NCBI GenBank assembly: GCA_950097015.1
Contig: CATNEN010000037.1
Span: 3,224,001 to 3,288,000, forward strand
Direction: 5' to 3'
From: Macrostomum hystrix
Lineage: Eukaryota > Animalia > Platyhelminthes
Length of the DNA: 64,000 nt
Shown: positions 1 through 64,000 of the stretch, piece after piece
Layout: the number at the start of each line of letters is the position of its first letter
How positions within the stretch are numbered: the first letter of the stretch is position 1
Position numbers and translations under genes: made by a program
Notes under the pieces: model-generated
What the model saw: only the letters and a program-made list of their open reading frames with translations
What the model was told of the DNA's origin: nothing
Databases searched by the model: none

Positions 1-753
1 GCCTGTTCAGTATTTGATATATTATTATAGGATTCTATTTTTGTAAAGCAGAATTCGCCATTTGTAATCTAAATTATTATCTAAATCTGAATCTTTCTTT
101 TCCTACTTTCCTAAAAGTGATTTATTACTGTTGTGAGCTAAGTCAATTATCTTCGTGGTAAATTATCCCAGTATTCAATTATCTTAAGAGGTAAATTATC
201 CCGATGGTAACTTATCCTAAGCAGTTATTAGTCACAACTGTCAATTATCTAAATTTTCATCCTTGTAGTCAGTTATCTCAGCAGTCATTTATCGACATAA
301 GTGTAAATCTAAATGCCAAAAAGCGGTAATAGAAAACTAATAATAATTGCTATTACGCTCGTAATAGTAGTATAGTAGTAGTAGTAGTACTAGCAATATA
401 GTTTTGCAGCCTTTGAAAACTAAACTCTTTTACAAGAACGATACTAAACGAAGCGACATAACGTAGGGTTGGGTGGATTCGGGAGTTCCGGCTACTAATG
501 AATTCTCCAAGGAAACTGATAGGTCGCTGCGTCATCAATCACCGGGAAACCTCCTGTTTCAGTAATTACTAGTTCGGGGGAAGGTTCACTGTTCTTCAGT
601 CAGCGCGGGGGAAGATTATTCAAGAAAATGTTATAATGCTTTCTTTCCTCTTAGAAAGTTGAAACTCGAGTCACTCTCTTTGAGCGAATGTTTACATCCC
701 TGTTTTCTTGTTATTCGACAGATATCTCTGAATTCACCTTCCTTCTAATTCAG

Positions 754-3549
754 GCCGTTGAACGGCAGAGGAACAAGGAGAGGCTGAGAAGCATTCAGGT
801 CAGCCGCGACGATGAAAGGTGAGCTCAGGACTTTTTTCTGCTGATGCATTTAAAGAGATCAAAAAAGGGAGGTGACAAGTGGAGAGGGAAGAGGTGGGGA
901 GAGAAGAGGTGGGGAGAGAAGAGGTGGAGAGGGAAGAGGTGGAGTGGGAAGATATGGAGAGGGAAGAGGTGGAGAGGGAAGAGGCGGAGAGGGAAGAGGC
1001 GGAGAGGAAAGAGGTGGAGAGGGAAGAGGTGGAGAGGGAAGAGGCGGAGAGAGAAGAGGCGGAGGGGAAAGAGGCGGAGAGGGAAGAGGTGGAGAGGGAA
1101 GAGGTGGAGTGGGAAGATATGGAGAGGGAAGAGGTGGAGAGGGAAGAGGCGGAGAGGGAAGAGGTGGAGAGGAAAGAGGTGGAGAGGGAAGAGGTGGAGA
1201 GGAAAGAGGCGGAGAGAGAAGAGGCGGAGAGGGAAGAGGTGGAGAGGGAAGAGGTGGAGAGGGAAGAGGTGGAGAGGGAAGAGGCGGAGAGAGAAGAGGC
1301 GGAGAGGGAAGAGGCGGAGAGGGAAGAGGTGGAGAGGGAAGAGGTGGAGAGGGAAGAGTTGGAGAGGGAAGTGGTGGAGAGAAAAGTGGTGGAGAGAGAA
1401 AAGGTGGAGAGGGAAGAGGTGGAGAGGGAGGATATGGAGAGGGAAGAGGTAGAGAGAATGGGTGGAGAGAGAAGATATGGAAAGAGGAAATCAAGAGAGG
1501 AGAGAGGAATTTGAGAGGAGAGAGGAGAGTGCAGTTATTAGAGTTCGCAAAATATGAGATAACAAAGACTGAGAAACCGGATGAACAGGCAATACAGGAA
1601 GATACAGACAAAACAGATTCCGAGTCTGTAAATCACGGGTATCACTTGTAGCGTGAGCACTAATAGAATCTGTGCCCGGACTCATTCCCTACTCAGTCGG
1701 CAGTGTAGCTGCTGAATCAACGCGGAGAAACACGTATTGTCACACGCGTGTCGTGCAGCAAAGGCTAGCTATAGTAGGCCTGTAGAGGAGGCCTCAAACG
1801 AACCAACTCCTGATTAGGGGGCAAGAGAGACAGTGTGAGCTCAGTAGGCAATAAGTCAAGAGTTGTTGAGCAGTCACGAAGTCGCATGACTAAAGGATCT
1901 TTTTTTCCGTGTCCCTCGCCCTAAGCCGCTGGCACTCTTTTAGGCTCAGATAAAGAGAAGCCAATCCAATTGCCTGTCACTATAGCTCCAAGGCCTCTAC
2001 GACCCACATCCAGCTGTTTGTTCCGCTGGCGATGGGGGATGGAATTTTTTGAGGAAAAGGAAAAACGTCAGGCCAGCTGGTGTAGTTTGATTTAGCAACT
2101 CCGACTAGTTTAGAGAATTTAGTTAGGATTTCACGGGAAGGTGTCTAACAGTAACGATAAGAGTATTCGCTCTAAATAGAAAATAAAAAGCCTTTTCCAT
2201 TCCGTAAATCCTACTTAGTTAGTAGTGTAGATTGCAGAAGAAAATATGAAAATGTTTGAAGAAGTGTTTAGTACGGTAATTAATTTTGGTGCTAATTTTA
2301 AACCGGTAACTTTAAACTTTGTACTTTGTAACTTTGTACTGACTGCCGCCACTTTATTTTTTGACTACTTGTAGTTCGACTTACTTCTAATAAAGAAATA
2401 CACCACCAAACCTTTTTGTCCTGCTAGCTTCGGCCTTCAAAATCACCATCACCAGCAGCAGCAGCAGCAGCCTAGCTGGTCCGTTCTCGATAGTCATCAT
2501 TTAAGCCAGTACCAGCCGCCATCTCGACCGCGAATGCCGCGTCTAGGCCTGCGAGCTGCCGCAGCCGCCGCTGCATCGTCAACAAGAAGGTGTCAAACTT
2601 AGTCTTGTGACAACGGGAGAAAAATGGACTTAGACAGTGGTTAGAGCGTCGGACTCGCGACTTGAAGGTCGGGGTTCGATTCCCGACCCCACTGGAACAT
2701 TTTTGTCATTCAGCAAAACACTAAACTCTGCACTGCTTCAGTTTACCCAGCTGTTAAATGGGTACCGGCATCAGCAGGGCGGGGGTCGGTGGCAGAGCGG
2801 TTAACGCGTTTGCCTCTCGCACCAAGGTACCCTAAGTTTGATTTCACGGCGAGGCCACATTTATTTGGGGCGCAGCCGCGGAGAGAAGGCTTGGGGGCTT
2901 GTCGTGCAATTTACGCCCTTGAGGGCCAACCTCCAAGGCACAGTTAAATTTACACTGCCTGACGATAAGAAAGTCAGGGCAGATGTACACACCTGTGTGA
3001 GTGTGTGCCTGCGTACAGTATATGTGTGCGTGTGTGCTCAGGAGTCAGCGAAATGTGCAGAATTGCCTCCTCGCTGGCTGCGGGTCTAGTGTCACTAAAT
3101 GATGTGCCATTGCCCGCAGCCCTCCTGCAATTATTATTATTATTATTAGCATCAGCAGGGGTAATTGAGGGTGGGTGTTGCGTTCCCCCCAGTCCATGGA
3201 CTGAACAGCCGTACGCAGCCTTTAGTTGCGCTGTGCAATAACCGCAGCTGTGCTGTCGGCGGAATATTAGTACATCAATCGCTGACCGACCACTGCACAC
3301 AGGCCCGAGTCCATGCTGGTGCAGGCTTCCACTGGCTGGCGAGATCAGCAGCCGTCCTCGGGACCGCAGCCACCGGCTGCTGATTATAGAATCCGGCCTT
3401 TCCTAGAAACGGTCAGTTTTAGTCTCGGATTGAATTTGAATTTGAATTTGAATTTGAATTATTTTGTGTATCAGTATAACAAACAAAAAGAAATAAATTA
3501 ATTAAACACCTGCGAATTTCAGTCGGACTCCACAGTGGCCCACCTTTGA
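754..3549 (+). CDS. Probable 3' exons of an unidentified gene that starts upstream of the window (exons 754-818, 2428-2589, 3303-3411, 3523-3549)
   Basis: Four GC-rich segments flanked by AG/GT sites whose phases chain (0/2, 2/2, 2/0, 0/stop). They give [39 protein letters not shown]...[19 protein letters not shown]...[17 protein letters not shown]. No homology recognised; the last two exons are the least certain. Confidence 0.4.
880..1455. repeat. 15-bp purine-rich tandem array (GGAGAGGGAAGAGG[T/C])n, ~38 units
   Basis: Read directly; explains the stop-free ORFs 844-1452, 859-1611, 872-1651 and 879-1514. Confidence 0.95.
2626..3222 (+). mobile_element. SINE family A (tRNA-derived head plus CORE-like body), interrupted by a family-B SINE
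   Basis: A-box-like ...AGTGGTTAGAG and B-box GGTTCGATTCC, then GCAAAACACTAAACTCTGCACTGCTTCAGTTTACCCAGCTGTTAAATGGGTACC. After removing 2780-3160 it is colinear with the copies at 10805-11008 and 23954-24228. Confidence 0.85.
2780..3148 (+). mobile_element. SINE family B (tRNA-derived, (TTA)n tail) with 12-bp TSD GCATCAGCAGGG
   Basis: A-box TGGCAGAGCGG, degenerate B-box, (TTA)n tail. TSD at 2768-2779 and 3149-3160. Closely similar second copy at 52949-53315 (-). Confidence 0.9.
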
Positions 3550-6500
3550 TGGAATCTTTTAGCGGCTAATCTTCACACTGCAGTACCTCTATAAGCTGCA
3601 TAATTACTATTTATCATAGCAGAATCTTATTGTGTTCTCGTCGCTTTTTTATTTCTTATAGTCTTTATAAAGTTCACTAGAATTTAGTTACATAATAATT
3701 TCATACTTTCCGCTTTAAAGACCAGATTTTCTCGCCGATCTATGCTTTTACCCCTCGTACTTAAACAATTCTATCGATTTTTTAGAGATTTTTTAAATTT
3801 TACTTTACTTTAGACAGCTTCTGTATAGACAGCAATGTTACTAAAAGTGCAATATATTTGCCATTAGGTGTACACATTATATATGCTGTGCACTGGCTAT
3901 CGTCTTTGCGTGCAAGCTGATTCTCACTAGCAATATTATTTTGAGTATATTTCATAGATCTGCACTCAACTCAGGTACGCCATCTTGATTGTATAATATA
4001 GCTAGCTTTAAGCATACGCTCCTCTTTTTCATTCAATCATAATTTGTTGTAATTACTCGTGCAAATTATTCGGCTAACTTATCGCATTCTATATATATTA
4101 ATAAATAAAATCAGTTTTTGTGATTGAAATAATGGGCTTCATTAGTGCTCGCGCCAATCAGTGCATAGATTACAAAAAATTGGCGATCGATAAAATAATC
4201 ATAAGCCACTAGTCTTCGTCTGGGCAGCATGTTTTTCGACTTATTTTATTTCACTTTTTAGTACTTATTTTACAAAATGCGATCAATTTCGAAAGGACAA
4301 TAGAAGTAATGACATCTATCGCACAGTACCACCAATGCGAGATAAAAAATTACTGTTCATCGAGTTATTTTTAATCATCTTTCTTATCTTTGTTTTCAGT
4401 ATGCTTCATACTGCTTCGTGCATGCAAATACATTGTAATCAAAGTTTTAGAGGAGAATGCAAAAGAACCTTTAAAAGAGCATGGTATCGTTGGAAAGCGA
4501 CTCGCATAAATTACACATACAGCAATTGCGATGTAAGAAATGAAAGTTATCAATCCGCGGGTAAATCCAAAAGCAACTGCAATTATTGTTGCGCGAAAAA
4601 GTAATTGCTTCTGTGTAATTCAAAGCGTACCAATCAATAGTTCTTCTATCGGGTGCATCGTTTTTTGGTACGATAAGCACATTAATTCCAAACTTTTTTT
4701 GATTTTCTCCAATTTTAATTTTAATTTCCGGAATGAACATTATGGCGCGTAATTGGCGGATATTATTTTTGATTATCGGAATTTCCATGAATGAACTTTA
4801 GCAATTGTATTGTATCAAGTCAATTCAATCATATTAATCCTACATCGATAAGACAGCTCATCGTATCAAAGGAATGGAGCTGAACAGCGTAACCTATTTA
4901 CATGTAAAGTGTAAGAACCTAAAATTGTATTTTTCCTAGCGTCTTCCCAAGAATCATGCATGCATGGTTGGCATGTGTTTTAATTGACAAGACTGCAATG
5001 TGTCGAAAGTTATTAGACGTTCAATTTGCAGCTGTTAATTATTATTATGCACCATTGCAAAGTCATCTTCTGAAATTACATCTTCATATTTTTTGCTGCC
5101 TCAGATGGTTTAAAAGGTTTATGTAGGCCTATACAATAATAGAGTATACATATACTGTGGGTTATCAATGCATTATGTGTAGGTTTAATTGAAAGTATAG
5201 TTTTGAAAACAACTGCTAGTTTACAAACTGAATAGAGCAACTGATATAGGGAAAGGCATCGTCTAAACAATTTGAGCTGGAGTCTGTCAGTAAATTAAGC
5301 TGTGGAACTATAATATAAGATAATATAGTAGTTTGACAAGCAAAGTAACATTTTTATTACTAATTAAGTTTCAATTCAGCAAGTACAACATTTTTCTATA
5401 ATATGAACTGATGTAGGACTTTAATGATGAGATTAAACTTGAAAAACATAGATAAGCATATGCAACATGGCATAAGTATATGACAGTATGAAGAATTTTA
5501 AACTGCATAGAAACAGTGTCATCCAAAACAATTGTATATTGAAATGGAAGAAAGAATGTAAGCATTTTGTTATGCAATTTGATGGGCACATACAACAAAA
5601 GTACACAGTAATTGAAAAAGTGCAACTCTGCATATATAGTGTTTGGCAGAGAAATATATACTGAGTAGGACATATTCATGGATCCCGAAAGATATGAATA
5701 AAACATGAGGAGAAAAATAGTTAAACCAATACTCAATGAATCATCAGTGTCAATTTATAGCACTCTCAAGTACACTGTAATTTTTTGTTTTTCTTTCTTG
5801 TTCCTTCAATCTAATGGCCCCAGATGGTACCAGAGAGAATGTAAATTCTGATTGTAGTCTGGTCAAAATCTGTGCTGCTGTAAAAGCCATTCTTTGCAGT
5901 ACAATGCAATTTGAAGAAACTGGTATGGCTGCTGCACTGTTCAACCAACTGGACCATACAGAACATTCGAGTCTCGCCTCAGCCATGAAAATCCCACTCA
6001 AGGACACAACATTTTTATTGCTTTCAACCACAATCCCTATAATCCTCAAAAACAATAGCACACTGAAAGTCATGCAGTGAAGCTGATAGACATTGAAGTT
6101 GAATTTCCTTCCTGGTGAAGACTTGGACATACCATTTTGTAAAAATTGGACGATTATTTAAAGTTTACTCTTCCCTGTAGTCAGAGCTACTGTGCGGCCC
6201 AGGAATTGATGCATCAATGCCTGAATCATCAGCACAACGCGTTGATGTGCCGTGAGATCTTCCAATGTACAGCAACTTGCCTGGTCGGGTGGAATAAACA
6301 GCTGACTTCTCTGCCGATACTGATGTTATGATGGTGAAGCCACGTGCTGTGCTAGCAGGTGTTGTTGATGCATCTCGATGCATCTAATTTATACTTGTCA
6401 TTCTCATTGTCTATGTCACTATCAGTCAGTGTCGTTTGGGGACATTTTATTTGCAACCCTGCAAGCTAACAAATGTGTATATAAACGAGGTTGATATGTC

Positions 6501-6616
6501 GACATAATCGTCTTTAACCATTGTCATGAATAGGTTGGCGCGATTCGACTTGCAATATACTGTTATTTATTACAACGCGATATAAACTAAGAATGTAAAA
6601 TAGTGTTAGTTCATAC

Positions 6617-7003
6617 CTGTCTTGTAAGTCTCTTCTCAAAACGAAACACCTTCCTGCGGAGCATGTCCCTCTCCTTGAGAAGTTTCTGAAGATTCATCTG
6701 ACGCTTCTTCCTCTCTCGGTGACGAGCTGCTTCAGAACGATTGTGAGATTCCACCCTGGCTGTTGGTGCATTGTTCACTGCAGCATTTGCGTACTTTAAT
6801 CTATCGCGGCATGCCCTAACACGATCACGGGTGTTGTTGCGACTGACGATCAGCTTACATTGACTCCTTGTCTGACACTGCTTAATATATGCTTTTCTGG
6901 CAGATTCCTGTCTCGCAGCCCTGTAGCCATCTGGATCAGTTGATAACTTCCTTTCGCAGTACCGACGGTCGCACAGTTTCTTCTTTTGAATGTCAACTGG
7001 CAT
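6617..7003 (-). CDS. Isolated exon-like ORF encoding a basic, helical 129-aa segment (possibly a DNA-transposon accessory ORF or a remnant)
   Basis: Acceptor CCCTTTCAG two nt before ATG (7003) and donor CAG|GTATGA at 6616. Sequence MPVDIQKKKLCDRRYCERKLSTDPDGYRAARQESARK...RHRERKKRQ...KRLTRQ. It lies in an AT-rich block with no recognisable continuation. Confidence 0.35.
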
Positions 7004-8347
7004 TCCTGAAAGGGTATACAGAGTGGAAGCAGTGCTGACGCAGGTATGCATAAAAGCCACATTGTCTCACTCTATGCAACCAATAGCATAGAGTATATAT
7101 ATTGTAAAATTTACAAATTAAGTAGTGTAAAATACTTAAATGGTAACATTAATCTGCTGGACATGATAGAATGAAAAATATATAAATCGTCTCTCCCTAG
7201 TCCTCAAATTTGTGCCTCATAATCCCTTTTAATGGAAGTATGCTTATGGGTAGGGCCTATATTTTTACAGTCAATATACATAAACTTTCAATAATTTTAA
7301 CTAAAATATTTTCAGTTTAGCTGCAATACACTTCTGAGTTATATTTTTATGATTTGAATCTGCAAAATAATTTTGTTGTACTTCATGCACATGCAACTAC
7401 AACATGTCACGTTTATATGCAATGATCATGCATATTGTAAGCATTTAAGCTTATTCAATTCATTTATTGCAGGCATGATACATTATATATATAGTGTATG
7501 CACATTATGGTACACAAAATACTTTTTTGGATACTATGTGTCCATAGTAGTATTCCAATGGCATACTATACTACCCCACGTAGTATCCCAATGCTTCATT
7601 CTATGCCATATGTTGCATATGCCATTTTATGTCTATAACAGATACTATTAAACAATAGAGTATATCATAATGTAAAGAATTACAAAATAGGCACTTTCTG
7701 TCAAAACAAGATTTTTTGAAAACAGGAGCAGGAGGAACAGTTTTCTTGCACTGGTATGCAACTTGACAAACATCACAAAGTCATTTGAAGGCTGCAAATT
7801 ATTAACCAATAAATTATAATATGTATTCTATGAAAGGATGTAATTGGGTCCTCCAATAGAAATAAAACATTATAAATCTAATGCTTGATTGGTATGTTCA
7901 GAAAAAAGTACAATACATATGCATCTAGGGAGAATAAATAAAAGAAGAGTCTGACATTCTCACAACAGACACAAGAAATTGTATGGTAAAAAAAGTCCAG
8001 CAAAATTGGGATGCCCCATTTTTACTCAGTGAAGCTAAAAATATAGTTCTCAGTAGTGGCTTCCACAATGAGAACTTTGACTTTCTAAAGCAAATCTCTA
8101 AAGCAAATCAGGCTATAAAATGTATGTTTCATTTACCATCATAATCAATAGCGACATTTCAAAGTACGTGGAATTACAAACGCACTTAATTTCCAGGCAT
8201 TTTTATTTCCATACGCTATTATCTTATGCTTAAAATTCTGATAACTAACTGTGTATAACATAATTTTTTCAGTGAGGTCCAGCAAAGTGCTGTTCAAGAA
8301 CATTACCATAGCTTTGTTTTAATACAGTTACAATAATGCTACCCCAA

Positions 8348-8727
8348 GCGTCGGTTATGTTACATTTGTGGTGTTTTCATGCTTTCTAAAGTGAAGGCAA
8401 AGCACATAATTAATATCTAATACTTTGTTCAATACGTGTTGTAGAGTTATATTCATTTTTTATGTCGAAATCTATGCCTTTAAAATGCTTTCCTTTTTAG
8501 CGACAAAATTTCGGCGTCGGTTATGTTACATGCGGTGCTCACCAAAAAGTTTATGACTTGAAAAAATATCAAACCTCGAAAAAATCTCGACGAGATGCGT
8601 CAAGATTAGCGCATTGAATTTATGAGAAACATTTACACATTTTAGTAAAGTTCTATTCCAAGATATTCATAAGGAGCGAAGAAACGGCGTCGGTTAGGTT
8701 ACAAAAAATGGCGTCGGTTAGGTTACA
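8348..8727. repeat. Four spaced copies of the 17-mer GCGTCGGTTA(T/G)GTTACA
   Basis: Copies at 8348, 8514, 8687 and 8711; partial inverted match ACCGACGC near 9362. Confidence 0.8.
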
Positions 8728-10173
8728 CGCCGATTTACGGACATCGATTTATCGCTCAGAGAATTTTCATTTTCTGCAAAAATTCGAAAACAACACATAA
8801 AGCTCCATCTTTGGAATGCCGTCTTTGTATATTTCATTTGCCCAACAGCCGATTCTAGACTTTTAGTGGAATAAAATAGGATATTAAAAAACAGCTCTTA
8901 CTACGGACATCATAGTTGCACGCGTTTCGAGAAATAAATTGTCTGCTAATACTAAAACAAATCGGCCTTCAGCTGTTCTTTCTGCTACAAAGCTTTGGGT
9001 GACCATACGGTTGGTTTGTATATAAATTTGCCCAATTATATTATTGAGTTAAGAGAATATTTGCACCGGACACATTTCTACAGATTTCAGCAGAGTATCG
9101 TTTCGGATTTACCCCCGCAAACATAACGTTTGTGTTTAAACAAAATGTTATAAATAAACAGGTGCATAATACGTAAATTTTTTGTAACTCTGCAAACGCA
9201 ATTACATATTATTTTTTCAATAGAAAAAAGTTATAAGTTAGGATGTAAAAAGTTATAATTTGGCTTCACTACAATCAGATATGTTTTTTAACATTCCTCA
9301 ATTTTTCACTTTTCCTGTTGCATCATATTAAGTCTCAATAGTTACCTGTGCAAGCCATGCTACCGACGCGGTAACTTTTTTTTGAAAAAAAAATATAATT
9401 ATTGGCCTTTCTTTTTCAAACTAATCAAATTGCTTTTTCTATCTCAGCAGCGTATATAAAGGACCTTTGTAACATATTATACATGTACATTTTCCCTTAC
9501 TTGTATACATACTTACATTGTATGTATACTAGGCATTGTTCATTGAATACATTTAAAGGACCATAGAAAAAAATAAAACATCGATCGTATATAAAAAGTT
9601 TACTATTTTTTGTTTTTTTCTGACACAAATTTTCAGCTAGGAGCTTTTAAAAATTGTGGAACGCATTATTTGTTAAAAGATCGAAATATCTATTGTAGAC
9701 ACAATGGTAGACAATAATTAATAGACCATAATAATATTAATAGACCACCAAAATCAAAATATATCTTTCAGATTTTTTGTTTTACTTTCTTCTTTGAAAC
9801 AGTTCTCTTCTCAACTATTTATTACAACAACAAATAAATAAACTTAATAATCTAATGTGGATTTCTGTTATACAATTATTAAATTTTACTAGAAAGTGAA
9901 TACAAAATGTAATTAATGCAAAATGTTAATTTTTGAATGTTGTTAAAAGAATCTTTTTCTGCATAAATCAAGTTAAATTTTGCTTTCTAATTAAAACCAA
10001 CATGCTTGATTTTTGTGTTTTTATTCTATGTTTTTGTGCCCTCAAATTTTAGAGACTTGTAAGCCATTATCCAGGGCATGAACTCTGTTATCTTCATTAA
10101 AATCGAATTTTGTGTAAAAAAATCTATCTTCTAAATTGTGTAATTCATCTTTATTTCAGACTGTGAAGCAATT

Positions 10174-11272
10174 ATGCTAGCCAGATATCAATTCACATTT
10201 CTACTATTGGCGCTGTTGCTGTTGTTTGACATGTTCGTTAACTCAGCAGTTGATTATGTGGCCACGTCAAGTGTCAACCTGCTTGTTCTCTACATGTAAG
10301 CTAACTGGTCTGCGATTGTTCAATAATTGTCAAGATATGACAAACAATTTAACAGAGTAAATTTTTTGTTAAAATTTTATTTCAGCCTCCAGGATCTCTT
10401 CATCCTGTTTGCATTCATCCTGATCTTTCTGCAGTTCTTTAGCACATACTTTTTCAAGGCCGGCCTAGCCAGGGTTCTCATTGATAGGTTTAAGCTGACC
10501 ATCATCTTCACAGTCATGTATTTCGGCCTGACCATCGGACTGCACATCTGGAATTTGGTGCGTCAATATATATTTTTTTCTCACTAAAATTTTCGTTTCA
10601 ATGTCGAATGTAACGAGGATTTGTAACGAATTGAGTTTGAATTTAATTGATTTTCAGACTCTGCGCTGGGAAACTATAACCAATATACCGACATCGGCTG
10701 GCTATGCCGCGCTGTTCGCCATCCAAAGAGGATGTGAGCTCAATGATTGGGTTCTGGGAATCAACTAGATCTGATGAACCCATTTCTGTCAGTAGCAGAA
10801 AATAGCAGTTCAGTCCATGGACTGGGGGAACGCCACACCCACCCTCAATTACCCCAGCTTATGCTGGTACCCATTTAGCAGCTGGTTGAACTGAAGCAAT
10901 CCAGAGTTATGTGTCTTGCTAAATGGACACAAATTGTTTCAGTGGAGTCGGGAATCGAACCTCCGACGTTCAGTTAGTGAATCGGATGCTCTTTCACAAG
11001 ACTAAAACCTAGTGAAACATGAAATTTCAGTGAATATAGATTTTAGCTTGTCTAGACATCCTTCATTATTCTTTAGCAGAGTTTGTGGGCCGTCTCTCCT
11101 GACGCAGATATTTAATCCGATGAAGATTTGTTCCTAATTAAAATCATTGCTTGTAGTTTCCGTGTTCTACTACTATATCTACAAGCGGTCTTTGTTGCGC
11201 CTCGGGGACGAGAGATTCTACAAAGACTCGGCCTTTTTCAGACGAGAATTCGAGAGACGCAGAAACGACTGA
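10174..11272 (+). CDS. TMEM138: Transmembrane protein 138 (ciliary membrane protein), exons 10174-10295, 10386-10557, 10658-10733, 11157-11272; 161 aa
   Basis: GT-AG exons join in phase to give MLARYQFTFLLLALLLLFDMFVNS...LVLYILQDLFILF...FFSTYFFKAGLARVLIDRFKLTII...LHIWNLTLRW...FAIQRGFSVFYYYIYKRSLLRLGDERFYKDSAFFRREF. This matches the TMEM138 pattern as recalled (D.FVN, Q-D, F.AGL, LRW, Q-R, YKR..RLGD..FY.DS) and the ~160-aa length. Confidence 0.93.
10805..11008 (-). mobile_element. SINE family A copy in TMEM138 intron 3
   Basis: Reverse complement carries B-box GGTTCGATTCC, the CORE-like body and the CCCCCAGTCCATGGACTGAAC segment shared with 2626-3222. Confidence 0.85.
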
Positions 11273-12257
11273 AAAACTGGAAAAAAGTATTTAGCTGCGA
11301 AAGAGAAAAAATTATTACAGAATTCGAGGCTGTTTTGCCTGCATTTAAAGAAATGAAACTGAAATATTATATAATTAAACGGATCGGATTACTTACTTAC
11401 AAGCTACTGGAAGTAGTGTTGATCGCTACTCATCGAAGTTGTCTGCGTTGTGGTAGTATTTTTTATTATGCATTGCTTTTTAAGTTCCGTCCGACATGCT
11501 AAATATGCATATAATCCAGGTCCATTCATATATTTTGCGCGCTGTAACTTTTAATTCCATAGCTTCAAAACTATAACCACTGCTACGGAAGCATGTTATT
11601 TTGCATTGACGATTTACGATCATTAGACTAAAAGCTAGAATAAATATTTTTAATTAGCTAGTACTCGTATTGTAGTAGAGACGAGAACTTACGATCGTAT
11701 ATCACCCAAAGACTGATTTATCTTGTATATACAGTATTGTAGTACAGGCAACATCTCAAACTCTGATTGGTCACGGAGTGTTTGACTCGATGCTATTTTT
11801 AGAAACGCCTCTATCCCATCCAGCTCAGGCACGTGACTGCAACATCAGCCAATCATAGTTTGCCTAATCTTCTTATTTTAGTAGTTCTTAATGTTACCCA
11901 AAACTAATTCTATCAGTATTCGCACGGCAAGTAAAAAATATATGATAATGTGCTGACTACGAGAGTTTTCGCAAATTAGCATGAATATAAAGTACAATGT
12001 CCATGGAAATATTTCCATGGCTACGCTCGTATGATCTTCAGTAAAATCGACATGGCGTCTTTAGTATTAGCTATAAGACAGACCGGCGTAATGTCCGTAA
12101 GTAAAAAAATATGTCAAAGTTGACTTTGAGCCAGACAAGTTTAAATATGAAATTGTTTAAAAAGTCTAACACTTGAGTATCAAGAACTTTTAGCCTACTA
12201 TTGTTAGATTAACGTCAGACAAATGTAAGGGATTGTGTCACAGAACTTTGTCCGACT

Positions 12258-15200
12258 AGTGTCAGACTCATTGCAGTAGAATAGTGTCAGACTCATTGCA
12301 GTAGAATAGTGTCAAACTCATTGCAGTAGAATAGTGTCAAACTCATTGCAGTAGAATAGTGTCAGACTCGTTGCAGTAGAATAGTGTCAGATTCATTGCA
12401 GTAGAATAGTGTCAGACTCATTGCAGTAGAATAGTGTCAGACTCGTTGCAGTAGAATAGTGTCAGACTCATTGCAGTAGAATAGTGTCAGACTCATTGCA
12501 GTAGAATAGTGTCAGACTCATTGCAGTAGAATAGTGTCAGACTCATTGCAGTAGAATAGTGTCAGACTCGTTGCAGTAGAACAGTAGAATAGTGTCAGAC
12601 TCATTGCAGTAGAATAGTGTCAGACTCATTGCAGTAGAATAGTGTCAGATTCATTGCAGTAGAATAGTGTCAGACTCATTGCAGTAGAATAGTGTCAGAC
12701 TCATTGCAGTAGAATAGTGTCAGATTCATTGCAGTAGAATAGTGTCAGATTCATTGCAGTAGAATAGTGTCAGACTCATTGCAGTAGAATAGTGTCAGAT
12801 TCATTGCAGTAGAATAGTGTCAGACGCATTGCAGTAGAATAGTGTCAGACTCATTGCAGTAGAATAGTGTCAAACTCATTGCAGTAGAATAGTGTCAGAC
12901 TCATTGCAGTAGAATAGTGTCAGACTCGTTGCAGTAGAACAGTAGAATAGTGTCAGACTCATTGCAGTAGAATAGTGTCAGATTCATTGCAGTAGAATAG
13001 TGTCAGATTCATTGCAGTAGAATAGTGTCAGACTCATTGCAGTAGAATAGTGTCGGATTCATTGCAGTAGAATAGTGTCAGATTCATTGCAGTAGAATAG
13101 TGTCAGATTCATTGCAGTAGAATAGTGTCAGATTCATTGCAGTAGAATAGTGTCAGACTCATTGCAGTAGAATAGTGTCAGATTCATTGCAGTAGAATAG
13201 TGTCAGACTCGTTGCAGTAGAACAGTAGAATAGTGTCAGACTCATTGCAGTAGAATAGTGTCAGATTCATTGCAGTAGAATAGTGTCAGACTCATTGCAG
13301 TAGAATAGTGTCAGACTCATTGCAGTAGAATAGTGTCAGACGCATTGCAGTAGAATAGTGTCAGACTCATTGCAGTAGAATAGTGTCAGACTCGTTGCAG
13401 TAGAACAGTAGAATAGTGTCAGACTCATTGCAGTAGAATAGTGTCAGATTCATTGCAGTAGAATAGTGTCAGACTCATTGCAGTAGAATAGTGTCAGATT
13501 CATTGCAGTAGAATAGTGTCAGATTCATTGCAGTAGAATAGTGTCTGACTCATTGCAGTAGAATAGTGTCAGACTCATTGCAGTAGAATAGTGTCAGATT
13601 CATTGCAGTAGAATAGTGTCAGATTCATTGCAGTAGAATAGTGTCAGACTCATTGCAGTAGAATAGTGTCAGATTCATTGCAGTAGAATAGTGTCAGACG
13701 CATTGCAGTAGAATAGTGTCAGACTCATTGCAGTAGAATAGTGTCAAACTCATTGCAGTAGAATAGTGTCAGACTCATTGCAGTAGAATAGTGTCAGACT
13801 CGTTGCAGTAGAACAGTAGAATAGTGTCAGACTCATTGCAGTAGAATAGTGTCAGATTCATTGCAGTAGAATAGTGTCAGATTCATTGCAGTAGAATAGT
13901 GTCAGACTCATTGCAGTAGAATAGTGTCGGATTCATTGCAGTAGAATAGTGTCAGATTCATTGCAGTAGAATAGTGTCAGATTCATTGCAGTAGAATAGT
14001 GTCAGATTCATTGCAGTAGAATAGTGTCAGACTCATTGCAGTAGAATAGTGTCAAACTCATTGCAGTAGAATAGTGTCAGACTCGTTGCAGTAGAACAGT
14101 AGAATTGTGTCAGACTCATTGCAGTAGAATAGTGTCAGATTCATTGCAGTAGAATAGTGTCAGATTCATTGCAGTAGAATAGTGTCAGACTCATTGCAGT
14201 AGAATAGTGTCGGATTCATTGCAGTAGAATAGTGTCAGATTCATTGCAGTAGAATAGTGTCAGATTCATTGCAGTAGAATAGTGTCAGATTCATTGCAGT
14301 AGAATAGTGTCAGACTCATTGCAGTAGAATAGTGTCAGACTCATTGCAGTAGAATAGTGTCAGACGCATTGCAGTAGAATAGTGTCAGACTCATTGCAGT
14401 AGAATAGTGTCAGATTCATTGCAGTAGAATAGTGTCAGACTCATTGCAGTAGAATAGTGTCAGATTCATTGCAGTAGAATAGTGTCAGATTCATTGCAGT
14501 AGAATAGTGTCAGATTCATTGCAGTAGAATAGTGTCAGACTCATTGCAGTAGAATAGTGTCAGATTCATTGCAGTAGAATAGTGTCAGATTCATTGCAGT
14601 AGAATAGTGTCAGACTCATTGCAGTAGAATAGTGTCAGATTCATTGCAGTAGAATAGTGTCAGACGCATTGCAGTAGAATAGTGTCAGACTCATTGCAGT
14701 AGAATAGTGTCAAACTCATTGCAGTAGAATAGTGTCAGACTCATTGCAGTAGAATAGTGTCAGACTCGTTGCAGTAGAACAGTAGAATAGTGTCAGACTC
14801 ATTGCAGTAGAATAGTGTCAGATTCATTGCAGTAGAATAGTGTCAGATTCATTGCAGTAGAATAGTGTCAGACTCATTGCAGTAGAATAGTGTCGGATTC
14901 ATTGCAGTAGAATAGTGTCAGATTCATTGCAGTAGAATAGTGTCAGATTCATTGCAGTAGAATAGTGTCAGACTCATTGCAGTAGAATAGTGTCAAACTC
15001 ATTGCAGTAGAATAGTGTCAGACTCGTTGCAGTAGAACAGTAGAATTGTGTCAGACTCATTGCAGTAGAATAGTGTCAGATTCATTGCAGTAGAATAGTG
15101 TCAGACTCATTGCAGTAGAATAGTGTCAGACGCATTGCAGTAGAATAGTGTCAGACTCATTGCAGTAGAATAGTGTCAGACTCGTTGCAGTAGAACAGTA

Positions 15201-15720
15201 GAATAGTGTCAGACTCATTGCAGTAGAATAGTGTCAGACTCATTGCAGTAGAATAGTGTCAGACTCGTTGCAGTAGAACAGTAGAATAGTGTCAGACTCG
15301 TTGCAGTAGAACAGTAGAATAGTGTCAGACTCATTGCAGTAGAATAGTGTCAGATTCATTGCAGTAGAATAGTGTCAGACTCATTGCAGTAGAATAGTGT
15401 CAAACTCATTGCAGTAGAATAGTGTCGGATTCATTGCAGTAGAATAGTGTCAGATTCATTGCAGTAGACTAGTGTCAGATTCATTGCAGTAGAATAGTGT
15501 CGGATTCATTGCAGTAGAATAGTGTCAGATTCATTGCAGTAGAATAGTGTCAGATTCATTGCAGTCGAATAGTGTCAGACTCATTGCAGTAGAATAGTGT
15601 CAGACTCATTGCAGTAGAATAGTGTCAGACTCATTGCAGTAGAATAGTGTCAGACTCATTGCAGTAGAAAAGTAGAATAGTGTCAGACTCATTGCAGTAG
15701 AAAAGTAGAATAGTGTCAGA
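12258..15720. repeat. 25-bp minisatellite (AGTGTCAGA[C/T]TCATTGCAGTAGAAT)n, ~138 units
   Basis: Read directly; recurrent variant units, including a 33-bp unit with an extra CAGTAGAA. Confidence 0.98.
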
Positions 15721-16353
15721 AAAGTATAATGGACCCTGACTTTAACTATGGAATATAACTTTTTCAGTCCCAATCTGGATAAAAATTATTTTTGAGTATT
15801 ATTTTAATCGGACTGTGTGACATCAGAGCTTAAATGGTTGAGAATTTCTGACACGTTAATTAGTCTGTCAAACGGAATACAATAAACTAGATAATTTATC
15901 GTCTGTCGTCACAGATTATCATTACAATTTCAGTCTACGTTTAAATAAGACAGCTTTCTGTGCTACAGAAATAGAAAAGAAAGAATGTTAGTAAATATTG
16001 TAGAAGCTAATTTAGAATGAAAGCACACTAGGACCACCTTGTTAGCTCATGAGATCGAAGGTGGGGGTTGCTGCAACACAGCGAGGCGTCAAGCGGTTGG
16101 TGTTGAGTGACAGGGGCTCAGGTTCTGAAAATGTTGCTCACCAACCTCTGGCTTACAATGAGAATGCCGGGAGCGAATTAATGTCAATCAAATCAATGAT
16201 GACGATTTCTCTAAGATTGATGGCTCAAACATTCAATATCATTTTTGTTTTGTCCCTTGAACTCTATAAAAGTGACCAGAATTCCAAAACGAATACAATA
16301 TCTGGTTGTCACATTTGGATACGATTCACATTTTCTGTCGTCTTTTCTCGAAG

Positions 16354-17893
16354 GTAAGTTAACTTCTCACAGCATTACATGATTTATTTGAACCCAGCTA
16401 TTTGTATGTCTCAGGCATTCAATGCTCGATGATATATTTTTTTTATGTAAAGCCAAACTTTTTTTTCGATGCTAGTAGCTGTTAAAATTTGGTAGATTGT
16501 GTCGATGTTGATAGATTGTGTCGACTTTAGTAGATTGTGTCGACGTTGGTAGATTTTTTCGAAGGTGGTAGCTTGCGAAGTTGGTAGATTGTGTCGACGT
16601 TGGTAGATTGTGTCGACGTTGGTAGATTGTGTCGAAGTTGGTAAATTGTGTCGAATTTGGTAGATGTATCAAAGTTTTTAGATAGTGTCGACGTTGGTAA
16701 ATTGTGTCGAAGTTTTTAGATAGTGTCGACGTTGGTAAATTGTGTCGAAGTTTTTAGATAGTGTCGACGATGGTATATTGTGTCGACGTTGGTAGATTGT
16801 GTCGAAGTTGTTAGTTTGTGTCGACGTTGGTAGATTGTGTCGAAGTTGGTAGTTGTGTCGACGTTGGTAGTTTGTGTCGACGTTGGTAGATTGTGTCGAC
16901 GTTGGTAGTTTGTGTCGACGTTGGTAGATTGTGTCGAAGTTGGTAGTTTGTGTCGACGTTGGTAGATTGTGTCGAAGTTGGTAGTTTGTGTCGACGTTGG
17001 TAGATTGTGTCGAAGTTGTTAGTTTGTGTCGACGTTGGTAGATTGTGTCGAAGTTGGTAGTTTGTGTCGACGTTGGTAGTTTGTGTTGAAGTGTTTAGAT
17101 AGTGTCGACGTTGGTAGTTTGTGTCGACGTTGGTAGATTGTGTCGACGTTGGTAGTTTGTGTCGACGTTGGTAGATTGTGTCGAAGTTGGTAGTTTGTGT
17201 CGACGTTGGTAGATTGTGTCGAAGTTGGTAGTTTGTGTCGACGTTGGTAGATTGTGTCGACGTTGATAGATTGTGTCGACGTTGGTAGATTGTGTCGACG
17301 TTGATAGATTGTGTCGACGTTGGTAGATTGTGTCGACGTTGATAGATTGTGTCGACGTTGGTAGATTGTGTCGACGTTGGTAGATTGTGTCGACTTTGGT
17401 AGATTGTCTCGAAGTTGGTAGCTGCATATAACTTCGACATCATTTGCAATGCAGTATTTTCTGATTTTGGGCTTCAGTTTGCACAGCAGCTTCTTGTACT
17501 GTCCAGATTTTAACCGGAGCAAGTTATTCAAGCATTAGAGGCTCACAGAGCGGTGAATCTAACATGCTAATTAAAGTTAAGGCCGAGCCTGGCTTTGAAT
17601 CCCGAAATCGACCTCGCTCGAAGGATTCCTCCCAATTTTATCAATCTTTCGGAGGTGACGGCGAGGCGGGGCGAAATGGAAATCGGGATTTTTGGAATGG
17701 TTCTCAATTTCCTAGAAATCAGCTCTCTGTGACAGCAATTTGGTGACTTGCTAGTCAAGTACCGCCTGCGATTGACAGATAAAACTCGATAACCAAAAAG
17801 GCAGACGAAAAGAAATGAGGATAAATTAGATCCCGACTAATAAAAACTTCCTCAGTTGAGAATCCTTCACCCGACTGTCTCTTCTCTACGCAG
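16354..17893 (+). other. Probable 5'-UTR intron of the decarboxylase gene
   Basis: Consensus donor AAG|GTAAGT at 16354 and acceptor TCTCTTCTCTACGCAG ending at 17893, 21 nt before the ATG at 17915. The pairing is inferred. Confidence 0.45.
16490..17421. repeat. 19-bp minisatellite (GTTGGTAGATTGTGTCGA[C/A])n, ~49 units
   Basis: Read directly; explains the minus-strand ORFs 16472-17531. Confidence 0.96.
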
Positions 17894-17914
17894 GACTCAA
17901 ATCAAAGGCTTTCA

Positions 17915-20900
17915 ATGGATGTTGAAGAGTTTCGCAAGCACGGCAAGGAGATGGTGGACTACATCTGCGACTACATGCGCAGTTTGCAGGAGCGTCCGGT
18001 CATCCCGGATGTTCAGCCGGGCTATCTGCGGATGTCCCTGCCCGCCGCTCCGCCTGAGCAGCCTGAGGCTTGGGAGAACATCATGAAGGACGTGGAGGAC
18101 CATGTCATGCGCGGGGTGAGCAACTGTCTTTCCTGGGCGAGGTCTTACCGGCGTCTGTGGGTTCCATACTCACTGGAGTCTGTGGGTTCCATACTCACTG
18201 GAGTCTGTGGGTTCCATTTTCACTGGTGTCTGTGGCTTCCATACTCACTGGAGTCTGTGGGTTCCATACTCACTGGAGTCTATGGATTCCATACTCACTA
18301 GAGTCTGTGGCTTCCATACTCACTGGTGTCTGTGGGTTCCATACTCACTGGTGTCTGTGGGTTCCATACTCACTGGTGTCTGTGGGTTCCATACTCACTG
18401 GAGTCTGTGGGTTCCATACTCACTTGAGTCTATGGATTCCATACTCACTGGAGTCTGTGGGTTCCATACTCACTGGAGTCTATGGATTCCATACTCACTG
18501 GAGTCTGTGGGTTCCATACTCACTGGAGTCTATGGATTCCATACTCACTGGAGTCTGTGGGTTCCATACTCACTGGAGTCTGTGGGTTCCATACTCACTG
18601 GTGTCTGTGGGTTCCATACTCACTGGAGTCTGTGGCTTCCATACTCGCTGGTGTCTGTGGGTTCCATTCTTACTGGAGTCTGTGGCTTCCATACTCACTG
18701 GAGTCTGTGGGTTCCATACTCACTGGAGTCTGTGGGTTCCATAGGCTGAATTTCCACTCCCTTCACTCCACTCCAGGTGACGCACTGGCAGCACCCACGG
18801 TTCCACGCCTACTTCCCGGCCGGCAACGCCTACCCGTCAATCATGGGCGGCATGCTAGGCGACGCGCTCGGTATCGTCGGCTTCTCCTGGGCCGCGTCGC
18901 CGGCCTGCGCTGAGCTGGAGATGCTGGTACTGGACTGGCTGGCCAAGATGACACACATGCCGCAGCATTTTCAACACGAGAGCGGCTTGGGCGGCGGTGT
19001 GATGCAGGTGCGTTGGTTAGAAAAAGTCATAGTCCAGTGAGTTAGAACTTTTGGTTGCTAACCCTGAGGTCATGAGTTCGAATCCTAGGGTTTAAAAAAT
19101 TAGATCGATGAAAGCTATGCTCTTCCTGCACATGGATGGACTGAACAGAATCGAGCCCCCGACCTTTAAGTCGTGGGTCCGACGCTTCAACCAGTAGGCT
19201 ACAACCCCTCTTACGTGGATAAGTTAGGTACTCAAGTACTAACTACACTTGTTAAGTAGTGTAGTTAGAAAATTACCTCTAAAATTTGCATTAGGGCTAG
19301 AAAAAAAGTTGTTAAATTTAAAATGACCGCAGGGCTCGGCGAGCGACTCAATCCTTGTGACGATGCTGGCCGCCCGCCGAGACAAGCTCAACCAGATCAA
19401 GCGCGAGCACGCCAGCGATGGCGGTGACTTCGAGGAGGGCAAATTTCTCTCCCGCCTCGTGGCCTACTGCTCCAAGCTGGCGCACAGCTGCGTTGAGAAG
19501 GCTGGCATGATCTCCTGCATCCAGGTGCACCAGTTGGATTACCACCCTGACGACCTGGCGCTGCAGGGCCGCACACTGCAGCTTGCTATTGAGGAGGACC
19601 GACGAAACGGACTCATTCCGTTCTTCGTGAGCTAATCTGGGATGACGAAATAACGTTGGGAAAAAAAAACCCAGTAAAGAAATGATAATCCCCATCGATT
19701 GAATTAGTGCCTATTTCCTCTTTTGATAAGTCATCCTGATTGATGGGATCATAATCCTGATTGATGGGATCATAATACTGATTGATAGTATCATAATCCT
19801 GATTCATGGGATCATAATCCTGATTGATGGTATCATAATCCTGATTGATGTGGTTCTGGTCCTAATTGTTTGGATCATTATCTTATTGATGGGATCATAA
19901 TCCTGATTGATGGGATCATAATCCTGATTGATGGGATCATAATCCTGATTGATGGGATCATAATCCTGATTGATGGGATCATAATCCTGATTGATGGGAT
20001 CATAATCCTGATTGATGGGATCATAATCCTGATTGATGGGATCATAATCCTGATTGATGGGATCATAATCCTGATTGATGGTATCATAATCCTGATTGAT
20101 GTGGTTCTGGTCCTAATTGTTTGGATCATTATCTTATTGATGAAATCATAATCTTAAATTTGGAATCATATTTTCAAATGGGATCATAAATAATTTATAA
20201 AAAAGTAATTAAGCTATTTTTCATCAACAATTGATATCATTGCCTCAGGTAATCTAAGGTATATTTTTCAGGTTAGACAGTAATGTCAACATGTAAATGA
20301 AATATCTAAAGCAATGAAAGTTTATTTCAACCAGGTGTGCGCTGTGCTGGGCACCACAGCCTGTGCTTCCTGCGACGATCTTGAGAGCATCACGCAGGTG
20401 TGCCAGCGCGAGGGCCTCTGGTGCCACGTTGACGCAGCCTACGCCGGCAGCGCCTTCATCTGCGAGGAGCTGACCTACTTTCTCAGGGGCGTCGAGGTCA
20501 GCGAGCTGGGAGTTTTTGACTGGGCTTTTTTAAAAATCCCATAGTGGAAAAAATTACATTTTTCCGTCACAAAGTTCCGAAATAATGAGATTTTGATCGC
20601 TAGAAATTAACTATGACAAAGTTGGATAGTTTGCCTGATCTTATTTTTTTCTTAAGATTAGTTTTTTTTTAAATAAATTCAAGACGGCGCGTCTGTTTTT
20701 AGAACTGGATTTTCTTTGAAGTATTATTAACAGTCATGCTTATATTTTATAACGGGATTTTCTCCGATGCTATTTTTAGAATAGGGTTTTCTTTAAGCCT
20801 GAGTAATAGTCGCGGTTCTATTTTTAGAACAGGATTTTCTCAGAAGCATTATTAATATTCACGGTACTATTTTTAGAACGGGAATTTCTTTTAGCATGAG

Positions 20901-23900
20901 TAATAGTCGCGGTTCTATTTTTAGAACAGGTTATTCTCTGAAGCATTATTAATATTCACGGTTCTATATTTAGAACGGGGTTTTCCTTTAGCATTAGTAA
21001 TAGTCACGGTTCTATTTTTAGCATTGGACTTACTCAGAAGTTTTAGTGACAGCTTACTGTTCCATTTTGACCTCAGGATTTTCCCTGAGGTGAAAATCCT
21101 AAAGCCCATTTTTAAAGCTCAACCTGCAATTTGAGTAGTCGCCAAGATTTTATCCATAAAAAGCTACAATTTCAGAACGTGGACTCATACAATTTCAATC
21201 CGAACAAATGGATGCTAGTCAACTTTGACTGTAGTGTTCTTTGGTAAGGTCAAAACGTGCTGCTGTTTATTTGATAATTTAGCCAAATGGAAATGGTTAT
21301 TTTATTTTCTTTTAGGGTTCGAGACAAGGAGAAGCTCACGAGCTCAATGATTGTAGACCCGGTTTACCTGCAGCACAAACACTCCAGTGAGAAACCTCGT
21401 CTTAAACCTCGACCATAACATAATTTAGTGATTAATTTTATTATTATCACTAAGATCCCAATGACACAAAAAGTTCTATTTTCCTAGGCAACGTTGTCGA
21501 CTTCCGTCACTGGGGCATTCCGCTGAGTCGCCGATTTCGGTCGCTGAAAGTCTGGTTCGTCATTCGCTCCTACGGTGTGGAAGGTCTGCGGCGGTACATC
21601 CGTAATGTAATTCACAATATGAGCAACTTTGTGACGCTTAATTATTTCTTTTCTTTTTGTTTTACTGACGCCATATTTATGACAGTGGTCTTAAAAAAAC
21701 AGCTGTGGTTGTTGTAACATGGTATGTGTTTTCAGATTGGTCATAGTTGTCACAGAAGGTGTGATTTTATTGGTCATGGTAGGTGGTATTGGATTGGTCA
21801 TAGTAGGTGGTATTGGATTGGTCATGGTAGGTGGTATTGGATTGGTCATAGTAGGTGGTATTGGATTGGTCATAGTAGGTGGTATTGTATTGGTCATGGT
21901 AGGTGGTATTGTATTGGTCATGGTAGGTGGTATTGGATTGGTCATAGTAGGTGGTATTGGATTGTTCATAGTAGGTGGTATTGGATTGGTCATAGTAGGT
22001 GGTATTGGATTGGTCATGGTAGGTGTTTCTTGTATTGGTCATAGTATGCGTTATTAGATTGGTCATAGTTATTAGATTGGTCATAGTATGTGTGTTTATA
22101 TTTGTCATTAAATGTGTTAATAGATTAGTCATTATACTCGTAGGTGCAATTTGATTGGTCATAATTGGTGTAATTGAATTCGTTAAATTTGTTATTGGAG
22201 ATATCACACTTTGATTATATTTATTTATTTTTCCTAGCATCTTTTAAAATTGCAACTGTACTTTAACTTCACCCCCTGACCCGCAGCATTGCAAGTTGGC
22301 CAAGCTGTTTGAATCGCAGGTAAAGCGTGACAACCGGTTCGAACTGGTTGGCCAGGTGCACTTTGGCCTTGTGTGCTTCCGCTGGAAGGTGAGATTGTGC
22401 TTCTGCTCGTAGATTGAGGCTCTCTCCATCCTCGTAGATTGAGGCTCTCTCATCGTATATTAGGCTCTCTCATTGTATATTAGGCTCTCTCCTGATCGAT
22501 TGAGGCTCTCTCCTCGTCGATTGAGGCTCTCTCCTCGTCGATTGAGGCTCTCTCCTCGTAAAATTGAGGCTCTCTTTGTATATGAGGCTTTCTCCTCGTC
22601 GATTGAGGCTCTCTCCTCGTAAACTGAGGCTCTCTTTGTATATGAGGCTCTCTCCTCGTCGATTGAGGCTCTCTCCTCGTAAATTGAGGCTCTCTTTGTA
22701 TATGAGGCTTTCTCCTCGTAGATTGAGGCTCTCTTTGTATATGAGGCTCTCTCCTCGTAGATTGAGGCTCTCTTTGTATATGAGGCTTTCTCCCCGTCGA
22801 TTGAGGCTCTCCTCGTCGATTGAGGCTCTCTCCTCGTCGATTGAGGCTCTCTCCTTGTATACGAGGCTCGTGGAAAGTCCACGGGAATATTTCAAATATC
22901 CACTGCCTACTTCACGACAGCTCCCAAACCGAATGACCGCTATTCGTGAAAGTCCACCATATAGATAAAAATTCTCTGCCCTTTACGATGAACTATCTTT
23001 CAAAGCCATCCAAGTCAGCATGGTCGAGATATTCAACGATTATTGTCGAAGACCCTGGTAACAAGAGCAAGTAACGTTGCTCTTTATAATTCCCTATGGC
23101 TAATCCTTATTGGTTCAAATATGAAAAAAATGTAATTTTTCCATCCAAAATAGTCATCAATAATACCCGACATGGTTAGATGATGAAATTTTGCTTATAT
23201 ATTTGTGGTTCTTGCCACCAGACATTTTAACGAGAATCGTTGAATATCTCGACGATGACGATGTTTTGTGATTCTGGAGTTGTTTCATCGGATAAAGCGG
23301 AGAATTCTGATTTCCATGGCGATTGGTTGAGTATTTTGAAAGACAGAGAAAAAAGTTGGTATTTGAATATCCCCCGTGGTAATTTTTACTGTTAAGTGAT
23401 CCAGCATCCGGCACTTTCAAAAACGTCTTCCCCGACAATCCGCCAGGACTCGAACGCCCTGACGCAGTACCTGATCCGTCAGATCAACGACAGCGGCAAG
23501 TTGCACATGATACCAGCCACGGTGAAGGGCCAGTACATTATCCGATTCGCTTTGTGCTCTGAGCACGCCAAGGAAGAGGACATTTTCTACGCTTGGAACG
23601 TTATTAAGACTCACGCGGACGAAATCTCAACAACCATCAAGACTTTGAACATGTGGACCCGGCAGGCTTTCAGGAACTCCATCACCAAGGAAGTCGACAT
23701 TGATCAGGAAGAGGACGGCGGCGAGTTCAACGAAGGCGCTGATGCCGGAGTCGGCGGAGTCGCTGTCGCTGGAGTCCAGGTCCTGGGGCAGGGGCGATTG
23801 CGCAACTCCAAGTCACTGAACCAGGTGAAAAGCCTGGCTAATACAAGCTAACATTCACTTCTCTGAACATATGTATCAGCTCCTATTCATATGTAGTAGG

Positions 23901-25056
23901 TGATTGCACCTACTCATTGTGACTCTGGTTGCTGCTCAACTAAGCTAACCCAGTAATAATATAATAATATTAATAATAATAATTTACTTCACCTGCCCCG
24001 ATCGGGCATCTGAAGGCTGCGTACGGCTCTTCAGTCCATGGACTCTTTGGGAACCCCCTTAATTTCCCCAGCTAATGCTGGTAACCCATTTAACAGCTGG
24101 GTGAACCGAAGCAATGCAGAGTTAAGTTCCTTGCTAAATGATACTAATTGTTGCAGTGTAGTCGGGAATCGAACCCCCGACCTTCAAGTCATGAGTCCGA
24201 CCCTCTAACCACCATAGGCTACAAACCCTAAAATTACTACGATAATGACTTAGAAGTGCATAAAAAACGCCGTAAAAATATTTTTCAGGACTCTCTAAGC
24301 GACGCCGCTCAGGGTCGTCCGTCATCAGAAGCTGCTGAGGCTGCAGCTGCTGCTGCTGCAGGCAACAACAATCATGAAGAATCCAACGAAGAATCCGTCA
24401 GGCGAAGCTTGGAAAGCCTATCGACCGGTGTTAAGGTGATTCTTGACTGACTGTTCTCCTTTGTTAGTTACACATTCGCCATTCACATATTCGCCATTCA
24501 CATATTCGCCATTCACGTATTCGCCATTCATATATTCGCCATTCACAACATTCGCCATTCACAACATTCGCCATTCACATATTCGCCATTCACATATTCG
24601 CCATTCACATATTCGCCATTCACATATTCGCCATTCACATATTCGCCATTCATATATTCGCCATTCACAACATTCGGCATTCACAACATTCGGCATTCAC
24701 ATATTCGCCATTCACGTATTCGCCATTCACATATTCGCCATTCACGTATTCGCCATTCACATATTATTCATTCACATATTCGCCATTCACTCAAGGTGGA
24801 GGACAGCGACCTCGGCGTCGGAGTCAGCCAGGAGCAGAAGCGCCTGCGCCGCAACTCGCTGCTGCGAATGATCTCAGATCCCTACACCTATCCGGGATCG
24901 AGGCCGGGCACCGGTCCCTCCGGCTTCGGCCGCGGCAAGGCCAAGGGCCTCATCAGCGCCGAGTCGACAGCCAACTCGGATCTGTCTGTATTCGACGAGA
25001 TCGGCGAATCCGAGGAAGGCGCCGACGAGACCGAGAATAACGACGGTGAAGCCTGA
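17915..25056 (+). CDS. tdc: PLP-dependent aromatic amino-acid decarboxylase, most likely tyrosine decarboxylase; exons 17915-18115, 18777-19007, 19333-19626, 20335-20496, 21176-21243, 21316-21386, 21488-21606, 22287-22388, 23447-23824, 24289-24435, 24796-25056; ~677 aa
   Basis: All 11 exons join in phase at GT-AG sites. Group II decarboxylase motifs: [78 protein letters not shown]. The PLP-lysine motif is NPNKW (K at 21206-21208), which is TDC-type, versus NPHKW in DDC and NPSKW in HDC. The long C-terminal tail has an RMISDP box. Tail exons 10-11 are less certain than the core. Confidence 0.9.
18153..18742. repeat. 25-bp minisatellite (GTGGGTTCCATACTCACTGGAGTCT)n in tdc intron 1
   Basis: Read directly, ~24 units; fills most of the intron. 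Confidence 0.96.
19148..19208 (-). mobile_element. Truncated tRNA-like head of SINE family A in tdc intron 2
   Basis: Reverse complement GGGGTTGTAGCCTACTGGTTGAAGCGTCGGACCCACGACTTAAAGGTCGGGGGCTCGATT matches the head of the 23954-24228 copy. Confidence 0.7.
19735..20185. repeat. 21-bp minisatellite (ATGGGATCATAATCCTGATTG)n in tdc intron 3
   Basis: Read directly; a flanking unique segment (GTGGTTCTGGTCCTAATTGTTTGG...) is duplicated at 19850 and 20101. Confidence 0.95.
20690..21025. repeat. Degenerate ~48-49-bp tandem repeat (97-bp dimer) with core CTATTTTTAGAAC in tdc intron 4
   Basis: Cores near 20818, 20867 and 20915; CGCGGTTCTA recurs at 20811 and 20908. Confidence 0.8.
21765..22090. repeat. 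24-bp minisatellite (GGTCAT[A/G]GTAGGTGGTATTGGATT)n in tdc intron 7
   Basis: Read directly; degenerates gradually toward ~22200. Confidence 0.93.
22405..22865. repeat. ~21-bp minisatellite (GATTGAGGCTCTCTCCTCGTC and variants) in tdc intron 8
   Basis: Read directly; starts about 20 nt after the exon 8 donor. Confidence 0.93.
23954..24228 (-). mobile_element. Full-length SINE family A copy with (TTA)n-like tail in tdc intron 9
   Basis: Reverse complement shows A-box TAGCCTATGGTGG, B-box GGTTCGATTCC, CORE-like body, 3' hairpin TGCCC-GATCG-GGGCA and an ATT-repeat tail. Confidence 0.88.
24470..24790. repeat. 15-bp minisatellite (CATTCACATATTCGC)n in tdc intron 10
   Basis: Read directly, ~21 units; runs to within 5 nt of exon 11. 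Confidence 0.95.
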
Positions 25057-25144
25057 CAGCTTTCCATGAAAAAGCTCTGCGAAAGCTTTGAAGCTTGATT
25101 GGTGGGAAACTAGCGTTTAGAAAAAACGATTTGTAGCAAGCAGA

Positions 25145-25420
25145 AAAGAGGGTAATGACCGCTTTGTATCAAGGAGAAAGAGGGTAATGACCGCATTGTA
25201 TCAAGGAGAAAGAGGGTAATGACCGCATTGTATCAAGGAGAAAGAGGGTAATGACCGCTTTGTATCAAGGAAAAAGAGGGTAATGACCGCTTTGTGTCAA
25301 GGAGAAAGAGGGTAATGACCGCATTGTATCAAGGAGAAAGAGGGTAATGACCGCATTGTATCAAGGAAAAAGAGGGTAATGACTGCTTTGTATCAAGGAA
25401 AAAGAGTGTTAATGACCTAT
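25145..25420. repeat. 32-bp tandem repeat (AAAGAGGGTAATGACCGC[A/T]TTGTATCAAGGA[G/A])n just downstream of the tdc stop
   Basis: Read directly, ~8 units. Confidence 0.93.
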
Positions 25421-25830
25421 TTGTAGATGGATTGTAGTGGCGAAATACTGCAGGACCTAAGAAAGTTTTCAGTGTTTAATAGTGCAATGATTGCGCAGTG
25501 TCTTGTTTCCTGATAAACTTCATTATTTGAGTTTATTATGATATGTTAAACACATAGTGTAGTTTTTTTCTCCATAACAGATATTAGTTTCATCATACAC
25601 AGACTCATTTTTTTAATTGTTCTTTTATTTTTTCCTTTATAGAGTTCTCGAGTAGTAGTGTGAACATTTTTTGCTAAAAGTTTTTTGTAGCAAACACTTC
25701 ATGAACTGATTGTAAGCTAGATTTTTTAATTTCACCAATCTATAGTTTGCACTTTTTCTCAATTAAGCAGAAATTTTAATTTAAGTTGTTCTACGTGATA
25801 GCTTATTTAAAGTCTTGTGAATGTGGATGC

Positions 25831-26850
25831 GAAACTGTTCTGGGAATGTTCTGGGAATGTGAAACAGATCTGGGAATCTGAAACAGATCTGGGAATGTGA
25901 AACAGATCTGCGAATGAGAAAATGTTCTGGGAATGTTCTGGGAATGTGAAACTGTTCTGGGAATGTTCTGGGAATGTGAAACAGATCAGGGAATGTTCTT
26001 GGAATGTGAAACTGTTATAGGAATGTTCTGAGAATGTGAAACTGTTATTGGGATGTTCTGGGAATTTGAAACAGTTCTGGGGATGTGAAACAGTTCTGGG
26101 GATGTAAAACAGTTCTGGGGATGTGAAACTGTTATGGGAATGTTCTGGGGATGTGAAACTGTTATGGGAATGTTCTGGGGATGTGAAACTGTTCTGGGAA
26201 GTGAAACTGTTCTGGGGATGTGAAACTGTTCTGGGGATGTGAAACTGTTCTGGGGAAGTGAAACAGTTCTGGGGATGTGAAACTGTTCTGGGGATGTGAA
26301 ACTGTTCTGGGGAAGTGAAACTGTTCTGGGGATGTGAAACTTTTATGAGAATGTGAAACTGTTCTGGGGATGTGAAACTTTTATGAGAATGTGAAACTGT
26401 TCTGGGGATGTGAAACTGTTCCGGGGATGTGAAACTGTTCTGGGGAAGTGAAACTGTTCTGTGGATGTGAAACTGTTCTGGGGATGTGAAACTGTTCTGG
26501 GGATGTGAAACTGTTCTGGGGATGTGAAACTGTACTGGGGAAGTGAAACTGTTATGGGAATGTTCTGAGAATGTGAAACTGTTCTGGGAATGTGAAACTG
26601 TTCTGGGGAAGTGAAACTGTTCTGGGGATGTGAAACTGTTATGGGAATGTTCTGAGAATGTGAAACTGTTCTGGGAATGTGAAACTGTTCTGGGGATGTG
26701 AAACTGTTCTGGGGATGTGAAACTTTTATGAGAATGTGAAACTGTTCTGGGGATGTGAAACTGTTCTGGGGATGTGAAACTGTTATGGGAATGTTCTGAG
26801 AATGTGAAACTGTTATTGGAATGTTCTGGGGATGTGAAACTGATTTGGAA
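25831..26850. repeat. 19-bp minisatellite (GAAACTGTTCTGGGGATGT)n with 11-bp GTTCTGGGAAT inserts
   Basis: Read directly. Confidence 0.95.
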
Positions 26851-27350
26851 TCACAATTGGCTATAGTCGTTACATTATGTCTTTTTAATCAGCCCTATCT
26901 CATGTTGTAAAAGTAGGTAGCAATTTTTGTCACATATATTTAACATTTTCCTACGCACGTACCTACTTCCAGTAGCAACAAGATTTGTTTTAATTAGTTT
27001 TTATCCCAAATCCTCGAAGTTTAAGTGTTTTTGATTCGTATACGCATGAATGATCAGCTCACGAACAAAACAATTGTAAGCCATTATTAATTGTTTTTTA
27101 TCTATCATCTGCTTCTCAGTGTGTCAGCATGTAATTTTGCTCCTGGAAACATTATAATTCTATAAATAAATAAGCACTTTTCATTTTCTAACGTCACTTA
27201 AAAATTATCAAAACACTGATAAAAAGACTTTTTTAAAGCAATTGTTTTAAAAAACTTAATACAATGAGACTTCACATTTACAATTTCGATAAAGACCTAA
27301 AGTAAAGGATCCTAACTTGATTTTCAAACTTCAACACTCAAACCGTCGCT

Positions 27351-27385
27351 GATTGGCCCAGGCCCGGATTTGAACTGGCCAATGA
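27351..27385. promoter_or_regulatory. Pair of opposed CCAAT boxes about 210-240 bp upstream of the protocadherin ATG (putative proximal promoter)
   Basis: GATTGG at 27351 and CCAAT at 27379 in a local GC-rich patch. Function is inferred from motif and position only. Confidence 0.35.
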
Positions 27386-27590
27386 GCGGGCCCCGTTCGC
27401 CGCCCCGTTTGCACTGCAGCAAACTGACACGCAAAAAGAATGCTGCTGCAGCGGCTAAAAGGGAGAAGCAAACAACCCGGGCAGTAAAAGACAATAGCTA
27501 GGCAAGACTGACCAACAGCGCAAATTTAGCAGCCCCAGCTAACTTTTCCTGGTTAGGTATTTCCCATCGCTCATTGTGAAGAATCTCCAG

Positions 27591-30560
27591 ATGCTCCTGC
27601 CTTCAGCATCTGGCAGCCTTGTGCTGCTGTCACTGGCTCACTGCATCACGCTGGTCCTGACGAGTATCTCCAGCCTGGTGCTAGACGAGGATCTGCCAGC
27701 GGGCTCTTCTCTGCCCAAGCTCAATCAGGCCCTGAAGGATGCGGGCATTCACCCGGACAGCTTCGTGTTGGTCAAGCACGCCTACTTTGACTACAGGGTC
27801 GCTAGCAACCAAGGCCAGCTAGTCGTTAAGAAGACGCTCGACCGCGACACCATGTGCCAAAAGGACAAACTGTGTTGCGAAAATCAGCGCGACTGTGAGC
27901 TGAAGCTGACCTTCATCAATAGTCACGCCATACCAATCAGCACCAAGATGCTGCACGTGACCCTTCGCGACGCCAACGATCATAGTCCGAGATTTGAGCA
28001 CCCGCTGCACTACATCCGCATTCGTGAGGACGAGGTGACTGGCTTCTCTGAGCGTCTTCCTTTGGCCGTCGACCCTGACGCCGGAGAAAACTCAGTCGTG
28101 CGCTACAACCTGCGACCGGACAGCGGGCATTTCACCCTGCGGCCTGAGCTCGGCGCTGGCCGCCAGATCAGCAAGCTGTTCCTGGAGCTGATCTCCGGCC
28201 TCGACCGCGAGGTGTCCGACTCGTACGAGTTCACTCTTATTGCGCAGGACGGCGGGGGCAGAAACGGTAGCATGCGCATCATTGTGAACGTAAGCGACAG
28301 CAACGATCGTCATCCGTACTTTCTGCGCAGCCACGAAACTGTGCATGTGAACGAGAGTCAGAGATTCGGTTGCATAGCGAATGTTACGGCGCGCGACGAG
28401 GACATCGGCATCAACGCCGAAATCGTCTACGAATTCGACGTCAAACAGATGGGCCAGGACGCTGGCGCCATCCAGCAGAGGTTCCGACTAGAGCGAACGA
28501 CTGGGCGGATCTGTCTGAATGGTCGTCTCGACTACGAGGAGCGCACCAAGTATGAGCTGCCGATTGTGGCTAAGAACATTGTGCCACACACCAAACAGGA
28601 ACCTCCGGCAACTGCCACTGTCACCGTCCTAGTTCAGAATGAGAACGATGAGATACCGACGCTGCGGGTGCACTACATGCAGAGCGGCGAGCGACGCTCC
28701 TTCGCCAGCGTGCGAGAGAATCAGCGCGTCGGTGAGATTCTCGCCCAGCTCATGGTGACCGACCGCGATGTTGACTTTATGTCTTGCGAGCTGGGCAGTC
28801 AGTCCGATAGAGAACTGTTCCAGCTGCACAATGTCAACTACGATAGGACCAAGGATGAGTATATGTACATCTTTAGTACGCAGAAGGACACTAGCCTGGA
28901 TCGCGAGGTCATGCTCGCTAGTGTTCCACTAGAAAGAGCAAATACTGTCGATGTAAAACACGTGGTTAGAATTGTCTGCCGTGACGGACGAAACTCAGTC
29001 ACTGGGAATGTCACCGTCCAAGTGCTCGATGAAAACGACAATGATCCACAGCTCAGCGTGCGTCCTTGGTCCGGCCGCCTGGCTGCCATCGTCCGCGACG
29101 CTCAAGTTGTTGAGGTAGATGAAAATGTGCCTTCCGACTATCGTGTAGCCCGTGTGGTCGCTATCGATCCGGACTATGCCGAGAATGGCACGGTGGAGTT
29201 CTCAATGCACGGCTCGCCGTTGAACACGCTCGAGACCTTCAGAATCTTGCCTGACGGCGCTATTGCAACGAAGAAACGCATCGACCGTGAGGAGACCAAC
29301 CCGCCGACTGATGCGTTTGATGTGGTTGTTGTCGGTACTGACAAGGGCAACCCTCAACGCTCAAGTACCATCAGTTTCCGACTGGCTATCAACGATCAGA
29401 ACGACAATCCACCGCACATGGAGCCTCGCATGGCATTTAGCGTGCAGGAGAATAACAAGCCTGGACATCAGGTGGGCCAGATTTTCGTCACCGACCCGGA
29501 CAGGGTTGGTCGCCTATCTTTGACGCTGCAGCCCGCACCTGGGCGGCCACCACTGGATCGTCGACTGCCGTTTCACATACGCGAAGAGCAGCCGCCGTCT
29601 CTGTCGCATCAGCAGCAGATGCCTCAGCAGCGCTGCTTCTTTCTTATCGCCACAGAACAGTTGGACAGTGAGCGCGTCAGCGAGTACCAATTCCTGGTTG
29701 TGGCAACTGACGATGAGCACGGCCGCGGTCACCGAGTGTCCAGCCTGGTCACCGTCTCAGTTCTGGACCAGAACGATCACACTCCAAAGATTTTCTTTCC
29801 GTGCACAGATGAAAATTCTGCTGGACAGACGCAGCCAATGGAACTCAGGCAGTTTCATCGGCATCACAATGTCTCCTGGCGCGAAGCCGCCGGTTACACC
29901 ATCGTCAAAGTCAACGCCAAAGACGATGACCGGGACAAAACGAGCAACGGACGATTCCAGTTTTCTCTGGAGCCAGTCCAGCTATTTACTATCGATCAGG
30001 ACAACGGTGAAGTCAAGGTTGCAGCTCACATGCAGCAACGCGATATGGGGAAGCACCGGGTCCGGGTCACCGTTCGCGACTCTGGCCAGCCCAGCAGCTT
30101 GAGCGCCAGCTGCGAGTTCTACATCACCGTGGACGCTTCACAGCCCCACAGCCTGCAGGTCGACTCGTCAGCCGGTGGCCTCGGAGGAGGAAGCACGCAG
30201 CTGCGAGGCGATGGCGGAAGCAACTCGGGCGGCGGTGTCGGGGGCAGTCTCAGCAACGCCGGACTGAACTTCTTCCATCTGAACGATGCCAGCATCCTCA
30301 TCGCTGTGGCTGCATTCATCTGTCTGCTGCTGATTGCCACCCTGCTGCTGCTGTGCTATGCCAGGCACTGGCACAATACGCCCGAGTTCCTGCCCGACCT
30401 GTTGCAGATCTGCCTGGCACCCAGTGGTCGCCGGGCCAAGCCATGCGCCACGGAAGACCCAGACGCGGTAGCTTCGGCGGCCGCTTTGGCTGCCAACACC
30501 GTGTCCTCTGGCGGAGCTGAGTCTTTCATGAAGTTTGGCGAAAGACCCTCAATTAGTCAG
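27591..30560 (+). CDS. Protocadherin exon 1: signal peptide, 7 cadherin repeats, transmembrane helix, start of cytoplasmic tail (990 codons)
   Basis: Hydrophobic leader MLLPSASGSLVLLSLAHCITLVLTSISS. DRD/DRE/DYE motifs and DxNDxxPxF-type linkers (DANDHSPRF, DSNDRHPYF, NENDEIPTL, DENDNDPQL, DQNDNPPHM, DQNDHTPKI). Cys-rich EC1 (DRDTMC...C), TM segment ILIAVAAFICLLLIATLLLLCY, and consensus donor CAG|GTAAGT at 30561. A whole ectodomain in one exon is typical of protocadherins. Confidence 0.95.
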
Positions 30561-30652
30561 GTAAGTTTCCCAGATTACCTGAAATTTTTTGAGCTTTCTC
30601 AAAAATTTGTAGATTCTTAGCAGACTCTCGTTGTCTGTCTGGTAGATTTTTA

Positions 30653-31000
30653 GAAGACTCTCACCGACAGTGTGGTGGATTCTTCGAAGACTCTCACCGA
30701 CAGTGTGGTGGATTCTTCGAAGACTCTCACCGACAGTGTGGTGGATTTTTAGAAGACTCTCACCGACAGTGTGGTGGATTCTTCGAAGACTCTCACCGAC
30801 AGTGTGGTGGATTCTTCGAAGACTCTCACCGACAGTGTGGTGGATTTTTAGAAGACTCTCACCGACAGTGTGGTGGATTCTTCGAAGACTCTCACCGACA
30901 GTGTGGTGGATTCTTCGAAGACTCTCACCGACAGTGTGGTGGATTCTTCGAAGACTCTCACCGACAGTGTGGTGGATTCTTAGAAGACTCTCACCGACAT
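30653..31000. repeat. 33-bp tandem repeat (GAAGACTCTCACCGACAGTGTGGTGGATTCTTC)n, ~10 units
   Basis: Read directly; a degenerate unit precedes it at ~30610-30652. Confidence 0.96.
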
Positions 31001-33361
31001 TTTAATGCTTGGTATATGTTTACGACTGAAGCTAAATAGACACTGGCTTCATAAATTCTCCATTTGTGGCCCATCATCTTGTCCCCCGACCCAAGGATTG
31101 CATTTACACCGACCCCGCCACGAACCCTTAAACACGAAGTTTCAAAAGCATCACCGAGTATTGAGATTTCAGAGTGAGTGCTGCCGTGGACCCGGCTGTA
31201 AAATCAACTATGCTATGACTCCCGCGCCAGCTGTTACTGGCATCCACGCCGCGAACTAGAGATCCCAGATCCCAGTGCTGTTGTTAGACGGGAACATCCC
31301 AAACGTATGTGGGCACAGATCGGGGACTTGCATCGCATTGGGAGCCAGCAGAGAGAGAGAGTAAAGGTGGCAGACCATATGGGCTTAGATGTAAATAGTC
31401 CGGCCAGTAAGTTCAGGGAAGCAAAGGTTTTATGACTCCTAAATCAGACTATGTCGCAACAGCTGCCTTCCTCTCCGTGTTTGTGCATCCTCCGTCTCTT
31501 CTGCAGTGTTTCTCTTCTCCAAATTGCTATGTAAGTTCTGCTGCTGCTTCTTGTCAAAGAAGTCTTCCGCTAAACGGGGTTTTGTAGCCTCTATTTTCAC
31601 ACAATTCAGTCATATGGGGTCCAACGAGTCACAAATCAGTTTTTTGGGTCTTAAGATAGGGTCCATTGTGTAAATAATAGTCAGGCTTGTTTCCTAGGAC
31701 AGAATCTAAACTACAGGCATGCGTCTTTTATCTCGTGTCGCTGGCCGCTAGTTCCGAATGTCAATTTTGGGAACCAGATAACAAACAGATGAGGTTAGAG
31801 CATCACGTTCAGCTAACAAATCAAGTGCGGGCACTTGATATTTCTCGGAAGGAAATAATTGTAGAGGAGTCACCCACTTGATTCCACCACAGGTGCACAG
31901 TTCGGTGCGAGTAACAACATAAACACCGTCTCACAGCAGTCACACTATGGCAATACTAAAAACCATAATAGATAAACCCCTTCTTTTCCTATACCTATTG
32001 CTATTAAGTTGTTCAGCACAATGTCCCACTTCTGACTATCGGAATACTAACCACTTCCTTTGCAAGGCTTCTTGTCTCTACCCTCTTAGTGCAAGAAACA
32101 GCAGTCGTAGTCTTCTAGAACAATGGCCTGGCCCAGCTAATAAAAATATCACTTAGCACTGGCAGTCACTCAAAGTGTGAGTTTTTAAACGATCGGAGTG
32201 AAAGTTGTTCTATAGATCTGGGCTATTGTCTGGGCTAGCTTACTACTGGGCAGTTATTTTAGACACGCATTCCACTTGAGCCACTGTAAGACAACTGTTT
32301 ACGAGTAGCTAACTCATGCAAAAGAGACTATTTGAGTAGTTTTTGAGTCGATATAGTGTAGGTGAAGTCAATGTGAGATGGGATGACACACAGGAAGTAG
32401 GAAAGCCTATGATCTGCAGACACTCGCAAACAGTTTGTCGTTAATCAAACACGCGCAATCACAGCAATAGCCTTAGCAACCTCTAGGTTGAGAATACCTT
32501 GACGAGGAAGTGCCTGGGGAAGCATAAATCAAAATTCTTTCTGAACAAAGTCGGATATTCAGATTCCCCCTGAAGAACGCGAGTGACTTACAAGCTCAGG
32601 CCTACATCCTGGTTTATAGCTGGACCCCGTGGGACCTAACACACTGTTCCCAAACAACACTTATCCCTTCTGAAGCCTATGCAGCATGATTTCCAAGCTT
32701 TGAAACTCCGCTATTCCGGTGTCAGCCATGACGATGTGAAATAAATTCAGAATAGATTTTATTTTCATTTCTATTTGTCCCTCTCGGCAAGTCACGCAAG
32801 ACACTTTCACTCGGACAAAATAGTGAGGCTCATTAATAATTCATTAGAATATTTTTAGTCTGTTAGGCCTTAAAAACTTCCGTGCGCCTTAGTTGGCACC
32901 GCCCCAAGCCTACTTAGAGGGATGTGGGATGAAGCGGAGAGGCTGGTGAGTCTTAATGCAATATTTCTGAGCTCGTCAGACAGAAATTGGCTCAAGGGCG
33001 GTACCCGCCATCTGCGCCCCTTGACTCTCCCTACCTCCCTCCCTCTGTCACTGTCCCGTCGTCTTCAGACTTCACTCCCGTTAGCCTGTCCACATTTTCC
33101 TCTCGAAGGATCCCATCTCCAGCTCTGTTTCCACCTCTCCATCTCTACATCCCTTTGCAGCTCTATCATTTTGAGTATAGAGTGGAATTTTGGCCTTCTT
33201 ATTCCAAGTTTGTCAGCTCAAAGCCGCTCTTCTGAAGCCACTCCCTGTGGCGGTCGCCTATTATTCGTCAAGCCGTTCAACCAGCGCGACACAAAAGCCT
33301 AACATTTTCTCAGCTAAAATTCAACCAACTTTCAACTAACCATAGAACCTAATCTTCCTGC

Positions 33362-33925
33362 GTCTCATTTCTCCCCTGTCTCATTTCTCCCCTGTCTCAT
33401 TTCTCCCCCGTCTCATCTACCCTCCGTCTCATTTCTCCCCTGTCTCATCTCCCTTGTGCCTCATCTCTCCCTCTCTCATCTCCCTTGTGTCTCAGTTCTA
33501 CCCTGTCTCATCTCTCCCCTGTCTCATCTCCCGTGTGTCTCAGTTCTACCCTGTCTCAACTCTCCCCTGTCTCATTTCTCCCCCGTCTCATCTACCCTCC
33601 GTCTCATCTCTCCCCTGTCTCATCTCCCGTGTGTCTCAGTTCTACCCTATCTCATCTCTCCCCTGTCTCATCTCCCGTGTGTCTCAGTTCTACCCTGTCT
33701 CATCTCTCCCCTGTCTCATCTCCCTTGTGTCTCATCTCTCCCCTGTCTCATCTCCCGTGTGTCTCAGTTCTACCCTGTCTCATCTCTCCCCTGTCTCATC
33801 TCCCGTGTGTCTCAGTTCTACCCTGTCTCATCTCTCCCCTGTTTCATCTCCCGTGTGTCTCAGTTCTACCCTGTCTCATCTCTCCCCTGTCTCATCTCCC
33901 GTGTGTCTCAGTTCTACCCTGTCTC
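33362..33925. repeat. CT-rich 16-bp repeat (CTCATCTCTCCCCTGT-type) with 48-bp higher-order unit
   Basis: GTGTCTCAGTTCTACCCTGTCTCATCTCTCCCCTGTCTCATCTCCCGT recurs; explains ORFs 33454-33989. Confidence 0.92.
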
Positions 33926-35679
33926 TCGCTGTGGTCTCGTGTATAATTTCCTTGGCCAATTCGCTGGCCTAATGGAAGGCATTCCTTAGTGAGCTGCATG
34001 GCAGGTAATTTGAGAACCAAATCCTGCATGATCAGGTCCCATCCGTATCACCCCACATTTTTTGTGTTTCCTTCGCTTGTCAATTCCCCCTGTCTCTCTC
34101 TTCCTCTCGTTCTTTCTCAGCCTCTTAGAGGATTAGGATGCTTTCCGGATCATATTTCCGGCCATCTGAAAGCTACCTGAAGCAGTCTAGATATGAGAAA
34201 TGAGAGCTAATATATTATTTCTGTCCATATAATATCGAACTGTCCTGCCGATGCTAAACTATGTAGAAAGTGAGACAAAGAAGGGGAAGACATTTTTTGA
34301 TACATGATGCAGCATCTCATTAGGTTTTCTTCCTTCATAAGAGGGGATAAATATCCCAGCCCCAAAGTGCCTGAAGAGCCTCATCCCCTCTGTTAGTTTT
34401 TGTGCTAGACTGAAGGTATGAAGCGGATGCTTCAGCTCCTGTCTGGTCTCCCGAAGGCTGAGTTGAGAATGGGATACGAGTCATACTGGGGTAACTTTTC
34501 CCATTCTCCCAGCTCTACCTCATTGGGGTGGGTCTAAAATAGCCTGTTGTGCGAGCCCTGTTGGGGGAGGGCGGTCCGTAGGGGGTTAAAGGGGAGTCAG
34601 AAACTGCCATCATCATCGGGTACCCGCAGCATCAGCAGCAGCAGCATCAGCAGCAGCAGCGGCAGCGGCAGCGGCAGCGGCAGCCGTTGAATTATTAATT
34701 GGCCTGTCCCCATTGTGGGAAGCTTGCAACAGAAATTTCCTCATACCGTGCAGCCTTTCAGCCTCCCCAAACTCCCAACCTGAATGCAGAAAATTTTGCG
34801 ACAATTCATTTTTTTAAACGTCAAACTCAACTTTGCCTTTACCTGCAATGCGGATCTCTCGGGTTGCAATTTTAATTGGGCATGGCTCATGGTCTCTGAG
34901 CCGCATATGTTGCGCGGCGCATCTAAACACTGTGTACTGTCCATGTCCATGGACACACACACAGACACACGAATTTCTGTACCAGCCTGGGAAGCAATTG
35001 GAAATTAAGTGTCTCGCTCAATAACACAATTTTTTCCGCGGGAAATATATTCGAACTTTCGACCGTTCGGTCAGATTATCGATGCTTCTAATCAGTAAAG
35101 TAATTGTTGTTTTCTAGCACCAATAAATAATTATGTTCTCAAACAAATTGCAGCCACTCAGTCAGCCACTCTATCAAGCCACCATCATCAACTCACGTGG
35201 ACCCGTTTACGATTGCGCCTCTGGTGAGATAAACTTTGAAAATAATGCCTTATCTTTCTTATAATAAGACTTATATTGTGACCAAGACTTTATCATGCTT
35301 CATAAAATTACATGGAATCACTGCTCATTTAGAAGAAAAAGGACTTGACTGGTTATAAAAATAATTAATTGTCATTTACAAAATTAGACACGCATGGCCG
35401 GCTGTGTCTTTGAAATTGCCTTTTTACCTTGGCATGCTCGGTCGGTCACGTGTGTGTGTGTATATATATGGTTGCTCAAGTCTTATTTTGATCACATACT
35501 GCATTGGCGCTGGGCTTGGTGTATTAGGAACCCTTCGCTAAGCATCCTTAGATTGCTAATGCTCCACTGAGCTTCAAAAAAATCCCCCGCTGCCGTGGAT
35601 TTGAATTAAGCATTGGCTCCGCTTTCTAAGTAGTAGTCTGAGATGCCTATAGAAAAGCTGGGATTGCTCAGACAGTCTA

Positions 35680-37925
35680 GTTTGAAATGGTAAGATGACT
35701 GTTTAGTTTGAAATGGTAAGATGACTGTTTAGTTTGAAATGGTAAGATGACTGTTTAGTTTGAGTAGGCTAAACTGTTTAGTCTGAGTAGGTTTGACTGT
35801 TTAGTTTAAGTAGGTTAGATGACTGTTTAGTTTGAGTAGTAGTTTTAACTGTTTAGTTTGAGTAGTTTTGACTGTTTAGTTTGAGTAGTTTTGACTGTTT
35901 AGTTTGAGTAGTTTTGACTGTTTAGTTTGAGTAGTAGTTTTAACTGTTTAGTTTGAGTAGTAGTTTTAACTGTTTAGTTTGAGTAGTTTTGACTGTTTAG
36001 TTTGAGTAGTTTTGACTGTTTAGTTTGAGTAGTAGTTTTAACTGTTTAGTTTGAGTAGTTTTGACTGTTTAGTTTGAGTAGTTTTGACTGTTTAGTTTGA
36101 GTAGTTTTGACTGTTTAGTTTGAGTAGTTTTGACTGTTTAGTTTGAGTAGTTTTGACTGTTTAGTTTGAGTAGTTTTAACTGTTTAGTTTGAGTAGTTTT
36201 GACTGTTTAGTTTGAGTAGTTTTGACTGTTTAGTTTGAGTAGTTTTGACTGTTTAGTTTGAGTAGTTTTGACTGTTTAGTTTGAGTAGTTTTGACTGTTT
36301 AGTTTGAGTAGTTTTAACTGTTTAGTTTGAGTAGTAGTTTTAACTGTTTAGTTTGAGTAGTTTTGACTGTTTAGTTTGAGTAGTTTTGACTGTTTAGTTT
36401 GAGTAGTTTTGACTGTTTAGTTTGAGTAGTTTTGACTGTTTAGTTTGAGTAGTTTTGACTGTTTAGTTTGAGTAGTTTTGACTGTTTAGTTTGAGTAGTT
36501 TTAACTGTTTAGTTTGAGTAGTTTTGACTGTTTAGTTTGAGTAGTTTTAACTGTTTAGTTTGAGTAGTTTTGACTGTTTAGTTTGAGTAGTTTTGACTGT
36601 TTAGTTTGAGTAGTTTTGACTGTTTAGTTTGAGTAGTTTTGACTGTTTAGTTTGAGTAGTTTTGACTGTTTAGTTTGAGTAGTTTTAACTGTTTAGTTTG
36701 AGTAGTAGTTTTAACTGTTTAGTTTGAGTAGTTTTGACTGTTTAGTTTGAGTAGTTTTGACTGTTTAGTTTGAGTAGTTTTGACTGTTTAGTTTGAGTAG
36801 TTTTGACTGTTTAGTTTGAGTAGTTTTGACTGTTTAGTTTGAGTAGTTTTGACTGTTTAGTTTGAGTAGTTTTAACTGTTTAGTTTGAGTAGTTTTGACT
36901 GTTTAGTTTGAGTAGTTTTAACTGTTTAGTTTGAGTAGTTTTGACTGTTTAGTTTGAGTAGTTTTGACTGTTTAGTTTGAGTAGTTTTGACTGTTTAGTT
37001 TGAGTAGTTTTGACTGTTTAGTTTGAGTAGTTTTGACTGTTTAGTTTGAGTAGTTTTAACTGTTTAGTTTGAGTAGTTTTGACTGTTTAGTTTGAGTAGT
37101 TTTGACTGTTTAGTTTGAGTAGTTTTGACTGTTTAGTTTGAGTAGTTTTGACTGTTTAGTTTGAGTAGTTTTGACTGTTTAGTTTGAGTAGTTTTGACTG
37201 TTTAGTTTGAGTAGTTTTGACTGTTTAGTTTGAGTAGTTTTGACTGTTTAGTTTGAGTAGTTTTAACTGTTTAGTTTGAGTAGTTTTGACTGTTTAGTTT
37301 GAGTAGTTTTAACTGTTTAGTTTGAGTAGTTTTGACTGTTTAGTTTGAGTAGTTTTGACTGTTTAGTTTGAGTAGTTTTGACTGTTTAGTTTGAGTAGTT
37401 TTGACTGTTTAGTTTGAGTAGTTTTGACTGTTTAGTTTGAGTAGTTTTGACTGTTTAGTTTGAGTAGTTTTGACTGTTTAGTTTGAGTAGTTTTGACTGT
37501 TTAGTTTGAGTAGTTTTGACTGTTTAGTTTGAGTAGGTTCGACTGTTTAGTTTGAGTAGTTTTGACTGTTTAGTTTGAGTAGTTTTGACTGTTTAGTTTG
37601 AGTAGTTTTGACTGTTTAGTTTGAGTAGTTTTGACTGTTTAGTTTGAGTAGTTTTGACTGTTTAGTTTGAGTAGTTTTGACTGTTTAGTTTGAGTAGTTT
37701 TGACTGTTTAGTTTGAGTAGTTTTGACTGTTTAGTTTGAGTAGTTTTGACTGTTTAGTTTGAGTAGTTTTGACTGTTTAGTTTGAGTAGTTTTGACTGTT
37801 TAGTTTGAGTAGTTTTGACTGTTTAGTTTGAGTAGTTTTGACTGTTTAGTTTGAGTAGTTTTGACTGTTTAGTTTGAGTAGTTTTGACTGTTTAGTTTGA
37901 GTAGTTTTGACTGTTTAGTTTGAGC
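35680..37925. repeat. 23-bp minisatellite (GACTGTTTAGTTTGAGTAGTTTT)n, ~90 units, preceded by three 26-bp variant units
   Basis: Read directly. Confidence 0.98.
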
Positions 37926-39364
37926 TTGTTTTACTCTTTTGTTTTTGTATAATTCGATTCCGAAAGCATAAAAATCTCAAAGTGAATATTTTAGAAGCAA
38001 ATGTTGAGAAGTTAATTGAATTGACACAGATAAGGACTAAGAAATGTTACATTTTCTGAATTTTCACTTCGAGCACACTCATAATCATCACTTTAATAAG
38101 AATGTGTCAATTTAAAAAAAATGCGGCTATAGTCTCTTTCCCGGAGAACATTGTATCGATTTCAAGAAAACGGTTCACTTTACATCCGCGGGCATTTTTA
38201 TGACTCGCAAAGGCAGCAGCAGCCATCTAAATAACTGGTCTCTTGTGAAAGCAAAGTGGTTTTTTAACTGTTTCTTTGTTTCCGCTCTGTTTCGCCCCGG
38301 TCAGTCCCGTCTTACCTGTAGGCATCAATGCTGCTTTTGTTTGCTCAAATAACAAAGGTCAGGTGAGTGGAGCAGAGTGGCATGCGAAAGAATGAGAGCG
38401 TCTCAAACTGAGCAGAACTTGCTCAGGGTTCCAAAACTCCAGGGTTCCAAACTGCTCTGCTTGGTAGCTTAGTAAACACTGAATCAATTGGCTGGGGTTC
38501 TGACAGGCTCCCTAATTGAAGAAAACTCGGGTCATCCTTCTTATGGTTTTAGGGGTGGCTGAAATTTTGAGCAGCAGGTTCTGCTGCTGCTTCCTGGTAG
38601 CTGTGTGCTTGCTTTTCCTGCCCTCTCTCGTCCTTTCCTCTCCATCCTTTCTTTTATTCTCTCTTCATTTCTCTCTTCTCTCCACACTCACCTCCCAATC
38701 CCATCTCTCCTCTTATGGGATAGATTAGCAATCCATTCTATTCCCTCAACCATGGGATAGATTAGCAATCAATTTTATTCTCTCATCTATGGGATATTTT
38801 TTAGTCTATTCTAGGTGAGAAGTTGTTTCATTATTCTCGTCATGATAACTTTTTTGGAAAACTAAACTAATCTCGAGCTTAAGGCAAATAAACAAGTCTA
38901 GGCTATTCTCACAAGGAAAGTTAGCCGTTCAATCACTCCAAATAGTTCTATCTCTTTCTCAGACAAACGCCAGAAAGTAGGCAGCGCAGCGGTCTCTCAT
39001 TTTTTCGACCCTGATTCGCCAGTCGGAGAAAACACACTCGGGATTCCGCTAAGCCATGAAATCATCAATCTGACATTCCTCTCTGACCTCGCGGATTACT
39101 GATCCGAGCTTCCAGAACTGGCATCTGCGAAGGATTATAGCGAAGAAATTCCATTATTCCCAACCAATTATCTTCCCCATCTGGGATCAGAGTTCGATTC
39201 GACTCAGACGGCAGTTCACAATGATCCAATATAGTAACCAATTTGGCTGCCTACAGCCAATCAGGACCAAGGTCGCAATTCACACAGTTTTAACGCACAA
39301 TTCTGAACCCATTGCTGCTGCTTCCTGGTAGCCGTGCTTGCTTTTCTTTTGCTTGCTCTCGTCC

Positions 39365-39930
39365 CTTTCCTCTCTTTCCTTTACTCTTTTCTCTCGTCAT
39401 CCATCTCCTCTCTCCTCTCTCCTCTCTCCTCTCTCTACTCTCTACTCTATCCTCTCTCCTCTCTCCTCTCTCCTCTCCCCTCTCCCCTCTCCCCTCTCCC
39501 CTCTCTCCTCTCTCCTCTCTCCTCTCTCCTCTCTCCTCTCTCTTCTCTCCTCTCTCCTTTCTCCTCTCTCCTCTCTCCTCTCTCCTCTCTCTACTCTCTA
39601 CTCTATCCTCTCTCCTCTCTCCTCTCTCCTCTCCACTCTCCCCTCTCCCCTCTCTCCTCTCTCCTCTCTCCTCTCTACTCTCCCCTCTCTCCTCTCTCTT
39701 CTCTCCTCTCTCCTTTCTCCTCTCTCCTCTCTACTCTTTCCTCTCTCTACTCTCTCCTCTCTACTCTATCCTCTCTACTCTATCCTCTCTCCTCTTTCCT
39801 CTCTCCTCTCTCCTCTCTCTACTCTCTACTCTATCCTCTCTCCTCTTTCCTCTCTCCTCTCTCCTCTCTCTACTCTCTACTCTCTCCTCTCTCCTCTCTC
39901 CTCTCTCCTCTCTCCTCTCTCCTCTCTCTC
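39365..39930. repeat. Pyrimidine-rich (CTCTCCT)n-type 7-bp microsatellite
   Basis: Read directly; explains ORFs 39312-40068. Confidence 0.93.
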
Positions 39931-40344
39931 CATCACCTGTGCCCAGACGTAACTGCCACATGGGTTGGCGGATCGCAATGTAGCATTATTCAATGCTTCT
40001 ATCTTACGAGCGTATTTACTTGGGAAACTTTCACCTCTTTGATTAGCGAATGGGAGCTCATAGCTTAGCGAGAAGCATACACCGAATCCCCAATGCCCCG
40101 TGTTAAAAATTTGTCCCAGTTTTGCTCCCATCGGCACTGGCGCTCGCTGCCTTCATTCTGTCTAGTCGACAGACCGAATTATTACCACTCGGACCTCGTC
40201 TGCGTCATAATGGCTGACTCGGATGCAACCTTTCTTACAAATGTTCCCATTTTAAATACTGCCTTATCGGTCTGGCACATTTCTGGGAAATGTTTTAAAG
40301 CAGTTTTTTGTTCTAATCTTGCAAAGGCAAATATTGCCTAATTC

Positions 40345-41360
40345 CTTTTCTGTTCCTTTATCCATGGAATAGATTAGCAATCCATTCTATTCCTTCATCC
40401 ATGGATAGATCAGCAATCCATTCTATTCCTTTATCCATGGGATAGATTAGCAATCCATTCTACTCCTTCATCCATGGATAGATCAGCAATCCATTCTACT
40501 CCTTCATCCATGGATAGATCAGCAATCCATTCTACTCCTTCATCCATGGATAGATCAGCAATCCATTCTATTCCTTCATCCATGGGATAGATTAGCAATC
40601 CATTCTATTCCTTCATCCATGGGATAGATTAGCAATCCATTCTATTCCTTCATCCATGGGATAGATCAGCAATCCATTCTATTCCTTCATCCATGGGATA
40701 GATTAGCAATCCATTCTATTCCTTCATCCATGGGATAGATTAGCAATCCATTCTATTCCTTCATCCATGGGATAGATTAGCAATCCATTCTATTCCTTCA
40801 TCCATGGATAGATCAGCAATCCATTCTACTCCTTCATTCATGGAATAGATTAGCAATCCATTCTACTCCTTCATCCATGGATAGATCAGCAATCCATTCT
40901 ACTCCTTCATCCATGGATAGATCAGCAATCCATTCTATTCCTTCATCCATGGATAGATCAGCAATCCATTCTATTCCTTCATCCATGGATAGATCAGCAA
41001 TCCATTCTACTCCTTCATCCATGGATAGATCAGCAATCCATTCTACTCCTTCATCCATGGATAGATCAGCAATCCATTCTACTCCTTCATCCATGGATAG
41101 ATCAGCAATCCATTCTATTCCTTCATCCATGGATAGATCAGCAATCCATTCTACTCCTTCATTCATGGAATAGATTAGCAATCCATTCTATTCCTTCATC
41201 CATGGATAGATCAGCAATCCATTCTATTCCTTCATCCATGGATAGATCAGCAATCCATTTTACTCCTTCATCCATGGATAGATCAGCAATCCATTCTACT
41301 CCTTCATCCATGGATAGATCAGCAATCCATTTTACTCCTTTATCTATGGGATAGATTAGA
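40345..41360. repeat. 36/37-bp minisatellite (CATCCATGGATAGATCAGCAATCCATTCTA[C/T]TCCTT)n, ~27 units
   Basis: Read directly; about two related units also occur at 38712-38800. Confidence 0.96.
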
Positions 41361-41450
41361 TTGAAAATATCCAAGTTGGGATTATCAGAAGTTGGGAAAA
41401 CGCTCAGTGGTCCAGGGGAAATCTAAAAAACGGCTTCTCTCTCACTGCAG

Positions 41451-42038
41451 GAGCTGGGATATCCAGTTTCGCGCAGATATCCCTGTCCCCTCCCCTCCCG
41501 TGTCGCAGTCCCAGGCCTCTCACAGGCTTTGGAAGGCCGCCCAAGTGCGTGTAACATTATATCTTTTCCACTCACACAACTGCCATTTCTTCGATGCCAT
41601 ACCTCGCTGTGCTCAGAAACCTGCACTATGCTCAACTTGAGCTCTCCAATTGAGTTGTTGGTCTTGAACCAAGAAAGACAAAGAGCGCACACACGAACCC
41701 AGACAGTCGAGAAGGAAGTCTCCAGTACGAAGGCAGTTGTCGAGCTATCGTATTTCACGGTGCCCCAGTCCGCCGGTCGTGAGCAGTTGTTCAATGTTCA
41801 CATGGCTTAGCCGTTTGAAATGTCAGGCTTTGCTTAATTGAAAGCAGATTTGATTAATGACTTGCAACTTCATGAGTTCTCACACCCGGTCCATTGTAGA
41901 CTACTTTCCGAACAAGACATCCGGTCGAGGGACTTATGAGCAGCAGATGCGCCAGCAGCAACAGCAACAGCAGCAGCAGCAGCAGCAGCCATGCGCATAC
42001 AAGAGTTTTGTAGCTAGCAAACAATTGTACCAAACTCT

Positions 42039-42079
<41 letters not shown>

Positions 42080-42221
42080 CACGCGGAGCCAGTAGCATGA
42101 ACAGACGCTCCCTATATCGCTCAGAGTCTGACCTCGTTGCTCTTGGCGACACTCCAAGGAAACCCAAACAATCCTATGAAAATATGGAGCATCAGCAGCA
42201 GCACCAGTTGTACCAGCAGCA

Positions 42222-42258
<37 letters not shown>

Positions 42259-42360
42259 GAGCCGTTGCTTCCAGTCTCCAGCCGCAGCTTGCACACTCTG
42301 CGAATTGGTCAAGAGAATCCGCTGAAGCCCTTCCCGTCTGTGCAGGCCAGCTATGTGTGA
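41451..42360 (+). CDS. Probable protocadherin cytoplasmic-tail exons (41451-41544 and 41900-42360), with poly-Q runs, ending ...QASYV*
   Basis: Acceptor TTCTCTCTCACTGCAG at 41450 (phase 0, matching the exon 1 donor). Donor at 41545 (phase 1) matches acceptor ATTGTAG at 41899. The join reads open to TGA at 42358-42360, giving ~1174 aa in total. Extra exons inside the 10.9-kb intron cannot be excluded. Confidence 0.65.
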
Positions 42361-43124
42361 TTCTAAAAATAGAAACACCGTGACCTTCAGGAGGGATTCC
42401 TCGAGGAAAACGCATAGCGGAAAAAACATAGGAAATTTCCATTAGAGTTTTAGTTACGTAACACAATGCGAGTATTCATTTTCCAGCTCGTATTTGTTTG
42501 TCTGTATACAATTTCGGATTGCAAAGCCAAATTTATTTACTAAGGAGGAAAGCATGCAGTTATATTGTTGATTGATTGACTGCGCTTTCCAGCCCTCGTG
42601 GATGCCAGTACAGGACTCACTTAACTATCTTAAAAATATCAATTTCAAGCCGTGTGCTTTTTAGTGTTTTTTAACGTTCTCAATGTTGTTGCAAGGCCTT
42701 ATTGCTTACATCCCCAAAGGGTATGCTGTGTATTCAATGTAACCAATTTGTCTAATGTGTTTAATGTATCTATTGTGCTTTGCCACGTCCTGTACAGATA
42801 TTTTTCTCTCGCTAGGTTACCTGCAGGCTTAAATATATATGAGGCTGCTTGTGAAGAAAGGCCCGCATAACTACTGCACGTAATTTTTCTCCGAACTAAT
42901 CAACTGCTTTAGTAGAGGACTTATCATTTTTATGATGAGATCATCGCACCTCGCTTTAATGCTTTTTGTGCAGGCAAATGCCTGTGCTGCGTCGGATTTT
43001 ATAATATTGAAGCTCAAGCACTTAAAACTCCCAAGATGAACTGCGAACTGAGCATGTTACATAAAATATCAGAATCGCATATGCAAGCGGATCTTTGCGC
43101 AAATATTTTTTCCTAAGTAGAATC

Positions 43125-43480
43125 GCCGTAGGAATCATCGGTAGAATCGCAGCAGGAATCGTATATAGATTCGCAGCAGGAATCGTATCTAGAATCGCAG
43201 CAGGAATCGTATCTAGAATCGCAGCAGGAATCGTATCTAGAATCGCAGCAGGAATCGTATCTAGAATCGCAGCAGGAATCGTATCTAGAATCGCAGCAGG
43301 AATCGTATCTAGAATCGCAGCAGGAATCGTATCTAGAATCGCAGCAGGAATCGTATCTAGAATCGCAGCAGGAATCGTATCTAGAATCGCAGCAGGAATC
43401 GTATCTAGAATCGCAGCAGGAATCGTATCTAGAATCGCAGCAGGAATCGTATCTAGAATCGCAGCAGGAATCGTAGCTAA
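43125..43480. repeat. 24-bp minisatellite (TAGAATCGCAGCAGGAATCGTATC)n
   Basis: Read directly, ~14 units. Confidence 0.96.
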
Positions 43481-43574
43481 AATCGAATTAGAAACGCAGC
43501 TACAAGCAAATCATCGCAACAGGAATCGTTTCTAGAATTGCAGCAGTAAAACTACATCCTTCTCATAATCACTG

Positions 43575-44320
43575 CAAGGAATCGTAGGTAGAATCCAATC
43601 AGAAACGTAGCTACAAGCGAAGAATCGCAGCAGGAATCGTAGCTAGAATCGTACCAGAAACTGTAGCAGGAACCGTAGCTAGAATCGTAGCAGGATCATA
43701 GCTAGAATCTAATCAGAAACGCAGCTACAAGCGAAGAATCGCAGAAGGAATCGTAGGTAGAATCCAATTAGAAACGCAGCTACAAGTGAAGAATCGCAGA
43801 AGGAATCGTAGGTAGAATCCAATTAGAAACGTAGCTACTAGCGAAGAATCGCAGGAGGAATCGTAGGTAGAATCCAATTAGAAACGTAGCTACAAGCGAA
43901 GAATCGCAGAAGGAATCGTAGGTAGAATCCAATTAGAAACGTAGCTACAAGTGAAGAATCGCAGAAGGAATCGTAGGTAGAATCCAATTAGAAACGTAGC
44001 TACTAGCGAAGAATCGCAGGAGGAATCGTAGGTAGAATCCAATTAGAAACGTAGCTACTAGCGAAGAATCGCAGAAGGAATCGTAGGTAGAATCCAATTA
44101 GAAACGCAGCTACAAGCGAAGAATCGCAGAAGGAATCGTAGGTAGAATCCAATTAGAAACGTAGCTACTAGCGAAGAATCGCAGGAGGAATCGTAGGTAG
44201 AATCCAATTAGAAACGTAGCTACAAGCGAAGAATCGCAGAAGGAATCGTAGGTAGAATCCAATTAGAAACGTAGCTACAAGCGAAGAATCGCAGGAGGAA
44301 TCGTAGGTAGAATCATGATA
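43575..44320. repeat. 55-bp tandem repeat (GAATCGCAGAAGGAATCGTAGGTAGAATCCAATTAGAAACGTAGCTACAAGCGAA)n
   Basis: Unit starts at 43736 and 43791 differ by 55; it shares the GAATCGCAG-AGGAATCGTA core with the adjacent 24-bp array. Confidence 0.94.
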
Positions 44321-45727
44321 GAAGTCATTGCTAGAATATATACATTCTAGAATATAAATATATTAAACTTCCAGTGCAACTTAGAATAACTCTACCAGTA
44401 GAAAGTTGCTGTTAAATAATTATTACAAGTTTGTAAATAAAAGGCATTGCTTTGTTACCTAGACGAATTCCTGGTAGATTTATTTCTGATTATATGTTGC
44501 TTTTAATCGCAAATATTTGCTTTGGCTAATCAGAGCATGTTCAGTCTATCTACGAGCTAGCTGCTTTTGTCAGCACGGAGTAAAGAATTTTCTGATTGGC
44601 ATTCCGCACAACCAACTGAAACCTTTTAGCATGTATCTAGTTAAGCCTGTGAGCAGTGCGTCTCTTAGATATACGAGCTAGGTCGAGAAAGAGATGGTGG
44701 GCGTGTTAAAATTCAATTTGCCATGAGATCAGAGGTCGCTCTGCTACATTCGATTCCATATGAGCAATGGATGCTGCTGCTGCTGCTGATCAATCAGAGA
44801 CGTGCCACTCTTGTTGAGTTAATCTAAATTCAATTTCGACTAGCAAAGTCTGATCAAATAAAATATCTGCTATTTTTATGACGCAAATAGATCCACAATC
44901 GCTAATTTCAGTCGATTATTGAGTTTTGCTGAACTGAAGCAGAATGAAAATGATGCAAATTAGTGTCTGAAAACTATGCTAAACTGTATCTTTGTGAGTT
45001 GCTCTAGCTAGCATGTTTTGAGACGGATAAATTATAGGGACCCAGATTAATTATGAATGCGATTAAACCCTTACCCACCGACTCAAAGCGGCGGCAGTAT
45101 CTACTCAAGCCTGACACGTTCGGGTTGGATATCCTTTTTGTATTTTTTTACTCTCTGAAATGCTGCCTGCTGAGGCCAGGTATAGGACACGAGCAACAGT
45201 TTAACCCACCAATAATCCCTATATACTCAAGCGGGGATGCGGGGCTGGCCCTTATACACGTGAAAAAGGCATTAGTTTGATAGATGCTGGTATCAGCATG
45301 CATCTCATCATGAGCACGGACTCATGATTAAACTCACCAAGGTAGATTAGACGGCTCTTATTCAAAGCCGGTAGATATTATTGTTATAAACACTAGGCGC
45401 ATGTTTTTGGGGCTGAAAAAATTTAATTATGACAAAAAGTTGCAATAATTCATTAAGTTGATGCTTTGAAAATGAAGGGCTCACATGTAGCATTTTGGAA
45501 TGCAGCTATAGAAGCTGTCCTGCAGATAGAAAATGTTAATTTTTTAGCGATTAAATGCAAATGCGAAACTTCTTTGCTGGGAGTTCCATTTCGTAACGAT
45601 GCTTTTAATAGACCCGAGAGAAAATGCTAAAAAGAGGTCTTCTAGCAAAGTAGAGCTAGATTGTATGCAAACTTGAGCGAAACACTGATGATAAAATACC
45701 TGACCCAACTGGATCTCAACCTGACAT

Positions 45728-46730
45728 ATCCCAGTCTGAGAAGATCTAATCCCAGTCTGAGAAGATCTAATCCCAGCCTGAGAAGATCTAATCCCAGTCT
45801 GACAAGATCTAATCCCAGTCTGAGAAGATCTAATCCCAGTCTGACAAGATCTAATCCCAGTCTGACATGATCTAATCCCAGTCTAACATGATCTAATCCC
45901 AGTCTGAGTAGATCTAATCCCAGTCTGACAAGATCTAATCCCAGTCTGACAAGATCTAATCCCAGTCTGACATGATCTAATCCCAGTCTAACATGATCTA
46001 ATCCCAGTCTGAGTAGATCTAATCCCAGTCTGAGAAGATCTAATCCCAGTCTGACAAGATCTAATCCCAGTCTGACATGATCTAATCCCAGTCTGACAAG
46101 ATCTAATCCCAGTCTGACAAGATCTAATCCCAGTCTGACATGATCTAATCCCAGTCTGACAAGATCTAATCCCAGTCTGAGTAGATCTAATCCCAGTCTG
46201 AGAAGATCTAATCCCAGTCTGACAAGATCTAATCCCAGTCTGACAAGATCTAATCCCAGTCTGACAAGATCTAATCCCAGTCTGACAAGATCTAATCCCA
46301 GTCTGACAAGATCTAATCCCAGTCTGACATGATCTAATCCCAGTCTAACATGATCTAATCCCAGTCTGAGTAGATCTAATCCCAGTCTGAGAAGATCTAA
46401 TCCCAGTCTGACAAGATCTAATCCCAGTCTGACATGATCTAATCCCAGTCTGACAAGATCTAATCCCAGTCTGACATGATCTAATCCCAGTCTGAGTAGA
46501 TCTAATCCCAGTCTGACATGATCTAATCCCAGCCTGAGAAGATCTAATCCCAGTCTGACAAGATCTAATCCCAGTCTGAGAAGATCTAATCCCAGTCTGA
46601 CAAGATCTAATCCCAGTCTGACATGATCTAATCCCAGTCTAAGAAGATCTAATCCCAGTCTGAGAAGATCTAATCCCAGTCTGAGAAGATCTAATCCCAG
46701 CCTGAGAAGATCTAATCCCAGTCTGACACG
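45728..46730. repeat. 21-bp minisatellite (AGATCTAATCCCAGTCTGACA)n, ~47 units
   Basis: Read directly. Confidence 0.97.
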
Positions 46731-46964
46731 ATCAGATTAGACCAGAGTCTGACAAAATCGGACCTGAGTTTGAAGACAATCAGAATTTTCCTAAAATCAT
46801 AGAATCTTAGAATCGGGCAAGATATTCGCAACACTCTACTTTCCAGCTGGCCAGTAGTCTATGAGGAGTAGATATTTATGCAGTTTTTGCTATTAAAGAC
46901 GGCTTTAAAGTCATTTAAGTCGTTTTTCAATATAGGTAATTTCAAAATATTAAATTACTCCATT

Positions 46965-49900
46965 ATCAAACCATCTAGTCATTCTCTCGTCAGAACATCT
47001 TGACACTCTAACATCAAACCATCTAGTCACTCTAACATCAAACCATCTAGTCACTCTAACATCAAACCATCTAGTCACTCTTACATCAAACCATCTAGTC
47101 ACTCTAACATCAAACCATCTAGTCACTCTAACATCAAACCATCTAGTCACTCTAACATCAAACCATCTAGTCACTCTAACATCAAACCATCTAGTCACTC
47201 TAACATCAAAACATCTAGTCACTCTAACATCAAACCATCCAGTCACTCTAACATCAAAACATCTAGTCACTCTAACATCAAACCATCTAGTCACTCTAAC
47301 ATCAAACCATCTAGTCACTCTAACATCAAACCATCTAGTCACTCTAACATCAAACCATCTAGTCACTCTAGCATCAAACCATCTAGTCACTCTAGCATCA
47401 AACCATCTAGTCACTCTAACATCAAACCATCTAGTTACTCTAACATCAAACCATCCAGTCACTCTAACATCAAACCATCTAGTCACTCTAACATCAAACC
47501 ATCTAGTCACTCTAACATCAAACCATCTAGTTACTCTAACATCAAAACATCTAGTCACTCTAACATCAAACCATCCAGTCACTCTTACATCAAACCATCT
47601 AGTCACTCTAACATCAAACCATCTAGTCACTCTAACATCAAACCATCTAGTCACTCTAACATCAAAACATCTAGTCACTCTAACATCAAACCATCCAGTC
47701 ACTCTTACATCAAACCATCTAGTCACTCTAACATCAAACCATCCAGTCACTCTAACATCAAACCATCTAGTCACTCTAACATCAAACCATCTAGTCACTC
47801 TAACATCAAAACCATCTAGTCACTCTAACATCAAAACATCTAGTCACTCTAACATCAAACCATCTAGTCACTCTAACATCAAACCATCTAGTCACTCTAG
47901 CATCAAACCATCTAGTCACTCTAGCATCAAACCATCTAGTCACTCTAACATCAAACCATCTAGTTACTCTAACATCAAACCATCCAGTCACTCTAACATC
48001 AAACCATCTAGTCACTCTAACATCAAAACATCTAGTCACTCTAACATCAAACCATCCAGTCACTCTTACATCAAACCATCTAGTCACTCTTACATCAAAC
48101 CATCTAGTCACTCTAGCATCAAACCATCTAGTCACTCTAGCATCAAACCATCTAGTCACTCTAACATCAAACCATCTAGTTACTCTAACATCAAACCATC
48201 CAGTCACTCTAACATCAAACCATCTAGTCACTCTAACATCAACCATCTAGTCACTCTAACATCAAAACCATCTAGTTACTCTAACATCAAAACATCTAGT
48301 CACTCTAACATCAAACCATCCAGTCACTCTAACATCAAACCATCTAGTCACTCTAACATCAAACCATCTAGTCACTCTAACATCAAACCATCTAGTCACT
48401 CTAACATCAAAACATCTAGTCACTCTAACATCAAACCATCCAGTCACTCTTACATCAACCATCTAGTCACTCTAACATCAAACCATCTAGTCACTCTAAC
48501 ATCAAACCATCTAGTCACTCTAACATCAAACCATCTAGTCACTCTAACATCAAACCATCTAGTCACTCTAACATCAAAACATCTAGTCACTCTAACATCA
48601 AACCATCCAGTCACTCTAACATCAAAACATCTAGTCACTCTAACATCAAACCATCTAGTCACTCTAACATCAAACCATCTAGTCACTCTAACATCAAACC
48701 ATCTAGTCACTCTAACATCAAACCATCTAGTCACTCTAGCATCAAACCATCTAGTCACTCTAGCATCAAACCATCTAGTCACTCTAACATCAAACCATCT
48801 AGTTACTCTAACATCAAACCATCCAGTCACTCTAACATCAAACCATCTAGTCACTCTAACATCAAACCATCTAGTCACTCTAACATCAAAACATCTAGTC
48901 ACTCTAACATCAAACCATCTAGTCACTCTAACATCAAACCATCTAGTCACTCTAGCATCAAACCATCTAGTCACTCTAGCATCAAACCATCTAGTCACTC
49001 TAACATCAAACCATCTAGTTACCTAACATCAAACCATCCAGTCACTCTAACATCAAACCATCTAGTCACTCTAACATCAAACCATCTAGTCACTCTAACA
49101 TCAAACCATCCAGTCACTCTTACATCAAACCATCTAGTCACTCTTACATCAAACCATCTAGTCACTCTAGCATCAAACCATCTAGTCACTCTAGCATCAA
49201 ACCATCTAGTCACTCTAACATCAAACCATCTAGTTACTCTAACATCAAACCATCCAGTCACTCTAACATCAAACCATCCAGTCACTCTTACATCAAACCA
49301 TCTAGTCACTCTAACATCAAACCATCTAGTCACTCTAACATCAAACCATCTAGTCACTCTAACATCAAACCATCTAGTCACTCTAACATCAAACCATCTA
49401 GTCACTCTAACATCAAACCATCTAGTCACTCTAACATCAAACCATCTAGTCACTCTAACATCAAAACATCTAGTCACTCTAACATCAAACCATCCAGTCA
49501 CTCTACATCAAACCATCTAGTCACTCTAACATCAAACCATCTAGTCACTCTAACATCAAACCATCCAGTCACTCTAACATCAAACCATCTAGTCACTCTA
49601 ACATCAAACCATCAGTCACTCTACATCAAACCATCTAGTCACTCTTACATCAAACCATCCAGTCACTCTTACATCAAACCATCTAGTCAAACTAACATCA
49701 AACCATCCACCGAGTCACTCTAACATCAAACCATCCAGTCACTCTAACATCAAAACATCTAGTCACTCTAACATCAAACCATCCAGTCACTCTAACATCA
49801 AACCATCTAGTCACTCTAACATCAAAACATCTAGTCACTCTAACATCAAACCATCCAGTCACTCTAACATCAAAACATCTAGTCACTCTAACATCAAACC

Positions 49901-50945
49901 ATCTAGTCACTCTAACATCAAACCATCTAGTCACTCTAACATCAAACCATCTAGTCACTCTAACATCAAACCATCTAGTCACTCTAGCATCAAACCATCT
50001 AGTCACTCTAGCATCAAACCATCTAGTCACTCTAACATCAAACCATCTAGTTACTCTAACATCAAACCATCCAGTCACTCTAACATCAAACCATCTAGTC
50101 ACTCTAACATCAAACCATCTAGTCACTCTAACATCAAAACATCTAGTCACTCTAACATCAAACCATCTAGTCACTCTAACATCAAACCATCTAGTCACTC
50201 TAGCATCAAACCATCTAGTCACTCTAGCATCAAACCATCTAGTCACTCTAACATCAAACCATCTAGTTACTCTAACATCAAACCATCCAGTCACTCTAAC
50301 ATCAAACCATCTAGTCACTCTAACATCAAACCATCTAGTCACTCTAACATCAAACCATCCAGTCACTCTTACATCAAACCATCTAGTCACTCTTACATCA
50401 AACCATCTAGTCACTCTAGCATCAAACCATCTAGTCACTCTAGCATCAAACCATCTAGTCACTCTAACATCAAACCATCTAGTTACTCTAACATCAAACC
50501 ATCCAGTCACTCTAACATCAAACCATCCAGTCACTCTTACATCAAACCATCTAGTCACTCTAACATCAAACCATCTAGTCACTCTAACATCAAACCATCT
50601 AGTCACTCTAACATCAAACCATCTAGTCACTCTAACATCAAACCATCTAGTCACTCTAACATCAAACCATCTAGTCACTCTAACATCAAACCATCTAGTC
50701 ACTCTAACATCAAACCATCTAGTCACTCTAACATCAAACCATCTAGTCACTCTAACATCAAACCATCTAGTCACTCTTACATCAAACCATCCAGTCACTC
50801 TTACATCAAACCATCTAGTCACTCTTACATCAAACCATCCAGTCACTCTTACATCAAACCATCCAGTCACTCTTACATCAAACCATCCAGTCACTCTTAC
50901 ATCAAACCATCTAGTCAAACTAACATCAAACCATCCACCGAGTCA
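46965..50945. repeat. 24-bp minisatellite (CATCAAACCATCTAGTCACTCTAA)n, ~165 units
   Basis: Read directly; the minus-strand VRVTRWFD ORFs are simply its translation. Confidence 0.98.
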
Positions 50946-51139
50946 CTCATCTTCTCAGATTGTTGCTATGCTAGATAGTTGCTTTGCTTCCCATAATTTA
51001 TGGCCCACTGCCTACCCAAAGCTGCACATTTCAGGGACTTGTGGGCTAATTCGCTTGTTGAGCATCTTCACTCACTTGGAAAATATTTTCAGACAAATTA
51101 AGCAAGCCTCCATACGAGATTTGTTTATTAGAAGCAAAA

Positions 51140-51170
<31 letters not shown>

Positions 51171-51344
51171 TGGCGCATTGTGCACTTCTGATGGGCGCAA
51201 TTTGCTAAATTAAAACTCGTAACTGCGAATTCTGCACCCCCCGGATATCCGAAGGGCATTTCAAAAACCCCGTAAACATATTTATGCTCGCGTTTGGATC
51301 AGTCAACAGCAGTGCCACTCTTCTTCAGCTAAGATTCTCCTGCG

Positions 51345-52335
51345 ATTCCAACTGTTGTTTCCTCCTACGATTCCAGCTGTTGTGTCCTCCTACGATTCCA
51401 GCTGTTGTGTCCTCCTTCGATTCCAGCTGTTGTGTCCTCCTTCGATTCCAGCTGTTGTGTCCTCCTTCGATTCCAGCTGTTGTGTCCTCCTTCGATTCCA
51501 GCAGTTGTGTCCTCCTACGATTCCAGCTGCTGTTTCCTCCTTCGATTCCAGCTGTTGTTTCCTCCTACGATTCCAGCTGTTGTTTCCTGCTACGATTCCA
51601 GCTGTTGTGTCCTCCTTCGATTCCAGCAGTTGTGTCCTCCTACGATTCCAGCTGTTGTTTCCTGCTACGATTCCAGCTGTTGTGTCCTCCTTCGATTCCA
51701 GCAGTTGTGTCCTCCTACGATTCCAGCTGTTATTTCCTCCTTCGATTCCAGCAGTTGTTTCCGCCTTCGATTCCAGCAGTTGTGTCCTCCTACGATTCCA
51801 GCTGCTGTTTCCTCCTTCGATTCCAGCTGTTGTTTCCTCCTTCGATTCCAGCTGTTGTGTCCTCCTACGATTCCAGCAGTTGTGTCCTCCTTCGATTCCA
51901 GCTGTTGTGTCCTCCTTCGATTCCAGCTGTTGTGTCCTCCTACGATTCCAGCTGTTATTTCCTCCTTCGATTCCAGCAGTTGTTTCCGCCTTCGATTCCA
52001 GCTGTTGTGTCCTCCTACGATTCCAGCTGCTGTGTCCTCCTACGATTCCAGCTGCTGTTTCCTCCTTCGATTCCAGCTGTTGTGTCCTCCTACGATTCCA
52101 GCAGTTGTGTCTTCCTACGATTCCAGCAGTTGCTTTCTCCTACGACTCCAGCAGTTGCTTCCTCCTTCGATTCCAGCTGTTGTGTCCTCCTTCGATTCCA
52201 GCTGTTGTGTCCTCCTACGATTCCAGCTGTTGTGTCCTCCTTCGATTCCAGCTGTTGTGTCCTCCTTCGATTCCAGCAGTTGTGTCTTCCTACGATTCCA
52301 GCAGTTGCTTCCTCCTACGATTCCAGTTGCTGTTT
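51345..52335. repeat. 25-bp minisatellite (CGATTCCAGCTGTTGTGTCCTCCT[T/A])n, ~39 units
   Basis: Read directly; all three plus frames are open, which explains ORFs 51284-52393. Confidence 0.96.
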
Positions 52336-52948
52336 CCTCTTAAAAGTCCAGCTTTGGTTCCTCAAGTCATCTAGCTTCTTTGATGGAGCTTAGATATTTT
52401 TCATCTAGGTTTATTCGTAACTTTATTATTCGCTCGGTATATCACAAAGGTGTATTCGACAAAGTGTGTTAAGGGCAAGGATTAATAAGGTCTAAATGCA
52501 ATCGATGAAGTTGTGTTAAAAGCAAGTTATCTCATCGCCTGATAGAATTCATTCAATTTTATTGGCGGCGGAATATATATTTAGTGAAACAACGGTATTT
52601 TTAAATAAACATATCACATATTTGCGTTTCTCATACTGCTATAGCGATTGGAAAATCGAAGGCAATTAAAAAACTCCATATTCAAACTTGCACCTCGATT
52701 AGAATGGTGAATAGAAGTGGCATGAAATAAACTAATTTTCTGGTCTATGTTCTTTTTAACAGAGTCTCGAAAACAGTTTTTCAGCAAATGGATGGTAAAT
52801 TTACGACACTATTGACTACGTTATCAACACATGTAAAAACTAATCAAACAAATTTTACTCGTAGAAGTACTTAAAATGGGGACTTAGTCGATTTAGTCCG
52901 AATTGGAATGTCGTATACAGTGTCTAGTTAATCCGTAAGGCTAGTGAA

Positions 52949-53315
52949 TAATAATAATAATAATAATTTCAGGAGGGCTGCGGGCAATGACACATAGTTT
53001 GGTGACACTAGACCCGCAGCCAGCGATGAGGCAATTCTGCCCATTTCGCTGACTCCTGAGCACACACGCACACAGATACCGTACGCAGGCATACGCTCAC
53101 TCAGGTGTGTACATCTGCCCTGACTTTCTCATCGTCAGGCAGTGTACACTCGAACTGTGCCTTGGAGGTTGGCCCTCAAGGGCGTAAATTGCACGACAAG
53201 CCCCCCAAGCCTTCTCTCCGCGGCTGCGCCCCAAATAAATGTGGCCTCGCCGTGGAATCGAACTTAGGGACTGTGGTGCGAGTGGCAAACGCGTTAACCG
53301 CTCTGCCACCGACCC
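52949..53315 (-). mobile_element. SINE family B, full-length copy with ~16-bp TSD CCGTAAGGCTAGTGAA
   Basis: Reverse complement shows A-box TGGCAGAGCGG, B-box GTTCGATTCC and a (TTA)n tail. TSD at 52933-52948 and 53316-53331. Colinear with 2780-3148. Confidence 0.92.
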
Positions 53316-53666
53316 CCGTAAGGCTAGTGAACTCGCAATTAAATATTTTTGACGTTAAATTTATTTTATAAATTACAAGTGCATTTTCAGAAGACTTTAA
53401 GCAGGAAAAAACTCCTCAATCTGTTTTTATGTCATTTTAACGAAAAAGACATTGCTGAATACGATAGGGCCATCGACAAAAAATAGACGGAATAGACGAT
53501 CGACAATATTTTCCATGAATTCTACTTTAGCAGAAACTTCGTTTCTTGGAAAAACAATTTAAAGGCCGATTTTCACTGAAATCTTGCTAGTGAATGCATT
53601 AAACGAAGTGCCCCGTCGTTCTTCTAGTGGTCCTTGCTCACGATAAGAGTCACGTGACACCTCTGC

Positions 53667-55454
53667 TCACATGAGTTCGCACTTTGGCCGCCTGTGGCGT
53701 CGCAGCTTGCGCGCCGGCTTGAGAAAGTACAACTTGCGCTTTGTGCACACAAGGATCTTGTCCTCACCCAGGGGCGCTATGCCGGTGATGTCCGCCAGCT
53801 CGTGCAGGAACTCCAGGCGCTGAACAAATATGAACTCGCTGCGCCGGATGATCCAGAAGACACGCTGACGCTGGTTGTCGGTGAAGATGATGCGCTTGTC
53901 GCTGGTGGTGATGATGTGCGCCGGCACCGAGTCAAAGATTTGTGTTGTCGTCAGCTTCCTGTAGACGCCGGTGCGGTCGTTCACGATGAGAATGTGGCCC
54001 TCGGCCGGGCAGGAGACCCACAGCATCCGGCGCTCGCGGGTCCAGGTCACGTGATGCGGGTGCAGATTCTCGAAGGTGAACCAGTGACCGGTGCGGCCCA
54101 GCGTGGGGCTGAGGAACTCCACCTTCTGATCCGCCGGCTGGGCCACCACCAGGTCGCCGCTGCGCTGGTCGACGTGAAATCCGGCGAACAGCGGCTCGTC
54201 TCCACCATCTGCGGCTCCGGGCCGCTCCAGGCGGCGCACCACCAAGCCGTCCAGTTGGACGCAGGCTATCGCCGACATCCACTGGGTGGCAGTGTCCGTC
54301 GGCACGAGGCCGCTGACGTAGACCAGTCCGTTGGAGAATGCCATGTGGTGGCAGCGCATGCGACGACCGCCAAGCACCACAGGGAAGTCCTTCAGCCTGC
54401 CGTCCTGGCTGGAGTACAGCAGCAGCGAGCGGCTGCAGGAATTCAGCAGAATCATGTCCACCTGGTCCTCGGGATCGGCGATGAGGCCGGCGGCGCCAAT
54501 CTCGAGGCCGCTGCCCGGATGCTGGGCGTCAAGGAAGCTGGTCTCGATCTCCTTCAGCTTGTAGCTGCTGTGCCGGCGCATGTTGTGCCGGATGAAGCTC
54601 AGGTCGAGGGCGTCCTCCTCTTCGGCCTCTGAGGATGAAGCGTCCGAGTTGGCGTCCTCGTTCAGATACCGCGACGGCAGTGCCGGCGGCTGCTGCTGCT
54701 GCTGCTGATTCGTTGCGGCTGGCGGAGGCGGAGGAGGCGGCGGGAGCGGCGTCGCCGCGTGTCGATGATCGCGTCCTCGGCGATTTGGCTGCGACGGATC
54801 GCCCAATCGGCGTCGAGAAGCTCCGTCCTCGTCATCGAGACGGCTAATGAGCTTGCTGAGATTCTCGCGCACTGCCAGCAGCTCGGCCCTGTCGAAGGCG
54901 TCCCGTTCCAGCTCTGACCGCATGACGAAGTCCTTGGCCAGGTGGGCCAGAATCTCCTGCTTCCTCTCGATGCTCCTCCGGCGCACTGAGATGCGGCTGG
55001 TGGCCGGGCTGCCACCGCTGGCGGACCTGGCGGTGGCCGAAGGAATCTGCAGGCGCCGGCAGTGCCTCTCGGCGATGTAGTCGACGATGGATTGATGCGC
55101 GGCCGCTGTTGGCAGAGCTCGAACCCCGTTTGGCGGCAGGCGCACAGAGACGCGGCACAGCGGACACGCGAGCCGGCCGTGCGTGACATGCTGGAGCTGC
55201 TGCTGCTGATGATGCTGCTGCTGTTGCTGCTGCTGAGCCTCCCAGCGAGTTAGGCAAGCCAGGCAGAACACGTGCGAGCAGGGCAGCAGCCGCGGCTGCG
55301 ACAGTCGGCCCAGGTGAATCGCGCAGGTTGTGAGCTCCTCCAGCTGTTCAACGCTGCCAGTGGAGTTTTCGCTGGACGTGTCGCTGTGTTTGCAAGCCAC
55401 ATCGCCGCTGCCGCTATTGAAACTGTTGCCCGGAACGATGGAGCTGTCCTGCAT
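53667..55454 (-). CDS. Intronless RING-finger / coiled-coil / C-terminal beta-propeller (TRIM-NHL-like) protein, 595 aa, ending in a polybasic stretch plus CELM
   Basis: RING motif C-x2-H-x11-C-x-H-x2-C-x2-C...C-x2-C followed by the TRIM-like PxNGVxxLP segment. Helical region next, then a Pro/Gln/acidic linker, then beta-rich NHL-like blades (PHHVTW, PAHIITTSDKRIIFTDNQRQRV, ITGIAPLGEDKILV). GC-rich codon use; in-frame TAA 27 nt upstream of the ATG. Confidence 0.88.
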   Translation of the reverse strand: MQDSSIVPGNSFNSGSGDVACKHSDTSSENSTGSVEQLEELTTCAIHLGRLSQPRLLPCSHVFCLACLTRWEAQQQQQQQHHQQQQLQHVTHGRLACPLCRVSVRLPPNGVRALPTAAAHQSIVDYIAERHCRRLQIPSATARSASGGSPATSRISVRRRSIERKQEILAHLAKDFVMRSELERDAFDRAELLAVRENLSKLISRLDDEDGASRRRLGDPSQPNRRGRDHRHAATPLPPPPPPPPAATNQQQQQQPPALPSRYLNEDANSDASSSEAEEEDALDLSFIRHNMRRHSSYKLKEIETSFLDAQHPGSGLEIGAAGLIADPEDQVDMILLNSCSRSLLLYSSQDGRLKDFPVVLGGRRMRCHHMAFSNGLVYVSGLVPTDTATQWMSAIACVQLDGLVVRRLERPGAADGGDEPLFAGFHVDQRSGDLVVAQPADQKVEFLSPTLGRTGHWFTFENLHPHHVTWTRERRMLWVSCPAEGHILIVNDRTGVYRKLTTTQIFDSVPAHIITTSDKRIIFTDNQRQRVFWIIRRSEFIFVQRLEFLHELADITGIAPLGEDKILVCTKRKLYFLKPARKLRRHRRPKCELM

Positions 55455-57361
55455 AATTTCGTTAATTGTTGGGATGGCTTCTTATATGAGTGACTCGATC
55501 AACACCTTGATTTGCATCCTGAATTGACATCGCTGAATCCGTATTTTAAACAGTCCTGCCCCGCTACTCCCTCTATTTAAAAGAATTTCGAAAACGAATT
55601 CTCCCCCTGCTGATGAAAGGAGGGCGTCAGGGGCCCCACGTAGGGCTTGAGCATAATTAGTTTGCTATCTTTTAAGGCCTTCAAAGGCTCAGCAGAGCTA
55701 GCTTATGGACTTCTGTATCCGCAGTCGCCTGTATTTATCCTTCATAGAGACAAAATCCGCCCCTCCCTCTTTGACCGACGCATCCTCTCTTTTTGGGATT
55801 TAAAGGATGCTGAAAAAAATCGCTTCCCAAGACCTTGCCGCTGGCAGAGCGACTTCGGTACTGCCAAATAGGCAGTTTTTTAGTACATTAATTACTGAAC
55901 TAAACAGCGCGTATCCATTATCGAGTTGCCCTCAAAGGCCTGGTATAGAACGGCGCACTCAGCCGTGTGTGACAGCTAGAGCTGGGTGGCCCTAGCAACT
56001 CACACGTAATCTGGTCCACAGTGTAGCTAGCTATGGATTGTGTTTTTTGTATGGGTGATATTCTATTCCCATTTATGGTGCTGGAACAATGGATGCAGGC
56101 TTGAAATTCAATTCATAGCTTTTCTCTTTTAGCTGGGAAGGCTTACAATTCGTATGGCAATGCTCATAGCTCACCTTTGTGCTGCAGGGATTTTAGCGTA
56201 TTTTAAATTGAGACGGATGACTCACGAGAGTTTGAGAAACAAGAGAAGTGACTAAACAGACCAGAGTCAGCGGGACTGACAGCTCACTAACCACAGTAGT
56301 TCCAAGCAAGCTTAAGGCCATTCTTACCAGGTCCAGCGAGCCAGTCCTAACCTGTTGAAGTCGTTTCCGTCTTGAATTGGACACCGCAGCCGCAGTCGCC
56401 GATTCCATAGTCTTCCAGAGGCAGGGTTCAGTCGAGGCGATACGCAATTTCGTTCTTTTGCCTTCAAACGTCGCTCGACAATTTGCAAAATTCTTGCAGA
56501 AGCGGGCCGGTCAGCAAGGCTATTTTATTATCTGTTCCTGTCGCTTTTGAATTCGACAAAAAGGAGCGAGAAAGAGACACAGATAGTGAGAGAGGAAAGC
56601 AGCGAACAGAAACGCGAGGCAGATGGGCCATCGGATGCGCCAAAATGAGGATGCGGGAGGGGGTGTTCACAGGATCCCAATCCCTCTCGTTAAGTCTCGA
56701 GGAAAGGAAGGTCGGGTGGGACGGGGGAGAGGGAGGCGAGGGAGAGAGAGCGAGGGGGAGGAAGGGAGAGGAAAAGGACGGTGCCGCAGGCTTTTCCCTG
56801 AAAAATGCGCAAAGCACTTTTGGTTGGCTCGCCCATACATCCCCCTCACCCAGATACTAACAGGCTGTCATTTAGGGTTAACTACCCGTAGCGGCAGAAT
56901 CTCTCATTTTCAGTCGCCCATTCCTAATAGTGCACGAAGCTCTTTTGCTAACTACAAATTTAGATTTGACTTCATTTGACTCAGTGTTTCATATGAGCAA
57001 CATGTGGCCTTGTTAGGCAGTGTTCCGAATGCACTCAAGACAAGGCTAAAGAGTTTAGCCCTTATTAGAATAAGGGCTCAGGTGTGTCAGAGGGCGGTTG
57101 TTAAATTAATTAAATAAAGATTAGAAAAGTGAAGATCTTTGAAAGGATGAAACCTGTTGAAAGAGGGAGAATGAAGTTGAGGAATGAACTGAAACAAATG
57201 CGCGCGTACAGTTCAGAGGCGAGGGTGCACTATTGGTCGCCTGAATGTACACTAATGAAATAAAAGAAAGGTAACACAGGTGCGTGAGGCGCGGTAGGCG
57301 GACAACTGGCAAAGCTATGGGGATGAGTGTACCATTAGTTTTCTAGCTAATGCTGACGAGA

Positions 57362-58548
57362 GAGGGACTGACAGACCAGAGACACAGGGACTGACAGACC
57401 AGAGACACAGGGACTGACAGACCAGAGACAGAGGGACTGACACACCAGAGACACAGGGACTGACAGACCAGAGACACAGGGACTGACAGACCAGAGACAG
57501 AGGGACTGACAGACCAGAGACAGAGGGACTGACACACCAGAGACACAGGGCCTGACAGACCAGATACAGAGGGACTGACAAACCAGAGACACAGGGACTG
57601 ACAGACCAGAGACACAGGGACTGACAGACCAGAGACACAGGGACTGACAGACCAGAGACACAGGGACTGACAGACCAGAGACACAGGGACTGACAAACCA
57701 GAGACAGAGGGACTGACAGACCAGAGACACAGGGACTGACAAACCAGATACAGAGGGACTGACAGACCAGAGACAGAGTGACTGACAGACCAGAGACAGA
57801 GTGACTGACATACCATAGACAGAGGGACTGACAGACCAGAGACAGAGTGACTGACAGACCAGAGACAGAGGGACTGACAGACCAGAGACAGAGGGACTGA
57901 CAGACCAGAGACACAGGGACTGACAAACCAGATACAGAGGGACTGACAAACCAGAGACAGAGGGACTGACAAACCAGAGACAGAGGGACTGACAAACCAG
58001 ATACAGAGGGACTGACAGACCAGATACAGAGGGACTGACAGACCAGATACAGAGGGACTGACAGACCAGAGACAGAGTGACTGACAGACCAGAGACACAG
58101 GGACTGACAGACCAGAGACACAGGGACTGACAAACCAGAGACAGAGGGACTGACAGACCAGAGACACAGGGACTGACAAACCAGATACAGAGGGACTGAC
58201 AGACCAGAGACAGAGTGACTGACAGACCAGAGACACAGGGACTGACAAACCAGATACAGAGGGACTGACAGACCAGAGACAGAGGGACTGACAGACCAGA
58301 GACAGAGGGACTGACACACCAGAGACAGAGTGACTGACATACCAGAGACACAGGGACTGACAGACCAGAGACAGAGGGACTGACAGACCAGAGACAGAGG
58401 GACTGACAGACCAGAGACAGAAAGACTGACAGACCAGAGACAGAGGGACTGACAGACCAGAGACAGAGTGACTGACATACCAGAGACACAGGGACTGACA
58501 GACCAGAGACAGAGGGACTGACAGACCAGAGACAGAGGGACTGACAGA
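57362..58548. repeat. 23-bp minisatellite (GGGACTGACAGACCAGAGACA[G/C]A)n, ~51 units
   Basis: Read directly; explains minus-strand ORFs 57315-58636. Confidence 0.97.
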
Positions 58549-59089
58549 CGAAAGACAGTGGGACATAGTTTGTATAGGGGAGGGATAAGAGGAACGTTCC
58601 TCTGTGAGTAAACGGAATGTTGCAACATTTCTGCAACTAAGTTGCTCTCGAAGGCGGTTCTCGCGCTACAATCTGGAACTCTGTATTAATTTCTCACAGC
58701 CTCCGGGATGCAAAGTATTTTACGGTACATTTCGTGAAATGTAATTCTGGCGTCATTTTCTATGAGTCATGCAACTTTCGTCATCTTAATCACGATGGAT
58801 TCTGCAGCCGCATCTGCTTTCGGGTTGCACTTTAAGATAAGAAAATCTTCGGGTTACCGTTGCGGCAGTAAGCCGCCATTTATTTGCTAACTCTGCTTCT
58901 ATGCTGAGGAAGTAAGGAGAGCCGAATGAACTTCCTTCAGGGAGTTATTGCCGCAGGGCTGGTTGCTCCAGCTGCCCACTGGTACCAGTTGGGTTGTTTT
59001 TCGAAAAAAATTGTACTTTTAAGCGGCTTTGGTTACTGGAATCGTAGAAAAATTATCACCGATTAACTCGCAACTTGGAAGACTTAAAA

Positions 59090-59825
59090 TCGAAGAGGAC
59101 AGGGAATCGCAGTAGAAGGTTTGAAAACTTAGCAGCAGATTTAGAATCGCAGCATGAGACATGGAATCGCAGTAGGAGATTTAGAATCGTAGCAGAAGAC
59201 TCAGAATCACAGCAATTTACTAGGAATCGCAGAAGGACACTGGGAATCGCAGCAGGAGACTAAGAATCGCACTAGAAGATTTGGAATCGCAGCAGGGGAC
59301 TGGGAATAACAGCAGAAGACATGGAATCGCAGCAGAAGACTAGGAATAGCAGCTGGAAACTGGGAATCGCAGCAATTTACTAGTAATCGCAGCAGGACAC
59401 TAGAAATCGCAGCAGGAGACTAAGAATCACAGTAGGAGATTTGGAATCTCAGCAGGAGACTGGGAATAATAGCAGAAGAGATGGAATCGCAGCAGAAGAC
59501 TAAGAATCGCAGTAGGAGATTTGGAATCGCAGCAGGAGACTGGGAATAACAGCAGAAGACATGGAATCGCAGCAGAAGACTAGGAATAGCAGCTGGAAAC
59601 TGGGAATCGCAGCACGAGACCAAAGACCAAGGACTTGTTCTTGAACGAGACATGGAATCGCAGCAGGAGACTGGGAATAACAGCAGAAGACATGGAATCG
59701 CAGCAGAAGACTAGGAATAGCAGCTGGAAACTGGGAATCGCAGCACGAGACCAAAGACCAAGGACTTGTTCTTGAACGAGACATGGAATCGCAGCAGAAA
59801 ACATGGAATCGCAGCAGGAGACTTG
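59090..59825. repeat. Degenerate ~20-22-bp repeat with core GGAATCGCAGCAG(G/A)AGAC, with an internal 131-bp duplication
   Basis: Read directly; duplicated blocks end at 59653 and 59784. Confidence 0.88.
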
Positions 59826-60564
59826 CTACAGGAGCAGTGGACTTATTATCCCATAAAATCCTACAGAGAAAAGTTTTTCTTCCATTACTTGAAATAAAAG
59901 ATTATTTTGTCGTCTGTCGGACATTTCTGAGATCTTCTTGATAAGATCCTTTCGTTTGCTGCATTGCTGCTTTCTCTTTCGCGGTCTCAACTTAATCCGA
60001 TTGCTTATCGCTCCCAATATGTAAATGTAACATATTTACGCATGTCTGATGTGTTTGTCATGTTGCGCAATACATTGCGAATTAGAAAGTGACGAGGATT
60101 ATTTGGCATATCCGAAATCGAGGATATGATAGCGCTGGACGAAATACAAGTAGTATGATATTTGATAGGCATGGCAGTAGTGTGTCAGAATATGGCTAAG
60201 CAGTTTTATTATCCTAATCATGAATTCACACTAATAATGAACATCATCATAAAATTAACTTTAAATATATGGGTACGAGTAATAATTTTTGACGTTATGC
60301 TATGATATAGACGCACAGTTTGTACTATCAGTCGGTGTTTTTGTAAGCAAAAGAATTAATAACTATAACTGAATTTTGAGGGCAAGTTGCAGCTAAAAAT
60401 GTGGAAATGATTTGAAACTACAATAACTGTTATTGATATAATGTTAATAAAACAAGTAGTTATGGCCACTATTTAATAGCACAATCTCAGCTTTTCAAAA
60501 AGTACTATTTAATAATATCACAATTGTAAGTCCTTTAAACATTTTCTTGATTCCAATAGGAGTC

Positions 60565-62037
60565 ATTCAACAGTCAGATGGCAGTCATTCACCAGTCAGA
60601 TGGGAGTCATTCAACAGTCAGATGGGAGTCATGCACCAGTCAGATGGGAGTCATTCAACAGTCAGATGGCAGTCATTCACCAGTCAGATGGGAGTCATTC
60701 AACAGTCAGATGGCAGTCATTCACCAGTCAGATGGGAGTCATTCACCAGTCAGATGGGAGTCATTAACCAGTCAGATGGGAGTCATTCAGCAGTCAGATG
60801 GGAGTCATTCAGCAGTCAGATGGGATTCATTCACCAGTCAGATGGGAGTCATTCACCAGTCAGATGGGAGTCATTCAGCAGTCAGATGGGAGTCATTCAG
60901 CAGTCAGATGGGAGTCATTCACCAGTCAGATGGGAGTCATTCAGCAGTCAGATGGGAGTCATGCACCAGTCAGATGGGAGTTATTTAACATTCAGATGGG
61001 AGTTATTTAACATTCAGATGGGAGTTATTTAACATTCAGATGGGAGTCATTCAGAAGTCAGATGGGAGTCATTCAGCAGTCAGATGGCAGTCATTCACCA
61101 GTCAGATGGGAGTCATTCAACAGTCAGATGGCAGTCATTCACCAGTCAGATGGGAGTCATTCAACAGTCAGATGGGAGTCATGCACCAGTCAGATGGGAG
61201 TCATTCAACAGTCAGATGGCAGTCATTCACCAGTCAGATGGGAGTCATTCAACAGTCAGATGGCAGTCATTCACCAGTCAGATGGGAGTCATTCACCAGT
61301 CAGATGGGAGTCATTAACCAGTCAGATGGGAGTCATTCAGCAGTCAGATGGGAGTCATTCAGCAGTCAGATGGGATTCATTCACCAGTCAGATGGGAGTC
61401 ATTCACCAGTCAGATGGGAGTCATTCAGCAGTCAGATGGGAGTCATTCAGCAGTCAGATGGGAGTCATTCACCAGTCAGATGGGAGTCATTCAGCAGTCA
61501 GATGGGAGTCATGCACCAGTCAGATGGGAGTTATTTAACATTCAGATGGGAGTTATTTAACATTCAGATGGGAGTCATTCAGAAGTCAGATGGGAGTCAT
61601 TCAGCAGTCAGATGGGAGTCATTCAGCAGTCAGATTGGAGTCATTCAGCAGTCAGATGGGAGTTATTTAACATTCAGATGGGAGTTATTTAACATTCAGA
61701 TGGGAGTTATTTAACATTCAGATGGGAGTCATTCAGAAGTCAGATGGGAGTCATTCAGCAGTCAGATGGGAGTCATTCAGCAGTCAGATGGGAGTCATTC
61801 ACCAGTCAGATGGGAGTCATTCAGCAGTCAGATGGGAGTCATGCACCAGTCAGATGGGAGTTATTTAACATTCAGATGGGAGTTATTTAACATTCAGATG
61901 GGAGTTATTTAACATTCAGATGGGAGTCATTCAGAAGTCAGATGGGAGTCATTCAGCAGTCAGATGGGAGTCATTCAGCAGTCAGATTGGAGTCATTCAG
62001 CAGTCAGATGGGAGTCATTCAGCAGTCAGATGGGAGC
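60565..62037. repeat. 22-bp minisatellite (CAGTCAGATGGGAGTCATTCA[C/G/A])n, ~66 units
   Basis: Read directly; contains a 550-bp internal duplication. Confidence 0.97.
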
Positions 62038-63999
62038 CTTTTGGTTTCCCGGACTCTGGTGCAGGGAGTGCAGCTCGCTGATCTCAGAGCAAACCAGACC
62101 CAAACTGCTCAGCAGGCTCGATTGACCAGCGCTGGAGACACCGTCAACTTCGCGACGATCGCTGACGCTGCTGCGCTCCAGACTGAGCAGCTGAGCCTCC
62201 TCCAGGTTGTGGTTGCGCACCAGAATGCGGGCCACCAGCTCCAACTGGAAGTTCGCCTGACTGGCCACGTCCGAAGCGGCGTCTGGACCCGACCGGCACC
62301 TGGAAAGGCTCGAGAGCGTCGCCGTCTCTTGGTGGCAGCCGTTTTCAGCTGTCGGCGGAGGGGCGGCCACAACGCGCACACTCGCCAGGGCTCCGGGCTC
62401 CGGAATCGGGGTCTGCGCCGAGCTGGTAACTCGCTGCGGTGGCTTCTCAGCAGCTCGAACTCCAGCATCAGCAGAGGCGAAGTCCTTGAAAGTGCCGCAT
62501 TCGCTGATCGTTGGAGGCTGCGTCTGCGTTGCCAAGGCTACCGTAGGCTGCACCTCTTTGAACTGGCCGAGTGTTTGCGCGGATATCGTAGACTTTGGAA
62601 TCGGCTTCTCAGCAGCTCGAATTCCAGCATCAACGGTGACGAAGTCCTTGTAGCTTCCGTTCTCGCTGATCTTCGCTGGTGTGGTCTGCGTTGCCAAGGC
62701 AGCCGTTTGTTGAATCTCTTTGAACTCGCCGAAAGTTTGAATCGACGAAGTTGACTTCGGAATCGGTTTCTCAGCAGCTCGAATTCCAGCATCAACGGTG
62801 ACGAAGTCCTTGTAGCTTCCGTTCTCGCTGATCTTCGCTGGTGTGGTCTGCGTTGCCAAGGCAGCCGTTTGTTGAATCTCTTTGAACTCGCCGAAAGTTT
62901 GAATCGACGAAGTTGACTTCGGAATCGGTTTCTCAGCAGCTCGAATTCCAGCATCAACGGAGACGAAGTCCTTGTAGCTTCCGTTCTCGCTGATCTTCGC
63001 TGGTGTGGTCTGCGTTGCCAAGGCAGCCGTTTGTTGAATCTCTTTGAACTCGCCGAAAGTTTGAATCGACGAAGTTGACTTCGGAATCGGCTTCTCAGCA
63101 GCCCGAATTCCAGCGTCAGAGGTGGCAAAATCTTTGAAGGTTCCGTTCTCGCTAATCTTCGGAGGCTGCGTCTGTGTTGCCATGACGACCGTTGGTTTGA
63201 CCTCTTTGAACTCGCCGATAGTTTGAGCCGATGTTTCTCCGCTCGAAGGCGCAGCTCGAATTCCAGAATGATTTACAGAAACGTCTTTGAATGCTCCGCA
63301 TTCACCAATAGACGGCGGCGTCGTCTGCGTCGCCAAGGCAACCGTTGGATGAACTTCTTTGAAGTCGCCGACAGTTTGCGCAGACGAATCGGACCTGCGC
63401 GGTGGCTCTTCAACCTTGCGCACCCCAGCTTCAACGTAGGCAAAGTCAACAAAGGCGCCGCACTCGCTGGCGAGTCTCTGCTGCGTCTGCGTTGCCAAAG
63501 CGACTGTCGGTCGGACCTCCTTGAAGTCGCCGACGGTCTGGGCTCCCCGGCTTTCTAGCTCGACGTCGAGCGAAGCGCCTGCGTCCACCACTGGCCGCCT
63601 GGGCGGATAGTTGCACTCCAGCCGCGTCACCGCATTGACGCCCTCGCAGCCGTCGCCGATCTCCAGTCGCTTGGCCGACACAAAGTTCCGATGTGGCAGG
63701 TCCACTGCCAGCTGGCGGCGCACCGTCAGCTCGGCCCGGTGAATCTCGCGCTCCACCCGGGTGGGCTGGTTCACCATCCAGTACATGCGGGTCACGTGCT
63801 GCTGCGGCTCCGCCGCTGGCAACGGTTCACCAGCCACGCTGCTGCTGCGCACGACGCTCCTAACACCGTCGGTGGTTGAGAGGCCGCTGCCGCCAGAGCC
63901 AGCGTGCAGCACCCGGTGAACCTCTTCGTTTATCACCGTGCTTGTCACGGTCCTAGAAGAGGCGACGGATAGGTTTCGTACGCGGCGCTGCGGCTGCAG
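62026..63999 (-). CDS. Large exon (5'-incomplete) of a protein with seven ~54-aa tandem repeats, each carrying two QT motifs
   Basis: The frame stays open upstream of the supplied GTG start (63948) to the window edge (LQPQRRVRNLSVASSRTVTSTV...). DNA period is 162 nt (matching positions 62638, 62800, 62962). Outer repeats diverge in DNA but keep QT.G.FKE..PT.ALATQT, which suggests selection at protein level. GC-rich codon use. Confidence 0.85.
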   Translation of the reverse strand: MQPQRRVRNLSVASSRTVTSTVINEEVHRVLHAGSGGSGLSTTDGVRSVVRSSSVAGEPLPAAEPQQHVTRMYWMVNQPTRVEREIHRAELTVRRQLAVDLPHRNFVSAKRLEIGDGCEGVNAVTRLECNYPPRRPVVDAGASLDVELESRGAQTVGDFKEVRPTVALATQTQQRLASECGAFVDFAYVEAGVRKVEEPPRRSDSSAQTVGDFKEVHPTVALATQTTPPSIGECGAFKDVSVNHSGIRAAPSSGETSAQTIGEFKEVKPTVVMATQTQPPKISENGTFKDFATSDAGIRAAEKPIPKSTSSIQTFGEFKEIQQTAALATQTTPAKISENGSYKDFVSVDAGIRAAEKPIPKSTSSIQTFGEFKEIQQTAALATQTTPAKISENGSYKDFVTVDAGIRAAEKPIPKSTSSIQTFGEFKEIQQTAALATQTTPAKISENGSYKDFVTVDAGIRAAEKPIPKSTISAQTLGQFKEVQPTVALATQTQPPTISECGTFKDFASADAGVRAAEKPPQRVTSSAQTPIPEPGALASVRVVAAPPPTAENGCHQETATLSSLSRCRSGPDAASDVASQANFQLELVARILVRNHNLEEAQLLSLERSSVSDRREVDGVSSAGQSSLLSSLGLVCSEISELHSLHQSPGNQKAPI

Positions 64000-64000
64000 C

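What the first reader, a model, noticed from the sequence alone, without database searches (positions are those of the whole stretch)
53667..53745. RING-propeller E3 ligase candidate with a K-Ras-like polybasic + CaaX membrane anchor
The C-terminus reads KRKLYFLKPARKLRRHRRPK-CELM* (seen). Cys at -4, aliphatic Leu at a2 and terminal Met fit a farnesyltransferase CaaX box. An upstream basic cluster is the established second membrane signal in K-Ras4B. TRIM-NHL-type proteins are generally cytosolic RNA or protein binders, and I know of no prenylated member. This may be an undescribed membrane-tethered ubiquitin ligase class (inference). Glu at a1 is not ideal for prenylation.
Basis: partly seen in the sequence, partly recalled or inferred. 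Interest (0 to 1): 0.7.

Follow-up and report, generated by a model that had tools for sequence, protein, structure and literature searches.

The report
Flatworm RING-NHL ligase with prenylation tail
A Macrostomum flatworm gene encodes a TRIM2/3-like RING ubiquitin ligase with a six-bladed NHL propeller whose last four residues form a lipid-attachment (CaaX) signal that is conserved across a flatworm-only family, so it is probably a lipid-anchored membrane ligase, a combination I could not find described.

Summary
The minus-strand ORF 53667-55454 (595 aa) ends in a polybasic stretch followed by CELM and a stop codon.

The interpretation survived every test I could run:
- **Family:** it belongs to an uncharacterised, flatworm-only family (Macrostomum, monogeneans, cestodes, trematodes and unnamed flatworm-like sequences).
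- **Cysteine:** a Cys aligns in 16 of 17 full-length members, and 14 of 20 tails are canonical C-x-[L/I/V/F]-[L/M/A/S]. The rest of the tail varies in sequence and length.
- **Exceptions:** all non-canonical tails fall in one fully supported parasite clade.
- **Selection:** purifying selection runs to the stop codon, and DNA similarity drops to random straight after it.
- **RING:** its profile is closest to the TRIM2/TRIM3 RINGs (E 3e-16).
- **Propeller:** the C-terminal domain folds confidently (pLDDT 88.7) as a six-bladed NHL propeller (Z 22-23 to TRIM71, Brat, TRIM2/3). There is no B-box.
- **Enzyme specificity:** yeast whole-CXXX screens score CELM above the farnesylation cutoff, and it also fits the geranylgeranyltransferase consensus.
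- **Second signal:** the strong polybasic stretch occurs only in the Macrostomum members that end in M or A.

Lipid attachment, membrane binding and ligase activity remain untested. I call it a new variant of a known kind.

The parts
53667..55454 (-). Main coding exon: 595-aa ORF including the stop codon. It runs from the RING to the CaaX without interruption.
   Evidence: ORF list. GC is 0.62-0.67 against about 0.45-0.50 in the flanks. It is 83% identical to M. lignano BOX15_Mlig004309 and 54% identical to Mlig023823. tblastn is colinear over the whole ORF.
55449..55451 (-). Possible 3' splice acceptor (cag) right after the first ATG. It sits at the same position as the exon-2 acceptor of the M. 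lignano gene model, so a short 5' exon may exist upstream and the true N-terminus is uncertain.
   Evidence: The M. lignano models have a 22-28-aa first exon plus one large exon. Sequence comparison: window ...atgcag|GACAGCTCC versus L001 ...cgcag|GAGAGCTCC.
55152..55325 (-). RING finger, residues 44-101: C-x2-H-x11-C-x-H-x2-C-x2-C-x29-C-x2-C-R. The second zinc ligand is His instead of Cys (Asp in some trematode and cestode members).
   Evidence: Pfam zf-RING_UBOX, zf-C3HC4 and others hit at E about 1e-5. RING is hit in 13 of 17 family members. Invariant columns are C44, C59, H61, C64, C67, C97, C100 and R101. The profile matches the TRIM2 RING at E 3.2e-16 and TRIM3 at 1.3e-13.
54807..55151 (-). 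Post-RING segment shared with TRIM2/3 (P-x-x-G-x-x-x-L-P...), followed by conserved helical segments at about residues 117-134, 155-182 and 189-216. This may be a short coiled coil. There is no B-box.
   Evidence: The alignment to TRIM2 extends past the RING to profile position 86. The helices come from a low-confidence model only. Conserved motifs are seen in A4. No B-box or filamin hit at E<=1.
54609..54806 (-). Low-complexity linker, residues 217-282, with poly-Pro, poly-Gln and acidic runs. It is not conserved among paralogues.
   Evidence: Alignments A1 and A4; pLDDT is below 50.
53715..54566 (-). Six-bladed NHL-type beta-propeller, residues about 297-580, with 24 strands (6 x 4).
   Evidence: AlphaFold2 on a 20-sequence alignment gives pLDDT 88.7 and pTM 0.87. 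Foldseek hits Brat, Thin, TRIM71 and Mei-P26 NHL domains and Vgb lyase at E about 1e-11 to 1e-9. VIA-align gives Z 22-23.5 to PknD NHL, Pizza6, Lin41/TRIM71, Brat and TRIM2/3. ESM Atlas features give NHL clusters at 0.95, and the Atlas shape search agrees. The Pfam NHL model itself is not hit.
53682..53714 (-). Flexible polybasic linker after the last propeller strand, residues 581-591 (ARKLRRHRRPK). It is the core of a stretch with 11 K/R and no acidic residue in the 20 positions before the Cys. Candidate second membrane signal; it could also act as an NLS.
   Evidence: Charge table. The model is disordered from residue 587 onwards, with pLDDT below 50. The stretch is conserved in the two M. 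lignano relatives (+12 and +11) but not in other members.
53670..53681 (-). CaaX box CELM, residues 592-595. Cys592 is the predicted prenyl acceptor. The stop codon follows at 53667-53669.
   Evidence: Translation. Family conservation. Yeast CXXX screen scores. GGTase-I consensus Cxa[L/F/I/M/V].

Best explanation
The window holds a Macrostomum member of an old, flatworm-restricted family of RING ubiquitin ligases derived from, or closely resembling, TRIM-NHL proteins. The layout is a TRIM2/3-like RING, a helical linker without a B-box, a divergent six-bladed NHL propeller, and a short disordered tail ending in a CaaX box.

Proposed mechanism (inferred): Cys592 is prenylated in the cytosol. Farnesyl is the likely lipid because X is Met, though the motif also fits the geranylgeranyltransferase-I consensus. 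The -ELM tripeptide is then probably removed and the new C-terminus methylated at the ER. The lipid, together with the adjacent +11 polybasic stretch, would hold the protein on the cytosolic face of acidic membranes, most plausibly the plasma membrane as with K-Ras4B. The last propeller strand ends only about 12 residues before the lipidated Cys. The substrate-binding NHL domain would therefore sit close to the bilayer, while the RING recruits an E2~ubiquitin to modify membrane-proximal targets.

Shown here: the ORF and its tail, selection on the tail, the family-wide CaaX, RING similarity to TRIM2/3, and the NHL fold.

Inferred: lipid attachment, processing, membrane location, ligase activity and substrates.
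For: - **Tail:** the sequence is confirmed.
- **Family:** a full HMM search of 1.84 billion representatives found only 15 proteins, and every named one is a flatworm.
- **Cys conservation:** the Cys column is nearly invariant in the 17-sequence alignment, while the 8-17-residue linker before it is variable.
- **Motif pattern:** 14 of 20 tails have Cys at exactly -4. Position a1 is free (E, D, L, V, R, N, S), a2 is only L, I, V or F, and X is only L, M, A or S. This matches prenyltransferase specificity: a1 is tolerant and a2/X are restrictive (PMC10320760; Cxa[L/F/I/M/V] for GGTase-I, PMC11304957).
- **Tree:** on a tree built without the tail, the CaaX state needs one change only. All non-canonical tails form one 100/100 clade.
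- **Selection:** in the last 30 codons versus the M. lignano relative there are 13 synonymous and 4 replacement changes. The 3' flank identity of 0.60 equals the shuffled control (alignment).
- **Yeast data for CELM:** Ydj1 enrichment 2.25; context-averaged score 4.29 (cutoff 3; Ras2 CIIS scores 4.07); Ras-based score 12.84.
- **Flexible tail:** the tail is disordered in a confident model, as prenyltransferase substrates need.
- **Second signal tracks lipid type:** the three Macrostomum members with X = M/A carry +11 to +12 charge. Both CVVM members have an adjacent Cys, a candidate palmitoylation site. Most X = L members carry only +2 to +5.
- **RING:** all metal-ligand positions are present, plus the conserved Ile46, Pro98 and Arg101 after the last Cys. 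It is closest to the TRIM2/3 RINGs.
- **Propeller:** NHL fold with Z 22-23.5.
Against: - No experiment or read data show prenylation, membrane binding, expression or ligase activity.
- Glu at a1 was one of the two mildly negative a1 patterns in the Ras-based yeast data, and the enzyme data come from yeast, not flatworm.
- The polybasic stretch is limited to one genus, and one FTase-type member (CNLS) has no obvious second signal.
- The parasite clade keeps a Cys but not the CaaX spacing, so the family can evidently work without a canonical box, or those gene models are wrong.
- The RING has His or Asp at the second ligand position, and zinc binding there is assumed.
- Family sampling is small (about 16 clusters), and several members are unnamed contigs.
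Confidence: 0.7

Rival explanations
1. The basic tail is mainly a nuclear localisation signal or an RNA-binding extension of an NHL RNA-binding protein. The CaaX would then act as a switch that keeps a fraction of the protein out of the nucleus, rather than as a stable plasma-membrane anchor. This resembles plant ASG2, which is nuclear when unprenylated.
For: K/R-rich runs of the KRK...RKLRRHRRPK type also fit classical NLS patterns (my own knowledge). Several of the closest structural matches (Brat, Lin41/TRIM71, Mei-P26, NHL-2) are RNA-binding NHL domains. For ASG2, prenylation prevents nuclear localisation (PMC6866125). The polybasic stretch is not family-wide.
Against: The feature conserved across the family is the CaaX, not the basic run. 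Strong charge goes with farnesyl-type X residues, as expected for a membrane second signal. This reading still needs prenylation, so it overlaps the main explanation more than it replaces it.
Confidence: 0.12
2. The conserved C-terminal Cys serves another purpose, and the resemblance to CaaX is incidental. Options are S-palmitoylation alone, metal or redox chemistry, a C-terminal docking motif such as a PDZ ligand, or a degron.
For: The trematode and cestode clade keeps Cys residues near the end (for example ...CCSWPS...CTSIFSC) without the -4 spacing. This would suit palmitoylation or another Cys-dependent role. E/D-L-M fits a class III PDZ ligand (my own knowledge).
Against: Outside that one clade the distance from the Cys to the C-terminus is always exactly four residues, and a2 and X are restricted to prenyltransferase-compatible residues. 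The PDZ-critical -2 position varies freely (E, D, L, V, R, N, S). The tail is modelled as disordered and apart from the propeller, so a structural metal site is unlikely.
Confidence: 0.12
3. The ORF is a non-functional or unexpressed copy, a pseudogene or assembly paralogue lying between minisatellites, so its tail has no biological role.
For: No transcript evidence could be obtained. The gene sits between long minisatellite arrays. The exact protein is not in the public collection.
Against: The 595-codon frame is intact. In the last 100 codons versus the M. lignano relative there are 40 synonymous changes and only 5 replacements. GC content rises sharply over the coding region. All RING ligands and propeller core residues are kept.
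Confidence: 0.04

Closest known systems
TRIM-NHL proteins (TRIM2, TRIM3, TRIM71/Lin41, Brat, Mei-P26, Thin/TRIM32, NHL-2)
   Same: The N-terminal RING is most similar to the TRIM2/TRIM3 RINGs, including the segment just after the RING. The C-terminal domain is a six-bladed NHL propeller. A helical region lies between the two.
   Different: There is no B-box and no filamin domain. The NHL repeats are too divergent for the Pfam NHL model. The second RING ligand is His or Asp instead of Cys. The protein ends in a conserved CaaX box, which I found in no paper on TRIM proteins. Known membrane-bound TRIMs (TRIM13, TRIM59; from memory) use a transmembrane helix.
K-Ras4B hypervariable region (polybasic stretch + CVIM)
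   Same: A disordered C-terminal tail with a farnesyl-type CaaX ending in Met, directly preceded by a strongly basic run with no acidic residues.
   Different: The tail is attached to a ubiquitin ligase, not a GTPase. Position a1 is Glu rather than Val. The basic residues are mostly Arg. The basic run is conserved only within Macrostomum.
FBXL2 (the SCF substrate receptor with a geranylgeranylated CaaX and nearby palmitoylated Cys)
   Same: It is a ubiquitin-ligase component placed on membranes by a C-terminal CaaX plus a second signal, which gives compartment-specific substrate ubiquitylation (PMC9988375). Family members ending CCVVM or C-x-CNFL have the same arrangement of upstream Cys residues.
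   Different: FBXL2 is an F-box/LRR adaptor that needs SKP1-CUL1-RBX1 for catalysis. Here the RING and the substrate-binding propeller are in the same lipidated chain.
Arabidopsis ASG2 (farnesylated WD40 DDB1-binding protein) and prenylated MUB/UBL3 proteins
   Same: ASG2 is a beta-propeller protein of the ubiquitin system with a CaaX that controls its location (PMC6866125). MUBs are prenylated membrane anchors that act on E2 enzymes (PMC4996978).
   Different: ASG2 has a different propeller type (WD40) and no RING. MUBs are ubiquitin-fold proteins, not ligases. Neither is related in sequence to this family.
NHLRC1/malin (RING + six NHL repeats, no B-box)
   Same: The minimal architecture is the same: a RING followed by an NHL propeller, without a B-box (from memory).
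   Different: Malin has no CaaX and no long linker. No sequence relationship was tested here, and the nearest RINGs by profile were TRIM2/3, not malin.

Membership tests
TRIM-NHL (tripartite motif, class VII) | N-terminal RING finger of TRIM type | tested here: met
   Pfam RING models hit. The family RING profile matches TRIM2 at E 3.2e-16, TRIM56 at 7e-15 and TRIM3 at 1.3e-13. The second ligand is His or Asp rather than Cys.
TRIM-NHL (tripartite motif, class VII) | One or two B-box zinc fingers after the RING | tested here: not met
   The window protein has no zf-B_box hit at E<=1, and B-box is not among the families matched by two or more of the 17 members. Residues 102-300 contain a single Cys.
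TRIM-NHL (tripartite motif, class VII) | Coiled-coil dimerisation region | tested here: inconclusive
   Helices at 155-182 and 189-216 appear only in a model with pLDDT below 50. The segments are conserved in the family. No coiled-coil predictor was available.
TRIM-NHL (tripartite motif, class VII) | C-terminal six-bladed NHL-repeat propeller | tested here: met
   The fold is met: pLDDT 88.7 with 24 strands, and Z 22-23.5 to TRIM71, Brat, TRIM2/3 and PknD NHL domains. At sequence level the Pfam NHL model is not hit in any of the 17 members.
CaaX prenylation substrates (FTase / GGTase-I) | Cys exactly four residues from the C-terminus, non-polar a2, permissive X | tested here: met
   The tail is CELM. 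In PMC10320760 the Ydj1 score is 4.29 against a cutoff of 3, and the Ras-based score is 12.84. It fits Cxa[L/F/I/M/V] from PMC11304957. These are data for the yeast enzymes.
CaaX prenylation substrates (FTase / GGTase-I) | Motif conserved in homologues while surrounding residues drift | tested here: met
   Fourteen of 20 tails are canonical, and the Cys column is nearly invariant. One change of state is needed on a tree built without the tail.
CaaX prenylation substrates (FTase / GGTase-I) | Flexible, accessible linker before the Cys | tested here: met
   Model residues 305-313 (protein 587-595) have pLDDT below 50 next to a confident propeller.
CaaX prenylation substrates (FTase / GGTase-I) | Covalent isoprenoid on the Cys | not testable with these tools
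   This needs metabolic labelling, an in-vitro prenylation assay or mass spectrometry.
K-Ras4B-type polybasic second signal | Dense K/R run without acidic residues directly upstream of a farnesyl-type CaaX | tested here: met
   There are 11 K/R and no D/E in positions -24 to -5. The same holds in both M. lignano relatives (+12 and +11).
K-Ras4B-type polybasic second signal | Electrostatic targeting to the plasma membrane | not testable with these tools
   This needs localisation of a GFP-tail fusion and of charge-neutralising mutants.

The most novel reading that the evidence does not exclude
An ancient, flatworm-wide family of self-contained, directly prenylated RING-NHL ubiquitin ligases, in which lipid type and second signal have co-evolved. 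Farnesyl-type ends come with a polybasic run or an adjacent palmitoylatable Cys, and geranylgeranyl-type ends come with little else. The anchor holds an NHL propeller, a domain that in its relatives binds mRNA or proteins, within about a dozen residues of the membrane. That would be a way to do membrane-localised ubiquitination or mRNA control that has not been described for TRIM-NHL proteins. It would also be secondarily remodelled in parasitic trematodes and cestodes.
Probability: 0.5. Interest if true: 0.7.

Novelty: new variant of a known kind. Interest (0 to 1): 0.6.

Why it matters
TRIM-NHL proteins are central regulators of stem cells, neurons and the germline. They are treated as soluble cytoplasmic factors, and the membrane-bound TRIMs I know of use transmembrane helices. 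Among ubiquitin-system proteins, the known prenylated examples are adaptors (FBXL2, ASG2) or E2 regulators (MUBs), not a catalytic RING ligase.

A conserved CaaX on a complete RING-NHL ligase would add a new way of confining this ligase type to a membrane surface. It would also give a natural series of tails for studying how anchors evolve: farnesyl plus charge, farnesyl plus Cys, and geranylgeranyl.

The family is restricted to flatworms and includes schistosome relatives, liver flukes and tapeworms. Macrostomum is a stem-cell and regeneration model with RNAi and, as I recall, transgenesis, so the idea can be tested directly. The parasite-specific remodelling of the tail may also interest helminth biologists. 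All public members that carry a name are labelled only 'hypothetical', 'unnamed', 'uncharacterized' or with a generic RING/zinc-finger domain name.

Tried and rejected
- **Exact look-up:** the window protein is not in the public collection.
- **First structure model:** the full-length AlphaFold2 run with only 3 sequences failed (pLDDT 36). It became usable only after the HMM search supplied distant homologues.
- **Word-indexed searches:** The exhaustive HMM search was what opened up the family.
- **PDB sequence search:** searching with the propeller profile found nothing real.
- **Pfam NHL:** not hit in any member.
- **PDZ-ligand reading:** rejected, because the -2 residue is not conserved.
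- **Peroxisomal PTS1 reading:** rejected, because no tail resembles SKL.
- **Structural zinc or disulphide role for Cys592:** judged unlikely, because the tail is disordered and the Cys-to-end spacing is fixed.
- **Literature:** four full-text searches found no prenylated RING-NHL or TRIM protein. The library is incomplete, so this is weak negative evidence.
Full report
**1. Observation**

The minus strand of the window carries a 595-codon ORF at 53667-55454. Its last 25 residues read TKRKLYFLKPARKLRRHRRPKCELM, followed by a stop. Cys is at -4, Leu at a2 and Met at X. The 20 residues before the Cys contain 11 K/R and no acidic residue. The ORF is a GC-rich island (0.62-0.67) in a 0.45-0.50 background, and minisatellite arrays lie on both sides.

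**2. Organism and gene model**

The best matches are three groups of hypothetical proteins from Macrostomum lignano: Mlig004309 at 83% identity, Mlig023823 at 54%, and Mlig013350 further away.

The M. lignano gene models have a short first exon of 22-28 residues and one large exon that runs from before the RING to the stop. In the window, a 'cag' sits directly after the first ATG, at the position of the M. lignano exon-2 acceptor. The true N-terminus is therefore uncertain. The C-terminus lies inside the large exon.

**3. Is the tail really coding?**

I compared the window with its M. lignano relative codon by codon.
- In the last 30 codons, 13 are identical, 13 differ synonymously and 4 are replacements.
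- In the last 100 codons, the counts are 55, 40 and 5.
- The 300 nt after the stop are 60% identical, the same as shuffled sequence, against 84% for the last 300 coding bases (alignment).

Selection on the protein therefore runs to this stop codon and ends there. I could not get direct transcript evidence.

**4. The family and its tails**

A profile of the C-terminal domain was scored against all 1.84 billion representative proteins. It found only 15 hits.

Every hit that carries an organism name is a flatworm:
- Macrostomum
- monogeneans: Protopolystoma, Cichlidogyrus
- cestodes: Spirometra, Sparganum
- trematodes: Trichobilharzia, Heterobilharzia, Opisthorchis, Clonorchis

The rest are unnamed assemblies.

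Members share only 20-35% identity with the window protein. Even so, the Cys aligns in 16 of 17 full-length sequences and is flagged as nearly invariant.

| Tail group | Last residues | Source |
|---|---|---|
| Canonical, 14 of 20 (12 distinct endings) | CELM, CDLM, CLIA, CELL, CVVM, CRIL, CNLL, CNVL, CNLS, CNIL, CNFL, CSLL | |
| Non-canonical, 6 of 20 | five keep Cys but lose the spacing (CLNLCGKL in two, SCLK, CTSIFSC, CCSWPS); Cichlidogyrus ends KVSM with no Cys near the end (short 1,985-bp contig) | |

Within the canonical tails, a1 is unconstrained, a2 is only L, I, V or F, and X is only L, M, A or S. The 8-17 residues between the last propeller strand and the Cys vary in both length and sequence.

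A maximum-likelihood tree built without the last 12 residues needs a single change of state. All six non-canonical tails form one clade with 100/100 support (trematodes, cestodes and Cichlidogyrus). The canonical tails occupy every other deep branch. From my own knowledge, Macrostomorpha branch early among rhabditophoran flatworms. If so, the CaaX is most simply ancestral and was remodelled once in parasites, though some parasite gene models may have wrong ends.

**5. Domain identity**

*RING.* Pfam sees only a RING. The RING pattern is C-x2-H-x11-C-x-H-x2-C-x2-C-x(n)-C-x2-C-R. All ligand positions are invariant except the second, which is His, or Asp in some trematodes and cestodes. The family RING profile is closest to the solved TRIM2 RING (E 3.2e-16), then TRIM56 and TRIM3. 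The alignment runs on into the segment after the RING.

*Propeller.* The C-terminal domain did not fold with 3 sequences (pLDDT 36). With 20 family sequences it gave pLDDT 88.7 and pTM 0.87, with 24 strands (six blades of four) and a disordered last nine residues.
- Foldseek hits NHL domains of Brat, Thin, TRIM71/Lin41, Mei-P26 and NHL-2, plus Vgb lyase (E 1e-11 to 1e-9).
- VIA-align gives Z 22-23.5 to the PknD NHL domain, Pizza6, Lin41/TRIM71, Brat and TRIM2/3.
- Language-model features and the Atlas shape search agree.

*What is missing.* There is no B-box and no filamin domain. The protein is best called a TRIM-NHL-like RING-NHL ligase that fails strict TRIM membership.

**6. Would the enzymes accept CELM?**

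In the whole-CXXX yeast farnesyltransferase screen (PMC10320760), CELM has an enrichment factor of 2.25 and a context-averaged score of 4.29. The authors use a cutoff of 3, and Ras2's CIIS scores 4.07. CELM's Ras-based score is 12.84. CDLM scores 3.48 and 11.44.

The paper reports high tolerance at a1. Glu at a1 was one of only two mildly negative a1 patterns, and that was in the Ras data.

The companion study finds that yeast GGTase-I prefers Cxa[L/F/I/M/V] (PMC11304957). CELM and every X = L family member fit that consensus. These are yeast enzymes, so transfer to flatworm enzymes is an inference from the known conservation of prenyltransferase specificity.

**7. Second signals**

The strong basic run (+11 to +12) occurs only in the three Macrostomum members whose X is M or A, the farnesyl type. 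The other M-ending lineage (CVVM, two sequences) has a Cys directly before the box, as in palmitoylated Ras or FBXL2. Members ending in L (geranylgeranyl type) carry +2 to +5, or an extra Cys.

This is what the two-signal rule predicts (summarised in PMC9988375). The sample is small, however, and one farnesyl-type member (CNLS) has no obvious second signal.

**8. Mechanism proposed**

The steps below are inferred:
1. Cys592 is prenylated in the cytosol, most likely with farnesyl and possibly with geranylgeranyl.
2. The -ELM tripeptide is cleaved and the new C-terminus is methylated at the ER.
3. The lipid and the basic run hold the protein on acidic membranes, most plausibly the plasma membrane.
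4. The RING recruits an E2. From my own knowledge of RING-E2 contacts, the conserved Ile46, Pro98 and Arg101 sit where E2-contact and linchpin residues lie in active RINGs.
5. The NHL propeller, tethered about 12 residues from the lipid, selects membrane-proximal protein or RNA-protein targets.

**9. Comparison with what is known**

Prenylated components of the ubiquitin system exist:
- FBXL2, which is geranylgeranylated and palmitoylated
- plant ASG2, a farnesylated WD40 DDB1-binding protein
- MUB proteins

None of these is a RING ligase carrying its own substrate-binding propeller. Four full-text searches found no prenylated TRIM or RING-NHL protein, which is weak negative evidence. I therefore rate this a new variant of a known kind.

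**10. Rivals**

- **NLS or RNA-binding tail, with CaaX as a nuclear-exclusion switch.** Plausible, and it overlaps the main reading.
- **A non-prenyl role for the Cys.** Disfavoured by the fixed -4 spacing and the a2/X restriction.
- **Pseudogene.** Disfavoured by strong purifying selection.

**11. Limits**

- No lipid, localisation, activity or expression data are available.
- Family sampling is small.
- Several members are unnamed contigs.
- Parasite gene-model ends are unverified.
- The N-terminal half has no confident structural model.

Noticed in passing
window 55316-55318 (His47 codon) within the RING at 55152-55325: The second zinc-ligand position of the RING is His in the window protein and most of the family, and Asp in several trematode and cestode members (CPIDL). 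The usual Cys never occurs. All other ligand positions are invariant.
   Followed up: partly
window 47004-50935, 51337-52339, 57361-58564, 59131-59822: Long minisatellite arrays flank the gene. Their periods are 24 nt (164 copies), 25 nt (40 copies), 23 nt (52 copies) and 20/131 nt. They generate the long repetitive pseudo-ORFs seen in the ORF list.
   Followed up: partly
window 55449-55454: The first ATG of the ORF is followed by 'cag' at the same position as the exon-2 splice acceptor of the M. lignano relative. The gene may therefore have a short upstream exon and a different N-terminus.
   Followed up: partly
P0009, P0033, P0010, P0012, P0014, P0013 (trematode, cestode and Cichlidogyrus homologues): One fully supported parasite clade has replaced the canonical CaaX. 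Most of its members keep Cys but lose the -4 spacing (CLNLCGKL, SCLK, CTSIFSC, CCSWPS), and Cichlidogyrus (KVSM, from a short contig) has no Cys near the end. This is either a real change of anchoring, for example to palmitoylation, or mis-annotated last exons.
   Followed up: partly
L003:520-2082 (Logan contig SRR21676451_176113): The gene caller started this homologue inside the RING (448 aa). The contig actually holds an uninterrupted 520-aa ORF with a complete RING, the propeller and a CCVVM end. Like the Macrostomum genes, it is intronless over this span, or it is a transcript.
   Followed up: partly
Tails of all family members: The basic charge of the tail tracks the predicted lipid type. 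M/A-ending members have +11 to +12 or an adjacent Cys, and L-ending members have +2 to +5. One exception ends in CNLS.
   Followed up: partly
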